A stretch of 35,352 nucleotides of DNA from a virus. Where the stretch lies: the IMG/VR virus record IMGVR_UViG_3300045988_127559; one strand, given 5' to 3'. Position 1 is the first letter of the stretch, and each line of letters starts with the position of its first letter. The translations under genes and the position numbers were made by a program. A model generated the notes under the pieces. The model did not search any database and was not told where the DNA came from. It worked only from the letters and a program-made list of their open reading frames with translations. Shown one piece after another: positions 1 through 35,352 of the stretch.

Positions 1-119
1 CAATAGCGATAATCAACTTGAATTAGCAAATGAGTTAGCTAAATACTCAAACACACAAATCAAGGAAATCAAAGCAAAATATAAACCACAAAAACAAGAT
101 TTAGATAAACAAAAAAAAG
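1..119. repeat. Terminal direct repeat, copy 1 (circular assembly overlap)
   Basis: nt 1-119 (caatagcgataatcaacttg...aaacaaaaaaaag) are identical to 35234-35352. Confidence 0.95.
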
Positions 120-496
120 AAATTTTGGGAAAAGAAAAAGATGCATTAAAGCCGTATGAAAATGCTAAAACAGTTATTAAAAGTGCTATTGGCAACTACA
201 CGAAGAAAATTGAACTTGAAAGAATTGAACAAGAAAAAAGAATCAAAGAGGAAGAAGAAAAATACGGTATTTCATTGGAAGTGGTTAAGGAAGTGCCAAA
301 ATTAAAAGGTACTCATATTAGAAAAACATGGAAAGCAAGAATTGTTGACGATGATAAAGTCCCCGTTAAAATTGGTACAACAATGATTAGAGAAATCAAT
401 ATGTCGGTATTGAATGATATTGCAAAAGTGTATCAAGGAAATTTTGAAATACCCGGAGTGGAATTTTATCAAGAAGAGGCGGTGGCGATCAGATGA
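1..496 (+). CDS. Sipho_Gp157-like protein, 3' portion (gene starts at 35175 and crosses the circular junction; 184 aa when joined)
   Basis: The frame is open from nt 2. Joined product is MELTREQLELQIHTVNSL...EEAVAIR, with a K/E-rich coiled-coil N-terminal half. It sits between a Rad52-like annealase and SSB, where Gp157-family genes usually lie. Confidence 0.5.
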
Positions 497-912
497 TAAA
501 CAGAAGTGTTTTAGTTGGTAGGTTGACACGTGACCCCGAATTAAGAAGAACACAACAAGGTGATGCGGTTACTTCATTTACTTTAGCGGTAAATCGTAAT
601 TTTACAAGCAGAGATGGTCAACAACAAGCAGATTTTATTAATTGTGTCGCGTGGCGTAAACCTGCCGAAAATGTAAACCAATACTGCTCTAAAGGAAGTT
701 TGGTAGGCGTGGAGGGTAGAATCCAAACACGCAGTTACGATAATTCACAAGGGCAAAAGGTAAATGTAGTTGAAGTTATTTGCGATAGTGTGCAGTTTTT
801 GGAAACTAAACCAAAGGAAGAATCAAAGAACGAGTATGATGTTAAAGACCCAAGGTTTGATGATTTAAAGCAAAACCAATATGACATTATGGAAGACGAT
901 TTGCAGTTCTGA
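493..912 (+). CDS. ssb: Single-stranded DNA-binding protein
   Basis: N-terminal OB-fold signature [35 protein letters not shown]...[28 protein letters not shown] and acidic C-terminal tail EDDLQF. ATGA overlap with the upstream gene. Confidence 0.95.
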
Positions 913-1409
913 TGATTAAACTTTTAGGAAAATATTTACATAGAGTAATCAATTACGAAACGGGAGATTTAGAGATTACTTTTACAATAAGTGATTACAA
1001 CTCTAAAGCTAACACCGATGAATTAGAAAAAGAGTTGTATTCACTTGAAATAAAAAAACCTAGGTCTAAAAGGTCATTAAATCAAAATGCGTATTTGTGG
1101 TCTCTTATTCATGAACTAGCTTTGAAAATGGACGAGGACGACATGGACGTGTATATAAAACTGCTTAATGAAACTAAAGCAAAATATGAAGTTTTAAAAG
1201 TATTGGCGATAGCTGAAAATGATCTTAAAAAATGTTTTAGAGTTGTAAAGCTTATTAAGTACGACACTAACAAAGATTATGCATATTTTCAATGTTATTA
1301 CGGCTCATCTACATTTACAACCGAAGAAATGAATAAATTAATTGATACTGCGATAAGCTGGTGTAATGAGTTAAATATACCAACGTTAGATGGTGGTATA
1401 TATGGCTGA
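912..1409 (+). CDS. NinB/Orf-like recombination protein (alternatively the related 'putative HNHc nuclease' fold)
   Basis: Motif RSKRSLNQNAYLWSLI resembles lambda NinB RSLDQNRKLWACL. It lies in the recombination module and is translationally coupled (TGATG). Confidence 0.45.
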   Translation: MIKLLGKYLHRVINYETGDLEITFTISDYNSKANTDELEKELYSLEIKKPRSKRSLNQNAYLWSLIHELALKMDEDDMDVYIKLLNETKAKYEVLKVLAIAENDLKKCFRVVKLIKYDTNKDYAYFQCYYGSSTFTTEEMNKLIDTAISWCNELNIPTLDGGIYG

Positions 1410-1779
1410 ATTTATTATCTATGGGCGTTTAGATGGACTTAACGAATATACAAGCGCCAATCGGTCTAACCGTTACAAAGGCAGTCAGATGAAGCTTAAA
1501 AACGAATCTATCGTAATAGAAGCTATAAAGAGATATCAGCTACAGAAAATAAAAAAATATCCTATCAAACTAAGGATTACATGGTATGAAAAAAATAAAC
1601 GTCGTGATGTAGATAACATAACTTTCGCAACAAAATTTATTCAAGACGCATTAGTTAAACAAGGGATAATCATTGACGATAGCCAAAAGTATATAAATCA
1701 ATTACGGCATGATGTAAAAGTTGATAAAGAATACCCGAGAATAGAGGTACAACTGATTGAAAACAATAATACAAGATAA
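1402..1779 (+). CDS. rusA: RusA-family Holliday junction resolvase
   Basis: About 125 aa with RRDVDNITFATKFIQDALVKQGIIIDDSQKYI, the Asp-rich catalytic region typical of RusA. ATG at 1402 follows SD GGTGG; the ORF track start at 1390 is less likely. Confidence 0.8.
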   Translation: MAEFIIYGRLDGLNEYTSANRSNRYKGSQMKLKNESIVIEAIKRYQLQKIKKYPIKLRITWYEKNKRRDVDNITFATKFIQDALVKQGIIIDDSQKYINQLRHDVKVDKEYPRIEVQLIENNNTR

Positions 1780-2032
1780 AAAAGTATGTTACTTATGCGG
1801 TACAACTTTAAATTTAGAAGATCACCATTGCTTGAATGGGAGTGATAGGAAGAAATGTGAAGAAGATGGGCTAAAAGTATGGCTATGTGCTAATTGCCAT
1901 CGCATAGCGCCTTATTCTGCTCATAGGAGTATAGAAACTAGGATAAGACTAAAACGTGTAGCACAAGCTAAATATTTAGAAACTCACACTCAAGTCGAGT
2001 GGTTTAGACGATATTATAAGAATTATTTATAG
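1757..2032 (+). CDS. Small HNH-like zinc-binding protein
   Basis: CYLCG...EDHHCLNG..RKKCEEDGLKVWLCANCH gives a CxxC...HH...CxxCH arrangement. TTG start preceded by AGAGG. Overlaps the end of rusA. Confidence 0.4.
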   Translation: MKTIIQDKKVCYLCGTTLNLEDHHCLNGSDRKKCEEDGLKVWLCANCHRIAPYSAHRSIETRIRLKRVAQAKYLETHTQVEWFRRYYKNYL

Positions 2033-2113
2033 AGTATTATAAGATTTTAAAAGAAGGGTACAGGCAGCAACGGGAAAAGTTGTTGAAGTGTGCGGTGAAT
2101 GAGGAAACAAAAG

Positions 2114-2653
2114 ATGAAAATAGACATATTCAATACAGATAAAAAATATGACATTATTTATGCCGATCCTCCTTGGAGGTATAACGACAGAAGATGCAAC
2201 GGTGCATGTGAAAATCATTATGAAACTATGAAAATAAAAGATATATGTGATTTGCCAGTTAAAAATTTATGTTCTGATAATTGTGTCATGTTTTTATGGA
2301 CAACCTATCCGATGTTACAAGAAGCATTTAAGCTGATTGAATCTTGGGGATTTAAATATAAAACTATCGGTTTTCAATGGATTAAACAAAATAAATCAGG
2401 GAATGGATATTTTTTTGGTTTAGGCAGATGGACTAGAGGTAATTCAGAGTGTTGCTTGATAGCTACAAAAGGAAAACCTAAAAGAATAAATAATAGTGTT
2501 AGTCAGTTGATTGTATCACCAATACAATCTCATTCTAAAAAACCTGATGAAACTAGGGAAAAGATAGTTGAATTGATGGGAGATTTATCTCGTATAGAAT
2601 TATTCGCTAGACAATCCACAAAAGGTTGGGATGTATGGGGAAATGAAGTTTAA
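2114..2653 (+). CDS. MT-A70 family N6-adenine DNA methyltransferase (orphan, no cognate nuclease)
   Basis: Catalytic DPPW motif in YDIIYADPPWRY, then HYETM, FLWTT and the C-terminal HSKKPDE..ELFAR pattern of the MT-A70/Dam-like phage methylases. ATG 2114 has SD GAGGAA 7 nt upstream. Confidence 0.9.
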   Translation: MKIDIFNTDKKYDIIYADPPWRYNDRRCNGACENHYETMKIKDICDLPVKNLCSDNCVMFLWTTYPMLQEAFKLIESWGFKYKTIGFQWIKQNKSGNGYFFGLGRWTRGNSECCLIATKGKPKRINNSVSQLIVSPIQSHSKKPDETREKIVELMGDLSRIELFARQSTKGWDVWGNEV

Positions 2654-2694
2654 ATATTAAATAAAAAAATAAAGAAAGGAGACGGTGGAAATAG

Positions 2695-2900
2695 GCAAAA
2701 AATGTTGAGTATGAAAGACTGCAAACACTTCCAGACAATTATACAGATTGTGTATCTGATAGTAGGCGTTATACAGCCATTGGGAACGGAAGGACTGTGA
2801 TGTAATAGCACATATATTCAAAAGTCTGTTTGAAGCACTTGAATCTGATGAACGTGCTGAAATCATAAAGCAGCCAACATTGTTTGATTTAGATAATTAG
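2695..2900 (+). pseudogene. Remnant of the C-terminus of a second DNA methyltransferase (C5-cytosine type motif X), frameshifted and lacking a start
   Basis: Frame 1 reads AKNVEYERLQTLPDNYTDCVSDSRRYTAIGNGRTVM*. Shifting by one base at 2799 continues DVIAHIFKSLFEALESDERAEIIKQPTLFDLDN*. Together these give the ERLQ.PDNYT...RY..GNG(W)TVDVIAHIF tail of phage methylases. There is no upstream ORF or start codon. Confidence 0.65.
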
Positions 2901-2969
2901 ATAAAGAGGAAGAATTAGCATATAAAAAATAATACCCCCACAGGGTATAGAAAGAAAGAGGAAATATAA

Positions 2970-3233
2970 ATGAAAGTTAAAACATTAAAAACAAAACCAA
3001 AGTATTTTGAAATGCAGTTGAAAGGCATAAAAGATTTTGAAATTAGGAAAAATGATCGTTATTTTCAAGTTGGCGATATTTTATGCCTACAAGAATTTGA
3101 CCGCGATTATACCATGAGATTTTTCCATGTAGAGGTAACTTGTGTAATTTATGATAGCGAGTATTGCAAAGATGGCTACGTAGTTTTAGGAACACGAAAA
3201 AGGTTAGATTTAGATGCTAACTTGCTAAGATAG
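2970..3233 (+). CDS. DUF3850 / ASCH-like (PUA-fold) small protein
   Basis: KTKPKYFEMQLKGIKDFEIRKNDRYFQVGDILCLQEFD...DGYVVLG matches the DUF3850 pattern (K..P.YF..v..G.K.FEiRkNDR.fqvGD.l.L.E...). Good SD AAGAGG. Confidence 0.7.
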   Translation: MKVKTLKTKPKYFEMQLKGIKDFEIRKNDRYFQVGDILCLQEFDRDYTMRFFHVEVTCVIYDSEYCKDGYVVLGTRKRLDLDANLLR

Positions 3234-3264
3234 AAAACGAATATAGTAAAAGAGGTATTTAGAA

Positions 3265-3708
3265 ATGTTAAAGATAGAGAAGATTAAAAAAGAAATTAAA
3301 AATTATGACACCAATAATAATGTATACTTCGGTTGTTATTTAGCAAACTTTGAGTCAAATATTGATTATGAAGAAAGCGATTGTTTTAAAGAAATACTTT
3401 GTTCAGAGTGTTTAAGGCTATCATTGTTAAACTTATTAGAAGAATATAAAGAACCAGTTAAATTAACAAAATTTGAATATGAATATTTAAAGTTTGCTAA
3501 GGAAAATGAATACAACTTTATTGCAAGAGATAAAAATAACAACTTGTATTTGTATTCAAATAAACCATGGAAAGCCGAAAATGATTGGGATTACGAAGAT
3601 AGAACTACACCCGTGTTTGCTGAATTATTTAAATTTGTTAAATGGGAGAATGAATCTCCTATGTTAATTGAAGAACTATTAAAATGCGAGGTTATTGAAA
3701 ATGAATAA
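3265..3708 (+). CDS. Hypothetical early protein
   Basis: 147-aa ORF, SD AAGAGG, co-directional early operon. No family recognised. Confidence 0.6.
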   Translation: MLKIEKIKKEIKNYDTNNNVYFGCYLANFESNIDYEESDCFKEILCSECLRLSLLNLLEEYKEPVKLTKFEYEYLKFAKENEYNFIARDKNNNLYLYSNKPWKAENDWDYEDRTTPVFAELFKFVKWENESPMLIEELLKCEVIENE

Positions 3709-3958
3709 AGTACATATTAAAAATGAATTTCTAATTAATATTGCAATAGCCCAACGTATGTTTGATAAATTTAAAGACGAATTACAAAGAAGCGATAATT
3801 ATGAAGTAAACGGAAAAGTATCACGGGAAACACGTAAATCAAGATTAAATATGTATCGAAAGATAATCAATGATGAATTATTAGAAATAGAACGCAATTA
3901 TGGTGGGGGAAAATATAATTTTGAAATGGCTGAGGTAATGCAAGATGAAAAAAGTTAA
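3701..3958 (+). CDS. Hypothetical early protein
   Basis: ORF overlapping the upstream stop. ATG 3701 is preferred over TTG 3695. Confidence 0.55.
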   Translation: MNKVHIKNEFLINIAIAQRMFDKFKDELQRSDNYEVNGKVSRETRKSRLNMYRKIINDELLEIERNYGGGKYNFEMAEVMQDEKS

Positions 3959-4217
3959 TCCAGCGGACATATTAATTAGTCCAGTTGGAATGGATAATTT
4001 ATTAGTTATTGATCAATATGATGATGAAGTAATTAAAAATAATGAACTACTTTTGGATAAACCGTATTTTTCTTTAGAAGAGGTGTTAGACGGTTTAAAT
4101 AAAGACGGACATTATTTAATTATTGTTGAGGGTCCGTTACACGGTGAAATTTATCGATACAACAATTATGGTGAACAAGAAGTGTATTTGATTGGAAGAA
4201 CGTGCGGATACGCATGA
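3945..4217 (+). CDS. Hypothetical early protein
   Basis: 90-aa ORF, SD GAGG. C-terminal GPLHGEIYRYNNYGEQEVYLIGRTCGYA resembles a recurrent small phage protein of unknown function. Confidence 0.55.
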   Translation: MKKVNPADILISPVGMDNLLVIDQYDDEVIKNNELLLDKPYFSLEEVLDGLNKDGHYLIIVEGPLHGEIYRYNNYGEQEVYLIGRTCGYA

Positions 4218-4231
4218 AAGGAGAGAAAACA

Positions 4232-4522
4232 ATGCCTAAATATAGAAAGAAACCCGTAGTTGTAGAAGCAGTTCGGTGGACGGGAAGTAATTTAGAAGAA
4301 ATACGTAATTTTGTTGGTAGTGATCTAATCGAAGAGTGTGTGGAATTTTTTGATATAAAGAGGACGTTAAATAAAATGCTAGTTGGAATTGCAATCGACA
4401 CGCTAGAAGGAACAATGAGAGTTGATTATGGCGATTACATCATTAAAGGTGTTAAAGGCGAATTTTACCCATGTAAGTCCGATATTTTCTTGGCAACCTA
4501 TGAGGAGGTGGCAGAAGTATGA
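4232..4522 (+). CDS. Conserved small phage protein of unknown function
   Basis: MPKYRKKPVVVEAVRW...GDYIIKGVKGEFYPCKSDIFLATYEEV is a motif set recurrent in Firmicutes phages. ATG 4232 follows GAAAGGAGAG. Confidence 0.65.
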   Translation: MPKYRKKPVVVEAVRWTGSNLEEIRNFVGSDLIEECVEFFDIKRTLNKMLVGIAIDTLEGTMRVDYGDYIIKGVKGEFYPCKSDIFLATYEEVAEV

Positions 4523-4848
4523 GTAATTCAAAATATCGAGAAGCGTTAGATAGACTTTGTGAAAATAATTATTTCGATGAAAATGGTAATTGTAACTGTG
4601 AATTAATTGTAATGGATCGTATTTTATTACAAGAATTAGTTGATAAAACAACATGGGTACCAGTTAAAAAAGGATTGCCTGATGATAGACAAGTTGTTTT
4701 AACTATTAAAAATAAGCATATAAGTATTCTTGAATATCATGCAGATACAAAACATTGGTTTGAAACAAGAGGAAATTGGTGGTGGTCATATAACATGGTT
4801 GACGCTTGGATGCCTTTACCAAAACCGTATTTAGGGAGTGAAAGATGA
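4519..4848 (+). CDS. DUF551-like protein
   Basis: C-terminal W.PVKKGLPDD...W....VDAWMPLPKPY matches the DUF551 pattern. SD GAGGAGG, ATGA overlap. Confidence 0.6.
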   Translation: MSNSKYREALDRLCENNYFDENGNCNCELIVMDRILLQELVDKTTWVPVKKGLPDDRQVVLTIKNKHISILEYHADTKHWFETRGNWWWSYNMVDAWMPLPKPYLGSER

Positions 4849-5042
4849 TGACCGCTAAAGAAATGTTTGAAGCATTAGGATATACATATTATAAAAGTGA
4901 CAATATGATTCTTTATGAAATAAGTGAAATAAACTACTTTCTTTTTAGCCCAGATAAAGAAATTACGGTAGGTGATTATGGTATAGACGTAGCTACATTG
5001 AAAGCAATTAATCAACAATGTAAAGAACTGGGGTGGATTTGA
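4845..5042 (+). CDS. Hypothetical early protein (65 aa)
   Basis: ORF with SD GGGAG, overlapping stops on both sides. Confidence 0.5.
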   Translation: MMTAKEMFEALGYTYYKSDNMILYEISEINYFLFSPDKEITVGDYGIDVATLKAINQQCKELGWI

Positions 5043-5293
5043 TGGAAAATGAGCAAGATTGGAAATTTGATAAAGACAAAGCTAGTAAAGCACTGCAAAC
5101 ATTGTCTTGTCATGTCAATCCTTTTAGAGATGAAAATGTGGCGGAATTAGTTAGAGTTATTTCTTATTGTATGGATTTAGAACAAGCATTAGATAAAGCG
5201 TGTGAAGAATTAGAAACATTTGATATGACATTTAATGATGGTGATTTTGTTGATATAAAAAACAAAGAACAATGGAAAGAGTGGTTGAAATAA
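5042..5293 (+). CDS. Hypothetical acidic early protein
   Basis: ORF; ATG 5042 (TGATG coupling) follows GGGGTGG. Confidence 0.5.
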   Translation: MENEQDWKFDKDKASKALQTLSCHVNPFRDENVAELVRVISYCMDLEQALDKACEELETFDMTFNDGDFVDIKNKEQWKEWLK

Positions 5294-5294
5294 A

Positions 5295-5819
5295 ATGTTG
5301 AGTAAGGAAGATTGTGAAATAGCATTAGAAAATGCAGTAGATACAGGAATTATTAAAAAGGATTGGAAAATCTTAAACCAATTAATCGGAGAACATTTTG
5401 TACAAAAAGAAAATACAGAAGAATATAAACATTTTAAGTTGCATAGTGATAGTACTTTAAAAAATCTAACGAAAGTTGAATTAATAGACTATATTAAGAT
5501 GCTATATCATAATTGGGGAGCTTGCGATGAGCAATTAAAAAGAGTTATTGATAAAGCAAAAGAATTAAGTGATTCGAATGATGAACTAAGAAGACAATTA
5601 TATTTTATTGAACCATACAAATTTGAAGATTTAAAGCCTAATATGTGGGTTTATGATATTAAAGTAAAATGGTTATTTAAAATTGTTTCTGTGGATATAG
5701 GGATTGAAGCTTTAAAGCACTATGTATTTATAGTTGAAAATAGAGACGGAAGCACTTCTTTAATAAATTTCGAAGAAAACCGTTTCTTTCCAGTGCTATG
5801 CGCTAATCTAGAGAGCTAA
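5295..5819 (+). CDS. Hypothetical early protein (174 aa)
   Basis: Long ORF in the early operon. No family recognised. Confidence 0.6.
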   Translation: MLSKEDCEIALENAVDTGIIKKDWKILNQLIGEHFVQKENTEEYKHFKLHSDSTLKNLTKVELIDYIKMLYHNWGACDEQLKRVIDKAKELSDSNDELRRQLYFIEPYKFEDLKPNMWVYDIKVKWLFKIVSVDIGIEALKHYVFIVENRDGSTSLINFEENRFFPVLCANLES

Positions 5820-5823
5820 AAAA

Positions 5824-6039
5824 ATGAGTAAGTTATATGCAATATACGATGAAAACGACTTTCCCGTATGTGTTGGAAGTTCTAAGGAATGTGCTGCATA
5901 CATGGGAAAGAAATCATCGAAAACATTTATACAACATTGTACCAAGGTACGAGCAGGAATAATTAAACCTAAACTTAGAGGATATGTAATAGGAGAAGAT
6001 CCACAAGGAAAGAGGTCGAAAAATGATAATAACGGATAA
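5824..6039 (+). CDS. Hypothetical early protein (71 aa)
   Basis: ORF in the operon with a weak SD. Confidence 0.45.
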   Translation: MSKLYAIYDENDFPVCVGSSKECAAYMGKKSSKTFIQHCTKVRAGIIKPKLRGYVIGEDPQGKRSKNDNNG

Positions 6040-6388
6040 ATTAAAAAATAATATAGAGATTGTAAATACTTATGTAGATAAATACGGTTGTGTGCCTAGA
6101 GACGGTACATTTTACAGTGAGGGAGGTGACTTAGATTACATATGCGGTTTATTTAAAAGCTATGAAAACTTTATAAAAGAACTTGGCTTCGAAGATTATG
6201 GATATAGAAAACTTAAAAAATACGGGGTCCACGATATAAGAAGAGGAAAATTAATTTATATTGGTTTCCTACGAGATATTAAAGAAGAGTTTTTTAAAGA
6301 TAAATATACTTTAGAACATATAAAAAAGGTAACATACTCAAATAAACTCCTTGAAAACAGATATTTAATAAGAAAGGACATAGCATAA
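6023..6388 (+). CDS. Hypothetical protein; faint resemblance to homing-endonuclease accessory repeat plus a degenerate GIY-YIG-like stretch
   Basis: SD AAGAGG. LFKSYENFIKELGF and YGVHDIRRGKLIYIG are only suggestive of the named motifs. Confidence 0.5.
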   Translation: MIITDKLKNNIEIVNTYVDKYGCVPRDGTFYSEGGDLDYICGLFKSYENFIKELGFEDYGYRKLKKYGVHDIRRGKLIYIGFLRDIKEEFFKDKYTLEHIKKVTYSNKLLENRYLIRKDIA

Positions 6389-6843
6389 TGAAAGAAAGCA
6401 AGTATTATCTACAAAATTGGAAGAAATGGAAACGCACTGTTCAACTTTTGGAAGAAACTAGAGACGAACTAATGGACATGAAACGTGCTATTCCTATTGG
6501 AAGTGATAATATGCCAGGTGGGAACCACAGTAGCGTTATTGCCAAAATGCAAAAGATAATAGACCAATGCGATCAATACGATGTTCTTATAAGCAATTAT
6601 AATTTTCTTATTAATTCGCTGGAACGTGCGATAACTGTTTTAAACGAAGAAGAAAAAGAAGTGTGCATTATATTTTCTAATAACCCAGATAATTCAGATG
6701 TAAGGGAAGCTATAGCATCTAAACGAGGGTATTCAAGATCGGTATTTTATCGAAAACTTGATGATGTATATATTAAGCTTAATATGTTGTTATGTTTAAG
6801 CCCGATAATGACAATCGATGATTATGATAAAGAAATATATTAA
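6388..6843 (+). CDS. Late-gene transcriptional regulator (sigma-70 region-4-like; ArpU/RinA/DUF1492 type)
   Basis: Last gene before terS. About 150 aa with LNEEEKEVCIIF...GYSRSVFYRKLDDVYIKL, an HTH-like C-terminus typical of these phage late activators. Confidence 0.55.
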   Translation: MKESKYYLQNWKKWKRTVQLLEETRDELMDMKRAIPIGSDNMPGGNHSSVIAKMQKIIDQCDQYDVLISNYNFLINSLERAITVLNEEEKEVCIIFSNNPDNSDVREAIASKRGYSRSVFYRKLDDVYIKLNMLLCLSPIMTIDDYDKEIY

Positions 6844-6847
6844 TAAC

Positions 6848-6880
6848 AAACTGGGACTAAACTGGGACTAAAATAGACTA
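6848..6880. repeat. 11-bp tandem repeat AAACTGGGACT (2 perfect copies plus 1 degenerate)
   Basis: aaactgggact aaactgggact aaaatagacta lies directly after the regulator stop codon. Confidence 0.85.
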
Positions 6881-6972
6881 TTTATGTGTTATTATTGTAT
6901 TGTGGGAAATTGGTTAATCCACACGGCGACATGTTTTTTAGTTATATTTCTAAACTCCTTTCATTTTTATAA

Positions 6973-6995
6973 AGCGGTCAAATGACTGCTTTTTT
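6973..6995 (+). terminator. Rho-independent terminator ending the early/middle operon
   Basis: agcggtc-aaat-gactgct stem (7 bp including one G-T) followed by TTTTT. Confidence 0.6.
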
Positions 6996-7044
6996 GTTAT
7001 CTAAGACGATATTATTACTCTCCCTATAGTATCGTCTTAAATAA
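6996..7044. promoter_or_regulatory. Long inverted repeat upstream of terS (14 of 15 bp arms, 18-nt loop)
   Basis: ttatCtaagacgata (6996-7011) pairs with tatcgtcttaAataa (7030-7044). The core taagacgata/tatcgtctta is perfect. Confidence 0.7.
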
Positions 7045-7118
7045 CATAAGGGGCATGAAAATGGACGATGATGAAGAATTAGACAACATAATAGATATAT
7101 ATTGGAGGTGCTTTAAGA

Positions 7119-7517
7119 ATGGCAAAACACTTAACAGATGCGAAGAAAAAGAAAATAATAGCCGATTATGTAGGGTGCGGAAACTATTCGGAAGTAGCAA
7201 GAAAAAACAAGGTATCTAAAGATACTGTTAGGAGATTATGCAATCGCACGGATATTCTTCAAAAAGCGCAAGAGAAAAAAGAGCAAAACACCAAAGATAT
7301 GCTTGAATACCTAGATAATAAAAAACAAGATGCAATGGAATTCATTGACATGGCGTTAGCATCGATGATGGAACCAGAAAAACTAAAAAAATCAAGTGTG
7401 CAGGCATTAGCAACATCAATCGGGATAATAATAGATAAATTCACACCAACAGTACAAACAGATCAATCGTTAGAGAAATTAGACAAGGTATTGGAAAAAA
7501 TAGGCGGTGTCATTTAA
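7119..7517 (+). CDS. terS: Terminase small subunit
   Basis: Immediately upstream of terL. N-terminal HTH (KKIIADYVGCGNYSEVARKNKVSKDTVRRL). SD GGAGGTG. Confidence 0.8.
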   Translation: MAKHLTDAKKKKIIADYVGCGNYSEVARKNKVSKDTVRRLCNRTDILQKAQEKKEQNTKDMLEYLDNKKQDAMEFIDMALASMMEPEKLKKSSVQALATSIGIIIDKFTPTVQTDQSLEKLDKVLEKIGGVI

Positions 7518-8734
7518 TGGCATTTACACAAAAACAACGTGAGTTTTTAGATAACGCTAATCATCGTTGGAATATAAAGCAAGGAGCGACACGTAGCGGT
7601 AAAACCTACTTAGATTACTTTGTTATTCCAAAACGAATAAGGCAAGTTGCTGGAAAAGATGGATTGGTTGTTATTTTAGGAAATACAAAGGGCACACTCC
7701 AAAGGAACGTAATAGAGCCTTTGCAAAATATATATGGAGAACAGTTAGTTGGTAATATTAGAAGCGATAATACCGCGAATATGTTCGGGGAGAAAGTATA
7801 TTGCTTAGGAGCGGATAAGATTAACCAAGTAAACAGAATAAGAGGGGCAAGTATTAAATACTGCTATGGTGACGAGGTTGCGACATGGCACGAAGAAGTA
7901 TTCACAATGCTTAAATCGCGTTTAGATAAGCCGTATAGCAAGTTCGACGGAACTTTAAATCCCGAAAGCCCACACCACTGGCTTAAAAAGTTTCTAGAAA
8001 GTGATGCAGATATATACTGTCAATCTTACACAATAGACGATAACCCGACACTTGACCCATCGTTTGTGGCTAATCTAAAGCAGGAATATGCTGGAACGGT
8101 ATACTATGATCGTTATATCTTAGGATTATGGAAATCGGCTGAGGGTGTAATATATACGCAAATAGCAGATAGACCACAAGATTATGTTATCGATGAAGCA
8201 CCGCCTATTATGTTTGCTACTATTGGAGTAGATTTTGGCGGTAACGGTTCAGCAACCACATTTAATTTAACGGGATATACTTCGGGAATGAACGAGGTAA
8301 TAACTTTGAAAGAGTACTACCGTAAAGGCATTATGACGCCTAAAGAATTAGAAGAAGATTTTTTGACGTTTGTAAAAGAGTGCAAACGATTTTTTATTGT
8401 AACAGACGCTTACTGTGATAGTGCTGAGCAAACTCTTATAAGAGGGTTGAAAGTCGCAGTAGCAAAAGAGGGAATAGGGCTAAGCATACATAATGCAAGG
8501 AAAGGTGAAATAAACAACCGCATACGCTTTTTTTGTCGTTTACATGGCATAGGCAAGCATAAAATCATGCGCGAATGTAAATACACCTTAGAAGCATTTC
8601 AAACTGCTGTATGGGATTCTAAATACGTTACAAAGGATGTTAGGCTGGATGATGGAACATATAACATAGATAGTTTGGATGCACAAGAATATGCGGTAGA
8701 GCCGTATATGAACCAAATTATCGATATATGGTAG
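7517..8734 (+). CDS. terL: Terminase large subunit (PBSX-type)
   Basis: Walker A GATRSGKT, Walker B-like CYGDE, C-terminal nuclease region. 405 aa. Confidence 0.95.
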   Translation: MAFTQKQREFLDNANHRWNIKQGATRSGKTYLDYFVIPKRIRQVAGKDGLVVILGNTKGTLQRNVIEPLQNIYGEQLVGNIRSDNTANMFGEKVYCLGADKINQVNRIRGASIKYCYGDEVATWHEEVFTMLKSRLDKPYSKFDGTLNPESPHHWLKKFLESDADIYCQSYTIDDNPTLDPSFVANLKQEYAGTVYYDRYILGLWKSAEGVIYTQIADRPQDYVIDEAPPIMFATIGVDFGGNGSATTFNLTGYTSGMNEVITLKEYYRKGIMTPKELEEDFLTFVKECKRFFIVTDAYCDSAEQTLIRGLKVAVAKEGIGLSIHNARKGEINNRIRFFCRLHGIGKHKIMRECKYTLEAFQTAVWDSKYVTKDVRLDDGTYNIDSLDAQEYAVEPYMNQIIDIW

Positions 8735-8745
8735 GAGGCGTGCAG

Positions 8746-10365
8746 ATGTTTAAAAAGATAAAAAAGAAAGTAAAAGAGGTGGCTACGAAATTTATGGCAG
8801 ACAGTGGAATGAGAGAACCTATTAAAGATATATTTGAATTGGGCGGTGTTCCTGCGTTTAACCAGTTTTATTATTTTGGTATCTTTCCATGGAAGTATAT
8901 TTATAAAGGCTTTTATAAACCGTGGCATCGAGTGTTGTCACCTACGTTAAAAGACCCTATACGAAAAAGAAATATAGAAACAATGGGAATTGCTAAAGCA
9001 GTGTGTGCGGAACTGGCTGGATTAATATGGAGCGAGCAATGCGAAGTACATGTTTCTTCGGGAAAAGAACTCGGAGAAAATGAAACAGATCCTCTAGACG
9101 ATTATATCCAAAAAGTTTTAAAAGATAATGCCTTTTTTACAAAGATGCAGGAACATATCGAGCAGTCTTTGGCACTTGGGGGCGGAGCACTAAAAGTTTG
9201 GGCGGAAGCAGATCATTTAGACGGTAAACCAGTACTAGGAAGCGAGCATATTGAAATTGGCTATGCTATGGCAGATCAGTTCGTGCCAACTGCATGGACA
9301 AACGCCAAAGTTACAGAGGGAGTATTTATAAGCCGAGAAGCAAAGAACGGGTATTATTACACGCGGTTAGAGTGGCATAAATGGAATGGAACTACATATG
9401 TAGTTGAAAATGAATTATTTAGAAGTGAAATTAAAAATATTAAAAATGCTAGCGGTGAAGTTGAACCGCAGGATATTTTAGGTTTTAGATATCCACTGCA
9501 AACAATATATCCATTTTTGAATGAATCAACTTCGATTGAACATGTAGAGGATAGTCTATTTTACTATTACAGAACAGCTATTGCGAACAACATTGACGAT
9601 AACAGCCCATTAGGAGTAAGTATTTATGCTAATGCATTAGCAACATTACACGCGTTAGACATTTGTTATGACAGTTTCGTACGCGAGTTTGTGTTAGGAA
9701 AGAAGAGAATAATTGTCCCAGCGAGTGCTGTTAGAATGGTGGTTGACCCTGAAACTGGCGAAAGAAAAAGATACTTTGATGCAAACGATGAAGTGTATGA
9801 AGCATTAGCAACGGATGATACAGAACAATTAAAAATACATGATAATTCTGTTGAGTTGAGAGTAGAAGAACACATAAGCGCAATTAATGCTTTTTTAAGC
9901 ACCTTATGTTTACAACTGGGATTTAGTGCAGGAACGTTTACATTTGATAAATCACAAGGACTAAAAACCGCAACAGAGGTAATCTCCGAGAATTCCAAAA
10001 CATATAAAACTATAAAATCACATCAATTACAAATAAAAGAAGCAATTGAAAAAATGATCAAAGGAATAGTTAATGTTGCGGATTTATACGACATTGAGTA
10101 TAAAGGGCAACGTGTTGGAAATATGGCTAATGATGATTTAGAGATTAAAGTAATCTTTGATGATTCAATCTTACAAGACCGACAAACAAACGTTAATGAG
10201 GGAATTGTATTAGTAAATAACGGTTTAATGTCTAAATTAACTTATATGGAAAAGGTGCTAGGAATGACGGGAGAAGAAGCACTTAAAGAAATAGAAAAAA
10301 TAAAAAAAGAAAATCAAATAAATACAATAGCGGTTGATGATTTCGCTCTTGGCGGTGAAGAATAG
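8746..10365 (+). CDS. Portal protein (SPP1 Gp6-like)
   Basis: About 540 aa directly after terL. ATG 8746 follows TAGGAGG. Confidence 0.85.
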   Translation: MFKKIKKKVKEVATKFMADSGMREPIKDIFELGGVPAFNQFYYFGIFPWKYIYKGFYKPWHRVLSPTLKDPIRKRNIETMGIAKAVCAELAGLIWSEQCEVHVSSGKELGENETDPLDDYIQKVLKDNAFFTKMQEHIEQSLALGGGALKVWAEADHLDGKPVLGSEHIEIGYAMADQFVPTAWTNAKVTEGVFISREAKNGYYYTRLEWHKWNGTTYVVENELFRSEIKNIKNASGEVEPQDILGFRYPLQTIYPFLNESTSIEHVEDSLFYYYRTAIANNIDDNSPLGVSIYANALATLHALDICYDSFVREFVLGKKRIIVPASAVRMVVDPETGERKRYFDANDEVYEALATDDTEQLKIHDNSVELRVEEHISAINAFLSTLCLQLGFSAGTFTFDKSQGLKTATEVISENSKTYKTIKSHQLQIKEAIEKMIKGIVNVADLYDIEYKGQRVGNMANDDLEIKVIFDDSILQDRQTNVNEGIVLVNNGLMSKLTYMEKVLGMTGEEALKEIEKIKKENQINTIAVDDFALGGEE

Positions 10366-11543
10366 TGGCAATGATAACGCGCCAACAAATATTAGAAATA
10401 AGTGAACCGTTTGAGGAAATGTATAGCGGTATAACTAATCAAATTCTAATAATGATGGCTGAATACATTGGTAAAGATATTGATGAGCCGATTGAGGTTT
10501 GGCAACAAAAAAGGATCCAAGAAATTAATTTATTGTTAAAACATACGCAAAGTATTATAAGCAGTGGCAGATATCTAAGCACTACTAATAACACGTTAAA
10601 TACCGTTATAGATAAAACTTTGGAGGATATAGAACCAAAATTACAAGAAGCATCTAAAAACGGTCTATTAAAGAAAACAACCGCTTATACAGCTAGCTTA
10701 AGCATCAATGAACTTAAGAAAAATATGAAAGAAGATTTCTTAATAACATTTAATACAATGGGTAATACCATGCAAAGTATGATATTGCAATTGTTTAATA
10801 AAACATTAAATAATGTTGTTTCTGCATATAATACAAGAAGAAATGAGATATTAGACGAAGCCACAGAAAAGATAATGCATAGAGAAACAATGCAAAATGC
10901 TGTTGCAAGTGCAATAAGGCAAATAGCTAAAGAAAATATACCAGCATTTATAGATAAAGCAGGAAGAAAATGGACGGCCGAAGCCTATGCGAATATGTAT
11001 GTACGAACAAATGTTCACAACTTGAGTATAGATACGGTTGTAAAAAGAAATGAAGATTATGGGAACGATTTATTTATTGTTTCTAAGCATAGCGGTGCAA
11101 GACCCAAATGCGCTCCGTGGCAAGGGAAGATAGTTTCAAAAAACAACAGAAAAGGAACAACAACCGATGCGAACGGTAAAAAAGTAAGTTTTATAGCTTT
11201 GTCAAGTACAAGTTACGGTCAGGCGGATGGATTGCTTGGTATTAACTGCGGGCATCAACTGTATCCGTTTATACCTAAACAATCGATTAATAACGTTAAG
11301 CCTTTATCAAAGGAGCAGGAAAGAGAAAATAAACGTATATATGAAGAAAGCCAACAACAGCGTGCTATTGAACGCGAAATCCGCGCATCAAAGACACAAG
11401 AGGAAATGTATAGAAAAGCTGGCTTAAGAGATGAAGCTGATAAGCAAAAAACTATAACAAGTCAAAGACAAGCTAAAATGAGACAGTTTATAAATGAAAC
11501 GGGTCGAACACGACGATATGATCGCGAACAAATCGTTAAATAA
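10365..11543 (+). CDS. Minor capsid / head morphogenesis protein (Phage_min_cap2, SPP1 gp7-like)
   Basis: Positioned after the portal. Motifs SKHSGARPKCAPWQGKIVS and GLLGINCGHQLYPF. Basic coiled-coil C-terminus. Confidence 0.75.
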   Translation: MAMITRQQILEISEPFEEMYSGITNQILIMMAEYIGKDIDEPIEVWQQKRIQEINLLLKHTQSIISSGRYLSTTNNTLNTVIDKTLEDIEPKLQEASKNGLLKKTTAYTASLSINELKKNMKEDFLITFNTMGNTMQSMILQLFNKTLNNVVSAYNTRRNEILDEATEKIMHRETMQNAVASAIRQIAKENIPAFIDKAGRKWTAEAYANMYVRTNVHNLSIDTVVKRNEDYGNDLFIVSKHSGARPKCAPWQGKIVSKNNRKGTTTDANGKKVSFIALSSTSYGQADGLLGINCGHQLYPFIPKQSINNVKPLSKEQERENKRIYEESQQQRAIEREIRASKTQEEMYRKAGLRDEADKQKTITSQRQAKMRQFINETGRTRRYDREQIVK

Positions 11544-11568
11544 TGATAAAAAAACAGGAGGGTAAACA

Positions 11569-11724
11569 ATGGATTGCAAACATGAATTTATGGGCGACAA
11601 AGATGGAGTAACATGCCTTAAATGTGGTTTAAAAATGGGAGTGCAAGAATACCATGATTTTTTACAACAAAAAGAAGTAAAAGAACCTAAGAAGCCATCT
11701 TCAAGAAGAAAAGGAGCTAAATAA
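11569..11724 (+). CDS. 51-aa zinc-ribbon-like protein (below the ORF-track cutoff)
   Basis: MDCKHEFMGDKDGVTCLKCGLKMGVQEYHDFLQQKEVKEPKKPSSRRKGAK. C-x-H...CxxC plus a basic tail. Strong SD AGGAGGG 6 nt upstream. Stop overlaps the next ATG. Confidence 0.6.
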   Translation: MDCKHEFMGDKDGVTCLKCGLKMGVQEYHDFLQQKEVKEPKKPSSRRKGAK

Positions 11725-12176
11725 TGAATCCATATCAAGATTTAACATCATATTTAAAAATCGTATATCAAAATTTAGGAACTCTGCATCATATGTTAGT
11801 AGGCAAGAGTTTTTTTGTTATCCATCCATTATTGGGTGAATGGTACAACGAAATCGGTGAAATGACGGATGATTTAATTGAACGAGGTATTCCGTTAGGG
11901 TTTGCTGAACCGTCTATTAAAGATGCGGTTTTAGCTTACACAAACGATTTACTTGGCGTTGAGAACAGAGAATGTGAAGATACAATCATTCTTGCAAGAG
12001 ATAATTTCATTAATATTATTGAAAAAATGACAACTGCTAAAGACGGTTTACCCGTTGATGTTCAAAACAAGATTGATGAATATATTTATTATTTGCGTAA
12101 AGAAGCAGATTACAAAATGGGTCAATATCTAGGCGGTATGAAGAACACAACGACAGTTGATATTGATGATGATTAA
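11724..12176 (+). CDS. Dps-like miniferritin (ferritin-fold, DNA-protection-during-starvation family-like)
   Basis: LGTLHHMLVGKSFFVIHPLLGEWYNEIGEMTDDLIERGIPLG aligns by eye to Listeria Dps IHQIHWYMRGHNFFTLHEKMDDLYSEFGEQMDEVAERLLAIG. The ferroxidase ligands H, H, D, E are conserved. 150 aa is the typical Dps size. Confidence 0.65.
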   Translation: MNPYQDLTSYLKIVYQNLGTLHHMLVGKSFFVIHPLLGEWYNEIGEMTDDLIERGIPLGFAEPSIKDAVLAYTNDLLGVENRECEDTIILARDNFINIIEKMTTAKDGLPVDVQNKIDEYIYYLRKEADYKMGQYLGGMKNTTTVDIDDD

Positions 12177-12209
12177 ATAATTAGCATCTAAGAGTGCTTT
12201 TTATATTTT

Positions 12210-12236
12210 AGGACGTTTTATACGTCCTTTTATTTT
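12210..12236 (+). terminator. Rho-independent terminator after the Dps-like gene
   Basis: aggacgt-tttat-acgtcct (perfect 7 bp) followed by TTTATTTT. A weaker hairpin agca..tgct+TTTT sits at 12183-12202. Confidence 0.7.
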
Positions 12237-12251
12237 GCCCTCGTCTATCGG

Positions 12252-12298
12252 CGTTAAATGTAGGCTTTCGGTTACGTCTGCATCCGTTAAATGTAGGC
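12252..12298. repeat. 14-bp direct repeat CGTTAAATGTAGGC x2, starts 33 bp apart
   Basis: Exact copies at 12252-12265 and 12285-12298, between the terminator and the scaffold gene SD. Confidence 0.85.
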
Positions 12299-12336
12299 AC
12301 ACGTTATTTATTAGTTTAAACGCAGGAGGAAGAATA

Positions 12337-12849
12337 ATGCCAAAACTAACAAGAAAAAGTGTACGTAGTGAAATTGTTAAGGCTGGAGTAAGTGAAGATA
12401 AAGCCAATGAATTATTAGAAAGCATTATGTCTATGTATGGAGCTAGCACTGCTGACATGGTTTCTAAAGAAGATTTGGAAGAACTTAAGCAAGAAGCGGT
12501 CAATGAAGCTATGAAAAACACACCTAAAGACTACAAAGAAAGTCAAGATTACAAAGATTTATTAGGAAGAGTACAAGAGTACGAAAAGAAAGACACTATC
12601 CGAACATTAACGGATAAAGGAGTTAAAAGCGACAAGTACGCGGAAATGCTCTTGGAAAGATTAGACAAAGAAAAAGACATTGATGAACAGCTTACGGCTT
12701 TTAAAGAGGAATATGCCGATATGTTCAATGTCGAACAACAAGAAGAGCCAAAACCTCAATTTGGAGCACAGCCAAAAGGCACTATGCCAAGTGGCAAAGA
12801 AGCACAAACGTTTGGGGATTTTTGGAGTTTTATGCCAAAAGAAAAGTAG
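12337..12849 (+). CDS. Scaffolding protein (GP20-like)
   Basis: Immediately upstream of the capsid gene. Helical, K/E/D-rich, 170 aa. ATG 12337 follows AGGAGGA; the longer TTG-12235 form runs through the terminator. Confidence 0.75.
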   Translation: MPKLTRKSVRSEIVKAGVSEDKANELLESIMSMYGASTADMVSKEDLEELKQEAVNEAMKNTPKDYKESQDYKDLLGRVQEYEKKDTIRTLTDKGVKSDKYAEMLLERLDKEKDIDEQLTAFKEEYADMFNVEQQEEPKPQFGAQPKGTMPSGKEAQTFGDFWSFMPKEK

Positions 12850-12862
12850 GAGGAATTAATAT

Positions 12863-14068
12863 ATGGCAGATTTTGTGCAAACACCTTTAAATTATGCAGT
12901 TGACTACGCTAGAACACTAGCCAACGCTTATCCTTATTTATCATATTTTCCAGAGTTATGGGCAGGACCGAACAATGAAAAATATAAACCAGTAAACGGG
13001 AAAACAGTAATGATCCCATCGATGACAGTTTCGGGGGCTAAAGCAGTTAACCGTGACAGTATCGACGGTAAATTTAATCGTAATTTCAATACTGAAATGC
13101 AACCCGTTACAATGATGATGGACAGAGAATGGGATACATTAGTTGATCCAATGGACATCAAGGAAACAAATCAAGTGGCTACTATTGCCAATGTAACAGA
13201 AACGTTTAACCAATTCCAAAAAGTGCCAGAAATGGATGCATACATGGCTTCTAAATTGTCATCGTATGCACAATCTTTCGGTACAGTAGATACAACTGTG
13301 TTAGATAAAGATACTATTTTAGAAACATGGGATGGATATTTAGCGTATATGGTTAACCAACGTATCAACCGTGATAGATTGGTAGCGTATATGACACCAG
13401 ATGCGTATAAACTTTTAAAAGAAGCAGCGGGAATTACACGTTTTATCGATGCAGGTACTGGAATTAGAAATGTAGACCGAAATGTCGGGAAATTAGACGG
13501 AGTATTAATTCGAGAAGTACCAAAAGATATTATGCAAACAGCGTTTGACTTTACAGTAGGATGGAAAGTTGAATCTGGCGCAAAAACTATTAATATGTTG
13601 TTAGTAGACCCTATGGCAATGATTGCTCCAGTAGTCTATGAAGTAGCTATGATGAGCGCACCAACTGCACAATCTAAAGGGAAATGGCTATATTACGAAA
13701 GATACTACTACGATGTATTTGCATTAGATAAACGTAGAGTAGGTATCTTAGCAAATATCACTACACCAACTCTTGGAACATTTGAAGTTACGTCAACTGC
13801 TGGAGCTGAAACTAATCAAACAAATGTAGCAGTTACTGCTAAACCAATTCTTGGACAAAAATTAGTGTATAAAGTAGCTTCTAGCGCTTCAACACCTACA
13901 TACGGACAAGATTTATCTAGCGGATGGACTGATTTACCAGCTGATGGCGTAGTAACAGTCGCAGGATCAGAAACGAATATCACTGTTGCATTAGTTAATA
14001 CAACTAAAGCGAATGGAGCTTTCGCGGTTTCAAGTGGTAATGCTACGATCGTTAAAAACGGCGGATAA
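12863..14068 (+). CDS. Major capsid protein with C-terminal Ig-like domain
   Basis: 401 aa, strongest SD (TAGGAGGA), positioned after the scaffold. The last ~104 aa (from 13754) are T/S/V/G-rich with a beta-sandwich-like pattern. Confidence 0.8.
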   Translation: MADFVQTPLNYAVDYARTLANAYPYLSYFPELWAGPNNEKYKPVNGKTVMIPSMTVSGAKAVNRDSIDGKFNRNFNTEMQPVTMMMDREWDTLVDPMDIKETNQVATIANVTETFNQFQKVPEMDAYMASKLSSYAQSFGTVDTTVLDKDTILETWDGYLAYMVNQRINRDRLVAYMTPDAYKLLKEAAGITRFIDAGTGIRNVDRNVGKLDGVLIREVPKDIMQTAFDFTVGWKVESGAKTINMLLVDPMAMIAPVVYEVAMMSAPTAQSKGKWLYYERYYYDVFALDKRRVGILANITTPTLGTFEVTSTAGAETNQTNVAVTAKPILGQKLVYKVASSASTPTYGQDLSSGWTDLPADGVVTVAGSETNITVALVNTTKANGAFAVSSGNATIVKNGG

Positions 14069-14079
14069 GGGGTGATTGT

Positions 14080-14508
14080 ATGGCATATATAAAATATGCT
14101 GATTTTACACAATTTTACGGCAGTGATTTGATGGATGAAGAAACGTTCCACAGTCTCGTTAATCCAGCATGTTCTAAAATTGATGAAATAACCCGTTTTA
14201 AGGTCGCTGAAGAGGGTTTAAACTCTTTAGCACCTTTTATTCAAGAATTGTTTAAACGTGCGTGCATGGCTCAATGTGCGTACTATGGCTATTACGGTTT
14301 AGAAGTAGCCTATACTGGTGTGGCAGGGCAAGGCTTTACGGTTGGCAAAGTAAGTGTGGACAGCACTTATCAGTCAAAAGAAAGCGCAGGAAGAAATTAC
14401 AATTCATTAAGCCCCGAAGCGGTAAGTCTGCTTGAACAGACTGGGCTGTTAAATAGGAGTGTTGGAGTATTCTCAGACCCATCCCTAAACGTATTCTGGC
14501 CGATATAG
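14080..14508 (+). CDS. Head-tail connector/adaptor protein (putative)
   Basis: First gene after the capsid gene. 142 aa. SD AGGGGTG. Confidence 0.5.
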   Translation: MAYIKYADFTQFYGSDLMDEETFHSLVNPACSKIDEITRFKVAEEGLNSLAPFIQELFKRACMAQCAYYGYYGLEVAYTGVAGQGFTVGKVSVDSTYQSKESAGRNYNSLSPEAVSLLEQTGLLNRSVGVFSDPSLNVFWPI

Positions 14509-14831
14509 CCACATTAAAAGTAATTACCAGTATAAACGAATGGCAAAAGCCCGTTATGCAGTCTTATGATTTAAAATTTGTACATATGCAAAACACAAAC
14601 GAAGTACGAAGAACAACAGATAACACTGAGGTCGTTCTTCGCTCAATATTATATTACGATTGTAGGTTGTCTAAGCCAAATTTGAACTTATGGGTATTAA
14701 ATAACCAATCACTTGGAAATGGCGCTAGAATGAGCGTTATTTATCAAGAACAGACATATACTGTTCAAACTTGCGATTTAGTACCCGATGATACTGGCAA
14801 ACCGCATCATTATGAACTTGGGTTAGTTTAG
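14469..14831 (+). CDS. Minor capsid / head-tail joining protein (Minor_capsid_1-like); probable ATT start (conservative ATG start at 14556)
   Basis: The frame is open from 14457. Upstream extension (I)LRPIPKRILADIATLKVITSINEWQKPV looks like the family N-terminus. AGGAG lies 9 nt before ATT 14469, whereas ATG 14556 has no SD. Confidence 0.5.
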   Translation: MLRPIPKRILADIATLKVITSINEWQKPVMQSYDLKFVHMQNTNEVRRTTDNTEVVLRSILYYDCRLSKPNLNLWVLNNQSLGNGARMSVIYQEQTYTVQTCDLVPDDTGKPHHYELGLV

Positions 14832-15175
14832 TGAGCGTTAAAGTTACATTAAATAAACGAAGAGTTCTAAAAAGAATTACAAGCGGTGCCGATAATGCTA
14901 GAGCGGTGTTAACGGAACAAGTTTATCAGGATAGTGACGAATATACCCCTCGTGATAAAGGAAAACTTATAGAAACGGCGCGAATTGATTCTAAAAACGG
15001 AACAATTACATATACCCAGCCATATGCTAAAAAATTATGGAATGGTATAGACTATAATTTTTCTAAAGATAAAAGTGCTAAAGCCACTCATGAGTGGTGT
15101 GATGCAGCTAAAAAAGACCATAACAAGGATTGGCAGAAAGTTGCTCAACAAGCATTTAAAGAGGGGATGAAATAA
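14831..15175 (+). CDS. Minor capsid / head-tail joining protein (Minor_capsid_2-like)
   Basis: GTG start overlapping the upstream stop. YAKKLWNGIDYNFSKDKSAKATHEW motif. Confidence 0.6.
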   Translation: MSVKVTLNKRRVLKRITSGADNARAVLTEQVYQDSDEYTPRDKGKLIETARIDSKNGTITYTQPYAKKLWNGIDYNFSKDKSAKATHEWCDAAKKDHNKDWQKVAQQAFKEGMK

Positions 15176-15558
15176 TGGACATCGAGATTATAAACATTCT
15201 AACGGCTCTTATTAAGGCACAGTATCAAGGAAGCTTAGTTTTTGGTACAAATATACCCGACAATAGTTTGGCACTTCTATGGCGGTCAAATCCGCAAGAA
15301 ATATATATGTGCAAAGACAGTTATAATCATATGAACGTAAGGCTTAACGGAAAAAATAAAGATCAAGAGGAAATATGCAGTACACTAAACCAACTGCACT
15401 ACTTTTTAAGCAAATTAAAAAGTGATCAAATTGAATTAGGCGAACATACGCAAATCATTGATATACAAACATCCTCAAGCCCAGAACTGATAGGGGTAGA
15501 GGAAAACGGTCAATGGATTTACGGATCAAGCCTTTTAATTAAATATTATATTAAATAG
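15175..15558 (+). CDS. Tail completion / Minor_capsid_3-like protein
   Basis: Positioned between the head-tail genes and the major tail protein. SD AGAGGGGA. Confidence 0.5.
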   Translation: MDIEIINILTALIKAQYQGSLVFGTNIPDNSLALLWRSNPQEIYMCKDSYNHMNVRLNGKNKDQEEICSTLNQLHYFLSKLKSDQIELGEHTQIIDIQTSSSPELIGVEENGQWIYGSSLLIKYYIK

Positions 15559-15569
15559 GAGGAAATAAA

Positions 15570-16052
15570 ATGGCTGACGGAGATTTCAAAGCACAGGTAC
15601 AAGTAGAACCAGTTTATAATTATACGGTTGCGATTGACACTACACCCGATACAACAGCGACATGGTCACCATTATGTGCAGGTATCGAAAACTTTAGCGA
15701 ATCATTGAATGAACAAGTACAACAGTTCTTTTTTATGTGCGGTAAAGGATTTGCGAATAACTATGTTACAGGAATGGCACCATCATTGACAATTACTGGG
15801 CGCAGAGTTAAAGGTGATGCAGCACAAGAGTATATCTTTGGTGCTAAATACGCTTTAATGAAAAAAAGAGAAACGCAATTACAAATTTCGCAATTAGATG
15901 CTACGGGAGCAAATGCGCAAACAATTACATGTAATGTAACAATTCAAAATATTGTAGAGATTAACGGAAATGCTACAGACCCGTCACAAATCAGCTTTGA
16001 TTTGGCATTTAATGGAACACCAACATTAAAAAGTACGCCAGTAGGGGGATAA
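15570..16052 (+). CDS. Major tail protein
   Basis: 160 aa, strong SD TAGGAGGA, followed by a terminator and then chaperones and tape measure. Confidence 0.75.
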   Translation: MADGDFKAQVQVEPVYNYTVAIDTTPDTTATWSPLCAGIENFSESLNEQVQQFFFMCGKGFANNYVTGMAPSLTITGRRVKGDAAQEYIFGAKYALMKKRETQLQISQLDATGANAQTITCNVTIQNIVEINGNATDPSQISFDLAFNGTPTLKSTPVGG

Positions 16053-16064
16053 CCCCTACTTTTT
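16041..16064 (+). terminator. Rho-independent terminator/attenuator after the major tail gene
   Basis: gtagggg-gataa-cccctac followed by TTTTT. Overlaps the stop codon. Confidence 0.75.
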
Positions 16065-16086
16065 ATATATATTAGGAGGATGAATC

Positions 16087-16479
16087 ATGTATAAAATCAA
16101 AAGAGATAAAAAATTTAAAGAACAACTTGAAGTCGAAAATGATAATGGTGAAAAACTTACGCTTGATGTTGAAATTACCCTTGATAAACAGCTTAATGAA
16201 TTCACAAAGAACTGGCGCAATCTTGAGGTTATGAATATTAACGTTCAACAAGGTAAATTAGACTATATGCAAATGGGGAATGCGGTTATTTCAATAATGG
16301 GTGTTGTTTTTGGGGAAAACGATGCAAAAAAATTAATAGATTTTTATAACTGTAATTATATTGAACTAATTCAAGACATTTTGCCATTTATTGCAGGGGT
16401 GATTAAACCTCAGTTTGATAAAGTTATAAAAGAACACACTAAACGAAACAAACAAGCACTTAAAGAGTTGACAAAATGA
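16087..16479 (+). CDS. Tail assembly chaperone (putative)
   Basis: Positioned between the major tail protein and the tape measure. SD TAGGAGGA. Confidence 0.55.
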   Translation: MYKIKRDKKFKEQLEVENDNGEKLTLDVEITLDKQLNEFTKNWRNLEVMNINVQQGKLDYMQMGNAVISIMGVVFGENDAKKLIDFYNCNYIELIQDILPFIAGVIKPQFDKVIKEHTKRNKQALKELTK

Positions 16480-17075
16480 TACTTTATAAGAGCTTGCCAA
16501 CAGAGATTAGATACAAAAATAGGAAATATAAAATAAAACCTTATTTTAATAATGTGCTGTTTTGTTTAGAAGTCTTTAATAACAATGCCTATACTGATGA
16601 AGAAAAAATTTATCTTTGCTATAAGGCATTGGTAAAAAAACAACTCACACAACATAATTACACGGAAGTAGTAGCTATTTTAAGCAAAGTATTCGATGTG
16701 CTTTTTGAAGATAAAAACAAGCGTAAAGAAAATAAAAAATCTTTTGATTTTACGCAGGATGCTAAATATATATATGCAGGGTTTATGCAATGTTACGGCA
16801 TAAACCTTTTTGAATACAAAAATAAATTGCATTGGTGGGAATTTAACGCATTGTTTCAAGGGCTATCAAGGGATACTCGAATAATGCAGATAATCGATAT
16901 TCGTACTCGACCTATTCCTAGAAGAGACAAAACAAATGGCGAGTATATAAACAATCTTTTAAAGCAAAAAGCTGAGTATAAATTGGAACTAAGTCAAGAG
17001 GAACAAGAAAAAGAAATACAACAATCGCTTGGCGATTTATTTAGTGCTTTATCAAATATGGCCGAAAAGGAGTGA
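16476..17075 (+). CDS. Phage Gp15-family protein (second tail chaperone position)
   Basis: ATGA overlap. N-terminal pattern ...IRYKNRKYKIKPYFNNVLFCLEVFNN..TDEEK as in A118-type Gp15 proteins upstream of the tape measure. Confidence 0.55.
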   Translation: MILYKSLPTEIRYKNRKYKIKPYFNNVLFCLEVFNNNAYTDEEKIYLCYKALVKKQLTQHNYTEVVAILSKVFDVLFEDKNKRKENKKSFDFTQDAKYIYAGFMQCYGINLFEYKNKLHWWEFNALFQGLSRDTRIMQIIDIRTRPIPRRDKTNGEYINNLLKQKAEYKLELSQEEQEKEIQQSLGDLFSALSNMAEKE

Positions 17076-17079
17076 TGAT

Positions 17080-19455
17080 ATGGCAGATGGTGATGTAGTT
17101 TATAAAGTTGATGTTGATGATGGACAAGTCTCTAGCCAATTAGATAAGGTTAGTTCAAAAATCGAAAATTCAAGCGAAAAAACATCAAATGAACAAAAGA
17201 AAGACTTTAAGGAAACAAGTAAAGAATTTGCAAAACAATCGCAAAAAATGGTTGGTGATAATAAAGAAGCCAACAGCCAAATAGAAAAAGATAGTGGCGG
17301 ATTAGGAAGCAAATTAAAGGAAACGTTCAAAAATGCATTTGGTGGAATAGGTGAAAGCATTAAAGAAAATGCCGAGACTATAACTGCACCAATGGATGAA
17401 ATAGCAAGTAATATTGGGATGTCTTTTGGAACGTTAGCTAAAGCAGGAGTTATCGGTGGAATATTAGCTATTGGAACCGCAGCGGTAGGCACAGCAAGTG
17501 ACGTCGAATCGGCAATGAATAAATTTCAAGCGCAAACAGGCGTAGCTAATGAAGAATTAGACAAATATGAAGAAACCATGAAAGATATTTACACTGGCAA
17601 CTATGGCGAATCTTTCGAAAACGTTGCTGATAGTATGGCGAAAGTTAAACAACAGCTTGGTGAAATCGATCAAAAAGATATGAAAAATGTCACTGAGGGA
17701 TTGTTAACGCTAGAAAGCACTATGGACATGGATTTTGACGAAACATTAAGAGGTACTAACCAATTAATGGAGCAGTTTGGTATAACATCCGAAGAAGCCT
17801 TAGACCTAATTGCAAAAGGTGGACAAGTTGGTTTAGATAAGACCCACGAGCTAGGAGATAACATATCTGAATACGCTGGAAAATTTAGTCAAGCTGGTTA
17901 TAGTGCGGAAGAATATTTTCAGTTGTTAGAAAATGGTCTAGAGGGTGGAGCATATAATCTAGATAAAGTAAATGACGCTATAAATGAAGTAACAACAAGG
18001 TTAGCAGATGGAACTATCGAAGACAATCTAAAATCTTTTAGCAAGGAAACGCAAAATACATTTAAGTCTTGGCAAAATGGTAAAGCCACACAAAAAGAAG
18101 TCATAGACAGTATTGTAAAAGATATAAAAAATGCGACTAATGAGCAGGATAAAATGACTTTATCTGCTACAGCATTCGGAACCATGGGTGAGGATGCTAA
18201 TACTAAATTTATTGAATCGTTATCAAGCGTTGGTGACACGTTTAATGATGTTAATGGAACTATGGATAAAGTTAAAGACAACGCTGGCAAAGGGTTAGGG
18301 GCACAGTTTCAAAGTCTAATAAGAAGCACACAAATGTTGATTGAACCATTAGGTAAAGCGTTATTGCCTATTTTAAACTCATTGGTGAGTATACTTGGAA
18401 CCATAATGGAAGTAGCTAGTCCATTATTTGAAATTATAGGGGATATTATTACAACGGTAAACGATTGGTTAGCAAATATAAAGTGGGATGAAGTTTTTAA
18501 AGAAGTCTGGGAAGGTGTGACAGATGCCTTTGCGGTGGCTTGGGAGACAATAAAATCAATAGGTCAATGGTTTGTTGATTTGTGGAATGGTATCGGTACG
18601 TGGTGGAGTGAATTAAACGCTAAAATCGATGCAACCATTATAGAGACGTGGAACGGTATTCAAACATGGTGGAATGAATTAATTAGCGGGATTGTTGCAT
18701 GGTTTCAGGAAACGTGGAATGGTTTAGCGACATGGTTTAATGATTTATGGAACGGAATTGCAACAGCATTTAATAACACAGTTAATGGAATAAAAGATTT
18801 CTTTATTAATGGTTTTAATCTCATGGTTGAGGGCGCTAAAAACGCGATGAATAATTTAAGTAATTGGATATCATCGATTATAAACAATATAAAAGGAATA
18901 TTTAACGGAATTATAAGCTTTATAAGCGGTGTATTTTCGGGTAATTGGCGTCAGGCATGGGAGGGGATAAAACAAATATTCTCTAACATAGTAAATGGCT
19001 TTGCTAACATATTCAAAAGCCCGATAAACTGGATAATAGACGGAATCAATACGTTTATAAGCGGTTTAAATAAAATAAAAATTCCCGATTGGGTTCCAGT
19101 TGTAGGCGGAAAAGGTTTTAACATTGGGAAAATACCAAGATTAAAAGTCGGTATGGATTATGTACCAAGTGATTTTTTCCCTGCGTATTTGGATAAAGGT
19201 GAAATGGTACTTACAGCACCCGAAGCGCAAAAAGTGCGCTCATACGGCGGAATACAAGGTATAGAGAGTATGTTAAGTGCCAATCTTGTTACAAACAATG
19301 AAATGGGTCTTGATTATGGAAAACTAGCCGAAGCAATGGCGGATGTTACTATACAGATTTATCTAGACGGCAAAGTCGTAGGCTATAGTATAACGGGATC
19401 AGTCGATCAAAACATGGGAATTATAACTTCACGCAAAGGGAGATACGGAATATGA
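17080..19455 (+). CDS. Tape measure protein
   Basis: About 790 aa, with an internal hydrophobic G/A-rich segment and Trp-periodic repeats (TWNGIQTWWNEL, TWNGLATWFNDLWNGI). ATG 17080 follows AAAGGAG. Confidence 0.9.
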   Translation: MADGDVVYKVDVDDGQVSSQLDKVSSKIENSSEKTSNEQKKDFKETSKEFAKQSQKMVGDNKEANSQIEKDSGGLGSKLKETFKNAFGGIGESIKENAETITAPMDEIASNIGMSFGTLAKAGVIGGILAIGTAAVGTASDVESAMNKFQAQTGVANEELDKYEETMKDIYTGNYGESFENVADSMAKVKQQLGEIDQKDMKNVTEGLLTLESTMDMDFDETLRGTNQLMEQFGITSEEALDLIAKGGQVGLDKTHELGDNISEYAGKFSQAGYSAEEYFQLLENGLEGGAYNLDKVNDAINEVTTRLADGTIEDNLKSFSKETQNTFKSWQNGKATQKEVIDSIVKDIKNATNEQDKMTLSATAFGTMGEDANTKFIESLSSVGDTFNDVNGTMDKVKDNAGKGLGAQFQSLIRSTQMLIEPLGKALLPILNSLVSILGTIMEVASPLFEIIGDIITTVNDWLANIKWDEVFKEVWEGVTDAFAVAWETIKSIGQWFVDLWNGIGTWWSELNAKIDATIIETWNGIQTWWNELISGIVAWFQETWNGLATWFNDLWNGIATAFNNTVNGIKDFFINGFNLMVEGAKNAMNNLSNWISSIINNIKGIFNGIISFISGVFSGNWRQAWEGIKQIFSNIVNGFANIFKSPINWIIDGINTFISGLNKIKIPDWVPVVGGKGFNIGKIPRLKVGMDYVPSDFFPAYLDKGEMVLTAPEAQKVRSYGGIQGIESMLSANLVTNNEMGLDYGKLAEAMADVTIQIYLDGKVVGYSITGSVDQNMGIITSRKGRYGI

Positions 19456-19880
19456 GAGAAGATGTAAGATTTAAAATCAATAATGATGATTTTTTGTTAA
19501 GCGATTATCATTTGTGTGTTGAATCATATTCTATTGGTATCCCCGAGGTTAAGAGCTTTTTTCAAGAGATACCGTATTCTAATGTTGTTTATGACTATAC
19601 AGAATATTTTGGAAGTCCTACATATAGCCAACGCCCAATAACTATAAATTGCAAACTAATGAAATCGACACCGTGCTGGCAAAAAATAATGCAAAAAGTT
19701 CTTGAACTCATGCACGGTCAAAGAGGTATGTTCAGTTTCGCAAGCGATAGTGAGTGGTATTATAATGGGAGAATTTCTATTGATACTGACGAGCATGATA
19801 ATTGGAACTTTGCTACCGTTACATTATCGATAATTTGTGATCCGTTAAAAACGAACATGGAGGGGGCGAGCAAACTTTGA
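19452..19880 (+). CDS. Distal tail protein (Dit)-like, short form
   Basis: Immediately after the tape measure with an ATGA overlap. 142 aa. Confidence 0.5.
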   Translation: MREDVRFKINNDDFLLSDYHLCVESYSIGIPEVKSFFQEIPYSNVVYDYTEYFGSPTYSQRPITINCKLMKSTPCWQKIMQKVLELMHGQRGMFSFASDSEWYYNGRISIDTDEHDNWNFATVTLSIICDPLKTNMEGASKL

Positions 19881-21910
19881 AATTAAAATTAATGTGCGAT
19901 GCCGATATATTGTTTGACAGTACGACAAATATGTATAAAGCTATGTCGATCGATTTAACGGAACAAGTTAATACAACTAATACATTGGTGTTTACTCTCC
20001 CGCCTTTTAATCCTAATTATGATAAACCGCAAAAAATGACATCTGTAATCGAATTATATAGAAATGATGCCCTTGCGTTTGAGGGGCGGGTGCTGTATAC
20101 CGATGATGATATTTTGGGCAATAGAACATTTACTTGCGAGGGTTCTTTAGCTTATTTCCTTGACAGTATAGTAAGACCTAATACAACGCAGGATACAACT
20201 ATCCGCGATTATCTTCAAGGTCTTTTAAATCAGCATAACGCACAAGTTGAAGAACAAAAGCGATTTACACTTGGAATTGTTAATGTTACCAATACAACTG
20301 ACAATGTATATCGTATAGACAATGATTATTCAAATACATTAACAGTAATGCAAGAAAAATTAGTTAACCGTTTAGGCGGATATTTAAGGGTTAGAAAAGA
20401 AAACAACGTAAGATATCTTGATTACTTGGAAGAGTATGGAACAACATCAAATCAAACTATAGAATTTCAAAAAAATATATTAGATTTGACACAGCGTATA
20501 TCTGCGGAAAATGTAATAACCGCGCTAATACCTTTAGGTGTTAAAAATGAAGAAACGGGGTTACCGCTAACGATTGAAAGCGTGAATGACGGTAAAGATT
20601 ATTTAGTAAATGAAACTGCCGTAAGCCTATTTGGCTATATATACGGTAAGAACGAGTGGGAAGATGTTACATTACCCGAAAACCTAAAAACAAAGGGAGA
20701 AGCCTTTTTGCAGGAAAATATAAAAGCTTCGTGGAGCATAGAAGTAAATGCCACTGATTTATCGATGCTAGACGTATCGATTGATACATTGGATTTGGGA
20801 ATGAGTGTTCCAGTTATATCCGTACCGCATAAATTAGACGAAAATTTTACAATTAAGAAAAAAGAAACTAAATATCTGCAACCGCAAGATAGCGAAATAA
20901 CTTTAGACACTGTCATAAAACGAAACACTGATCAAGTTTCAAGCACTGACCGACAATTAGGACAGTTGGAAACAATACAGACTGACAGATTTATGGCTAT
21001 TGTGAAAGAACAGACCAATTTAATTACGGGCGGTTCGGGCGGAAATATGCAGTATGGATTTAATGACAGTGGTTTACCAAGTGAAATCTTTTTTCTAGAC
21101 AATCCCGATAAAGAACTAGCAAAAAAAGTATTAAGAATAAATCAAAACGGGATTGGGTTTTCTAAAAATGGGATTAATGGTCCTTTTGAAACGGCATGGA
21201 CATTAGACGGCGTATTTAATGCTAATTATATTACCGCTGGTATTCTACAAGGAATACAAATAATTGCAGATTTAGGTATGCTTGGCGGTTGGACAATGGA
21301 CAGTACATCTCTGTCAAGCGGAAGTACGGTCGGAATTATTCTAGATTCAAGCGAACCAAGCATTGCGACATATCATCCTGATACGGATTATATCGGCATG
21401 AAAATGTATAATGGCGGATTGGCTGTATACTCTTACGCTAATAAAGGGACATACGTGGGACAATTGTCAAGCGGAGCAGATGGAACGGTGCTGCAGGGCG
21501 CATATGGGCACAATTTATCTCTCGGTATAAGTACAGATAATACAAATACTGCGCTTGATGGTTATTTAGTTATGGATAATGGCGAAGTGTCATGCTATAA
21601 AACGTTAAATATGCGCGGACACAGTATAATAAATCAATCAGACAAACGATTAAAGAAAAATATAAAAGATATAGATTGTTCTTTTGTATATGATTTAGAA
21701 GTAAAACAATTTGATTACTTAAACGGTGATAAAAACAGAATTGGTATACTTGCAAATGATTATACGAACAAAGGCTATTCTAAATATTTTCTACATAAAG
21801 GAAAAGACGGGTATTATGGTGTAGATTACCAAAATATTATGAATGCACTGATTAAATGCGTGCAGGAACAAAACAACCGTATAAAAGCGTTAGAAAGGGG
21901 AACAAAATGA
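19877..21910 (+). CDS. Tail-associated (Tal / prophage-tail endopeptidase-like) protein with C-terminal S74 intramolecular chaperone domain
   Basis: 677 aa after Dit. TTG start overlapping the stop, SD GGAGGGGG. C-terminus SDKRLKKNIKDI...GILANDY...VDYQNIMNALIKCVQEQNNRIKALE is the auto-cleaving chaperone signature. Confidence 0.75.
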   Translation: MKLKLMCDADILFDSTTNMYKAMSIDLTEQVNTTNTLVFTLPPFNPNYDKPQKMTSVIELYRNDALAFEGRVLYTDDDILGNRTFTCEGSLAYFLDSIVRPNTTQDTTIRDYLQGLLNQHNAQVEEQKRFTLGIVNVTNTTDNVYRIDNDYSNTLTVMQEKLVNRLGGYLRVRKENNVRYLDYLEEYGTTSNQTIEFQKNILDLTQRISAENVITALIPLGVKNEETGLPLTIESVNDGKDYLVNETAVSLFGYIYGKNEWEDVTLPENLKTKGEAFLQENIKASWSIEVNATDLSMLDVSIDTLDLGMSVPVISVPHKLDENFTIKKKETKYLQPQDSEITLDTVIKRNTDQVSSTDRQLGQLETIQTDRFMAIVKEQTNLITGGSGGNMQYGFNDSGLPSEIFFLDNPDKELAKKVLRINQNGIGFSKNGINGPFETAWTLDGVFNANYITAGILQGIQIIADLGMLGGWTMDSTSLSSGSTVGIILDSSEPSIATYHPDTDYIGMKMYNGGLAVYSYANKGTYVGQLSSGADGTVLQGAYGHNLSLGISTDNTNTALDGYLVMDNGEVSCYKTLNMRGHSIINQSDKRLKKNIKDIDCSFVYDLEVKQFDYLNGDKNRIGILANDYTNKGYSKYFLHKGKDGYYGVDYQNIMNALIKCVQEQNNRIKALERGTK

Positions 21911-24900
21911 TATTTAGTACAATAACACAAAACAATCTTAATTTAACCGCTGATACTACCGAAATCCCAGCACAGTATAGCAATAATATACAGTTTAAAT
22001 TTATTCAAGACAATGAACGTTTTAGCGGATATATACCGACTATTTATATTGGTGTATATGACAGTGCAATGATAGAGTGCGGCGACGTTATTAGTGCTGG
22101 TGGCGCGGTTGTTGTAGACGGTGACGGTGTGTTTGCTATATCTAATGAAATAATGTATCGTAACGGCTTTTTAGCGGTTGGGGTAACATTAACCAACAAT
22201 GACGAGAACGTATCTCTAAAGCCCGTTATTTACCGTATACAAGCAAGCGTTGGCGGATTAAGTCCATTACCGCCAGATGAGGGCGAATGGCAACAGGTTG
22301 TTAAGGCATTTGTTGAAACACTGTTTAATAACTGGTCTGCTGAAAATCTCGATCCAATAAAAGCACAGCTTGAAGAACTTATCTCTACAGCACAAACACA
22401 ACAAGAAAAAATAACATCACAGCAAACGCAGATTGATAATGCGATTGGAAACATGGGAGATTATGAAATCGTACAAGAAGACCCCGTACAAATAAGATTT
22501 AAAAAAGGTGATGGAACATTCGGGGAAACTGTTGATTTAGGCGACGGATTAGCATCTAAAGCAATGGTAAATGCTGGCTATTATACTTATAAAGGTATTA
22601 GTTATGGTGGTTCTGCAAGTAATAACGGGATTGACGTTGCAGAAATAGACGGAGCATATTCCCAAGAAACTACAAACGGGTTTCAGTTGTTCGATGCTAG
22701 TAAATTCCATACTGAATCGCAAGGCGGAGCGACTGTTACTAATAATAGGGACGGAAGTTTTACTGTAAGTGGTAGCGGAGCGTTAACGGCTGATTTTCAA
22801 CAAAGAATCACATATACACATGAAGAAACTTTAAAATTATTAAAAGTTGGAGCATTAAAAATAATTAAGTCGACTGTATACCCTATGGTTGAGTTTGGAA
22901 TAACCAACGCTGAAACAGGAGTATGGAAAAAGAATTCAAATTCATTTTTAGGTAAACAATTAGATATTGTGGCAGAAGATTTACAAAACGGTAACTATTT
23001 AGTAGTTAAATTTTTTGGTGCTAAAGATACAGCTATCGCCCCAGGAACAATCAAACCAATGCTCTACCAAGACGGAGACGGAACTTTTGAGCCATTCACG
23101 GGCGGTATTGCTAGTCCTAACCCCGAATATCCTCAAGAGCCTAAGTTTGTTGGTGATATAGGTCAAAACTTATTCGATGCAAGTAAACTATCTACTAAAT
23201 CACAAGGTGGAGTTACAGTAACTAACAACGGTGATGGTTCATTTACCATTAGTGGTAGCGGTAATACTACCGATAGTTATACAAATTATTTTGAAGGTGC
23301 TTTAAATGTAACACTTAAAGAAGGAACTATTTATTTGAAAAATGTCGGAAATATTACAAATCCATATTTGTCAATTGAATTTAAAAATAGTGATGGAGTT
23401 GTTATAAAAAGATTAAGTTTGAGTGGGGTTATACAATCAAGTGTTTCATTAACAAGTGATGATGTGTCGAAAATAAAAATTGTTAGATATGCTTTTTATA
23501 CGCCTAAATCTGTGGCTATTCAAACAGGAACAGTCAAACCAATGCTCTATCAAGACGGAGACGGAACATATCGCCCATATAGCGAAACTCCTAAGTATTA
23601 TTTGGATTTTATGACGAGTGGGAAGAATTTGTTTAACATCAATGGTAATGTAAATGTTGATGGATATAGTAAGGAACAAAAGACTACTAATACGGTGAAA
23701 AACGGAGTTTTAACTTGTAATGTAAGTAGCGCTACTGCTCATGGTGTCGGTCAAAGGTTATATGGTTTAAAGGGTAAAACAATTTCAGTGTCTGCTAAAT
23801 TAAAATCATTGGGAGAGGCTACATTAGGTAATATGTATATATATGAGAGTAGCGGAACTTATAAAGTAGTTAGTAATACAACAGCGCTTGATACAGTTTT
23901 CGCTATTAATAATTATACTTGCCAAACTGATGATATTGTCGTAGCGTTCGCAAGTGGCAACGGTACAGGAGTGCAATTCTACGATATTATGGTAAACTAT
24001 GGTGCAAAATTCGTTGACTACGAACCATTCACGGGCTTCGAAACCACAACCGTAGAACTAAACCCACCTTTACGAGCGTTGCCGAACGGTGTTAAGGACA
24101 CAATAGAAAACGGTATTGCTACAAGACGAGTTGGGGAAATAACTTTTGACGGTTCAGAGATGTGGTATAAAAATAGTGGTAGTAACTCTAATAATTGGAT
24201 GTACTATGTTACCATAGCGCACATTAGAGCAAAAGGATTGTGCGATTCGTTACTACACAAGGAAATAGCCGATATAAATAGTGACGGTGCTAGGATTAAT
24301 CGAGTTGGTTTTAATTTTAATCATAATGCAACTGTTATGTATCTTAACGTTGGGTACTATATGCAACAAGCTGGGCTAACCAACACGGTAGACAACCTAA
24401 AAACTTGGCTACAATCTAACCCTATTACCGTATGGTATGAACTCGCTACGCCAACTACGGAACAAATTACGTTGCCTACTCTGCCGAGTTGGTATCCTTA
24501 TACTGATGCGTGGGTTGGAACTGAATTACAACCTAGCTTTGTAGAATGGCATATCAAAATCGCAGGAGTTAACCAAAATGATTTAACCGTTATTAAAGAA
24601 GATATATCGCAATTACAAACCGAAACCACGCAGTTAAACGATGATGTTACAAGGCTTATGGGAGCTTTTACATCGGTGACAGATTTAACTAAGCAATTAT
24701 TCTTGCTTATGCATCGTGTAGGTGATATTATTTTCAGCACTTCCGACGAAAACCCAAGTACAATTTACGGCGGAACATGGGTAGCGTGGGGCAAAGGTCA
24801 AGTACCAGTTGGTGTCGACACAAGCGATAGTGATTTCAACACTGTAGAAAAAACGGGCGGAGAAAAAGAACATACATTGACTGTCGATGAAATGCCGAGC

Positions 24901-25074
24901 CATAAACATGATTTCGGACAACAATTTACAGGCATGCCAGTGTCGAGCGGGAACTATGGTTATTATATGATTGCAGGAACACAAACCGATGTTATAAAAA
25001 ATACAGGTGGAAACCAACCGCATAACAACTTACAGCCATATATAACTTGCTATATGTGGAAAAGAACTGCATAA
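21907..25074 (+). CDS. Receptor-binding / tail fibre protein with three tandem putative carbohydrate-binding modules and a C-terminal tail-collar domain
   Basis: 1055 aa from ATG 21907 (ATGA overlap). Internal repeats LFDASK..SQGG.TVTNN.DGSFT.SGSG...KPMLYQDGDGT. C-terminus GGEKEHTLTVDEMPSHKH...GGNQPHNNLQPY matches the phage tail collar pattern. Confidence 0.8.
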   Translation: MIFSTITQNNLNLTADTTEIPAQYSNNIQFKFIQDNERFSGYIPTIYIGVYDSAMIECGDVISAGGAVVVDGDGVFAISNEIMYRNGFLAVGVTLTNNDENVSLKPVIYRIQASVGGLSPLPPDEGEWQQVVKAFVETLFNNWSAENLDPIKAQLEELISTAQTQQEKITSQQTQIDNAIGNMGDYEIVQEDPVQIRFKKGDGTFGETVDLGDGLASKAMVNAGYYTYKGISYGGSASNNGIDVAEIDGAYSQETTNGFQLFDASKFHTESQGGATVTNNRDGSFTVSGSGALTADFQQRITYTHEETLKLLKVGALKIIKSTVYPMVEFGITNAETGVWKKNSNSFLGKQLDIVAEDLQNGNYLVVKFFGAKDTAIAPGTIKPMLYQDGDGTFEPFTGGIASPNPEYPQEPKFVGDIGQNLFDASKLSTKSQGGVTVTNNGDGSFTISGSGNTTDSYTNYFEGALNVTLKEGTIYLKNVGNITNPYLSIEFKNSDGVVIKRLSLSGVIQSSVSLTSDDVSKIKIVRYAFYTPKSVAIQTGTVKPMLYQDGDGTYRPYSETPKYYLDFMTSGKNLFNINGNVNVDGYSKEQKTTNTVKNGVLTCNVSSATAHGVGQRLYGLKGKTISVSAKLKSLGEATLGNMYIYESSGTYKVVSNTTALDTVFAINNYTCQTDDIVVAFASGNGTGVQFYDIMVNYGAKFVDYEPFTGFETTTVELNPPLRALPNGVKDTIENGIATRRVGEITFDGSEMWYKNSGSNSNNWMYYVTIAHIRAKGLCDSLLHKEIADINSDGARINRVGFNFNHNATVMYLNVGYYMQQAGLTNTVDNLKTWLQSNPITVWYELATPTTEQITLPTLPSWYPYTDAWVGTELQPSFVEWHIKIAGVNQNDLTVIKEDISQLQTETTQLNDDVTRLMGAFTSVTDLTKQLFLLMHRVGDIIFSTSDENPSTIYGGTWVAWGKGQVPVGVDTSDSDFNTVEKTGGEKEHTLTVDEMPSHKHDFGQQFTGMPVSSGNYGYYMIAGTQTDVIKNTGGNQPHNNLQPYITCYMWKRTA

Positions 25075-25080
25075 AAACTT

Positions 25081-25100
25081 AAAGGCCGAAAGGCCTTTTT
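25081..25100 (+). terminator. Rho-independent terminator after the tail genes
   Basis: aaaggcc-gaaa-ggccttttt. Confidence 0.75.
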
Positions 25101-25125
25101 AATATTAATAAAGTGAGGTAATTTT

Positions 25126-25404
25126 ATGAACAAAATTAATTTAAAAATCAGATTTAAAAACCCTGTGTTTATTGCACAAATTGTATTAGCTGTTTTAACG
25201 CCTATTTTGGCTTATGCGGGGCTTACCGCACAAGACCTAACAACATGGGGAGCGTTAGGAAAACTGCTTTTAAATGCTGTTTCTAACCCTTATGTACTAT
25301 CTTTGGTGGTTGTATCTGTATGGAATGCAATCAACGACCCTACTACAAGCGGAGTAGCAGACAGCGAACGTGCACTAAACTACACTGAGCCTAAAAAGGA
25401 TTAG
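25126..25404 (+). CDS. Holin (phi LC3 family-like)
   Basis: 92 aa with two hydrophobic helices. AINDPTTSGVADSERALNYTEP matches the family C-terminal motif. Upstream of the endolysin. Confidence 0.8.
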   Translation: MNKINLKIRFKNPVFIAQIVLAVLTPILAYAGLTAQDLTTWGALGKLLLNAVSNPYVLSLVVVSVWNAINDPTTSGVADSERALNYTEPKKD

Positions 25405-25408
25405 CGTT

Positions 25409-25672
25409 ATGAACGAAGCGGAAATGATAGGCTCTGTTATTGCAGGAGGGGTAGCAATTTTTAGTTTTGTTACCCCTATGCTTAAGCTAAATTCGAACAT
25501 AACACGTATGAACACACTGCTTGAAAGGATAATCGAAGATAACAACCGACAAGACAAGCGGTTAGATGCACATAGTGAACGGCTTGACGTTATCGTAGAA
25601 CAGCAACGCAGAAACGAAAAAATAATTGATATACATGAATTGCGTATCAACAATTTAGAAAATAGAAATTAA
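25409..25672 (+). CDS. Small membrane-anchored coiled-coil protein in the lysis cassette
   Basis: N-terminal TM (IGSVIAGGVAIFSFVTPML) plus a charged helical tail. Lies between holin and endolysin. Confidence 0.55.
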   Translation: MNEAEMIGSVIAGGVAIFSFVTPMLKLNSNITRMNTLLERIIEDNNRQDKRLDAHSERLDVIVEQQRRNEKIIDIHELRINNLENRN

Positions 25673-25685
25673 GGAGGAAAATAAG

Positions 25686-26612
25686 ATGGCAACAGTAAAT
25701 GAATTATTAAATCAAGCACGGGCTTGGATTGGAAAAAAGGAATCAAATGGAAGTCATAAAGAGATTATTGATATTTATAATGGTCACAAACCATTAGCAA
25801 GAGGTTACAAAGTAAAATATACAGACAGTTGGTGTGCTACTTTTATTAGTGCATTAGCTATTAAATGTAATTGTACGGATATTATTCCAACTGAAGCATC
25901 ATGCGGAAAAATGATCGAACTGTTTAAAAATATTGGGTGTTGGCAAGAAGATGGCAATGTCACACCTAATCCGGGAGATATTATTTTTTATGACTGGGAT
26001 AAAAAAGATGGTTGGCCAGAACACGTTGGAATTGTAGAAAGTGTATCAGGCAATCAAATTACTGTAATTGAAGGTAATAAATCGGATGCAGTAGCTCGTA
26101 GAACTATTGCAGTTGGCAATGCATCTATTCGAGGTTATGGTGTACCTAAATATAGTGGATCAAATTCACAATCTACACCTAAACCTAGTGAAGTTAATTA
26201 TAAGGTTAGAGTAAATACGCCAAGCGGTGTAAACTGTCGTAATGCTCCAAACGGTGCAAAGGTTAAGGCTTATGCCAATGGTACAGAATTAACTATTTCT
26301 AAAGAGGAAAATGGTTGGGGATTTACTGGCGAAGGCTGGGTATCTCTACAATATTGCAAAGTTCAAGATAGTGTAGCACAAAATTTAGGGACTTATGAAG
26401 TTATTGCCAGTGATTTAAGTGTTCGTACTGGTCCTGGGACAAATTATCCACGTAAGACATATGCAGAGCTTAGTACAGATGCAAAAAAACATGATTATGA
26501 TAAAGATGGATGTCTAAACAAGGGTACGCGTGTTACTGTAAAGGAATGGAAAAACGGATTTGCTCGTATTCCTAGCGGATGGGTAAGTGGCGATTATCTA
26601 AAAAAGGTTTAA
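25686..26612 (+). CDS. Endolysin: N-terminal CHAP-type cysteine peptidase/amidase plus two SH3b-like wall-binding repeats
   Basis: Cys in YTDSWCATFISA and His in WPEHVGIVESV..ITVIEGN. Two repeats: YKVRVNTPSGVNCRNAPNG...GWV and YEVIASDLSVRTGPGTNY...GWVSGDYL. Confidence 0.9.
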   Translation: MATVNELLNQARAWIGKKESNGSHKEIIDIYNGHKPLARGYKVKYTDSWCATFISALAIKCNCTDIIPTEASCGKMIELFKNIGCWQEDGNVTPNPGDIIFYDWDKKDGWPEHVGIVESVSGNQITVIEGNKSDAVARRTIAVGNASIRGYGVPKYSGSNSQSTPKPSEVNYKVRVNTPSGVNCRNAPNGAKVKAYANGTELTISKEENGWGFTGEGWVSLQYCKVQDSVAQNLGTYEVIASDLSVRTGPGTNYPRKTYAELSTDAKKHDYDKDGCLNKGTRVTVKEWKNGFARIPSGWVSGDYLKKV

Positions 26613-26616
26613 TATT

Positions 26617-26865
26617 ATGTTTAAAAAGAAATTCGACACTATCAATGCTACTATTTTTATTCTCTTTCTAACTGTATTTGGTCTAAGTTTCACTACTCTT
26701 TATAAGGACTATCAGAAACATAATTTAGAGGTTAGGTTAGAATTAACAGAACAAGAATTACAGAATACACAAGCTGATAGAGATTATTATCAAGGGCAGT
26801 ATAAAAAATATTTTGAATTGTCCGAAGAGCTTCAAAATCAGATGGGTGTTTATGCTTATGAATAA
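26617..26865 (+). CDS. Membrane-anchored coiled-coil protein downstream of the endolysin
   Basis: N-terminal TM (ATIFILFLTVFGLSFTTL) followed by a Q/E-rich helix. Starts 4 nt after the lysin stop. Confidence 0.5.
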   Translation: MFKKKFDTINATIFILFLTVFGLSFTTLYKDYQKHNLEVRLELTEQELQNTQADRDYYQGQYKKYFELSEELQNQMGVYAYE

Positions 26866-27031
26866 GGTTTACTTGAAAATAGGCGCAGAAGATATTCAAG
26901 GAAATAAGCTGAATACACGGGTAGAGTATGTTCTTATGTATGTGGGGTTATCGCACAGCATTATCAACAATGGGTATCGTGATATACATGTAAATAATAA
27001 ATACATAAAATTCAAGCCTAGATCAAAATAA
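26852..27031 (+). CDS. Hypothetical small protein (start uncertain: 26852 or 26858)
   Basis: ORF overlapping the previous gene end, with a weak SD. Its stop lies in the loop of the terminator. Confidence 0.35.
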   Translation: MLMNKVYLKIGAEDIQGNKLNTRVEYVLMYVGLSHSIINNGYRDIHVNNKYIKFKPRSK

Positions 27032-27046
27032 TCTAGGCTTTTTTTA
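27015..27046. terminator. Bidirectional terminator between convergent late (+) and accessory (-) transcription
   Basis: agcctagat-caaaata-atctaggct (9-bp stem) followed by TTTTTTT on the + strand. The minus side has a weaker U-run. Confidence 0.8.
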
Positions 27047-27048
27047 TT

Positions 27049-27483
27049 TTATTCGTACATATCTTTTATTGTATCAATTACGTCTAATTGTAGTTGTATT
27101 GCTTCGTCTTCGGTTACGGGGTAATTTGTTTTTACGTAGCTTATATAATCATCGTCTATGACATTACTTAGATAATAATCTAATTCACTGTCATAATCTT
27201 CTAAATAATCTTCGTGTGAACTTGGACTTGTTTCAATTTCAACTAAAATATTTTTTAAATTAGTTATAAAAGAATTTCTAACATCCTCAAGATCAATAAT
27301 ATTAGCTACCTCAGTGTCTAAGGCCATTGCAATCTTATATACAGTAGCTGTTGATGCAGAATTTAAGCTTTTTCTATCCTGCTCATAGTCCTGTAACGTT
27401 CTAAGGCTAATATCTGCTAATTCCGCTAAATCTCTTTGGCTGTAAATAGTATTTTTTTCTCTATAATTTTTAAGTTTACTCAT
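27049..27483 (-). CDS. XRE-family HTH protein with highly acidic C-terminal domain
   Basis: N-terminus YSQRDLAELADISLRTLQDYEQDRKSLNSASTATVYKIAMAL is a classic HTH_3. The last ~80 aa have about 20 D/E against 4 K/R by my count. SD AAGGAGAG. Confidence 0.8.
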   Translation of the reverse strand: MSKLKNYREKNTIYSQRDLAELADISLRTLQDYEQDRKSLNSASTATVYKIAMALDTEVANIIDLEDVRNSFITNLKNILVEIETSPSSHEDYLEDYDSELDYYLSNVIDDDYISYVKTNYPVTEDEAIQLQLDVIDTIKDMYE

Positions 27484-27513
27484 TTTAAATCTCTCCTTTT
27501 TTATATTTCAATT

Positions 27514-27780
27514 TTAAATGTTAGTTAAATCGACGAAATTACCTTTGTTGTTCCAATATTTGCTCATTCCATTAGTGGTATAATACGCTCTTGTTTTGCC
27601 ATAATTCTGCCATAATTTAAATTCAAAGTTGTAACATTCTGCAATATTATAGTAATCCCTTATTTGTTTTTCTTTTTTAGCCATTAGCCAAGCCATCTTT
27701 AAGGCAACCTTTAATGTTTTATTCCATTTTCTAATAATAATCCAAGCATTGCACATAATTTGTTTTTTATTATATTTCAT
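27514..27780 (-). CDS. Small, strongly basic Trp/Tyr-rich protein of unknown function
   Basis: MKYNKKQIMCNAWIIIRKWNKTLKVALKMAWLMAKKEKQ... has about 17 K/R against 5 D/E by my count. ATG 27780 follows AAAGGTGG. First gene of a two-gene operon. Confidence 0.6.
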   Translation of the reverse strand: MKYNKKQIMCNAWIIIRKWNKTLKVALKMAWLMAKKEKQIRDYYNIAECYNFEFKLWQNYGKTRAYYTTNGMSKYWNNKGNFVDLTNI

Positions 27781-27810
27781 CGTTGTAACCACCTTTCACC
27801 TTACAAACAT

Positions 27811-27839
27811 ATTATACGTCAATAAGCGTACTAAGTCAA
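27811..27839 (-). promoter_or_regulatory. Near-consensus sigma-A promoter for the accessory operon
   Basis: Reverse complement reads TTGACT-tagtacgcttattgacg(17 nt)-TATAAT, about 30 nt upstream of the first ATG. Confidence 0.7.
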
Positions 27840-27916
27840 TAGTTTTGATACGTTTTTTAGCGTATATTAATATTTTGTTTGTTGTCTGTATAAAAACTAC
27901 TAATATTGTAAGTTGG

Positions 27917-28110
27917 TTTTACTCCCAAAAAACTCCCAAATTAAATTAGAATGGTTAAAATGATTATATATTTACTATAGAATAGCCAATTTTTGTAATC
28001 AAATTAATTAAATTTTATATACTTATGCTCAAAATTACGTAGCCATTATAATTATTACTGTATGGTTCGTAAGGGGTTTGAGAGGATTTTACTCCTTTTT
28101 ACTCCCAAAT
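27917..28110. other. Probable attP region with repeated ACTCCCAAA motifs (candidate integrase arm sites)
   Basis: 332-bp AT-rich non-coding stretch next to int. TTTTACTCCCAAA at 27917, ACTCCCAAA at 27932, TTTTACTCC at 28087, TTTTTACTCCCAAA at 28096. The core position is not determinable from this sequence alone. Confidence 0.5.
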
Positions 28111-28117
28111 GCTTTCT

Positions 28118-28143
28118 AAGGTACTCATTCGAGTACCTTTTTT
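28118..28143 (+). terminator. Plus-strand-oriented hairpin plus T-run overlapping the int stop codon
   Basis: aaggtactc-attc-gagtacctt (perfect 9 bp) followed by TTTT. There is no U-run in the minus orientation. Confidence 0.55.
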
Positions 28144-29189
28144 CTTTCACTAAAAATTGTTGTTACTTGTCTACGTTCGTCTGGATAGAGGTGGCCATAG
28201 ATATCTAGTGTTGTACTTGTTTTGCTATGTCCCGCTATTTTAGAAACAGTATAGTGATTAACATTGGCATGTATTAACATAGATATATAGCTATGTCTAA
28301 AACCGTGTATACTTATTTTTGGTAGAGCGGGGTCATTGTATCTAGATAACAAAACGTTTAAATATGTATAATACTCTCTGTAGGGGTATTCCTCGCTTTT
28401 TAAGACTTCTTTTAAATTTGGGGTCAACCAATCGGGAATTGGTACTATTCGCCGTGATTGCTCATTTTTAAACTCTGTAGACACAACAAGACCATTGCTA
28501 GTATTTTTTACTGTATGTGATAAATGCAGTTCGTTTTTATCTTCGTCTAAATCGGATAGGCTAAGTCCGCAAAATTCTCCCTTTCGCAATCCAGTATAAA
28601 ATAGGGTGCAAAAAGCAATCTTGTGTTTTTTGTTCGAAACATTTGAAATAAATTGATTAAACTGTGATTCGTTCCAAAATTCAAGTTTAGGCTTGGTTGT
28701 TTTAGTTTTATCAATATATACAAAGGGGTTTCGATCAAGCGCCTTTTTTCTTATACACCAATTAAAGAATGCACTTAATGCTCCCTCACGAATTCTAACC
28801 GTATTAGGTGATAAGTCTTTCTTTAAATCTTCAATCCATTCAATTAAATCATAATCATTTATTTTTGTTATTCTTACGTTTTCAAATCTTGCATATTTTT
28901 TTCTATAAGAAAAAGCAATATTACGAACGGTAGAGGGGGAACGTCCTTTATTTTTATAATCGGCAATATATGCATCATATAAATCTTTAAAAAGTAGTCC
29001 TTTGGCTACAACGACTTGATTAGTCCTATCTAGCAATAGTTCAGCTACTTTTTTTCTACCGTCTTTTATAGTTTTGGATGTAACAGTTTTTCTAATTCTG
29101 CTGCCGTCCGCTCTATAGCCTATATTCACGTCAAAAATATATCGTTTTTCGCCGTTTTTTAATATTCGGACTTTATATTCCTTTGCCAT
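28125..29189 (-). CDS. int: Tyrosine integrase (phage integrase family)
   Basis: 354 aa with an N-terminal arm/SAM-like domain. Catalytic region ...GLRKGEF..L...HGFRHSYISML...GHSKTSTTLDIYGHLY gives the R-H-R-Y signature. Confidence 0.95.
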   Translation of the reverse strand: MAKEYKVRILKNGEKRYIFDVNIGYRADGSRIRKTVTSKTIKDGRKKVAELLLDRTNQVVVAKGLLFKDLYDAYIADYKNKGRSPSTVRNIAFSYRKKYARFENVRITKINDYDLIEWIEDLKKDLSPNTVRIREGALSAFFNWCIRKKALDRNPFVYIDKTKTTKPKLEFWNESQFNQFISNVSNKKHKIAFCTLFYTGLRKGEFCGLSLSDLDEDKNELHLSHTVKNTSNGLVVSTEFKNEQSRRIVPIPDWLTPNLKEVLKSEEYPYREYYTYLNVLLSRYNDPALPKISIHGFRHSYISMLIHANVNHYTVSKIAGHSKTSTTLDIYGHLYPDERRQVTTIFSERKKVLE

Positions 29190-29230
29190 AATAAAAACAC
29201 GTCCTTTCTTTGCTTGCCTTAGACGTGTTC
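29190..29230 (-). terminator. Intrinsic terminator-like hairpin ending 6 nt upstream of the int start codon; overlaps the int SD
   Basis: The minus-strand RNA reads GAACACGUC-uaaggcaagcaaagaaag-GACGUGUUU followed by UUAUU then AUG. The only SD-like element (GAAAGGA) lies in the loop/3' arm. Confidence 0.6.
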
Positions 29231-29242
29231 AAATGTTATAAT
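29214..29242 (+). promoter_or_regulatory. Plus-strand extended -10 promoter in the int / membrane-protein intergenic gap
   Basis: TTGCCT (29214-19), 17-nt spacer, TGtTATAAT (29234-42). Confidence 0.55.
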
Positions 29243-29248
29243 TAAGCA

Positions 29249-29314
29249 CGTAAAAGGACATTTAAGAGTTGTACTTTACGTTATGGACCACCGCTATGAG
29301 CAGTGGTCTTTTTT
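29249..29314 (+). ncRNA. Candidate ~65-nt cis-antisense small RNA
   Basis: Bounded by the promoter above and by the hairpin GACCAC(c)GCT-atg-AGC(a)GTGGTC (29286-29308) plus TTTTTT. An inner stem ACGTAAA/TTTACGT is present. No credible + strand ORF. Confidence 0.4.
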
Positions 29315-29846
29315 ATATTTTTGCTAGATTTTCTTTAATTATTTCTATACTGTTCTTTCTCCAACCATCAGCATTACGGTACGGATATTTAACATAGTGG
29401 TGTGCATAGTATCCTACATTGTACACTGCTAAATCCAAGTCTTTTAATTCGCTTGCATTTTCTGCATTGGAATTTTTTTCGATATATGTGTATATGTAAT
29501 ATCCATAATACATTGTTTTTTCCATTGTTGTATTATCAACGGTCAAATTATCTACATTAGCTTTGATAAAATATAATCCATCATTGATTGTTGCTTCTGC
29601 CTCTTCTTTAGTTGCTTTTTCTCTGTCTTCTTTTGCTTTTTCAGCTATCTGGTCAACGGCACTGCTAGTATTGTGTTCTGATAAGTTTAAAACAAGATTT
29701 TCACTTGATGAAAATCCATAATCGATATTAGTTGTGCCTTGTTGCGATCCGATTATTGCTCCAGCAAGTAAAAGTATTAAAAATATTCCTATTACTATAG
29801 CTTTTTGCTTAATTCCCTTTCTCCAAAACTCTTTAAACTTCTTCAT
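29313..29846 (-). CDS. Membrane-anchored extracytoplasmic protein at the int/repressor position (superinfection-exclusion candidate)
   Basis: Basic N-terminus plus TM (AIVIGIFLILLLAGAIIG), then a ~140-aa soluble domain rich in Y/N/E. ATG 29846 follows GGAGGA. No family recognised. Confidence 0.65.
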   Translation of the reverse strand: MKKFKEFWRKGIKQKAIVIGIFLILLLAGAIIGSQQGTTNIDYGFSSSENLVLNLSEHNTSSAVDQIAEKAKEDREKATKEEAEATINDGLYFIKANVDNLTVDNTTMEKTMYYGYYIYTYIEKNSNAENASELKDLDLAVYNVGYYAHHYVKYPYRNADGWRKNSIEIIKENLAKI

Positions 29847-29903
29847 TTTTTTCTTTCCTCCCATATATTATTTTATATAAACACCTAATGTGTGTTTATC
29901 TAT

Positions 29904-29912
29904 ATTATAACA
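29904..29912 (-). promoter_or_regulatory. Extended -10 element (TGtTATAAT) directly after the repressor stop, upstream of the membrane-protein gene
   Basis: The reverse complement of 29904-29912 is TGTTATAAT. It is followed by the 5'-UTR hairpin ATAAACAC-acattag-GTGTTTAT (29885-29907). No good -35 element. Confidence 0.4.
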
Positions 29913-29913
29913 A

Positions 29914-30561
29914 CTATAACATATCATTTGGATCAAATGATACATCAATCACTTTTCCTATTATTTCTGCATATCCATTTTCGAAATCTTGTTTTTTTAA
30001 AATCATAACTTCATGAATTGGATTAGAGGAGCGAGGTTGTAAAAGGACAGTATCGTTATCGAAAATAACTTGTTTTACTGTTGCTTCATCACCGTTCACT
30101 CGTACAACAGCTATTTGACGGTTTTCAACAATCACTTTCTTTACGAGTACTAATGATCCATCTAGAATTCCAACAGCATTCATGCTATCCCCTTTAACTT
30201 TTAACCAAAAAGTTTCTGCACCACTGGCTTTTACCTTATCTACAGGTTTGTAGCCCAAAACGTTTTCATCGCAATACATGTTATAACCTGCTTTCACGAC
30301 CCCTATTATAGGTCTTGATATTTGTTCGGAGTTGACTTCATACGTTTCAGTATTGGAAAAAGTGGGTGTGTCAGACAATAATATATCAGTTGGAATATTG
30401 AATATCTCCGACATTTTCTTCAGTTCTTTATTTTGGGGCTCTCTTGTACCCTTTTCCCATAAAGATACTAAAACGCGAGAAACTTCTAACATATCAGCTA
30501 ATTCTTGTTGTTTCATATTATTTATTGTTCTATATTTTTTTATATTTGACCCGAGATTCAC
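29914..30561 (-). CDS. CI-like repressor: XRE HTH plus LexA/S24 autopeptidase domain
   Basis: N-terminus IKKYRTINNMKQQELADMLEVSRVLVSLWEKG (HTH). C-terminus GDSMNAVGILDGSLVLVKK...ATVKQV (Ser/Lys dyad context). GTG 30561 follows GGAGGTG; the track TTG 30576 lies inside the SD. Confidence 0.9.
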   Translation of the reverse strand: MNLGSNIKKYRTINNMKQQELADMLEVSRVLVSLWEKGTREPQNKELKKMSEIFNIPTDILLSDTPTFSNTETYEVNSEQISRPIIGVVKAGYNMYCDENVLGYKPVDKVKASGAETFWLKVKGDSMNAVGILDGSLVLVKKVIVENRQIAVVRVNGDEATVKQVIFDNDTVLLQPRSSNPIHEVMILKKQDFENGYAEIIGKVIDVSFDPNDML

Positions 30562-30580
30562 AGTTATCACCTCCAAATAA

Positions 30581-30697
30581 ATTGTAACATAAAGATAATT
30601 AAAATAAATAAAAATGTAACTTTTTGTTAATATGTATTTACTTTTATGTTTCCTTATGTTACAATAATATTGTAATCAAGTTAACTAATAGTTACAA
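30581..30697. promoter_or_regulatory. Genetic-switch operator cluster built on TTGTAAC(ATA) half-sites
   Basis: ATTGTAACATA at 30581-91 and its exact inverse at 30655-65. 17-bp palindrome TTACAATAATATTGTAA at 30659-75. ATGTAAC at 30614-20. GTTACAA at 30691-97. Confidence 0.7.
30637..30665 (+). promoter_or_regulatory. Early rightward promoter (cro-like gene)
   Basis: TTTACT, 17-nt spacer, TGtTACAAT (extended -10), embedded in operator copies. A mirror TGTTACAAT on the minus strand (30581-89) faces the repressor gene. Confidence 0.6.
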
Positions 30698-30715
30698 ATG
30701 GAATGAGGTGAAACA

Positions 30716-30913
30716 ATGTATAAAATTAAGGGATATAGGAACATGGTTAACGAGACCCAAGCAGATTGGGCAGAAATTTTAAATATTTCTCGTCAAGCAT
30801 ATGCACAAAAAGAAAAAGGGATTAGCTATTTTAAAGATAATGAAAAATTAATAATTAAAAGGCATCTCGAAAAAAAAGGAATAAATAAAAGTATAGATGA
30901 CTTATTTTTTTAA
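30716..30913 (+). CDS. Cro-like XRE HTH regulator
   Basis: 65 aa, divergent from the repressor. NETQADWAEILNISRQAYAQKEKG is an HTH. SD GAGGTG. Confidence 0.8.
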   Translation: MYKIKGYRNMVNETQADWAEILNISRQAYAQKEKGISYFKDNEKLIIKRHLEKKGINKSIDDLFF

Positions 30914-30944
30914 AATTTTACGTAACATATAGTAACGTAAAATT
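30914..30944. promoter_or_regulatory. 10-bp perfect inverted repeat after cro containing operator-like GTAACATA
   Basis: aattttacgt (30914-23) pairs with acgtaaaatt (30935-44). The loop region carries GTAACATA (30922-29) and GTAACG. Confidence 0.5.
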
Positions 30945-30958
30945 AAAGGAGCGAAGTT

Positions 30959-31330
30959 ATGAATAAAAAAGAAATTATGGAAGAAATAGAAAAGTTTGAC
31001 ATTAACAATGTTGAATTTAATTACGATCTTTCTAACGCATTTACGATTTTGCGGTTTTCTCATAAGTTGGAGCAAGCTTATTTGAGTTCAGTTTCAAAAA
31101 AACAAAATGAATTTATACCGCTATTTCTAGAATGTGTCTCCGAGTGGATAAACCAACCCGAAAATCATCAGCAAGTAGTTATCAACACTACAATAAAGAG
31201 GTTTGAACCTATGCGATTAACAGACAAACAGATTCAAACAATTATCGGTATTTATGGTCTTATTAGTAATGAAGATGTTGCATATATAAAAAGAGAATAT
31301 GCCATTAAATACTTAATGGAAAACCAATAG
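30959..31330 (+). CDS. Hypothetical early protein (123 aa)
   Basis: ORF with SD AAAGGAG. No family recognised. Confidence 0.6.
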   Translation: MNKKEIMEEIEKFDINNVEFNYDLSNAFTILRFSHKLEQAYLSSVSKKQNEFIPLFLECVSEWINQPENHQQVVINTTIKRFEPMRLTDKQIQTIIGIYGLISNEDVAYIKREYAIKYLMENQ

Positions 31331-31347
31331 TGAAAGGGGTGAATTTA

Positions 31348-31467
31348 ATGTTCAAAATAGTTCTTAATTTAGGAGATTTATTGTTTCTAGTGTTTATCGT
31401 TGCAACGTTTATTTACTGCGTAGGATCAGCGTTATTTAACTGGATAAAAAAGAGAAAGGAGCGTTAA
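31348..31467 (+). CDS. 39-aa hydrophobic peptide (below the ORF-track cutoff)
   Basis: MFKIVLNLGDLLFLVFIVATFIYCVGSALFNWIKKRKER: one TM plus a basic tail. SD AAAGGGGTG. Exactly fills the gap between neighbouring genes. Confidence 0.45.
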   Translation: MFKIVLNLGDLLFLVFIVATFIYCVGSALFNWIKKRKER

Positions 31468-31469
31468 AA

Positions 31470-31796
31470 ATGTGCATTGAAGAACAGGTATACAACTTTA
31501 TTGTAACTAATCATATTGGGAAAGAAAACATGGTTAAAAATCGTCAATTAAGGGTTTATTTTCCGCAAATTAAAAGTGACAAGGCAATGCGAAAAATTAT
31601 TGAAAATATAAGGTTTAATCCTGATTTTAAATACTTTATAGGGAGTGTTAGTGGAAGCAAAGGCGGATACTATGCATGTACGTTAAAAAGCGAAATTCAA
31701 GAAACCAAAAACAGCTATATGCATAGAGCAATGCAGATGTTGGAAAACAGCAAAAAATTCGAGAGCAAAGAGGTGATTGAGTATGCTGAACGTTAA
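31470..31796 (+). CDS. Hypothetical early protein (108 aa)
   Basis: ORF with SD AAAGGAG. Confidence 0.6.
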   Translation: MCIEEQVYNFIVTNHIGKENMVKNRQLRVYFPQIKSDKAMRKIIENIRFNPDFKYFIGSVSGSKGGYYACTLKSEIQETKNSYMHRAMQMLENSKKFESKEVIEYAER

Positions 31797-32004
31797 AATA
31801 CTATCTCTTATTTTCCCAGAAAGAACGAATAACACCTTATATGCGATGATTAGAAACTTAAAAGATAAATATAACTTGAAATATAAAACTGCTGAAATCC
31901 CGATAGATATTATCGTTAAGGAGTATGGAATTTCCTTTGAATCAATAACCGCATTAATTTTAGCATTTAGAAAAGAAAAAGACGACTCGTCAAAAGTCGC
32001 CTAA
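31783..32004 (+). CDS. Hypothetical early protein (73 aa)
   Basis: ORF; ATG 31783 follows AAGAGGTG. Overlaps the upstream gene end. Confidence 0.5.
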   Translation: MLNVKILSLIFPERTNNTLYAMIRNLKDKYNLKYKTAEIPIDIIVKEYGISFESITALILAFRKEKDDSSKVA

Positions 32005-32063
32005 AGCCAAAAAATATAAAATAAACAACAAAATTATAAACCAAGCAAGAGGAAGTGTCAAGA

Positions 32064-32165
32064 GTGAGGATAGATAATTTAACGGGTCGAGGAGTGCTGA
32101 CGATAGTAATTGCAGTGATCTTGATAGCGTTTTTAACAAGCGGAATTATTGAAACGGTTTTATAG
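32064..32165 (+). CDS. Possible 33-aa membrane peptide (GTG start)
   Basis: VRIDNLTGRGVLTIVIAVILIAFLTSGIIETVL. AGAGGAAG lies 8 nt upstream. Fills an otherwise empty 175-bp gap. Confidence 0.3.
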   Translation: MRIDNLTGRGVLTIVIAVILIAFLTSGIIETVL

Positions 32166-32179
32166 AAAGGAGTAGCTGA

Positions 32180-32926
32180 ATGGCAATAATTAGAATGAAC
32201 AAAAGTAGCGATTATACAGTAATGAGCAACACTCATTTGAAAGAAAAAAATATGTCACTTAAAGCAAAGGGATTGTTAAGTTTAATGCTTAGTTTGAGAG
32301 ATGATTGGGAGTACTCGATAGAGGGTCTTGTTTCCATCTGTAAAGAGAGTGAAGTAGCGGTGAAAAGTGCATTAAATGAGCTGAAAAAATTTAATTATTT
32401 AAAGGTCACAAAACTGTTGCCAAACCAAACAGAAACGGGGCGAATTGAGTACATTTATGATATCTTCGAAAAACCACAACAAGCCATAGAAAAACAAGGG
32501 GTAGAAAATCTAGGGGTTGAAATTCTAGATGTAGAAATTCAAGCGCTAGAAAACCAAGGACAATTAAATACTAAAGAATTAAATACTAAAGAATTAAATA
32601 CTAAAGATATATATAATGCTCCGAGCAATGAAATTGCTACAGAGCCACCCGTAATCGAATTTATACTAAACGATAAAACTTACTACCCGATTACACAAAA
32701 GCAAGTTGATAAATGGTCGGAGTTATATCCTAACGTAGATATCATGCAGCAGCTAAGGAAAATGTGCGGTTGGCTTGATGCTAACCCTAGAAACAGAAAA
32801 ACCAAGGGCGGAATTTTAAAGTTTGTAAATGGCTGGCTGGCTCGAGAGCAGGATAAACCTAGAAAAGTACAACAGCAGACAACGAAAGACTTAGCTTCTG
32901 CAATGGATTTTAATGAGTTCTACTAA
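32180..32926 (+). CDS. Replication initiator / replisome organizer (N-terminal winged-helix HTH, internal repeat linker)
   Basis: MNKSSDYTVMSNTHLKEKNMSLKAKGLLSLMLSL.DDWEYSIEGL and C-terminal ...VDKWSELYPNVDIMQQLRKMCGWLDANPRNRKTKGGILKFVNGWL are typical of Firmicutes phage/plasmid Rep proteins. Confidence 0.75.
   Translation: MAIIRMNKSSDYTVMSNTHLKEKNMSLKAKGLLSLMLSLRDDWEYSIEGLVSICKESEVAVKSALNELKKFNYLKVTKLLPNQTETGRIEYIYDIFEKPQQAIEKQGVENLGVEILDVEIQALENQGQLNTKELNTKELNTKDIYNAPSNEIATEPPVIEFILNDKTYYPITQKQVDKWSELYPNVDIMQQLRKMCGWLDANPRNRKTKGGILKFVNGWLAREQDKPRKVQQQTTKDLASAMDFNEFY
32498..32606. repeat. 15-bp periodic repeat array inside the rep gene (candidate origin iterons)
   Basis: Units are ggggtagaaaatcta, ggggttgaaattcta, gatgtagaaattcaa, gcgctagaaaaccaa and ggacaattaaatact. 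They are followed by aattaaatactaaag repeated 3 times exactly (32562-32606). Confidence 0.8.
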
Positions 32927-33249
32927 TGTCGATTGAAGAATTCGCAAAAGCAATGACATTTCTAGGTTTGAACTATAACAAAGGGTTCACGCCCGAATAT
33001 ATAAAAATGCTGTATCCAAGATTTGCTAGTTACAGTTATGAGCAAATCAAAGAAGCAATACATAAATGTATCGATAACGAGAAGTACATTAACAACATAG
33101 CATATGACTTAGGGCAGTATTTGCCATCTGTGGAGCGAAAAACTGAAAAAGCATTGGAATATGCCAATGACTTCAAAACGTGCCCTAGAACTAAAAAAAT
33201 GTGCCCTCTCGACGTTGTTTGGGTATGGGCGGTAATTAAATTTGACTAA
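32926..33249 (+). CDS. Replication accessory protein, possibly G39P-like helicase loader
   Basis: TAATG coupling to rep. The N-terminal pattern FAKAMTFLGLNY....FTPEYIKMLYPRF.SYSYEQIKEAI loosely resembles the SPP1 G39P N-domain. Confidence 0.35.
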   Translation: MSIEEFAKAMTFLGLNYNKGFTPEYIKMLYPRFASYSYEQIKEAIHKCIDNEKYINNIAYDLGQYLPSVERKTEKALEYANDFKTCPRTKKMCPLDVVWVWAVIKFD

Positions 33250-33265
33250 TGAAAGGGTTGAGAGG

Positions 33266-33424
33266 ATGAAAGATAAAACACTTATTAAGATTTTGACTGT
33301 TATGTTAGCTATGTCGATTGCATTAGCTATTTATCAAAGTTGCTTAATCGTAAATCTAACAAGCAATCTAAAACTTGTAACTAAGGATCGTGACAAGGTA
33401 GTAGAAATGTATAACAATCGTTAA
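33266..33424 (+). CDS. 52-aa single-pass membrane protein
   Basis: MKDKTLIKILTVMLAMSIALAIYQSCLIV... ATG 33266 follows GAGAGG. Confidence 0.45.
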   Translation: MKDKTLIKILTVMLAMSIALAIYQSCLIVNLTSNLKLVTKDRDKVVEMYNNR

Positions 33425-33450
33425 ATTTTACAACAAGAGGAGAGAAAGAA

Positions 33451-34050
33451 ATGAAATATAAGTTAACAGATGTAAAAATAAATTTTATGGGTAAAACACT
33501 ATTCCAAATTGAAGCTGTGAAATGTTTTGGAGATATCGTTAAAGGACAAAAAGGGGGATTTATCGAAAAGGAAAGTAATTTATCACAAGGCGGTAATGCT
33601 TGGGTGTACGGTGATGCCAAGGTGAGCGGTAATGCCGAGGTGTACGGTGATGCCGAGGTGTACGGTGATGCTTGGGTGAGCGGTAATGCTTGGGTGAGAG
33701 GTAATGCCAAGGTGAGCGGTAATGCCAAGGTGTACGGTAATGCTTGGGTGAGCGGTAATGCTTGGGTGTACGGTGATGCCAAGGTGAGCGGTAATGCTTG
33801 GGTGTACGGTGATGCCGAGGTGAAAGGTAATGCTGATTATTTAGTTATTGGACCGATCGGGTCTCGGAATGATATAACAACCTTTTTTAAAACGGCTAAT
33901 AACGATATTAAAGTTTCTTGTGGTTGCTTTACTGGCACTATTGAGGAATTTCTAGAAAAAGTTAACGAAACACATGGAAATAACAATTACGCAAAAGAAT
34001 ATAAAACAGCTGTAGAAATAGCAAAAATACATATTTTTGGTGGTGAGTAA
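33451..34050 (+). CDS. Hexapeptide-repeat (beta-helix-like solenoid) protein of unknown function
   Basis: 14 consecutive G[ND]A[WKE]V[YS] units (GNAWVYGDAKVSGNAEVYGDAEVY...) are flanked by N-terminal KGQKGGFIEKESNLSQ and C-terminal IGPIGSRNDITTFFKT....VSCGCFTGTIEEF domains. SD AGAGGAGAG. Confidence 0.75.
   Translation: MKYKLTDVKINFMGKTLFQIEAVKCFGDIVKGQKGGFIEKESNLSQGGNAWVYGDAKVSGNAEVYGDAEVYGDAWVSGNAWVRGNAKVSGNAKVYGNAWVSGNAWVYGDAKVSGNAWVYGDAEVKGNADYLVIGPIGSRNDITTFFKTANNDIKVSCGCFTGTIEEFLEKVNETHGNNNYAKEYKTAVEIAKIHIFGGE
33592..33843. repeat. 14 tandem copies of an 18-bp unit (ggt[a/g]atgc[ttgg/caag/cgag]gtg[tac/agc])
   Basis: Read directly from the sequence. Units differ almost only at three sites, and the array is in frame within the CDS. 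Confidence 0.95.
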
Positions 34051-34052
34051 AA

Positions 34053-34394
34053 ATGAAGCTAGAACAAGCGAGCGATATAGCAAGATTACAAGATGCAAAT
34101 ATATATGCTTTAAAAAATACTGCTAGTCAAAGTGATATGAAAAGGTTTATGGAACTTAGAAACGCTAATGAGAAATTAGCTGAACTACAAGCAATGTATT
34201 ACGATTTAGAACAGTATAAAGAAACCGTAGACGATGTAATAACTTGCATGACAAGTATTTCTAAAGATTTATTAAATATCGGCTATGGAAACAACAAAGC
34301 AACAAATTTGAAAGAAGTATTTAACTCTCTGTTGGATGATATCCAAGAGGGCATAGAAGATTATCAAAACATCATTAAAGAACTGGAGGGGTAA
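34053..34394 (+). CDS. Hypothetical coiled-coil protein
   Basis: 113-aa ORF, SD GGTGGTGAG, upstream of the annealase. Confidence 0.6.
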   Translation: MKLEQASDIARLQDANIYALKNTASQSDMKRFMELRNANEKLAELQAMYYDLEQYKETVDDVITCMTSISKDLLNIGYGNNKATNLKEVFNSLLDDIQEGIEDYQNIIKELEG

Positions 34395-34396
34395 AA

Positions 34397-35188
34397 ATGG
34401 AATTTAGAGAATTAAAAGCTGATGAAATTGATGTGCGAGTTCAAAGAGTGGGACAAAATAATAATGGCTATTATGCAATATTCTTGTTATATAAAGATGC
34501 TCGATGCGATATGACTATCCTTGATGAAACGGTTGGTTGTTTAAAATGGAAAAGAGAGCATGAAGTCGTTAACAACAATTTATTTTGTACTGTGTCTATT
34601 TTTGATGATGCCAGCGGTCAATGGGTCAGTAAGCAAGATGTTGGGGTAGAAAGTAACACCGAAAAAGAAAAGGGGCAAGCAAGTGATGCATTTAAGAGAG
34701 CTTGTGTTAACTGGGGAATTGGTAGAGAGTTGTACACTGCACCGTTTATTTTCGTTAACCTTAGAAACGATGAAGTTAAAGAAGCATCGCAAGGTAGAAA
34801 ACCATCAACTTATTTAAAGCTTTCAGTTTCAAAAATCGAGTATGAAAATAAAAAAATTGTTGAGTTGGAATTAATTGATGAAAATGGAAATGTTAGGTTT
34901 TTAATGAGTAAAAAGACAATCCAAGAAACTAAATCGCAAGAAATAAAGCCACAATTAGATATAACAAATGTAATGAAGATCAATGCTAGTCTAGTATGCG
35001 AAATGGATACATTAGGAATCGATTTTAGAGGGAAGCTAAGTAATTTGGTATTTAAATATTCGGGTTTGCGAACTCAAGACACAACCGAGTTAGCTTTAGA
35101 AGATATAGACAAGTTAAATAGTACATATGCAAGTTTAATAAAAAAATTTAAGGAACAACAAGGAGCTAATCAAAATGGAATTAACTAG
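34397..35188 (+). CDS. Rad52-family single-strand annealing protein (Sak-like)
   Basis: Motif EKEKGQASDAFKRACVNWGIGRELYTAP is the Rad52/Sak K..A.sDAfKRA...fGIGr.LY signature. Lies upstream of the Gp157-like gene and SSB. Confidence 0.8.
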   Translation: MEFRELKADEIDVRVQRVGQNNNGYYAIFLLYKDARCDMTILDETVGCLKWKREHEVVNNNLFCTVSIFDDASGQWVSKQDVGVESNTEKEKGQASDAFKRACVNWGIGRELYTAPFIFVNLRNDEVKEASQGRKPSTYLKLSVSKIEYENKKIVELELIDENGNVRFLMSKKTIQETKSQEIKPQLDITNVMKINASLVCEMDTLGIDFRGKLSNLVFKYSGLRTQDTTELALEDIDKLNSTYASLIKKFKEQQGANQNGIN

Positions 35189-35352
35189 AGAGCAATTAGA
35201 ATTACAAATACATACTGTTAACTCGTTGATTATCAATAGCGATAATCAACTTGAATTAGCAAATGAGTTAGCTAAATACTCAAACACACAAATCAAGGAA
35301 ATCAAAGCAAAATATAAACCACAAAAACAAGATTTAGATAAACAAAAAAAAG
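35175..35352 (+). CDS. Sipho_Gp157-like protein, 5' portion (continues at nt 120 after removal of the duplicated 119 bp)
   Basis: ATG 35175 follows AAGGAG and overlaps the annealase stop. The frame matches the 2..496 reading frame across the junction. Confidence 0.5.
   Translation, partial: MELTREQLELQIHTVNSLIINSDNQLELANELAKYSNTQIKEIKAKYKPQKQDLDKQKK
35234..35352. repeat. Terminal direct repeat, copy 2 (circular assembly overlap)
   Basis: Exact copy of nt 1-119. The reading frame of the gene starting at 35175 continues seamlessly into nt 120 onward. Confidence 0.95.

What the first reader, a model, noticed from the sequence alone, without database searches (positions are those of the whole stretch)
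11569..12236. Zinc-ribbon peptide plus Dps-like miniferritin inserted in the head-morphogenesis module, closed by its own terminator
Two extra genes sit between the minor capsid (gp7-like) gene and the scaffold gene; I recall these being adjacent in A118-type phages. The first is a 51-aa C-x-H...CxxC protein with a basic tail. The second is a 150-aa protein whose helix A/B region aligns by eye with Listeria Dps. All four main ferroxidase ligands are kept (H22, H34, D49, E53 against H31, H43, D58, E62). The Lys-rich DNA-binding N-tail is missing. Two hairpins with T-runs (12183-12202 and 12210-12236) follow. A ferritin-fold dodecamer expressed with head genes could be packaged cargo, a DNA or oxidative-stress protectant, or a co-opted structural protein. 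I do not know of a described role for Dps within a capsid module.
Basis: partly seen in the sequence, partly recalled or inferred. Interest (0 to 1): 0.66.

Follow-up and report, generated by a model that had tools for sequence, protein, structure and literature searches.

The report
Dps miniferritin cassette in phage head module
A temperate gut phage carries, between its portal-associated minor head gene and its scaffold gene, a conserved two-gene cassette for a small zinc-ribbon protein and an iron-oxidising Dps-type miniferritin with an acidic docking-like tail, a placement that hints at iron or peroxide protection tied to capsid assembly but has not been tested experimentally.

Summary
ORF 11569-11724 encodes a 51-aa Cys-His-Cys-Cys (CHCC) zinc-ribbon protein with a basic tail. 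ORF 11724-12176 encodes a 150-aa Dps-fold protein (AF2 pLDDT 90.5; TM 0.83 to Dps dodecamer subunits). H22, H34, D49 and E53 align to Listeria Dps H31, H43, D58 and E62 and are invariant across the family.

It is not a one-off insertion. In about 100 metagenomic phage and prophage loci the coupled pair lies between the MuF2 (Phage_min_cap2) minor head gene and the scaffold gene. Some of these phages have unrelated terminases. The cultured relative Bacillus phage IEBH lacks it, and no homolog was found in 50,697 GenBank phages.

New findings:
- A disordered linker ends in a nearly invariant acidic C-terminus (DIDDD, EYDDD).
- That tail is missing from distant homologs that sit next to RNR, terS or RecA genes.
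- One homolog is fused to a T4-type prohead protease and one to a zinc ribbon.
- Unrelated short proteins with the same acidic tail replace Dps in some relatives.
- A hairpin plus T-run follows Dps in 17 of 47 distinct relative sequences; where found it precedes the scaffold gene, so it looks like a transcript boundary rather than a private terminator.

Best reading: a late-expressed ferroxidase miniferritin, probably docked to head assembly. The main rival is a purely cytoplasmic auxiliary gene. I class it as a new variant of a known kind.

The parts
10365..11543 (+). Context: MuF2 / Phage_min_cap2 (SPP1 gp7-like) minor head protein, 392 aa, single domain with no toxin extension
   Evidence: PF06152 E 5.1e-70 covering 2-366 of 366 profile positions; phrog_581 E 1e-85
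11556..11562 (+). Shine-Dalgarno AGGAGGG for the zinc-ribbon ORF, in the 25-nt gap after the MuF2 stop. No terminator upstream; only one weak consensus match (9 of 12) lies upstream, inside the 3' end of the MuF2 gene
   Evidence: Sequence read. Promoter-like hits in 8000-17000 are below shuffle expectation, 25 against 35.7
11569..11724 (+). 51-aa CHCC zinc-ribbon protein (C3, H5, C16, C19), short helix 25-37, disordered basic tail 38-51
   Evidence: The ligands are invariant in a 4-sequence alignment. The motif C-x-H-x(10-14)-C-x-x-C is found in nearly all upstream partner ORFs recovered across ~100 loci. AF2 pLDDT 69, strands 7-10, 13-16, 22-24 plus a helix. pN/pS 0.35 among close relatives. 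No Pfam, PHROG or PDB fold match
11724..12176 (+). 150-aa Dps-type miniferritin; its start overlaps the zinc-ribbon stop (ATGA)
   Evidence: PDB sequence hits are Dps only. AF2 pLDDT 90.5. Foldseek TM 0.83 to TpF1, Dpr, Dlp-2 and HP-NAP. phrog_3636 E 2e-9. pN/pS 0.22
11787..11882 (+). Codons of the four ferroxidase ligands: H22 (11787-11789), H34 (11823-11825), D49 (11868-11870), E53 (11880-11882)
   Evidence: Invariant in 17 family members down to 43% identity. Also kept in the tail-less distant members and in the fusion proteins. They align to Listeria Dps H31, H43, D58, E62
12129..12173 (+). Disordered linker (variable between relatives) ending in the conserved acidic C-terminal peptide V-D-I-D-D-D-COOH
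   Evidence: pLDDT below 50 for residues 139-150. Nearly all of the 57 unique Dps ORFs that sit in a siphophage head module end in 3-4 acidic residues (DIDDD, EYDDD, EEDD, EWDD, YEDD), often just after a hydrophobic residue
12183..12198 (+). Weak hairpin (5 pairs, 2 GC) followed by TTTTTATATTTT
   Evidence: RNAfold. It does not meet the terminator-scan criteria
12210..12237 (+). Intrinsic-terminator-like hairpin (7 bp, 4 GC, loop 5) plus T-run. Probable 3' end or attenuator of the terminase-portal-MuF2-cassette transcript
   Evidence: Terminator scan. Hairpins with different stem sequences plus a T-run follow the Dps gene in 17 of 47 distinct relative sequences scanned, including many diverged ones
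12252..12298 (+). Two exact 14-nt direct repeats CGTTAAATGTAGGC, 33 nt apart, between the terminator and the scaffold gene. Role unknown; a late-promoter or regulator site is one possibility
   Evidence: the repeat finder. No further copies in the window; with 3 mismatches allowed the count is at chance level. No Rfam match
12337..12849 (+). Context: head scaffolding protein, 170 aa, pI 4.8
   Evidence: PF06810 E 1e-7 (32.5 bits, below the 35-bit cutoff); phrog_194
12863..14068 (+). Context: major head protein, 401 aa
   Evidence: phrog_422 E 3e-89

Best explanation
The 150-aa gene encodes a real but very diverged Dps-type miniferritin from a phage-specific clade. Its inter-subunit ferroxidase site is intact.

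With the translationally coupled 51-aa CHCC zinc-ribbon protein it forms a two-gene cassette. This cassette is a conserved accessory part of the head-morphogenesis module in a large lineage of temperate siphophages of gut Bacillota. It sits after the MuF2 (gp7-like) minor head gene and before the scaffold gene. It has no detectable promoter of its own, so it is probably made late, as the last two cistrons of the terminase-portal-MuF2 transcript that ends at the hairpin at 12210-12237.

Inferred mechanism:
- The protein pairs across the two-fold axis. His22 and His34 of one subunit and Asp49 and Glu53 of the other bind iron.
- It most likely forms a Dps-like dodecamer, oxidises Fe(II) with H2O2 or O2, and stores the product. 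This removes the reagents of Fenton chemistry while phage DNA is being packaged.
- The flexible linker and the invariant acidic C-terminal peptide act as a docking motif. The partner would be a head-assembly component (MuF2, portal, scaffold or the capsid interior) and/or the basic tail of the zinc-ribbon partner. Protection would then be delivered at, or possibly inside, the assembling capsid.

Shown here: fold, ligand conservation, purifying selection, conserved synteny and translational coupling, tail conservation, and the protease and zinc-ribbon fusions.

Inferred, not shown: oligomer state, iron chemistry, timing of expression, and docking or encapsidation.

My probabilities for the sub-claims:
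- Dps fold with a metal site: above 0.95.
- Iron chemistry retained: about 0.75.
- Physical association with procapsid or virion: about 0.35.
For: Fold and active site:
- Dps-only hits by sequence and by structure.
- The only invariant polar residues in helices A and B are H22, H34, D49 and E53. They are also kept in distant members and in the fusions.
- The BC-helix motif EPSIKDAV, which lies at the Dps two-fold interface, is the most conserved stretch.
- pN/pS is 0.22.

Head-module linkage:
- In ~100 IMG/VR, ENA and Logan loci the order is portal, MuF2, [0-5 small ORFs], zinc ribbon, Dps, [0-3 ORFs], scaffold, major capsid protein.
- This order holds while MuF2 identity drops to about 31% and the terminase large subunit is swapped.
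- The zinc-ribbon stop overlaps the Dps start by 1-8 nt in almost all loci.
- In a 61.7-kb phage with an unrelated head module (portal phrog_113, MuF-like phrog_15127/2468), a homolog again directly follows the MuF-like gene.

Tail:
- The linker varies, but the extreme C-terminus is acidic in nearly all head-module copies.
- The tail is absent from distant homologs next to RNR and thioredoxin, terS, RecA-like, or RNase H genes.
- In Dps-less relatives, the zinc-ribbon gene is followed by a 60-80-aa protein not homologous to Dps that ends EMDDE, VEDED, GDDDE or ADDDE.

Fusions:
- P0126 is a Peptidase_S77 (T4 gp21-type prohead core protease) joined to this Dps-like domain and a long acidic tail.
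- BFVD holds three 'prohead protease' entries that contain a Dps-like domain.
- P0114 is a C4 zinc ribbon joined to the Dps-like domain.

Ancestry:
- The clade is old and phage-specific. There are 584 representatives at 50% identity, and only 12-20% identity to solved Dps structures. It is not a recent capture from a host.
Against: - There is no experimental datum. No cultured phage carries the cassette (tblastn against 50,697 GenBank phages found nothing), so no virion proteome exists.
- The slot between MuF2 and scaffold is variable, and Dps is dispensable there. Some close module relatives lack it, or have other genes in its place. IEBH has nothing there. That is how accessory or moron slots behave.
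- The family as a whole is not head-specific. Published phage Dps genes lie in DNA-metabolism or middle regions (PMC6669764, PMC4281155).
- The tail correlates with one clade, so shared ancestry could explain it. L062 sits in a head module but has no tail, and L131 and L133 lack a clear tail.
- The acidic tail is unlike known capsid-targeting peptides. It could instead bind metal, or only the zinc-ribbon partner.
- A 9-nm dodecamer could not leave through the portal.
- Curated Pfam and NCBIfam thresholds are not met.
Confidence: 0.45

Rival explanations
1. It is a plain auxiliary (moron-like) gene. On this reading it is a soluble cytoplasmic Dps that raises the oxidative-stress or iron tolerance of the infected anaerobic host, or of the lysogen. 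It sits in a permissive slot of the late operon and has no physical link to the capsid. The acidic tail would serve iron capture or bind the zinc-ribbon partner.
For: - The slot is variable and Dps is sometimes absent or replaced.
- Distant family members lie next to RNR and thioredoxin, RecA-like, RNase H or terS genes.
- The literature reads phage Dps as oxidative-stress helpers (PMC8008677, PMC6669764).
- A terminator follows the cassette.
- The hosts are gut Bacillota. One prophage lies in Massilicoli timonensis.
Against: - There is no convincing promoter signal upstream (one weak 9-of-12 consensus match inside the MuF2 gene), only a 25-nt gap after MuF2, and conserved translational coupling.
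- The same position is kept across about 100 loci despite mosaic exchange of the terminase. A homolog also follows a MuF-like gene in an unrelated head module.
- The tail is confined to head-module copies.
- Non-homologous proteins in the same slot carry the same tail.
- A fusion to a prohead core protease exists.
Confidence: 0.35
2. It is a co-opted structural or assembly factor. On this reading the four-helix bundle serves as an auxiliary scaffold, core or chaperone for head assembly, and iron chemistry is irrelevant.
For: - Location in the head module.
- An acidic, helical protein (pI 4.5), like the scaffold (pI 4.8).
- Fusions to a prohead protease and long acidic extensions in relatives.
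- Short helical acidic-tailed proteins replace it in some relatives.
Against: - The four metal ligands are the most strictly conserved polar residues over the whole family, including the fusions. A purely structural role does not predict that.
- Related phages assemble heads without it.
Confidence: 0.08
3. It is a DNA-handling complex. On this reading the zinc-ribbon protein supplies, in trans, the basic DNA-binding tail that this Dps lacks. The pair would condense or cap phage DNA during packaging or ejection, as tailed bacterial Dps condenses the nucleoid.
For: - The basic tail of the zinc-ribbon protein is conserved.
- Tight coupling of the two genes, and a zinc-ribbon-Dps fusion, P0114.
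- The PHROG label is 'DNA binding protein'.
- SPP1 gp7, the analogue of the upstream gene, binds DNA (my own knowledge).
Against: - Some loci have Dps with the tail but no zinc-ribbon gene (L032, L038, L061).
- The acidic tail and pI 4.5 argue against DNA binding by Dps itself.
- The PHROG label is inherited annotation, not a test.
Confidence: 0.07
4. It is an immunity protein for a MuF polymorphic toxin, or an anti-defence DNA mimic delivered with the DNA.
For: - Genes directly downstream of MuF toxin genes often encode small immunity proteins (PMC5576092).
- An acidic tail could mimic DNA.
Against: - The MuF2 protein here is a short, single-domain form. PF06152 covers residues 5-377 of 392, and there is no toxin domain.
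- Only 25.5% of short MuF genes are followed by a small ORF, and immunity is expected only where a toxin domain is present (PMC5576092).
- The conserved ferroxidase site is unexplained by this reading.
Confidence: 0.03

Closest known systems
Bacterial Dps miniferritins (Listeria innocua/monocytogenes Dps 1qgh/2iy4, B. anthracis Dlp-2 1jig, T. pallidum TpF1 2fjc, S. suis Dpr 1umn, H. pylori NAP 1ji4)
   Same: Four-helix bundle with a BC helix and about 150 aa. His-His and Asp-Glu ferroxidase ligands sit at equivalent positions. Like Listeria Dps, it has no Lys-rich N-terminal tail.
   Different: - Only 12-20% identity in structure-based alignments to the Dps chains listed, and below the Pfam and NCBIfam thresholds.
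- The Trp that follows the first His is replaced by His, Arg or Tyr.
- It carries a disordered linker and an acidic C-terminal peptide.
- It is encoded in a phage head operon and coupled to a zinc-ribbon gene.
- Oligomer state and activity are untested.
Previously noted phage Dps-like genes (Lactobacillus plantarum myophages such as Semele, C3 podophage SU10 CDS67, 'Gratiaviridae' and 36 other gut phages; PHROG 3636; Pfam DUF5856)
   Same: The same broad phage Dps-like family (phrog_3636 E 2e-9, weak DUF5856 hit; BFVD hits to Semele, LP65, SU10 and phage G).
   Different: - Those genes lie among DNA-metabolism or middle genes and are read as oxidative-stress helpers (PMC6669764, PMC4281155, PMC8008677).
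- The present clade is fixed in the head module, has a zinc-ribbon partner and an acidic C-tail, and has no tblastn match in GenBank phages.
Encapsulin nanocompartments with ferritin-like cargo (HK97-fold shell; cargo gene next to the shell gene; C-terminal targeting peptide on a flexible linker). From my own knowledge of Sutter et al. 2008 and Giessen & Silver 2017; the related preprint 10.1101/085266 turned up.
   Same: A ferritin-superfamily gene lies just upstream of an HK97-type capsid gene. It has a disordered linker and a short, conserved peptide at the extreme C-terminus.
   Different: - Here the shell is a genuine phage capsid that must hold 35 kb of DNA.
- The peptide is acidic (DIDDD), not the hydrophobic Gly/Ser/Leu/Ile encapsulin motif.
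- The cargo is Dps-type rather than Flp, EncFtn or IMEF.
- Encapsidation has not been shown.
T4-type internal head proteins delivered through the scaffolding core and prohead protease gp21
   Same: A family member (P0126) is fused to a Peptidase_S77 prohead core protease. That would place the Dps-like domain inside a prohead.
   Different: The window phage has no prohead protease in this module and no N-terminal capsid-targeting sequence. The fusion comes from a different, uncultured phage.
MuF polymorphic toxin-immunity pairs of temperate phages (PMC5576092)
   Same: Small genes directly downstream of a MuF-superfamily (PF06152 = MuF2) gene that follows the portal gene.
   Different: The MuF2 protein here has no toxin domain. 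The downstream protein is an enzyme-like miniferritin.

Membership tests
Dps (DNA-protection-during-starvation) miniferritins | Four-helix bundle with a short BC helix in the long loop and no fifth E helix | tested here: met
   AF2 helices 3-24, 30-58, 65-71 (BC), 84-106, 111-135, pLDDT 90.5. All 50 Foldseek PDB hits listed are Dps-family chains, TM up to 0.83
Dps (DNA-protection-during-starvation) miniferritins | Inter-subunit ferroxidase ligands: two His from helices A and B of one subunit, Asp and Glu from helix B of the two-fold partner | tested here: met
   H22, H34, D49, E53 align to Listeria H31, H43, D58, E62 and are invariant in the family
Dps (DNA-protection-during-starvation) miniferritins | Passes the curated family profiles (Pfam PF00210 gathering score; NCBIfam Dps equivalogs) | tested here: not met
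   PF00210 scores 14.8 bits against a 24.5 cutoff. NCBIfam Dps models score about 13 bits against cutoffs of 114-300. This reflects sequence divergence. A family profile still hits only Dps in PDB at E 8.6e-8
Dps (DNA-protection-during-starvation) miniferritins | Assembly into a hollow dodecamer with 23 symmetry | not testable with these tools
   No multimer prediction was available. The only indirect hint is strong conservation of the BC-helix motif EPSIKDAV, which lies at the two-fold interface
Dps (DNA-protection-during-starvation) miniferritins | Fe(II) oxidation by H2O2 or O2 and iron core formation | not testable with these tools
   Needs biochemistry
Phage Dps-like family (PHROG 3636 / DUF5856) | Significant match to the family profile | tested here: met
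   phrog_3636 E 2e-9 over residues 6-126. DUF5856 gives only E 0.11 for the window protein, but relatives hit it
Zinc ribbon | Two zinc knuckles supplying four Cys or His ligands, on a small beta-hairpin scaffold | tested here: inconclusive
   C-x-H and C-x-x-C are conserved in nearly all partner ORFs recovered, and AF2 gives three short strands. However pLDDT is only 69, there is no Pfam hit above noise, and no significant PDB fold hit
Encapsulin-type cargo loading | Cargo gene next to an HK97-fold shell gene | tested here: met
   Dps gene, then scaffold, then major head protein (phrog_422) within 700 nt. The shell is, however, a phage capsid
Encapsulin-type cargo loading | Conserved C-terminal targeting peptide of the encapsulin consensus type on a flexible linker | tested here: not met
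   A flexible linker and a conserved terminal peptide exist, but the peptide is acidic (DIDDD, EYDDD), unlike the encapsulin motif. This lowers membership, not the analogy
Encapsulin-type cargo loading | Physical encapsidation of the cargo | not testable with these tools
   Needs procapsid or virion proteomics, or cryo-EM
Moron (autonomous accessory transcription unit in a prophage) | Own promoter upstream and own terminator downstream | tested here: inconclusive
   A terminator-like hairpin is present. There is no convincing sigma-70-like promoter in or near the 25-nt gap. The one weak match (9 of 12) lies inside the MuF2 gene at 11494-11522, and the hit count is below shuffle expectation. 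Non-canonical promoters are not covered by the scan
MuF toxin-immunity module | C-terminal toxin domain on the MuF protein | tested here: not met
   PF06152 covers residues 5-377 of 392, with no extra domain

The most novel reading that the evidence does not exclude
A lineage of tailed phages loads a ferritin-family (Dps) nanocage or its subunits into, or onto, the assembling capsid through a short acidic C-terminal docking peptide, with a zinc-ribbon adaptor. This would be a viral counterpart, and possibly an evolutionary relative, of encapsulin-ferritin compartments. It would give the packaged genome built-in protection against iron and peroxide damage in the gut.
Probability: 0.22. Interest if true: 0.85.

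Novelty: new variant of a known kind. Interest (0 to 1): 0.58.

Why it matters
Phage Dps genes have so far been treated as loose metabolic helpers. This clade differs in four ways:
- It is fixed inside the head-morphogenesis operon.
- It is coupled to a zinc-ribbon partner.
- It carries a docking-like acidic tail.
- It has relatives fused to a prohead protease.

If the protein is recruited to the procapsid, tailed phages would carry an enzymatic, iron-handling internal protein. That would explain how virions of strict anaerobes might survive oxygen, iron and peroxide exposure. It would also give a direct functional link between phage capsids and encapsulin-ferritin organelles.

If it stays cytoplasmic, it still defines a widespread, unannotated phage miniferritin subfamily. 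There are 584 clusters at 50% identity, and no member was found in GenBank phages. It also defines a recurring zinc-ribbon plus acidic-tail cassette in gut prophages.

Prophages in isolate genomes make the question testable. One lies in Massilicoli timonensis Marseille-P3755, and several IMG isolate genomes also carry the cassette.

Tried and rejected
- Near-identical DNA search, and tblastn of the Dps and zinc-ribbon proteins, against 50,697 GenBank phages: no match. No annotated or cultured carrier could be used.
- The idea that the short acidic-tailed proteins replacing Dps in some relatives are truncated Dps: rejected. hhalign probability is 0.3%.
- The idea that the whole Dps-like family is head-associated: rejected. 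Tail-less members lie next to RNR and thioredoxin, RecA-like, RNase H or terS genes.
- The idea that the acidic tail exists only to pair with the basic tail of the zinc-ribbon protein: weakened. Tail-bearing Dps occurs without a zinc-ribbon gene (L032, L038, L061), and a tail-less Dps occurs with one (L131).
- Fold search with the zinc-ribbon model: nothing significant, all E above 1.
- Rfam search of 11400-12500: nothing.
- The 14-nt direct repeat has no other copies in the window.
- Locating the protease-Dps fusion P0126 in IMG/VR: failed. Its protease half matches jumbo-phage and T4-type proteases in GenBank, but its Dps half does not.
- The metagenome scan for tail-less members gave only two loci, both of the jumbo-phage type.
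- pN/pS values for the portal and MuF2 genes are unreliable because of indel offsets, and I did not use them.
- The immunity-protein reading was rejected because the MuF2 protein has no toxin domain (PMC5576092).
Full report
**1. What is in the sequence**

The window is a complete, 34% GC temperate siphophage genome. It encodes an integrase, a CI-like repressor, replication genes, a terminase, head and tail genes, and an endolysin.

Within the late operon the gene order is:
- terminase large subunit, 7517-8734;
- SPP1-type portal, 8728-10365;
- Phage_min_cap2 (MuF2) minor head protein, 10365-11543;
- a 51-aa ORF, 11569-11724;
- a 150-aa ORF, 11724-12176;
- a 160-nt intergenic region;
- scaffold, 12337-12849;
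- major head protein, 12863-14068.

The two extra ORFs overlap by ATGA, and each has a good Shine-Dalgarno sequence. Only 25 nt separate the MuF2 stop from the first ORF. No convincing promoter is detectable there.

**2. The 150-aa protein is a Dps-type miniferritin**

Sequence evidence:
- phmmer against all PDB chains returns only Dps-family proteins (best E 9e-5).
- A profile of 17 family members returns 24 distinct Dps sequences and nothing else. The best is Listeria monocytogenes Dps at E 8.6e-8.

Structure evidence:
- AlphaFold2 with the family alignment gives a confident model (pLDDT 90.5). It has helices A-D, the short BC helix that marks Dps, and a disordered C-terminus at residues 139-150.
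- Foldseek against PDB gives 67 hits at E <= 0.001. All 50 listed are Dps-family chains: TpF1, Dpr, Dlp-2, HP-NAP, MrgA and MsDps2, with TM up to 0.83.

Conservation:
- Across the family the invariant residues are H22, F31, H34, D49, L51, E53, G55, P63, I65, A68, Y130 and K131.
- These are the four metal ligands, the BC-helix motif, and two helix-D residues.
- Among relatives that are 95-100% identical, pN/pS is 0.22.

Limits: curated thresholds are not met. Pfam Ferritin scores 14.8 bits against a cutoff of 24.5, and the NCBIfam Dps models score far below theirs. The protein is therefore a very diverged member. It does match PHROG 3636 (E 2e-9).

**3. The 51-aa protein**

- C3, H5, C16 and C19 are invariant. 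A basic tail is kept in homologs down to 30% identity.
- AF2 (pLDDT 69) gives three short strands, a helix and a disordered tail, which is consistent with a zinc ribbon.
- No profile or fold match reaches significance.
- pN/pS is 0.35.

**4. It is a conserved cassette, not a private insertion**

The closest cultured relatives by capsid protein are about 40% identical. They either lack the cassette (Bacillus phage IEBH has MuF2 and scaffold 12 nt apart) or have an unrelated small ORF there (C. difficile phiC2). No GenBank phage has a homolog of either protein.

In metagenomic and prophage data the picture is different:
- 58 IMG/VR loci found with the Dps profile, and most of 80 loci found with the capsid profile, show the same order: portal, MuF2, 0-5 small ORFs, zinc ribbon, Dps, 0-3 ORFs, scaffold, capsid.
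- This holds down to 31-39% MuF2 identity and with unrelated large terminases.
- The zinc-ribbon stop overlaps the Dps start by 1-8 nt almost everywhere.
- Hosts are gut Bacillota. One prophage lies in Massilicoli timonensis.
- A few relatives have Dps without a zinc-ribbon gene.

Some relatives have the zinc-ribbon gene but no Dps. There the zinc-ribbon gene is followed by a 60-80-aa protein. It is not homologous to Dps (hhalign probability 0.3%) yet ends in the same kind of acidic tail: EMDDE, VEDED, GDDDE or ADDDE.

**5. The acidic C-terminal peptide**

In 57 unique Dps ORFs from these loci the linker after helix D varies in length and sequence. Nearly every siphophage head-module copy nonetheless ends in three or four acidic residues, often just after a hydrophobic residue: DIDDD, EYDDD, EEDD, EWDD, YEDD or EEED. 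The exceptions are L131 and L133.

An exhaustive profile search finds 584 representatives at 50% identity. The closest ones carry the tail. The more distant ones, 130-140 aa long, stop right after helix D.

Contexts of tail-less members:
- directly after the ribonucleotide reductase subunits and thioredoxin;
- directly before the small terminase gene, at the end of the early region;
- next to a RecA-like ATPase;
- among RNase H and guanylate kinase genes;
- in jumbo phages, after a virion structural protein;
- in one 61.7-kb phage with an unrelated head module, again directly after the MuF-like gene.

The family as a whole is therefore not head-specific. The clade with the tail and the coupled zinc-ribbon gene is the head-module one.

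**6. Fusions**

- P0126 (536 aa) joins a T4 gp21-type prohead core protease (Peptidase_S77, E 1.6e-16; phrog_207) to this Dps-like domain, with the ligands kept, and to a long acidic tail.
- BFVD has three further 'prohead protease' entries with a Dps-like domain.
- P0114 joins a C4 zinc ribbon to the Dps-like domain.
- Several other relatives carry long acidic extensions.

These fusions link the domain to the inside of proheads and to zinc ribbons, but in other, uncultured phages.

**7. The terminator**

- The hairpin at 12210-12228 plus its T-run passes the terminator scan. The hairpin at 12183-12198 is weak.
- Hairpins with different stem sequences, each followed by a T-run, follow the Dps gene in 17 of 47 distinct relative sequences scanned, including many diverged ones; the other 30 gave none by this simple scan.
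- Where present, this looks like a module feature, the boundary between the packaging-portal-MuF unit and the scaffold-capsid unit, rather than a private terminator.
- Two exact 14-nt repeats lie between the terminator and the scaffold gene. They remain unexplained.

**8. Interpretation**

Shown:
- a Dps fold with a conserved ferroxidase site, under purifying selection;
- a conserved, translationally coupled cassette in the head module;
- a conserved acidic terminal peptide on a disordered linker, restricted to that clade and shared by non-homologous proteins in the same slot;
- protease and zinc-ribbon fusions.

Inferred:
- late co-expression with the portal and MuF genes;
- dodecamer formation and Fe(II)/H2O2 chemistry;
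- docking of the tail to a head-assembly partner.

My preferred reading is a miniferritin that protects phage DNA from Fenton damage at the time and place of packaging, and possibly inside the capsid.

The main rival is a purely cytoplasmic auxiliary Dps that sits in a permissive slot. That rival is supported by three observations. The slot is variable. Dps is dispensable in related phages. Published phage Dps genes lie outside head modules (PMC8008677, PMC6669764, PMC4281155).

A purely structural role fits poorly with the invariant metal ligands. An immunity role is unlikely because the MuF2 protein has no toxin domain (PMC5576092).

**9. Novelty**

Phage Dps-like genes are known. I found no description in the searchable literature of a clade embedded in the head module, coupled to a zinc ribbon and bearing an acidic tail. 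I rate it a new variant of a known kind. Interest is moderate to high because the encapsulin-like reading is testable in isolate lysogens.

Noticed in passing
window 12252-12265 and 12285-12298: Two exact copies of CGTTAAATGTAGGC, 33 nt apart, lie between the terminator and the scaffold gene's ribosome-binding site. There are no other copies in the phage and no Rfam match. They may be a late-promoter or regulator site.
   Followed up: partly
L011 6505-7375 (also L012, L013, L081, L082); equivalent to window ~13228: In near-identical relatives the major capsid gene is split after about codon 122 (…QKVP|EMDAY…) by an ~850-nt insert. The insert carries an HNH-type endonuclease ORF (L011 6615-7235) and a group I intron match (RF00028, 40.6 bits, below the gathering score of 50, E 1.4e-8). 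The window phage lacks the insert.
   Followed up: partly
L084 4197-4379, L135 3626-3850, L144 3941-4186, L145 4104-4346: Relatives without Dps keep the zinc-ribbon gene. It is followed by a 60-80-aa helical protein that is unrelated to Dps but also ends in an acidic tail (EMDDE, VEDED, GDDDE, ADDDE). This suggests a 'zinc ribbon plus acidic-tailed protein' cassette with an exchangeable body.
   Followed up: partly
P0126 (536 aa) and P0114 (178 aa), from the representative library: Two natural fusions of this Dps-like domain: one to a T4 gp21-type prohead core protease (with a long acidic tail), one to a C4 zinc ribbon. The genomic context of neither could be retrieved.
   Followed up: partly
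L176 and L177, 3086-6405: A tail-less family member lies directly after thioredoxin and the small and large subunits of ribonucleotide reductase. That hints at an iron-supply or protection role for the di-iron RNR in that phage.
   Followed up: no
L174, L180, L182 (Dps-like gene ending 1 nt before, or overlapping, the Terminase_2 gene): In another phage group the tail-less Dps-like gene is the last gene before the small terminase subunit, at the boundary between early and late genes.
   Followed up: no
L179 2422-4611: One tail-bearing relative has a long MuF2 protein (556 aa against 392 here), followed by a 78-aa ORF and a YjcQ-family gene before the cassette. This may be a MuF toxin-immunity arrangement sharing the same slot.
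   Followed up: no
window 16040-16060: The strongest terminator-like hairpin of the late region (8 bp, 5 GC, then TTTTTATAT) overlaps the 3' end of the major tail protein gene (15570-16052), with its T-run just past the stop. None follows the major capsid gene.
   Followed up: no
window 8728-8734 / L001 3032: The portal start is ambiguous. The longest ORF (545 aa, ATG at 8728) overlaps the terminase gene, whereas the public gene call in the 99%-identical contig uses a start 9 codons downstream (536 aa).
   Followed up: no

What the first reader, a model, noticed from the sequence alone, without database searches (positions are those of the whole stretch)
29214..29314. Predicted ~65-nt antisense sRNA between integrase and the upstream membrane-protein gene
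In the 123-bp gap between the int start (29189) and the stop of the upstream minus-strand gene (29313), the opposite (+) strand has TTGCCT-17 nt-TGtTATAAT (extended -10, 29214-42). About 45 nt later there is the hairpin GACCAC..GTGGTC (29286-29308) followed by TTTTTT. There is nothing to encode here (only a 14-codon ORF without an SD). A promoter and intrinsic terminator without a gene predicts a small RNA with a second stem ACGTAAA/TTTACGT. It would be fully complementary to the 3' UTR of the repressor-operon message and to any read-through entering int. It could therefore act as a lysogeny/excision control RNA.
Basis: partly seen in the sequence, partly recalled or inferred. Interest (0 to 1): 0.62.

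Follow-up and report, generated by a model that had tools for sequence, protein, structure and literature searches.

The report
Conserved small RNA gene beside integrase
The promoter-plus-terminator unit next to this gut-bacterium phage's integrase gene belongs to a conserved, so far uncatalogued family of small structured RNAs that sits at the start of integrase genes in Erysipelotrichaceae prophages and most likely restrains integrase expression; no transcript data could be obtained.

Summary
On the + strand lie TTGCCT-17-TGtTATAAT (29214-29242), stem ACGTAAA/TTTACGT (29248-29281) and hairpin GACCAC..GTGGTC (29286-29308) followed by T6.

Comparative evidence makes it a real gene. A covariance model built from relatives finds window 29243-29315. 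It also matches 24 of 81 genomes of the family held for an Erysipelotrichaceae genome, but only one further genome among the other Bacilli-class genomes sampled. In 25 of 30 genome hits a recombinase gene starts just upstream on the opposite strand. These are several tyrosine-integrase subfamilies and three large serine recombinases.

- All 42 members examined keep a -10 element, and 37 of them have the TG extension.
- Stems covary: hairpin H2 is 94% paired and the terminator 97%.
- G.U pairs fit the + strand 59 to 4.

No Rfam family matches.

The best reading is a countertranscript antisense to the leader through which transcription must pass to reach int. It is paired with a predicted fold-back hairpin that hides the int ribosome-binding site. 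Whether the RNA represses or activates int is inferred, not shown.

One feature is unexplained: the 7-nt loops (UU-NNN-AG) of the two 3' hairpins are identical within most RNAs yet differ between RNAs.

Earlier notes of this scan describe similar int-adjacent sRNAs in other gut prophages. Streptococcus pyogenes prophage 370.3 has a Northern-confirmed positional precedent.

The parts
29214..29219 (+). -35 hexamer TTGCCT of the sRNA promoter
   Evidence: TTGCCT at a 17-18 nt spacing is kept in most family members.
29234..29242 (+). Extended -10 element TGtTATAAT
   Evidence: All 42 family members examined have a -10 element directly before the RNA, and 37 of 42 have the TG extension.
29246..29314 (+). 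Predicted sRNA, about 63-70 nt. The start is inferred at a purine 4-8 nt after the -10 (29246-29250) and the end in the T run.
   Evidence: Covariance model R1, built without window-type sequences, matches 29243-29315 on the + strand at 34.4 bits, E about 2e-3. The fold has z = -2.97. The ends are inferred, not mapped.
29248..29281 (+). Hairpin H1 (ACGTAAA / TTTACGT)
   Evidence: Homologous stems in relatives differ on both sides, for example GCAUAAUAAAA/UUUUAUUAUGC, GCGUGAUAAAA/UUUUAUCGCGC and GUACAAUAAA/UUUAUUGUAC.
29286..29314 (+). Intrinsic terminator: stem GACCAC(c)GC / GC(a)GTGGTC with loop CTATGAG/TATGA, then T6
   Evidence: The homologous helix is 97% paired and 6 of 8 pairs show compensatory change. 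There is no U run after the hairpin on the minus strand, so it terminates in one direction only (sequence).
29196..29229 (-). Fold-back hairpin in the int leader (AACACGUC - 18 nt - GACGUGUU). Its 3' arm overlaps the int SD (GAAAGGA) and its loop carries the sRNA -35.
   Evidence: Predicted in the MFE and the centroid structure of the minus-strand leader. An equivalent SD- or AUG-sequestering hairpin is predicted in 10 c:d-type leaders (the window and nine relatives). In the eight leaders of other types the hairpin is clear only in some (L010, L114, L115; less so L113), and there mainly once the sRNA complement is blocked.
28125..29189 (-). Tyrosine integrase gene (354 aa)
   Evidence: Pfam Phage_integrase, E = 4.9e-16.
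29313..29864 (-). Membrane-anchored 183-aa protein with no Pfam family. Its stop codon abuts the sRNA terminator and it reads toward int.
   Evidence: In at least 17 of 29 genome loci a gene co-oriented with int ends within about 40 nt of the RNA 3' end.
29914..30576 (-). cI/LexA-type repressor (HTH_3 + Peptidase_S24), head of the leftward operon

Best explanation
The unit is a genuine gene for a small structured RNA of about 65-70 nt. In the window it has two hairpins; in most relatives it has three and is 90-110 nt long. It is transcribed from its own strong, TG-extended sigma-A-type promoter, away from int, and ends at its own one-directional intrinsic terminator.

It belongs to a lineage-restricted RNA family that forms one module with the 5' end of prophage recombinase genes. 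The sRNA promoter lies inside the int 5' leader, and no convincing int promoter fits between the sRNA start and the int SD. Transcription reaching int therefore has to cross the sRNA gene in antisense, coming from the repressor/cargo operon.

Proposed mechanism (inferred):
1. The sRNA acts as a countertranscript. Its hairpin loops, framed UU-NNN-AG so that either the sRNA loop or its exact complement carries a YUNR U-turn motif, start kissing contacts with the complementary hairpins of the read-through message.
2. The resulting duplex, together with the head-on promoter, lowers the amount of message that reaches int through cleavage, decay or interference.
3. A fold-back hairpin across the sRNA promoter independently hides the int ribosome-binding site in any such read-through message.

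Together these would keep integrase low while the lysogenic operon is on. What is shown: the sequence elements, their conservation, stem covariation, the strand of the structure, and the linkage to recombinase genes. What is inferred: transcription itself, pairing, and the sign of the effect.
For: **Elements present:**

**Conservation**
- The same unit is kept in int relatives of 42-100% identity from viral and metagenome contigs.
- Model R1 finds the window copy.
- It matches 24 of 81 genomes of the family, but only one further genome of the 151 sampled across the class.

**Link to recombinases**
- 25 of 30 genome hits have a recombinase gene starting 12-77 nt before the RNA on the other strand.
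- These include tyrosine integrases only 20-47% identical to the window's and three large serine recombinases.

**Promoter:** a -10 element in 42 of 42 members, TG-extended in 37.

**Structure**
- 85% of cells are paired against 69% in shuffles (0 of 500 shuffles reach the observed value). Slid controls give 36-54%.
- H2 has 7 of 7 pairs and the terminator 6 of 8 pairs with compensatory changes.
- Stems contain 59 G.U pairs valid on the + strand against 4 valid on the minus strand.

**Context**
- A gene co-oriented with int ends at the RNA terminator in most loci.
- The minus-strand version of the hairpin has no U run.
- A fold-back hairpin over the int SD is predicted in all c:d-type leaders, and in some of the other leader types once the sRNA complement is blocked.

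**Precedent:** an 89-nt sRNA with its own promoter and terminator lies between int3 and the next gene of S. pyogenes prophage 370.3 and was confirmed by Northern blot (PMC4829319).
Against:
- The sRNA does not overlap the int SD or start codon. In silico, blocking its complement does not open or close the fold-back hairpin. A direct effect on int translation is therefore not predicted.
- In a few loci (L092, L103, L107) the gene beyond the terminator is divergent or distant, so read-through from an upstream operon is not universal.
- A pure cis-antisense model does not explain why the H2 and terminator loops are identical within one RNA (27 of 37).
- In the window copy itself the terminator stem has a C.A mismatch, which makes the minus-strand hairpin slightly more stable.
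- The sRNA 5' region resembles the int SD, so its complement in the leader is an anti-SD. The RNA could therefore equally act as an activator.
Confidence: 0.55

Rival explanations
1. The RNA is trans-acting. The two identical loops pair with a separate target, either a phage early or excision transcript or a host RNA. Its position next to int is only the usual slot for such genes.
For: Identical H2 and terminator loops that change together between RNAs suggest a common partner that co-varies. L164 even has both loops flipped. Earlier unchecked notes of this scan report int-adjacent sRNAs in other gut prophages whose loops match leaders of xis-like early genes.
Against: - The loop complement is absent from the 8 kb downstream in nearly all of the 19 prophages examined, and the extra same-sense copies are random apart from one duplicated terminator.
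- A duplex scan across the whole window gives nothing above shuffled controls (best 38 against a null range of 28-40).
- The loops are only 6-7 nt long, so a target cannot be excluded by sequence alone.
Confidence: 0.15
2. The element is mainly a transcriptional boundary. A strong head-on promoter and a one-way terminator insulate int from the lysogenic operon, and the cargo genes from transcription coming through int. The RNA product itself would have little function.
For: The promoter faces the operon that reads toward int, and the terminator stands exactly at the stop codon of the upstream gene.
Against: A mere boundary would not need three hairpins with covarying stems, a conserved loop frame and concerted loop changes. 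Nor would it need a conserved 5' sequence RAGYACGWUAAAAGGA.
Confidence: 0.12
3. The RNA binds a protein or acts as a decoy. The two identical loops would be bound by a dimeric protein, for example an RNA chaperone, a nuclease or a phage regulator.
For: Two equally framed, identical loops lie about 26-31 nt apart (positions).
Against: The loop triplet varies widely between RNAs (GGU, GCC, ACC, GCG, GGC and others), while the neighbouring proteins are unrelated. A host protein would need fixed sequence. No candidate that co-varies was found.
Confidence: 0.06
4. The feature is not an RNA. The inverted repeats would be DNA sites (operators or recombinase sites), or the promoter/terminator resemblance would be chance.
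For: ACGT-core boxes recur at 29199, 29223, 29248 and 29278, and 6-8 bp arms around a 7-bp spacer resemble recombinase core sites.
Against: - Arms covary while the centres are conserved, the opposite of what protein-binding sites do.
- G.U asymmetry of 59 to 4 points to an RNA of the + strand.
- The same RNA accompanies both tyrosine and serine recombinases.
- The loop sequence is absent from the attP region.
- The promoter and the T run are universally kept.
Confidence: 0.05

Closest known systems
Spy_sRNA779816 of Streptococcus pyogenes SF370 prophage 370.3 (Le Rhun et al. 2016, PMC4829319)
   Same: It is a small RNA (89 nt) with its own predicted promoter and terminator, lying between the prophage integrase gene and the next gene of a Firmicutes prophage. 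It was seen by RNA-seq and Northern blot, and its function is unknown.
   Different: Homology was not tested because the sequence is not held. Model R1 found no member in the sampled Bacilli genomes outside the Erysipelotrichaceae-type family, except in one genome.
IS10/Tn10 RNA-OUT with fold-back inhibition of transposase (from established knowledge; Simons and Kleckner 1983; Davis, Simons and Kleckner 1985)
   Same: A recombinase gene is guarded at its 5' end by a strong outward promoter that makes a stable stem-loop antisense RNA. A hairpin also hides the ribosome-binding site in transcripts entering from outside.
   Different: RNA-OUT overlaps the transposase start codon and RBS. Here the sRNA starts about 60 nt upstream of the int ATG and covers neither. 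No weak inward promoter equivalent to pIN was found.
Plasmid countertranscripts (ColE1 RNA I, pIP501 RNAIII, pT181 RNAI; Rfam ctRNA families)
   Same: They are 70-140 nt long with 2-4 stem-loops and 6-7 nt loops, and they are constitutively transcribed antisense to the leader of a replication or recombination gene. Loop sequence serves as the specificity determinant.
   Different: The target is an integrase leader, not a rep leader. The only Rfam signal is ctRNA_pND324 at 35.6 bits, below its 45-bit threshold, on the opposite strand, in relative L010 only and not in the window. A conserved sRNA-dependent attenuator could not be shown.
Lambda OOP RNA and GadY-type antisense RNAs acting inside operon transcripts (established knowledge)
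   Same: A self-contained promoter-terminator unit is antisense to the junction between two co-transcribed genes, giving unequal expression within an operon through RNase III.
   Different: OOP overlaps the cII coding end. This RNA overlaps only the stop codon of the upstream gene and lies mainly in the spacer before int.

Membership tests
Any Rfam 15 family | Score at or above the family's gathering threshold | tested here: not met
   There is no hit in the whole window. Only noise appears at E up to 10 in 28900-29600. In 10 related loci the only hits at or above threshold were a tRNA and a tmRNA at the attachment sites.
ctRNA_pND324 (RF00238) | At least 45 bits, on the strand of the predicted sRNA | tested here: not met
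   35.6 bits in L010, on the int-sense strand. No hit in the window.
Cis-encoded antisense sRNA / countertranscript (functional class) | Own promoter | tested here: met
   The window has a 10-of-12 match plus the TG extension. A -10 element is present in 42 of 42 members and TG in 37. This is sequence evidence only.
Cis-encoded antisense sRNA / countertranscript (functional class) | Own intrinsic terminator giving a short discrete RNA | tested here: met
   The terminator helix is 97% paired with compensatory changes, and the T run is kept.
Cis-encoded antisense sRNA / countertranscript (functional class) | An overlapping transcript from the opposite strand exists | not testable with these tools
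   The geometry favours it. A co-oriented gene ends at the terminator, the minus strand has no terminator there, and no int-proximal promoter was found.
Cis-encoded antisense sRNA / countertranscript (functional class) | The RNA is expressed | not testable with these tools
IS10 RNA-OUT type | The antisense RNA covers the RBS or start codon of the recombinase mRNA | tested here: not met
   The sRNA start (about 29246-29250) lies roughly 60 nt from the int ATG at 29189 and points away from it.
IS10 RNA-OUT type | A fold-back structure hides the RBS in read-through transcripts | tested here: met
   Predicted in the window and in the nine other c:d-type leaders tested, where it hides the SD 3' part and often the AUG; among the eight leaders of other types it is clear in only some. 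This is prediction only.
Type I toxin-antitoxin (RNA antitoxin) | A conserved small toxin ORF overlapped by the RNA | tested here: not met
   The 14-codon + strand ORF loses its ATG in close relatives. The 42-aa TTG ORF would run through the terminator and is cut to 4 codons in group B. No SD-preceded ORF lies in the minus-strand spacer.
Lacto-int motif (Weinberg et al. 2010, PMC2864571) | Match to the published motif | not testable with these tools
   The motif is listed for Lactobacillales and phages without an Rfam accession, so no model is on hand.

The most novel reading that the evidence does not exclude
The matched pair of 7-nt loops may be an address code. Each prophage's RNA would recognise only its own partner through two identical kissing contacts, so that co-resident related prophages regulate their recombinases independently, much like plasmid incompatibility groups. 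The RNA might even act on incoming or neighbouring elements that carry the complementary loop class. UUGGUAG and UUACCAG, or UUGGCG and CGCCAA, are mutually complementary classes that both occur in the family.
Probability: 0.15. Interest if true: 0.8.

Novelty: new member of a known kind. Interest (0 to 1): 0.55.

Why it matters
How temperate phages of Gram-positive gut bacteria keep integrase low during lysogeny is largely unknown, as is how they release it for integration or excision.

This work provides:
- a defined RNA family with a working covariance model, about 45 distinct members, and clear structural and strand evidence;
- a physical link between that family and recombinase genes of two unrelated enzyme classes;
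- a candidate control module for prophage stability in Erysipelotrichaceae that can be tested directly;
- a way to annotate an element that current pipelines leave blank.

The concerted change of the two loops is a concrete, unexplained feature that loop-swap experiments could resolve.

Tried and rejected
1. **BLAST against GenBank phages:** window 28100-29900 gave no match.
2. **Integrase search in genome contigs with exact peptides:** no hit. The alignment-based search gave one MAG.
3. **Pattern GTGATATTGCNGTATCAC in viral contigs:** 77 loci, almost all inside an unrelated XRE-type gene, so a dead end.
4. **MAFFT/RNAalifold on 11 variants:** only the terminator was recovered because H1 and H2 were misaligned. 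A hand-written structure was used for the model instead.
5. **RNA-guide idea** (loops equal to the recombination overlap sequence): rejected.
   - The loop is absent from the attP region.
   - The same RNA accompanies both serine and tyrosine recombinases.
   - The one upstream match, in L150, falls inside the tRNA gene flanking int.
6. **Trans-target search:** negative. A first RNAduplex scan timed out.
7. **trp-type 1:2 / 2:3 / 3:4 attenuator in the minus-strand leader:** an alternative pairing is possible (about 10-11 of 14 bases by eye). However, no covariation supports it, and blocking the sRNA complement does not change the predicted fold-back hairpin.
8. **Minus-strand int promoter between the sRNA start and the SD:** none is convincing (and reading).

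Full report
**Observation**

- TTGCCT at 29214-29219, a 17-nt spacer, and TGtTATAAT ending at 29242.
- ACGTAAA (29248-29254) pairing with TTTACGT (29275-29281).
- GACCAC (29286-29291) pairing with GTGGTC (29303-29308), then TTTTTT (29309-29314).

The consensus scan places the promoter among the three best of 26 sites in 4 kb; one other, weaker site there also carries a TG extension. The terminator is one of two found, with 1.6 expected by chance. Alone, this is suggestive but not compelling.

The RNA from 29246 to 29316 folds into exactly the two hairpins, at -19.8 kcal/mol and z = -2.97. Int (28125-29189, minus strand) is a tyrosine integrase. The gene ending at 29313 encodes a membrane-anchored protein with no known family. 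The next gene is a cI/LexA-type repressor. The small + strand ORFs are not conserved, because ATG becomes ATT in close relatives.

**Relatives**

The window is a complete phage genome close to an IMG/VR record with terminal repeats. GenBank phages hold nothing similar. Integrase-anchored searches of viral, genome and metagenome contigs gave loci with Int identities from 100% down to 42%.

In all of them the stretch directly upstream of int, read on the opposite strand, has the same layout:
- a TG-extended -10 element facing away from int;
- a conserved 5' sequence (RAGYACGWUAAAAGGA or a variant);
- hairpin H1;
- usually a second hairpin H2, and sometimes further ones;
- a terminator hairpin followed by a T run.

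The window's group simply lacks H2.

**A model and its reach**

A covariance model was built from 11 three-hairpin variants with a hand-drawn structure. It recovers the window copy at 29243-29315 on the + strand (34.4 bits), although no two-hairpin sequence was in the seed.

- In whole genomes it matches 24 of 81 genomes of the family of an Erysipelotrichaceae MAG.
- It matches only one further genome in an even sample of 151 from the class.
- No Rfam family reaches threshold on the window or on ten relatives.
- The nearest is plasmid ctRNA_pND324 at 35.6 bits, below its 45-bit cut-off. That match is on the other strand and occurs in one relative only.

**Evidence that it is an RNA of the + strand**

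On the model-guided alignment 85% of cells pair, against 69% in shuffles (0 of 500 reach the observed value) and 36-54% when partners are slid. H2 is 94% paired with compensatory change at 7 of 7 pairs. The terminator is 97% paired with compensatory change at 6 of 8 pairs. This alignment was fitted to the structure, which inflates such numbers, but the hairpins are plain by eye.

In an independent count anchored on the loops, the H2 and terminator stems hold 613 Watson-Crick pairs. A further 59 are G.U pairs that work only on the + strand, and 4 positions would pair only on the minus strand. All 42 members examined keep a -10 element directly before the RNA, 37 with TG.

The window copy is the exception in one detail. 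Its terminator has a C.A mismatch, so its reverse complement folds slightly better.

**Linkage to recombinase genes**

- Of 30 genome hits, 18 have a tyrosine integrase recognisable by tblastn (20-47% identical to the window's) directly upstream on the other strand.
- Reading the divergent ORFs adds four more tyrosine integrases of another subfamily and three large serine recombinases (Resolvase + Recombinase + zinc ribbon).
- In all, 25 of 30 have an intact recombinase gene starting 12-77 nt before the RNA.
- The remainder are contig ends, truncated int-like starts or, once, a lipoprotein gene.
- The two hits in the one genome outside the family also face integrase-like genes.
- A tRNA and a tmRNA gene flank int in two loci, marking the prophage end.

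On the other side, a gene co-oriented with int ends within about 40 nt of the RNA's 3' end in at least 17 of 29 loci. These genes are unrelated to one another. The RNA therefore travels with the 5' end of the recombinase gene, not with the repressor operon.

In many loci the roughly 60 bp between int and the RNA are better conserved than the integrases themselves: CAT-AATAAAAACACGTCCTTTC-N8-TTGCCTTRRACGTGYTC-N5-TGnTAWAAT.

**The int leader**

On the minus strand the spacer folds into the mirror hairpins plus a further hairpin. The 3' arm of that hairpin is the int SD, and in many relatives also the AUG. Its loop and 5' arm are the sRNA promoter.

Leaders that lack the CACGTC/GACGTG arms can instead pair GCUCC-type sequence next to the sRNA start with the GGAG of the SD. 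This pairing is clear in some of them (L010, L114, L115), chiefly when the sRNA complement is blocked, and not in all. The right-arm variants (GACGTG or AACGTG) keep pairing as G-C or G.U on the minus strand.

A message that enters from upstream is thus predicted to have the int start site closed, at least in the common c:d-type leaders. This is the logic of fold-back inhibition in IS10. Blocking the sRNA-complementary region in silico does not change this hairpin, so the two elements look like parallel safeguards rather than one switch.

No acceptable minus-strand promoter fits between the sRNA start and the SD (reading). This implies that int messages contain the region complementary to the sRNA.

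**Loops**

The H2 and terminator loops are almost always 7 nt, framed UU-NNN-AG (or 6 nt, UUGGCG or UUGCAG). With U at position 2 and A at position 6, either the loop or its exact complement carries a YUNR U-turn motif. This motif is known from fast-pairing antisense RNAs (established knowledge, Franch et al. 1999). That fits a kissing-loop countertranscript.

One feature is not explained. In 27 of 37 RNAs the two loops are identical, while the triplet differs between RNAs on otherwise similar stems:
- GGU in L150, L152 and L153;
- GCC in L144 and L167;
- ACC in L145.

In L164 both loops are flipped to CGCCAA.

I tested whether the loops address another site:
- The complement is missing from the 8 kb downstream in nearly all of the 19 prophages.
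- Extra same-sense copies are random, except for one duplicated terminator.
- The window-wide duplex scan stays within the shuffled range.
- The attP region has no match.

**Mechanism and rivals**

The best-supported reading is a constitutively made countertranscript against the int leader, acting together with a head-on promoter and a fold-back hairpin to keep integrase low while the leftward operon is active. I put about 0.85 on "real sRNA gene" and about 0.55 on this mechanism.

The sign is uncertain. The sRNA 5' region resembles the int SD, so its complement in the leader is an anti-SD. An activating role cannot be excluded.

The rivals are a trans-acting RNA (0.15), a mere transcription boundary (0.12), a protein-binding RNA (0.06), and DNA sites or chance (0.05).

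**What is known**

- S. pyogenes SF370 prophage 370.3 has a Northern-confirmed 89-nt sRNA with its own promoter and terminator between int3 and the next gene. Prophage 370.4 has two more between int4 and the repressor. Their functions are unknown (PMC4829319).
- The Lacto-int motif is listed for Lactobacillales and phages but has no Rfam model (PMC2864571).
- Earlier unchecked notes of this scan describe int-adjacent promoter-terminator sRNAs in other gut prophages, some with trans targets in xis-like leaders. The layout is therefore recurrent.

This family is a new, well-supported member of that kind.

Noticed in passing
window 29196-29229 (minus strand): Hairpin AACACGUC-18 nt-GACGUGUU, followed by UUUUUAUUAUG, closes the int SD. 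Across the family it often extends to include the AUG, with stems of 15-20 bp and -13 to -20 kcal/mol. ACGT-core boxes recur at 29199, 29223, 29248 and 29278, so a DNA-binding protein is not excluded.
   Followed up: partly
L119/L122 and L127/L130 (metagenome loci; int 24-28% identical), about 60-330 nt upstream of int: Other integrase families also have short promoter-plus-terminator units pointing away from int. One example is ..CATATAAT, about 75 nt, then GGCACTCCGTATGGGGTGCC and T7. Their sequences are unrelated to this family.
   Followed up: no
L192 about 100-135 (G059:C12): A second terminator hairpin with the same TTGGTAG loop directly follows the first (GAACTTCTCTG-TTGGTAG-CAGGGAAGTT). 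It appears to be a tandem duplication of the 3' hairpin.
   Followed up: no
L150 2943-3015; L171 1-140: A tRNA gene and the 3' part of a tmRNA gene lie just beyond the 3' end of int, marking the attachment sites of these prophages. The tRNA contains one TTGGTAG match (at -1405 from the RNA start), which explains that chance hit.
   Followed up: partly
L047 about 7990-8050; L015 about 12540-12590: The 18-mer GTGATATTGCAGTATCAC, identical to H2 of group D, also forms non-coding hairpins in two unrelated viral contigs. In L047 it is extended to CCCTGTGATA..TATCACAGGG plus a T run, after a TGCTATATT element.
   Followed up: no
window 28125-29189 compared with L010-L014: The first ~40 codons of int are identical or nearly so at the DNA level (shown for the first 40 nt) between integrases that are otherwise 58% identical, whereas the leader upstream differs. 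This suggests a recombination breakpoint inside the int N-terminal region.
   Followed up: no
L010 2903-2981 (int-sense strand): A sub-threshold Rfam match to plasmid countertranscript ctRNA_pND324 (35.6 bits, cut-off 45) covers the mirror of H1 and the mirrored -10 region.
   Followed up: partly
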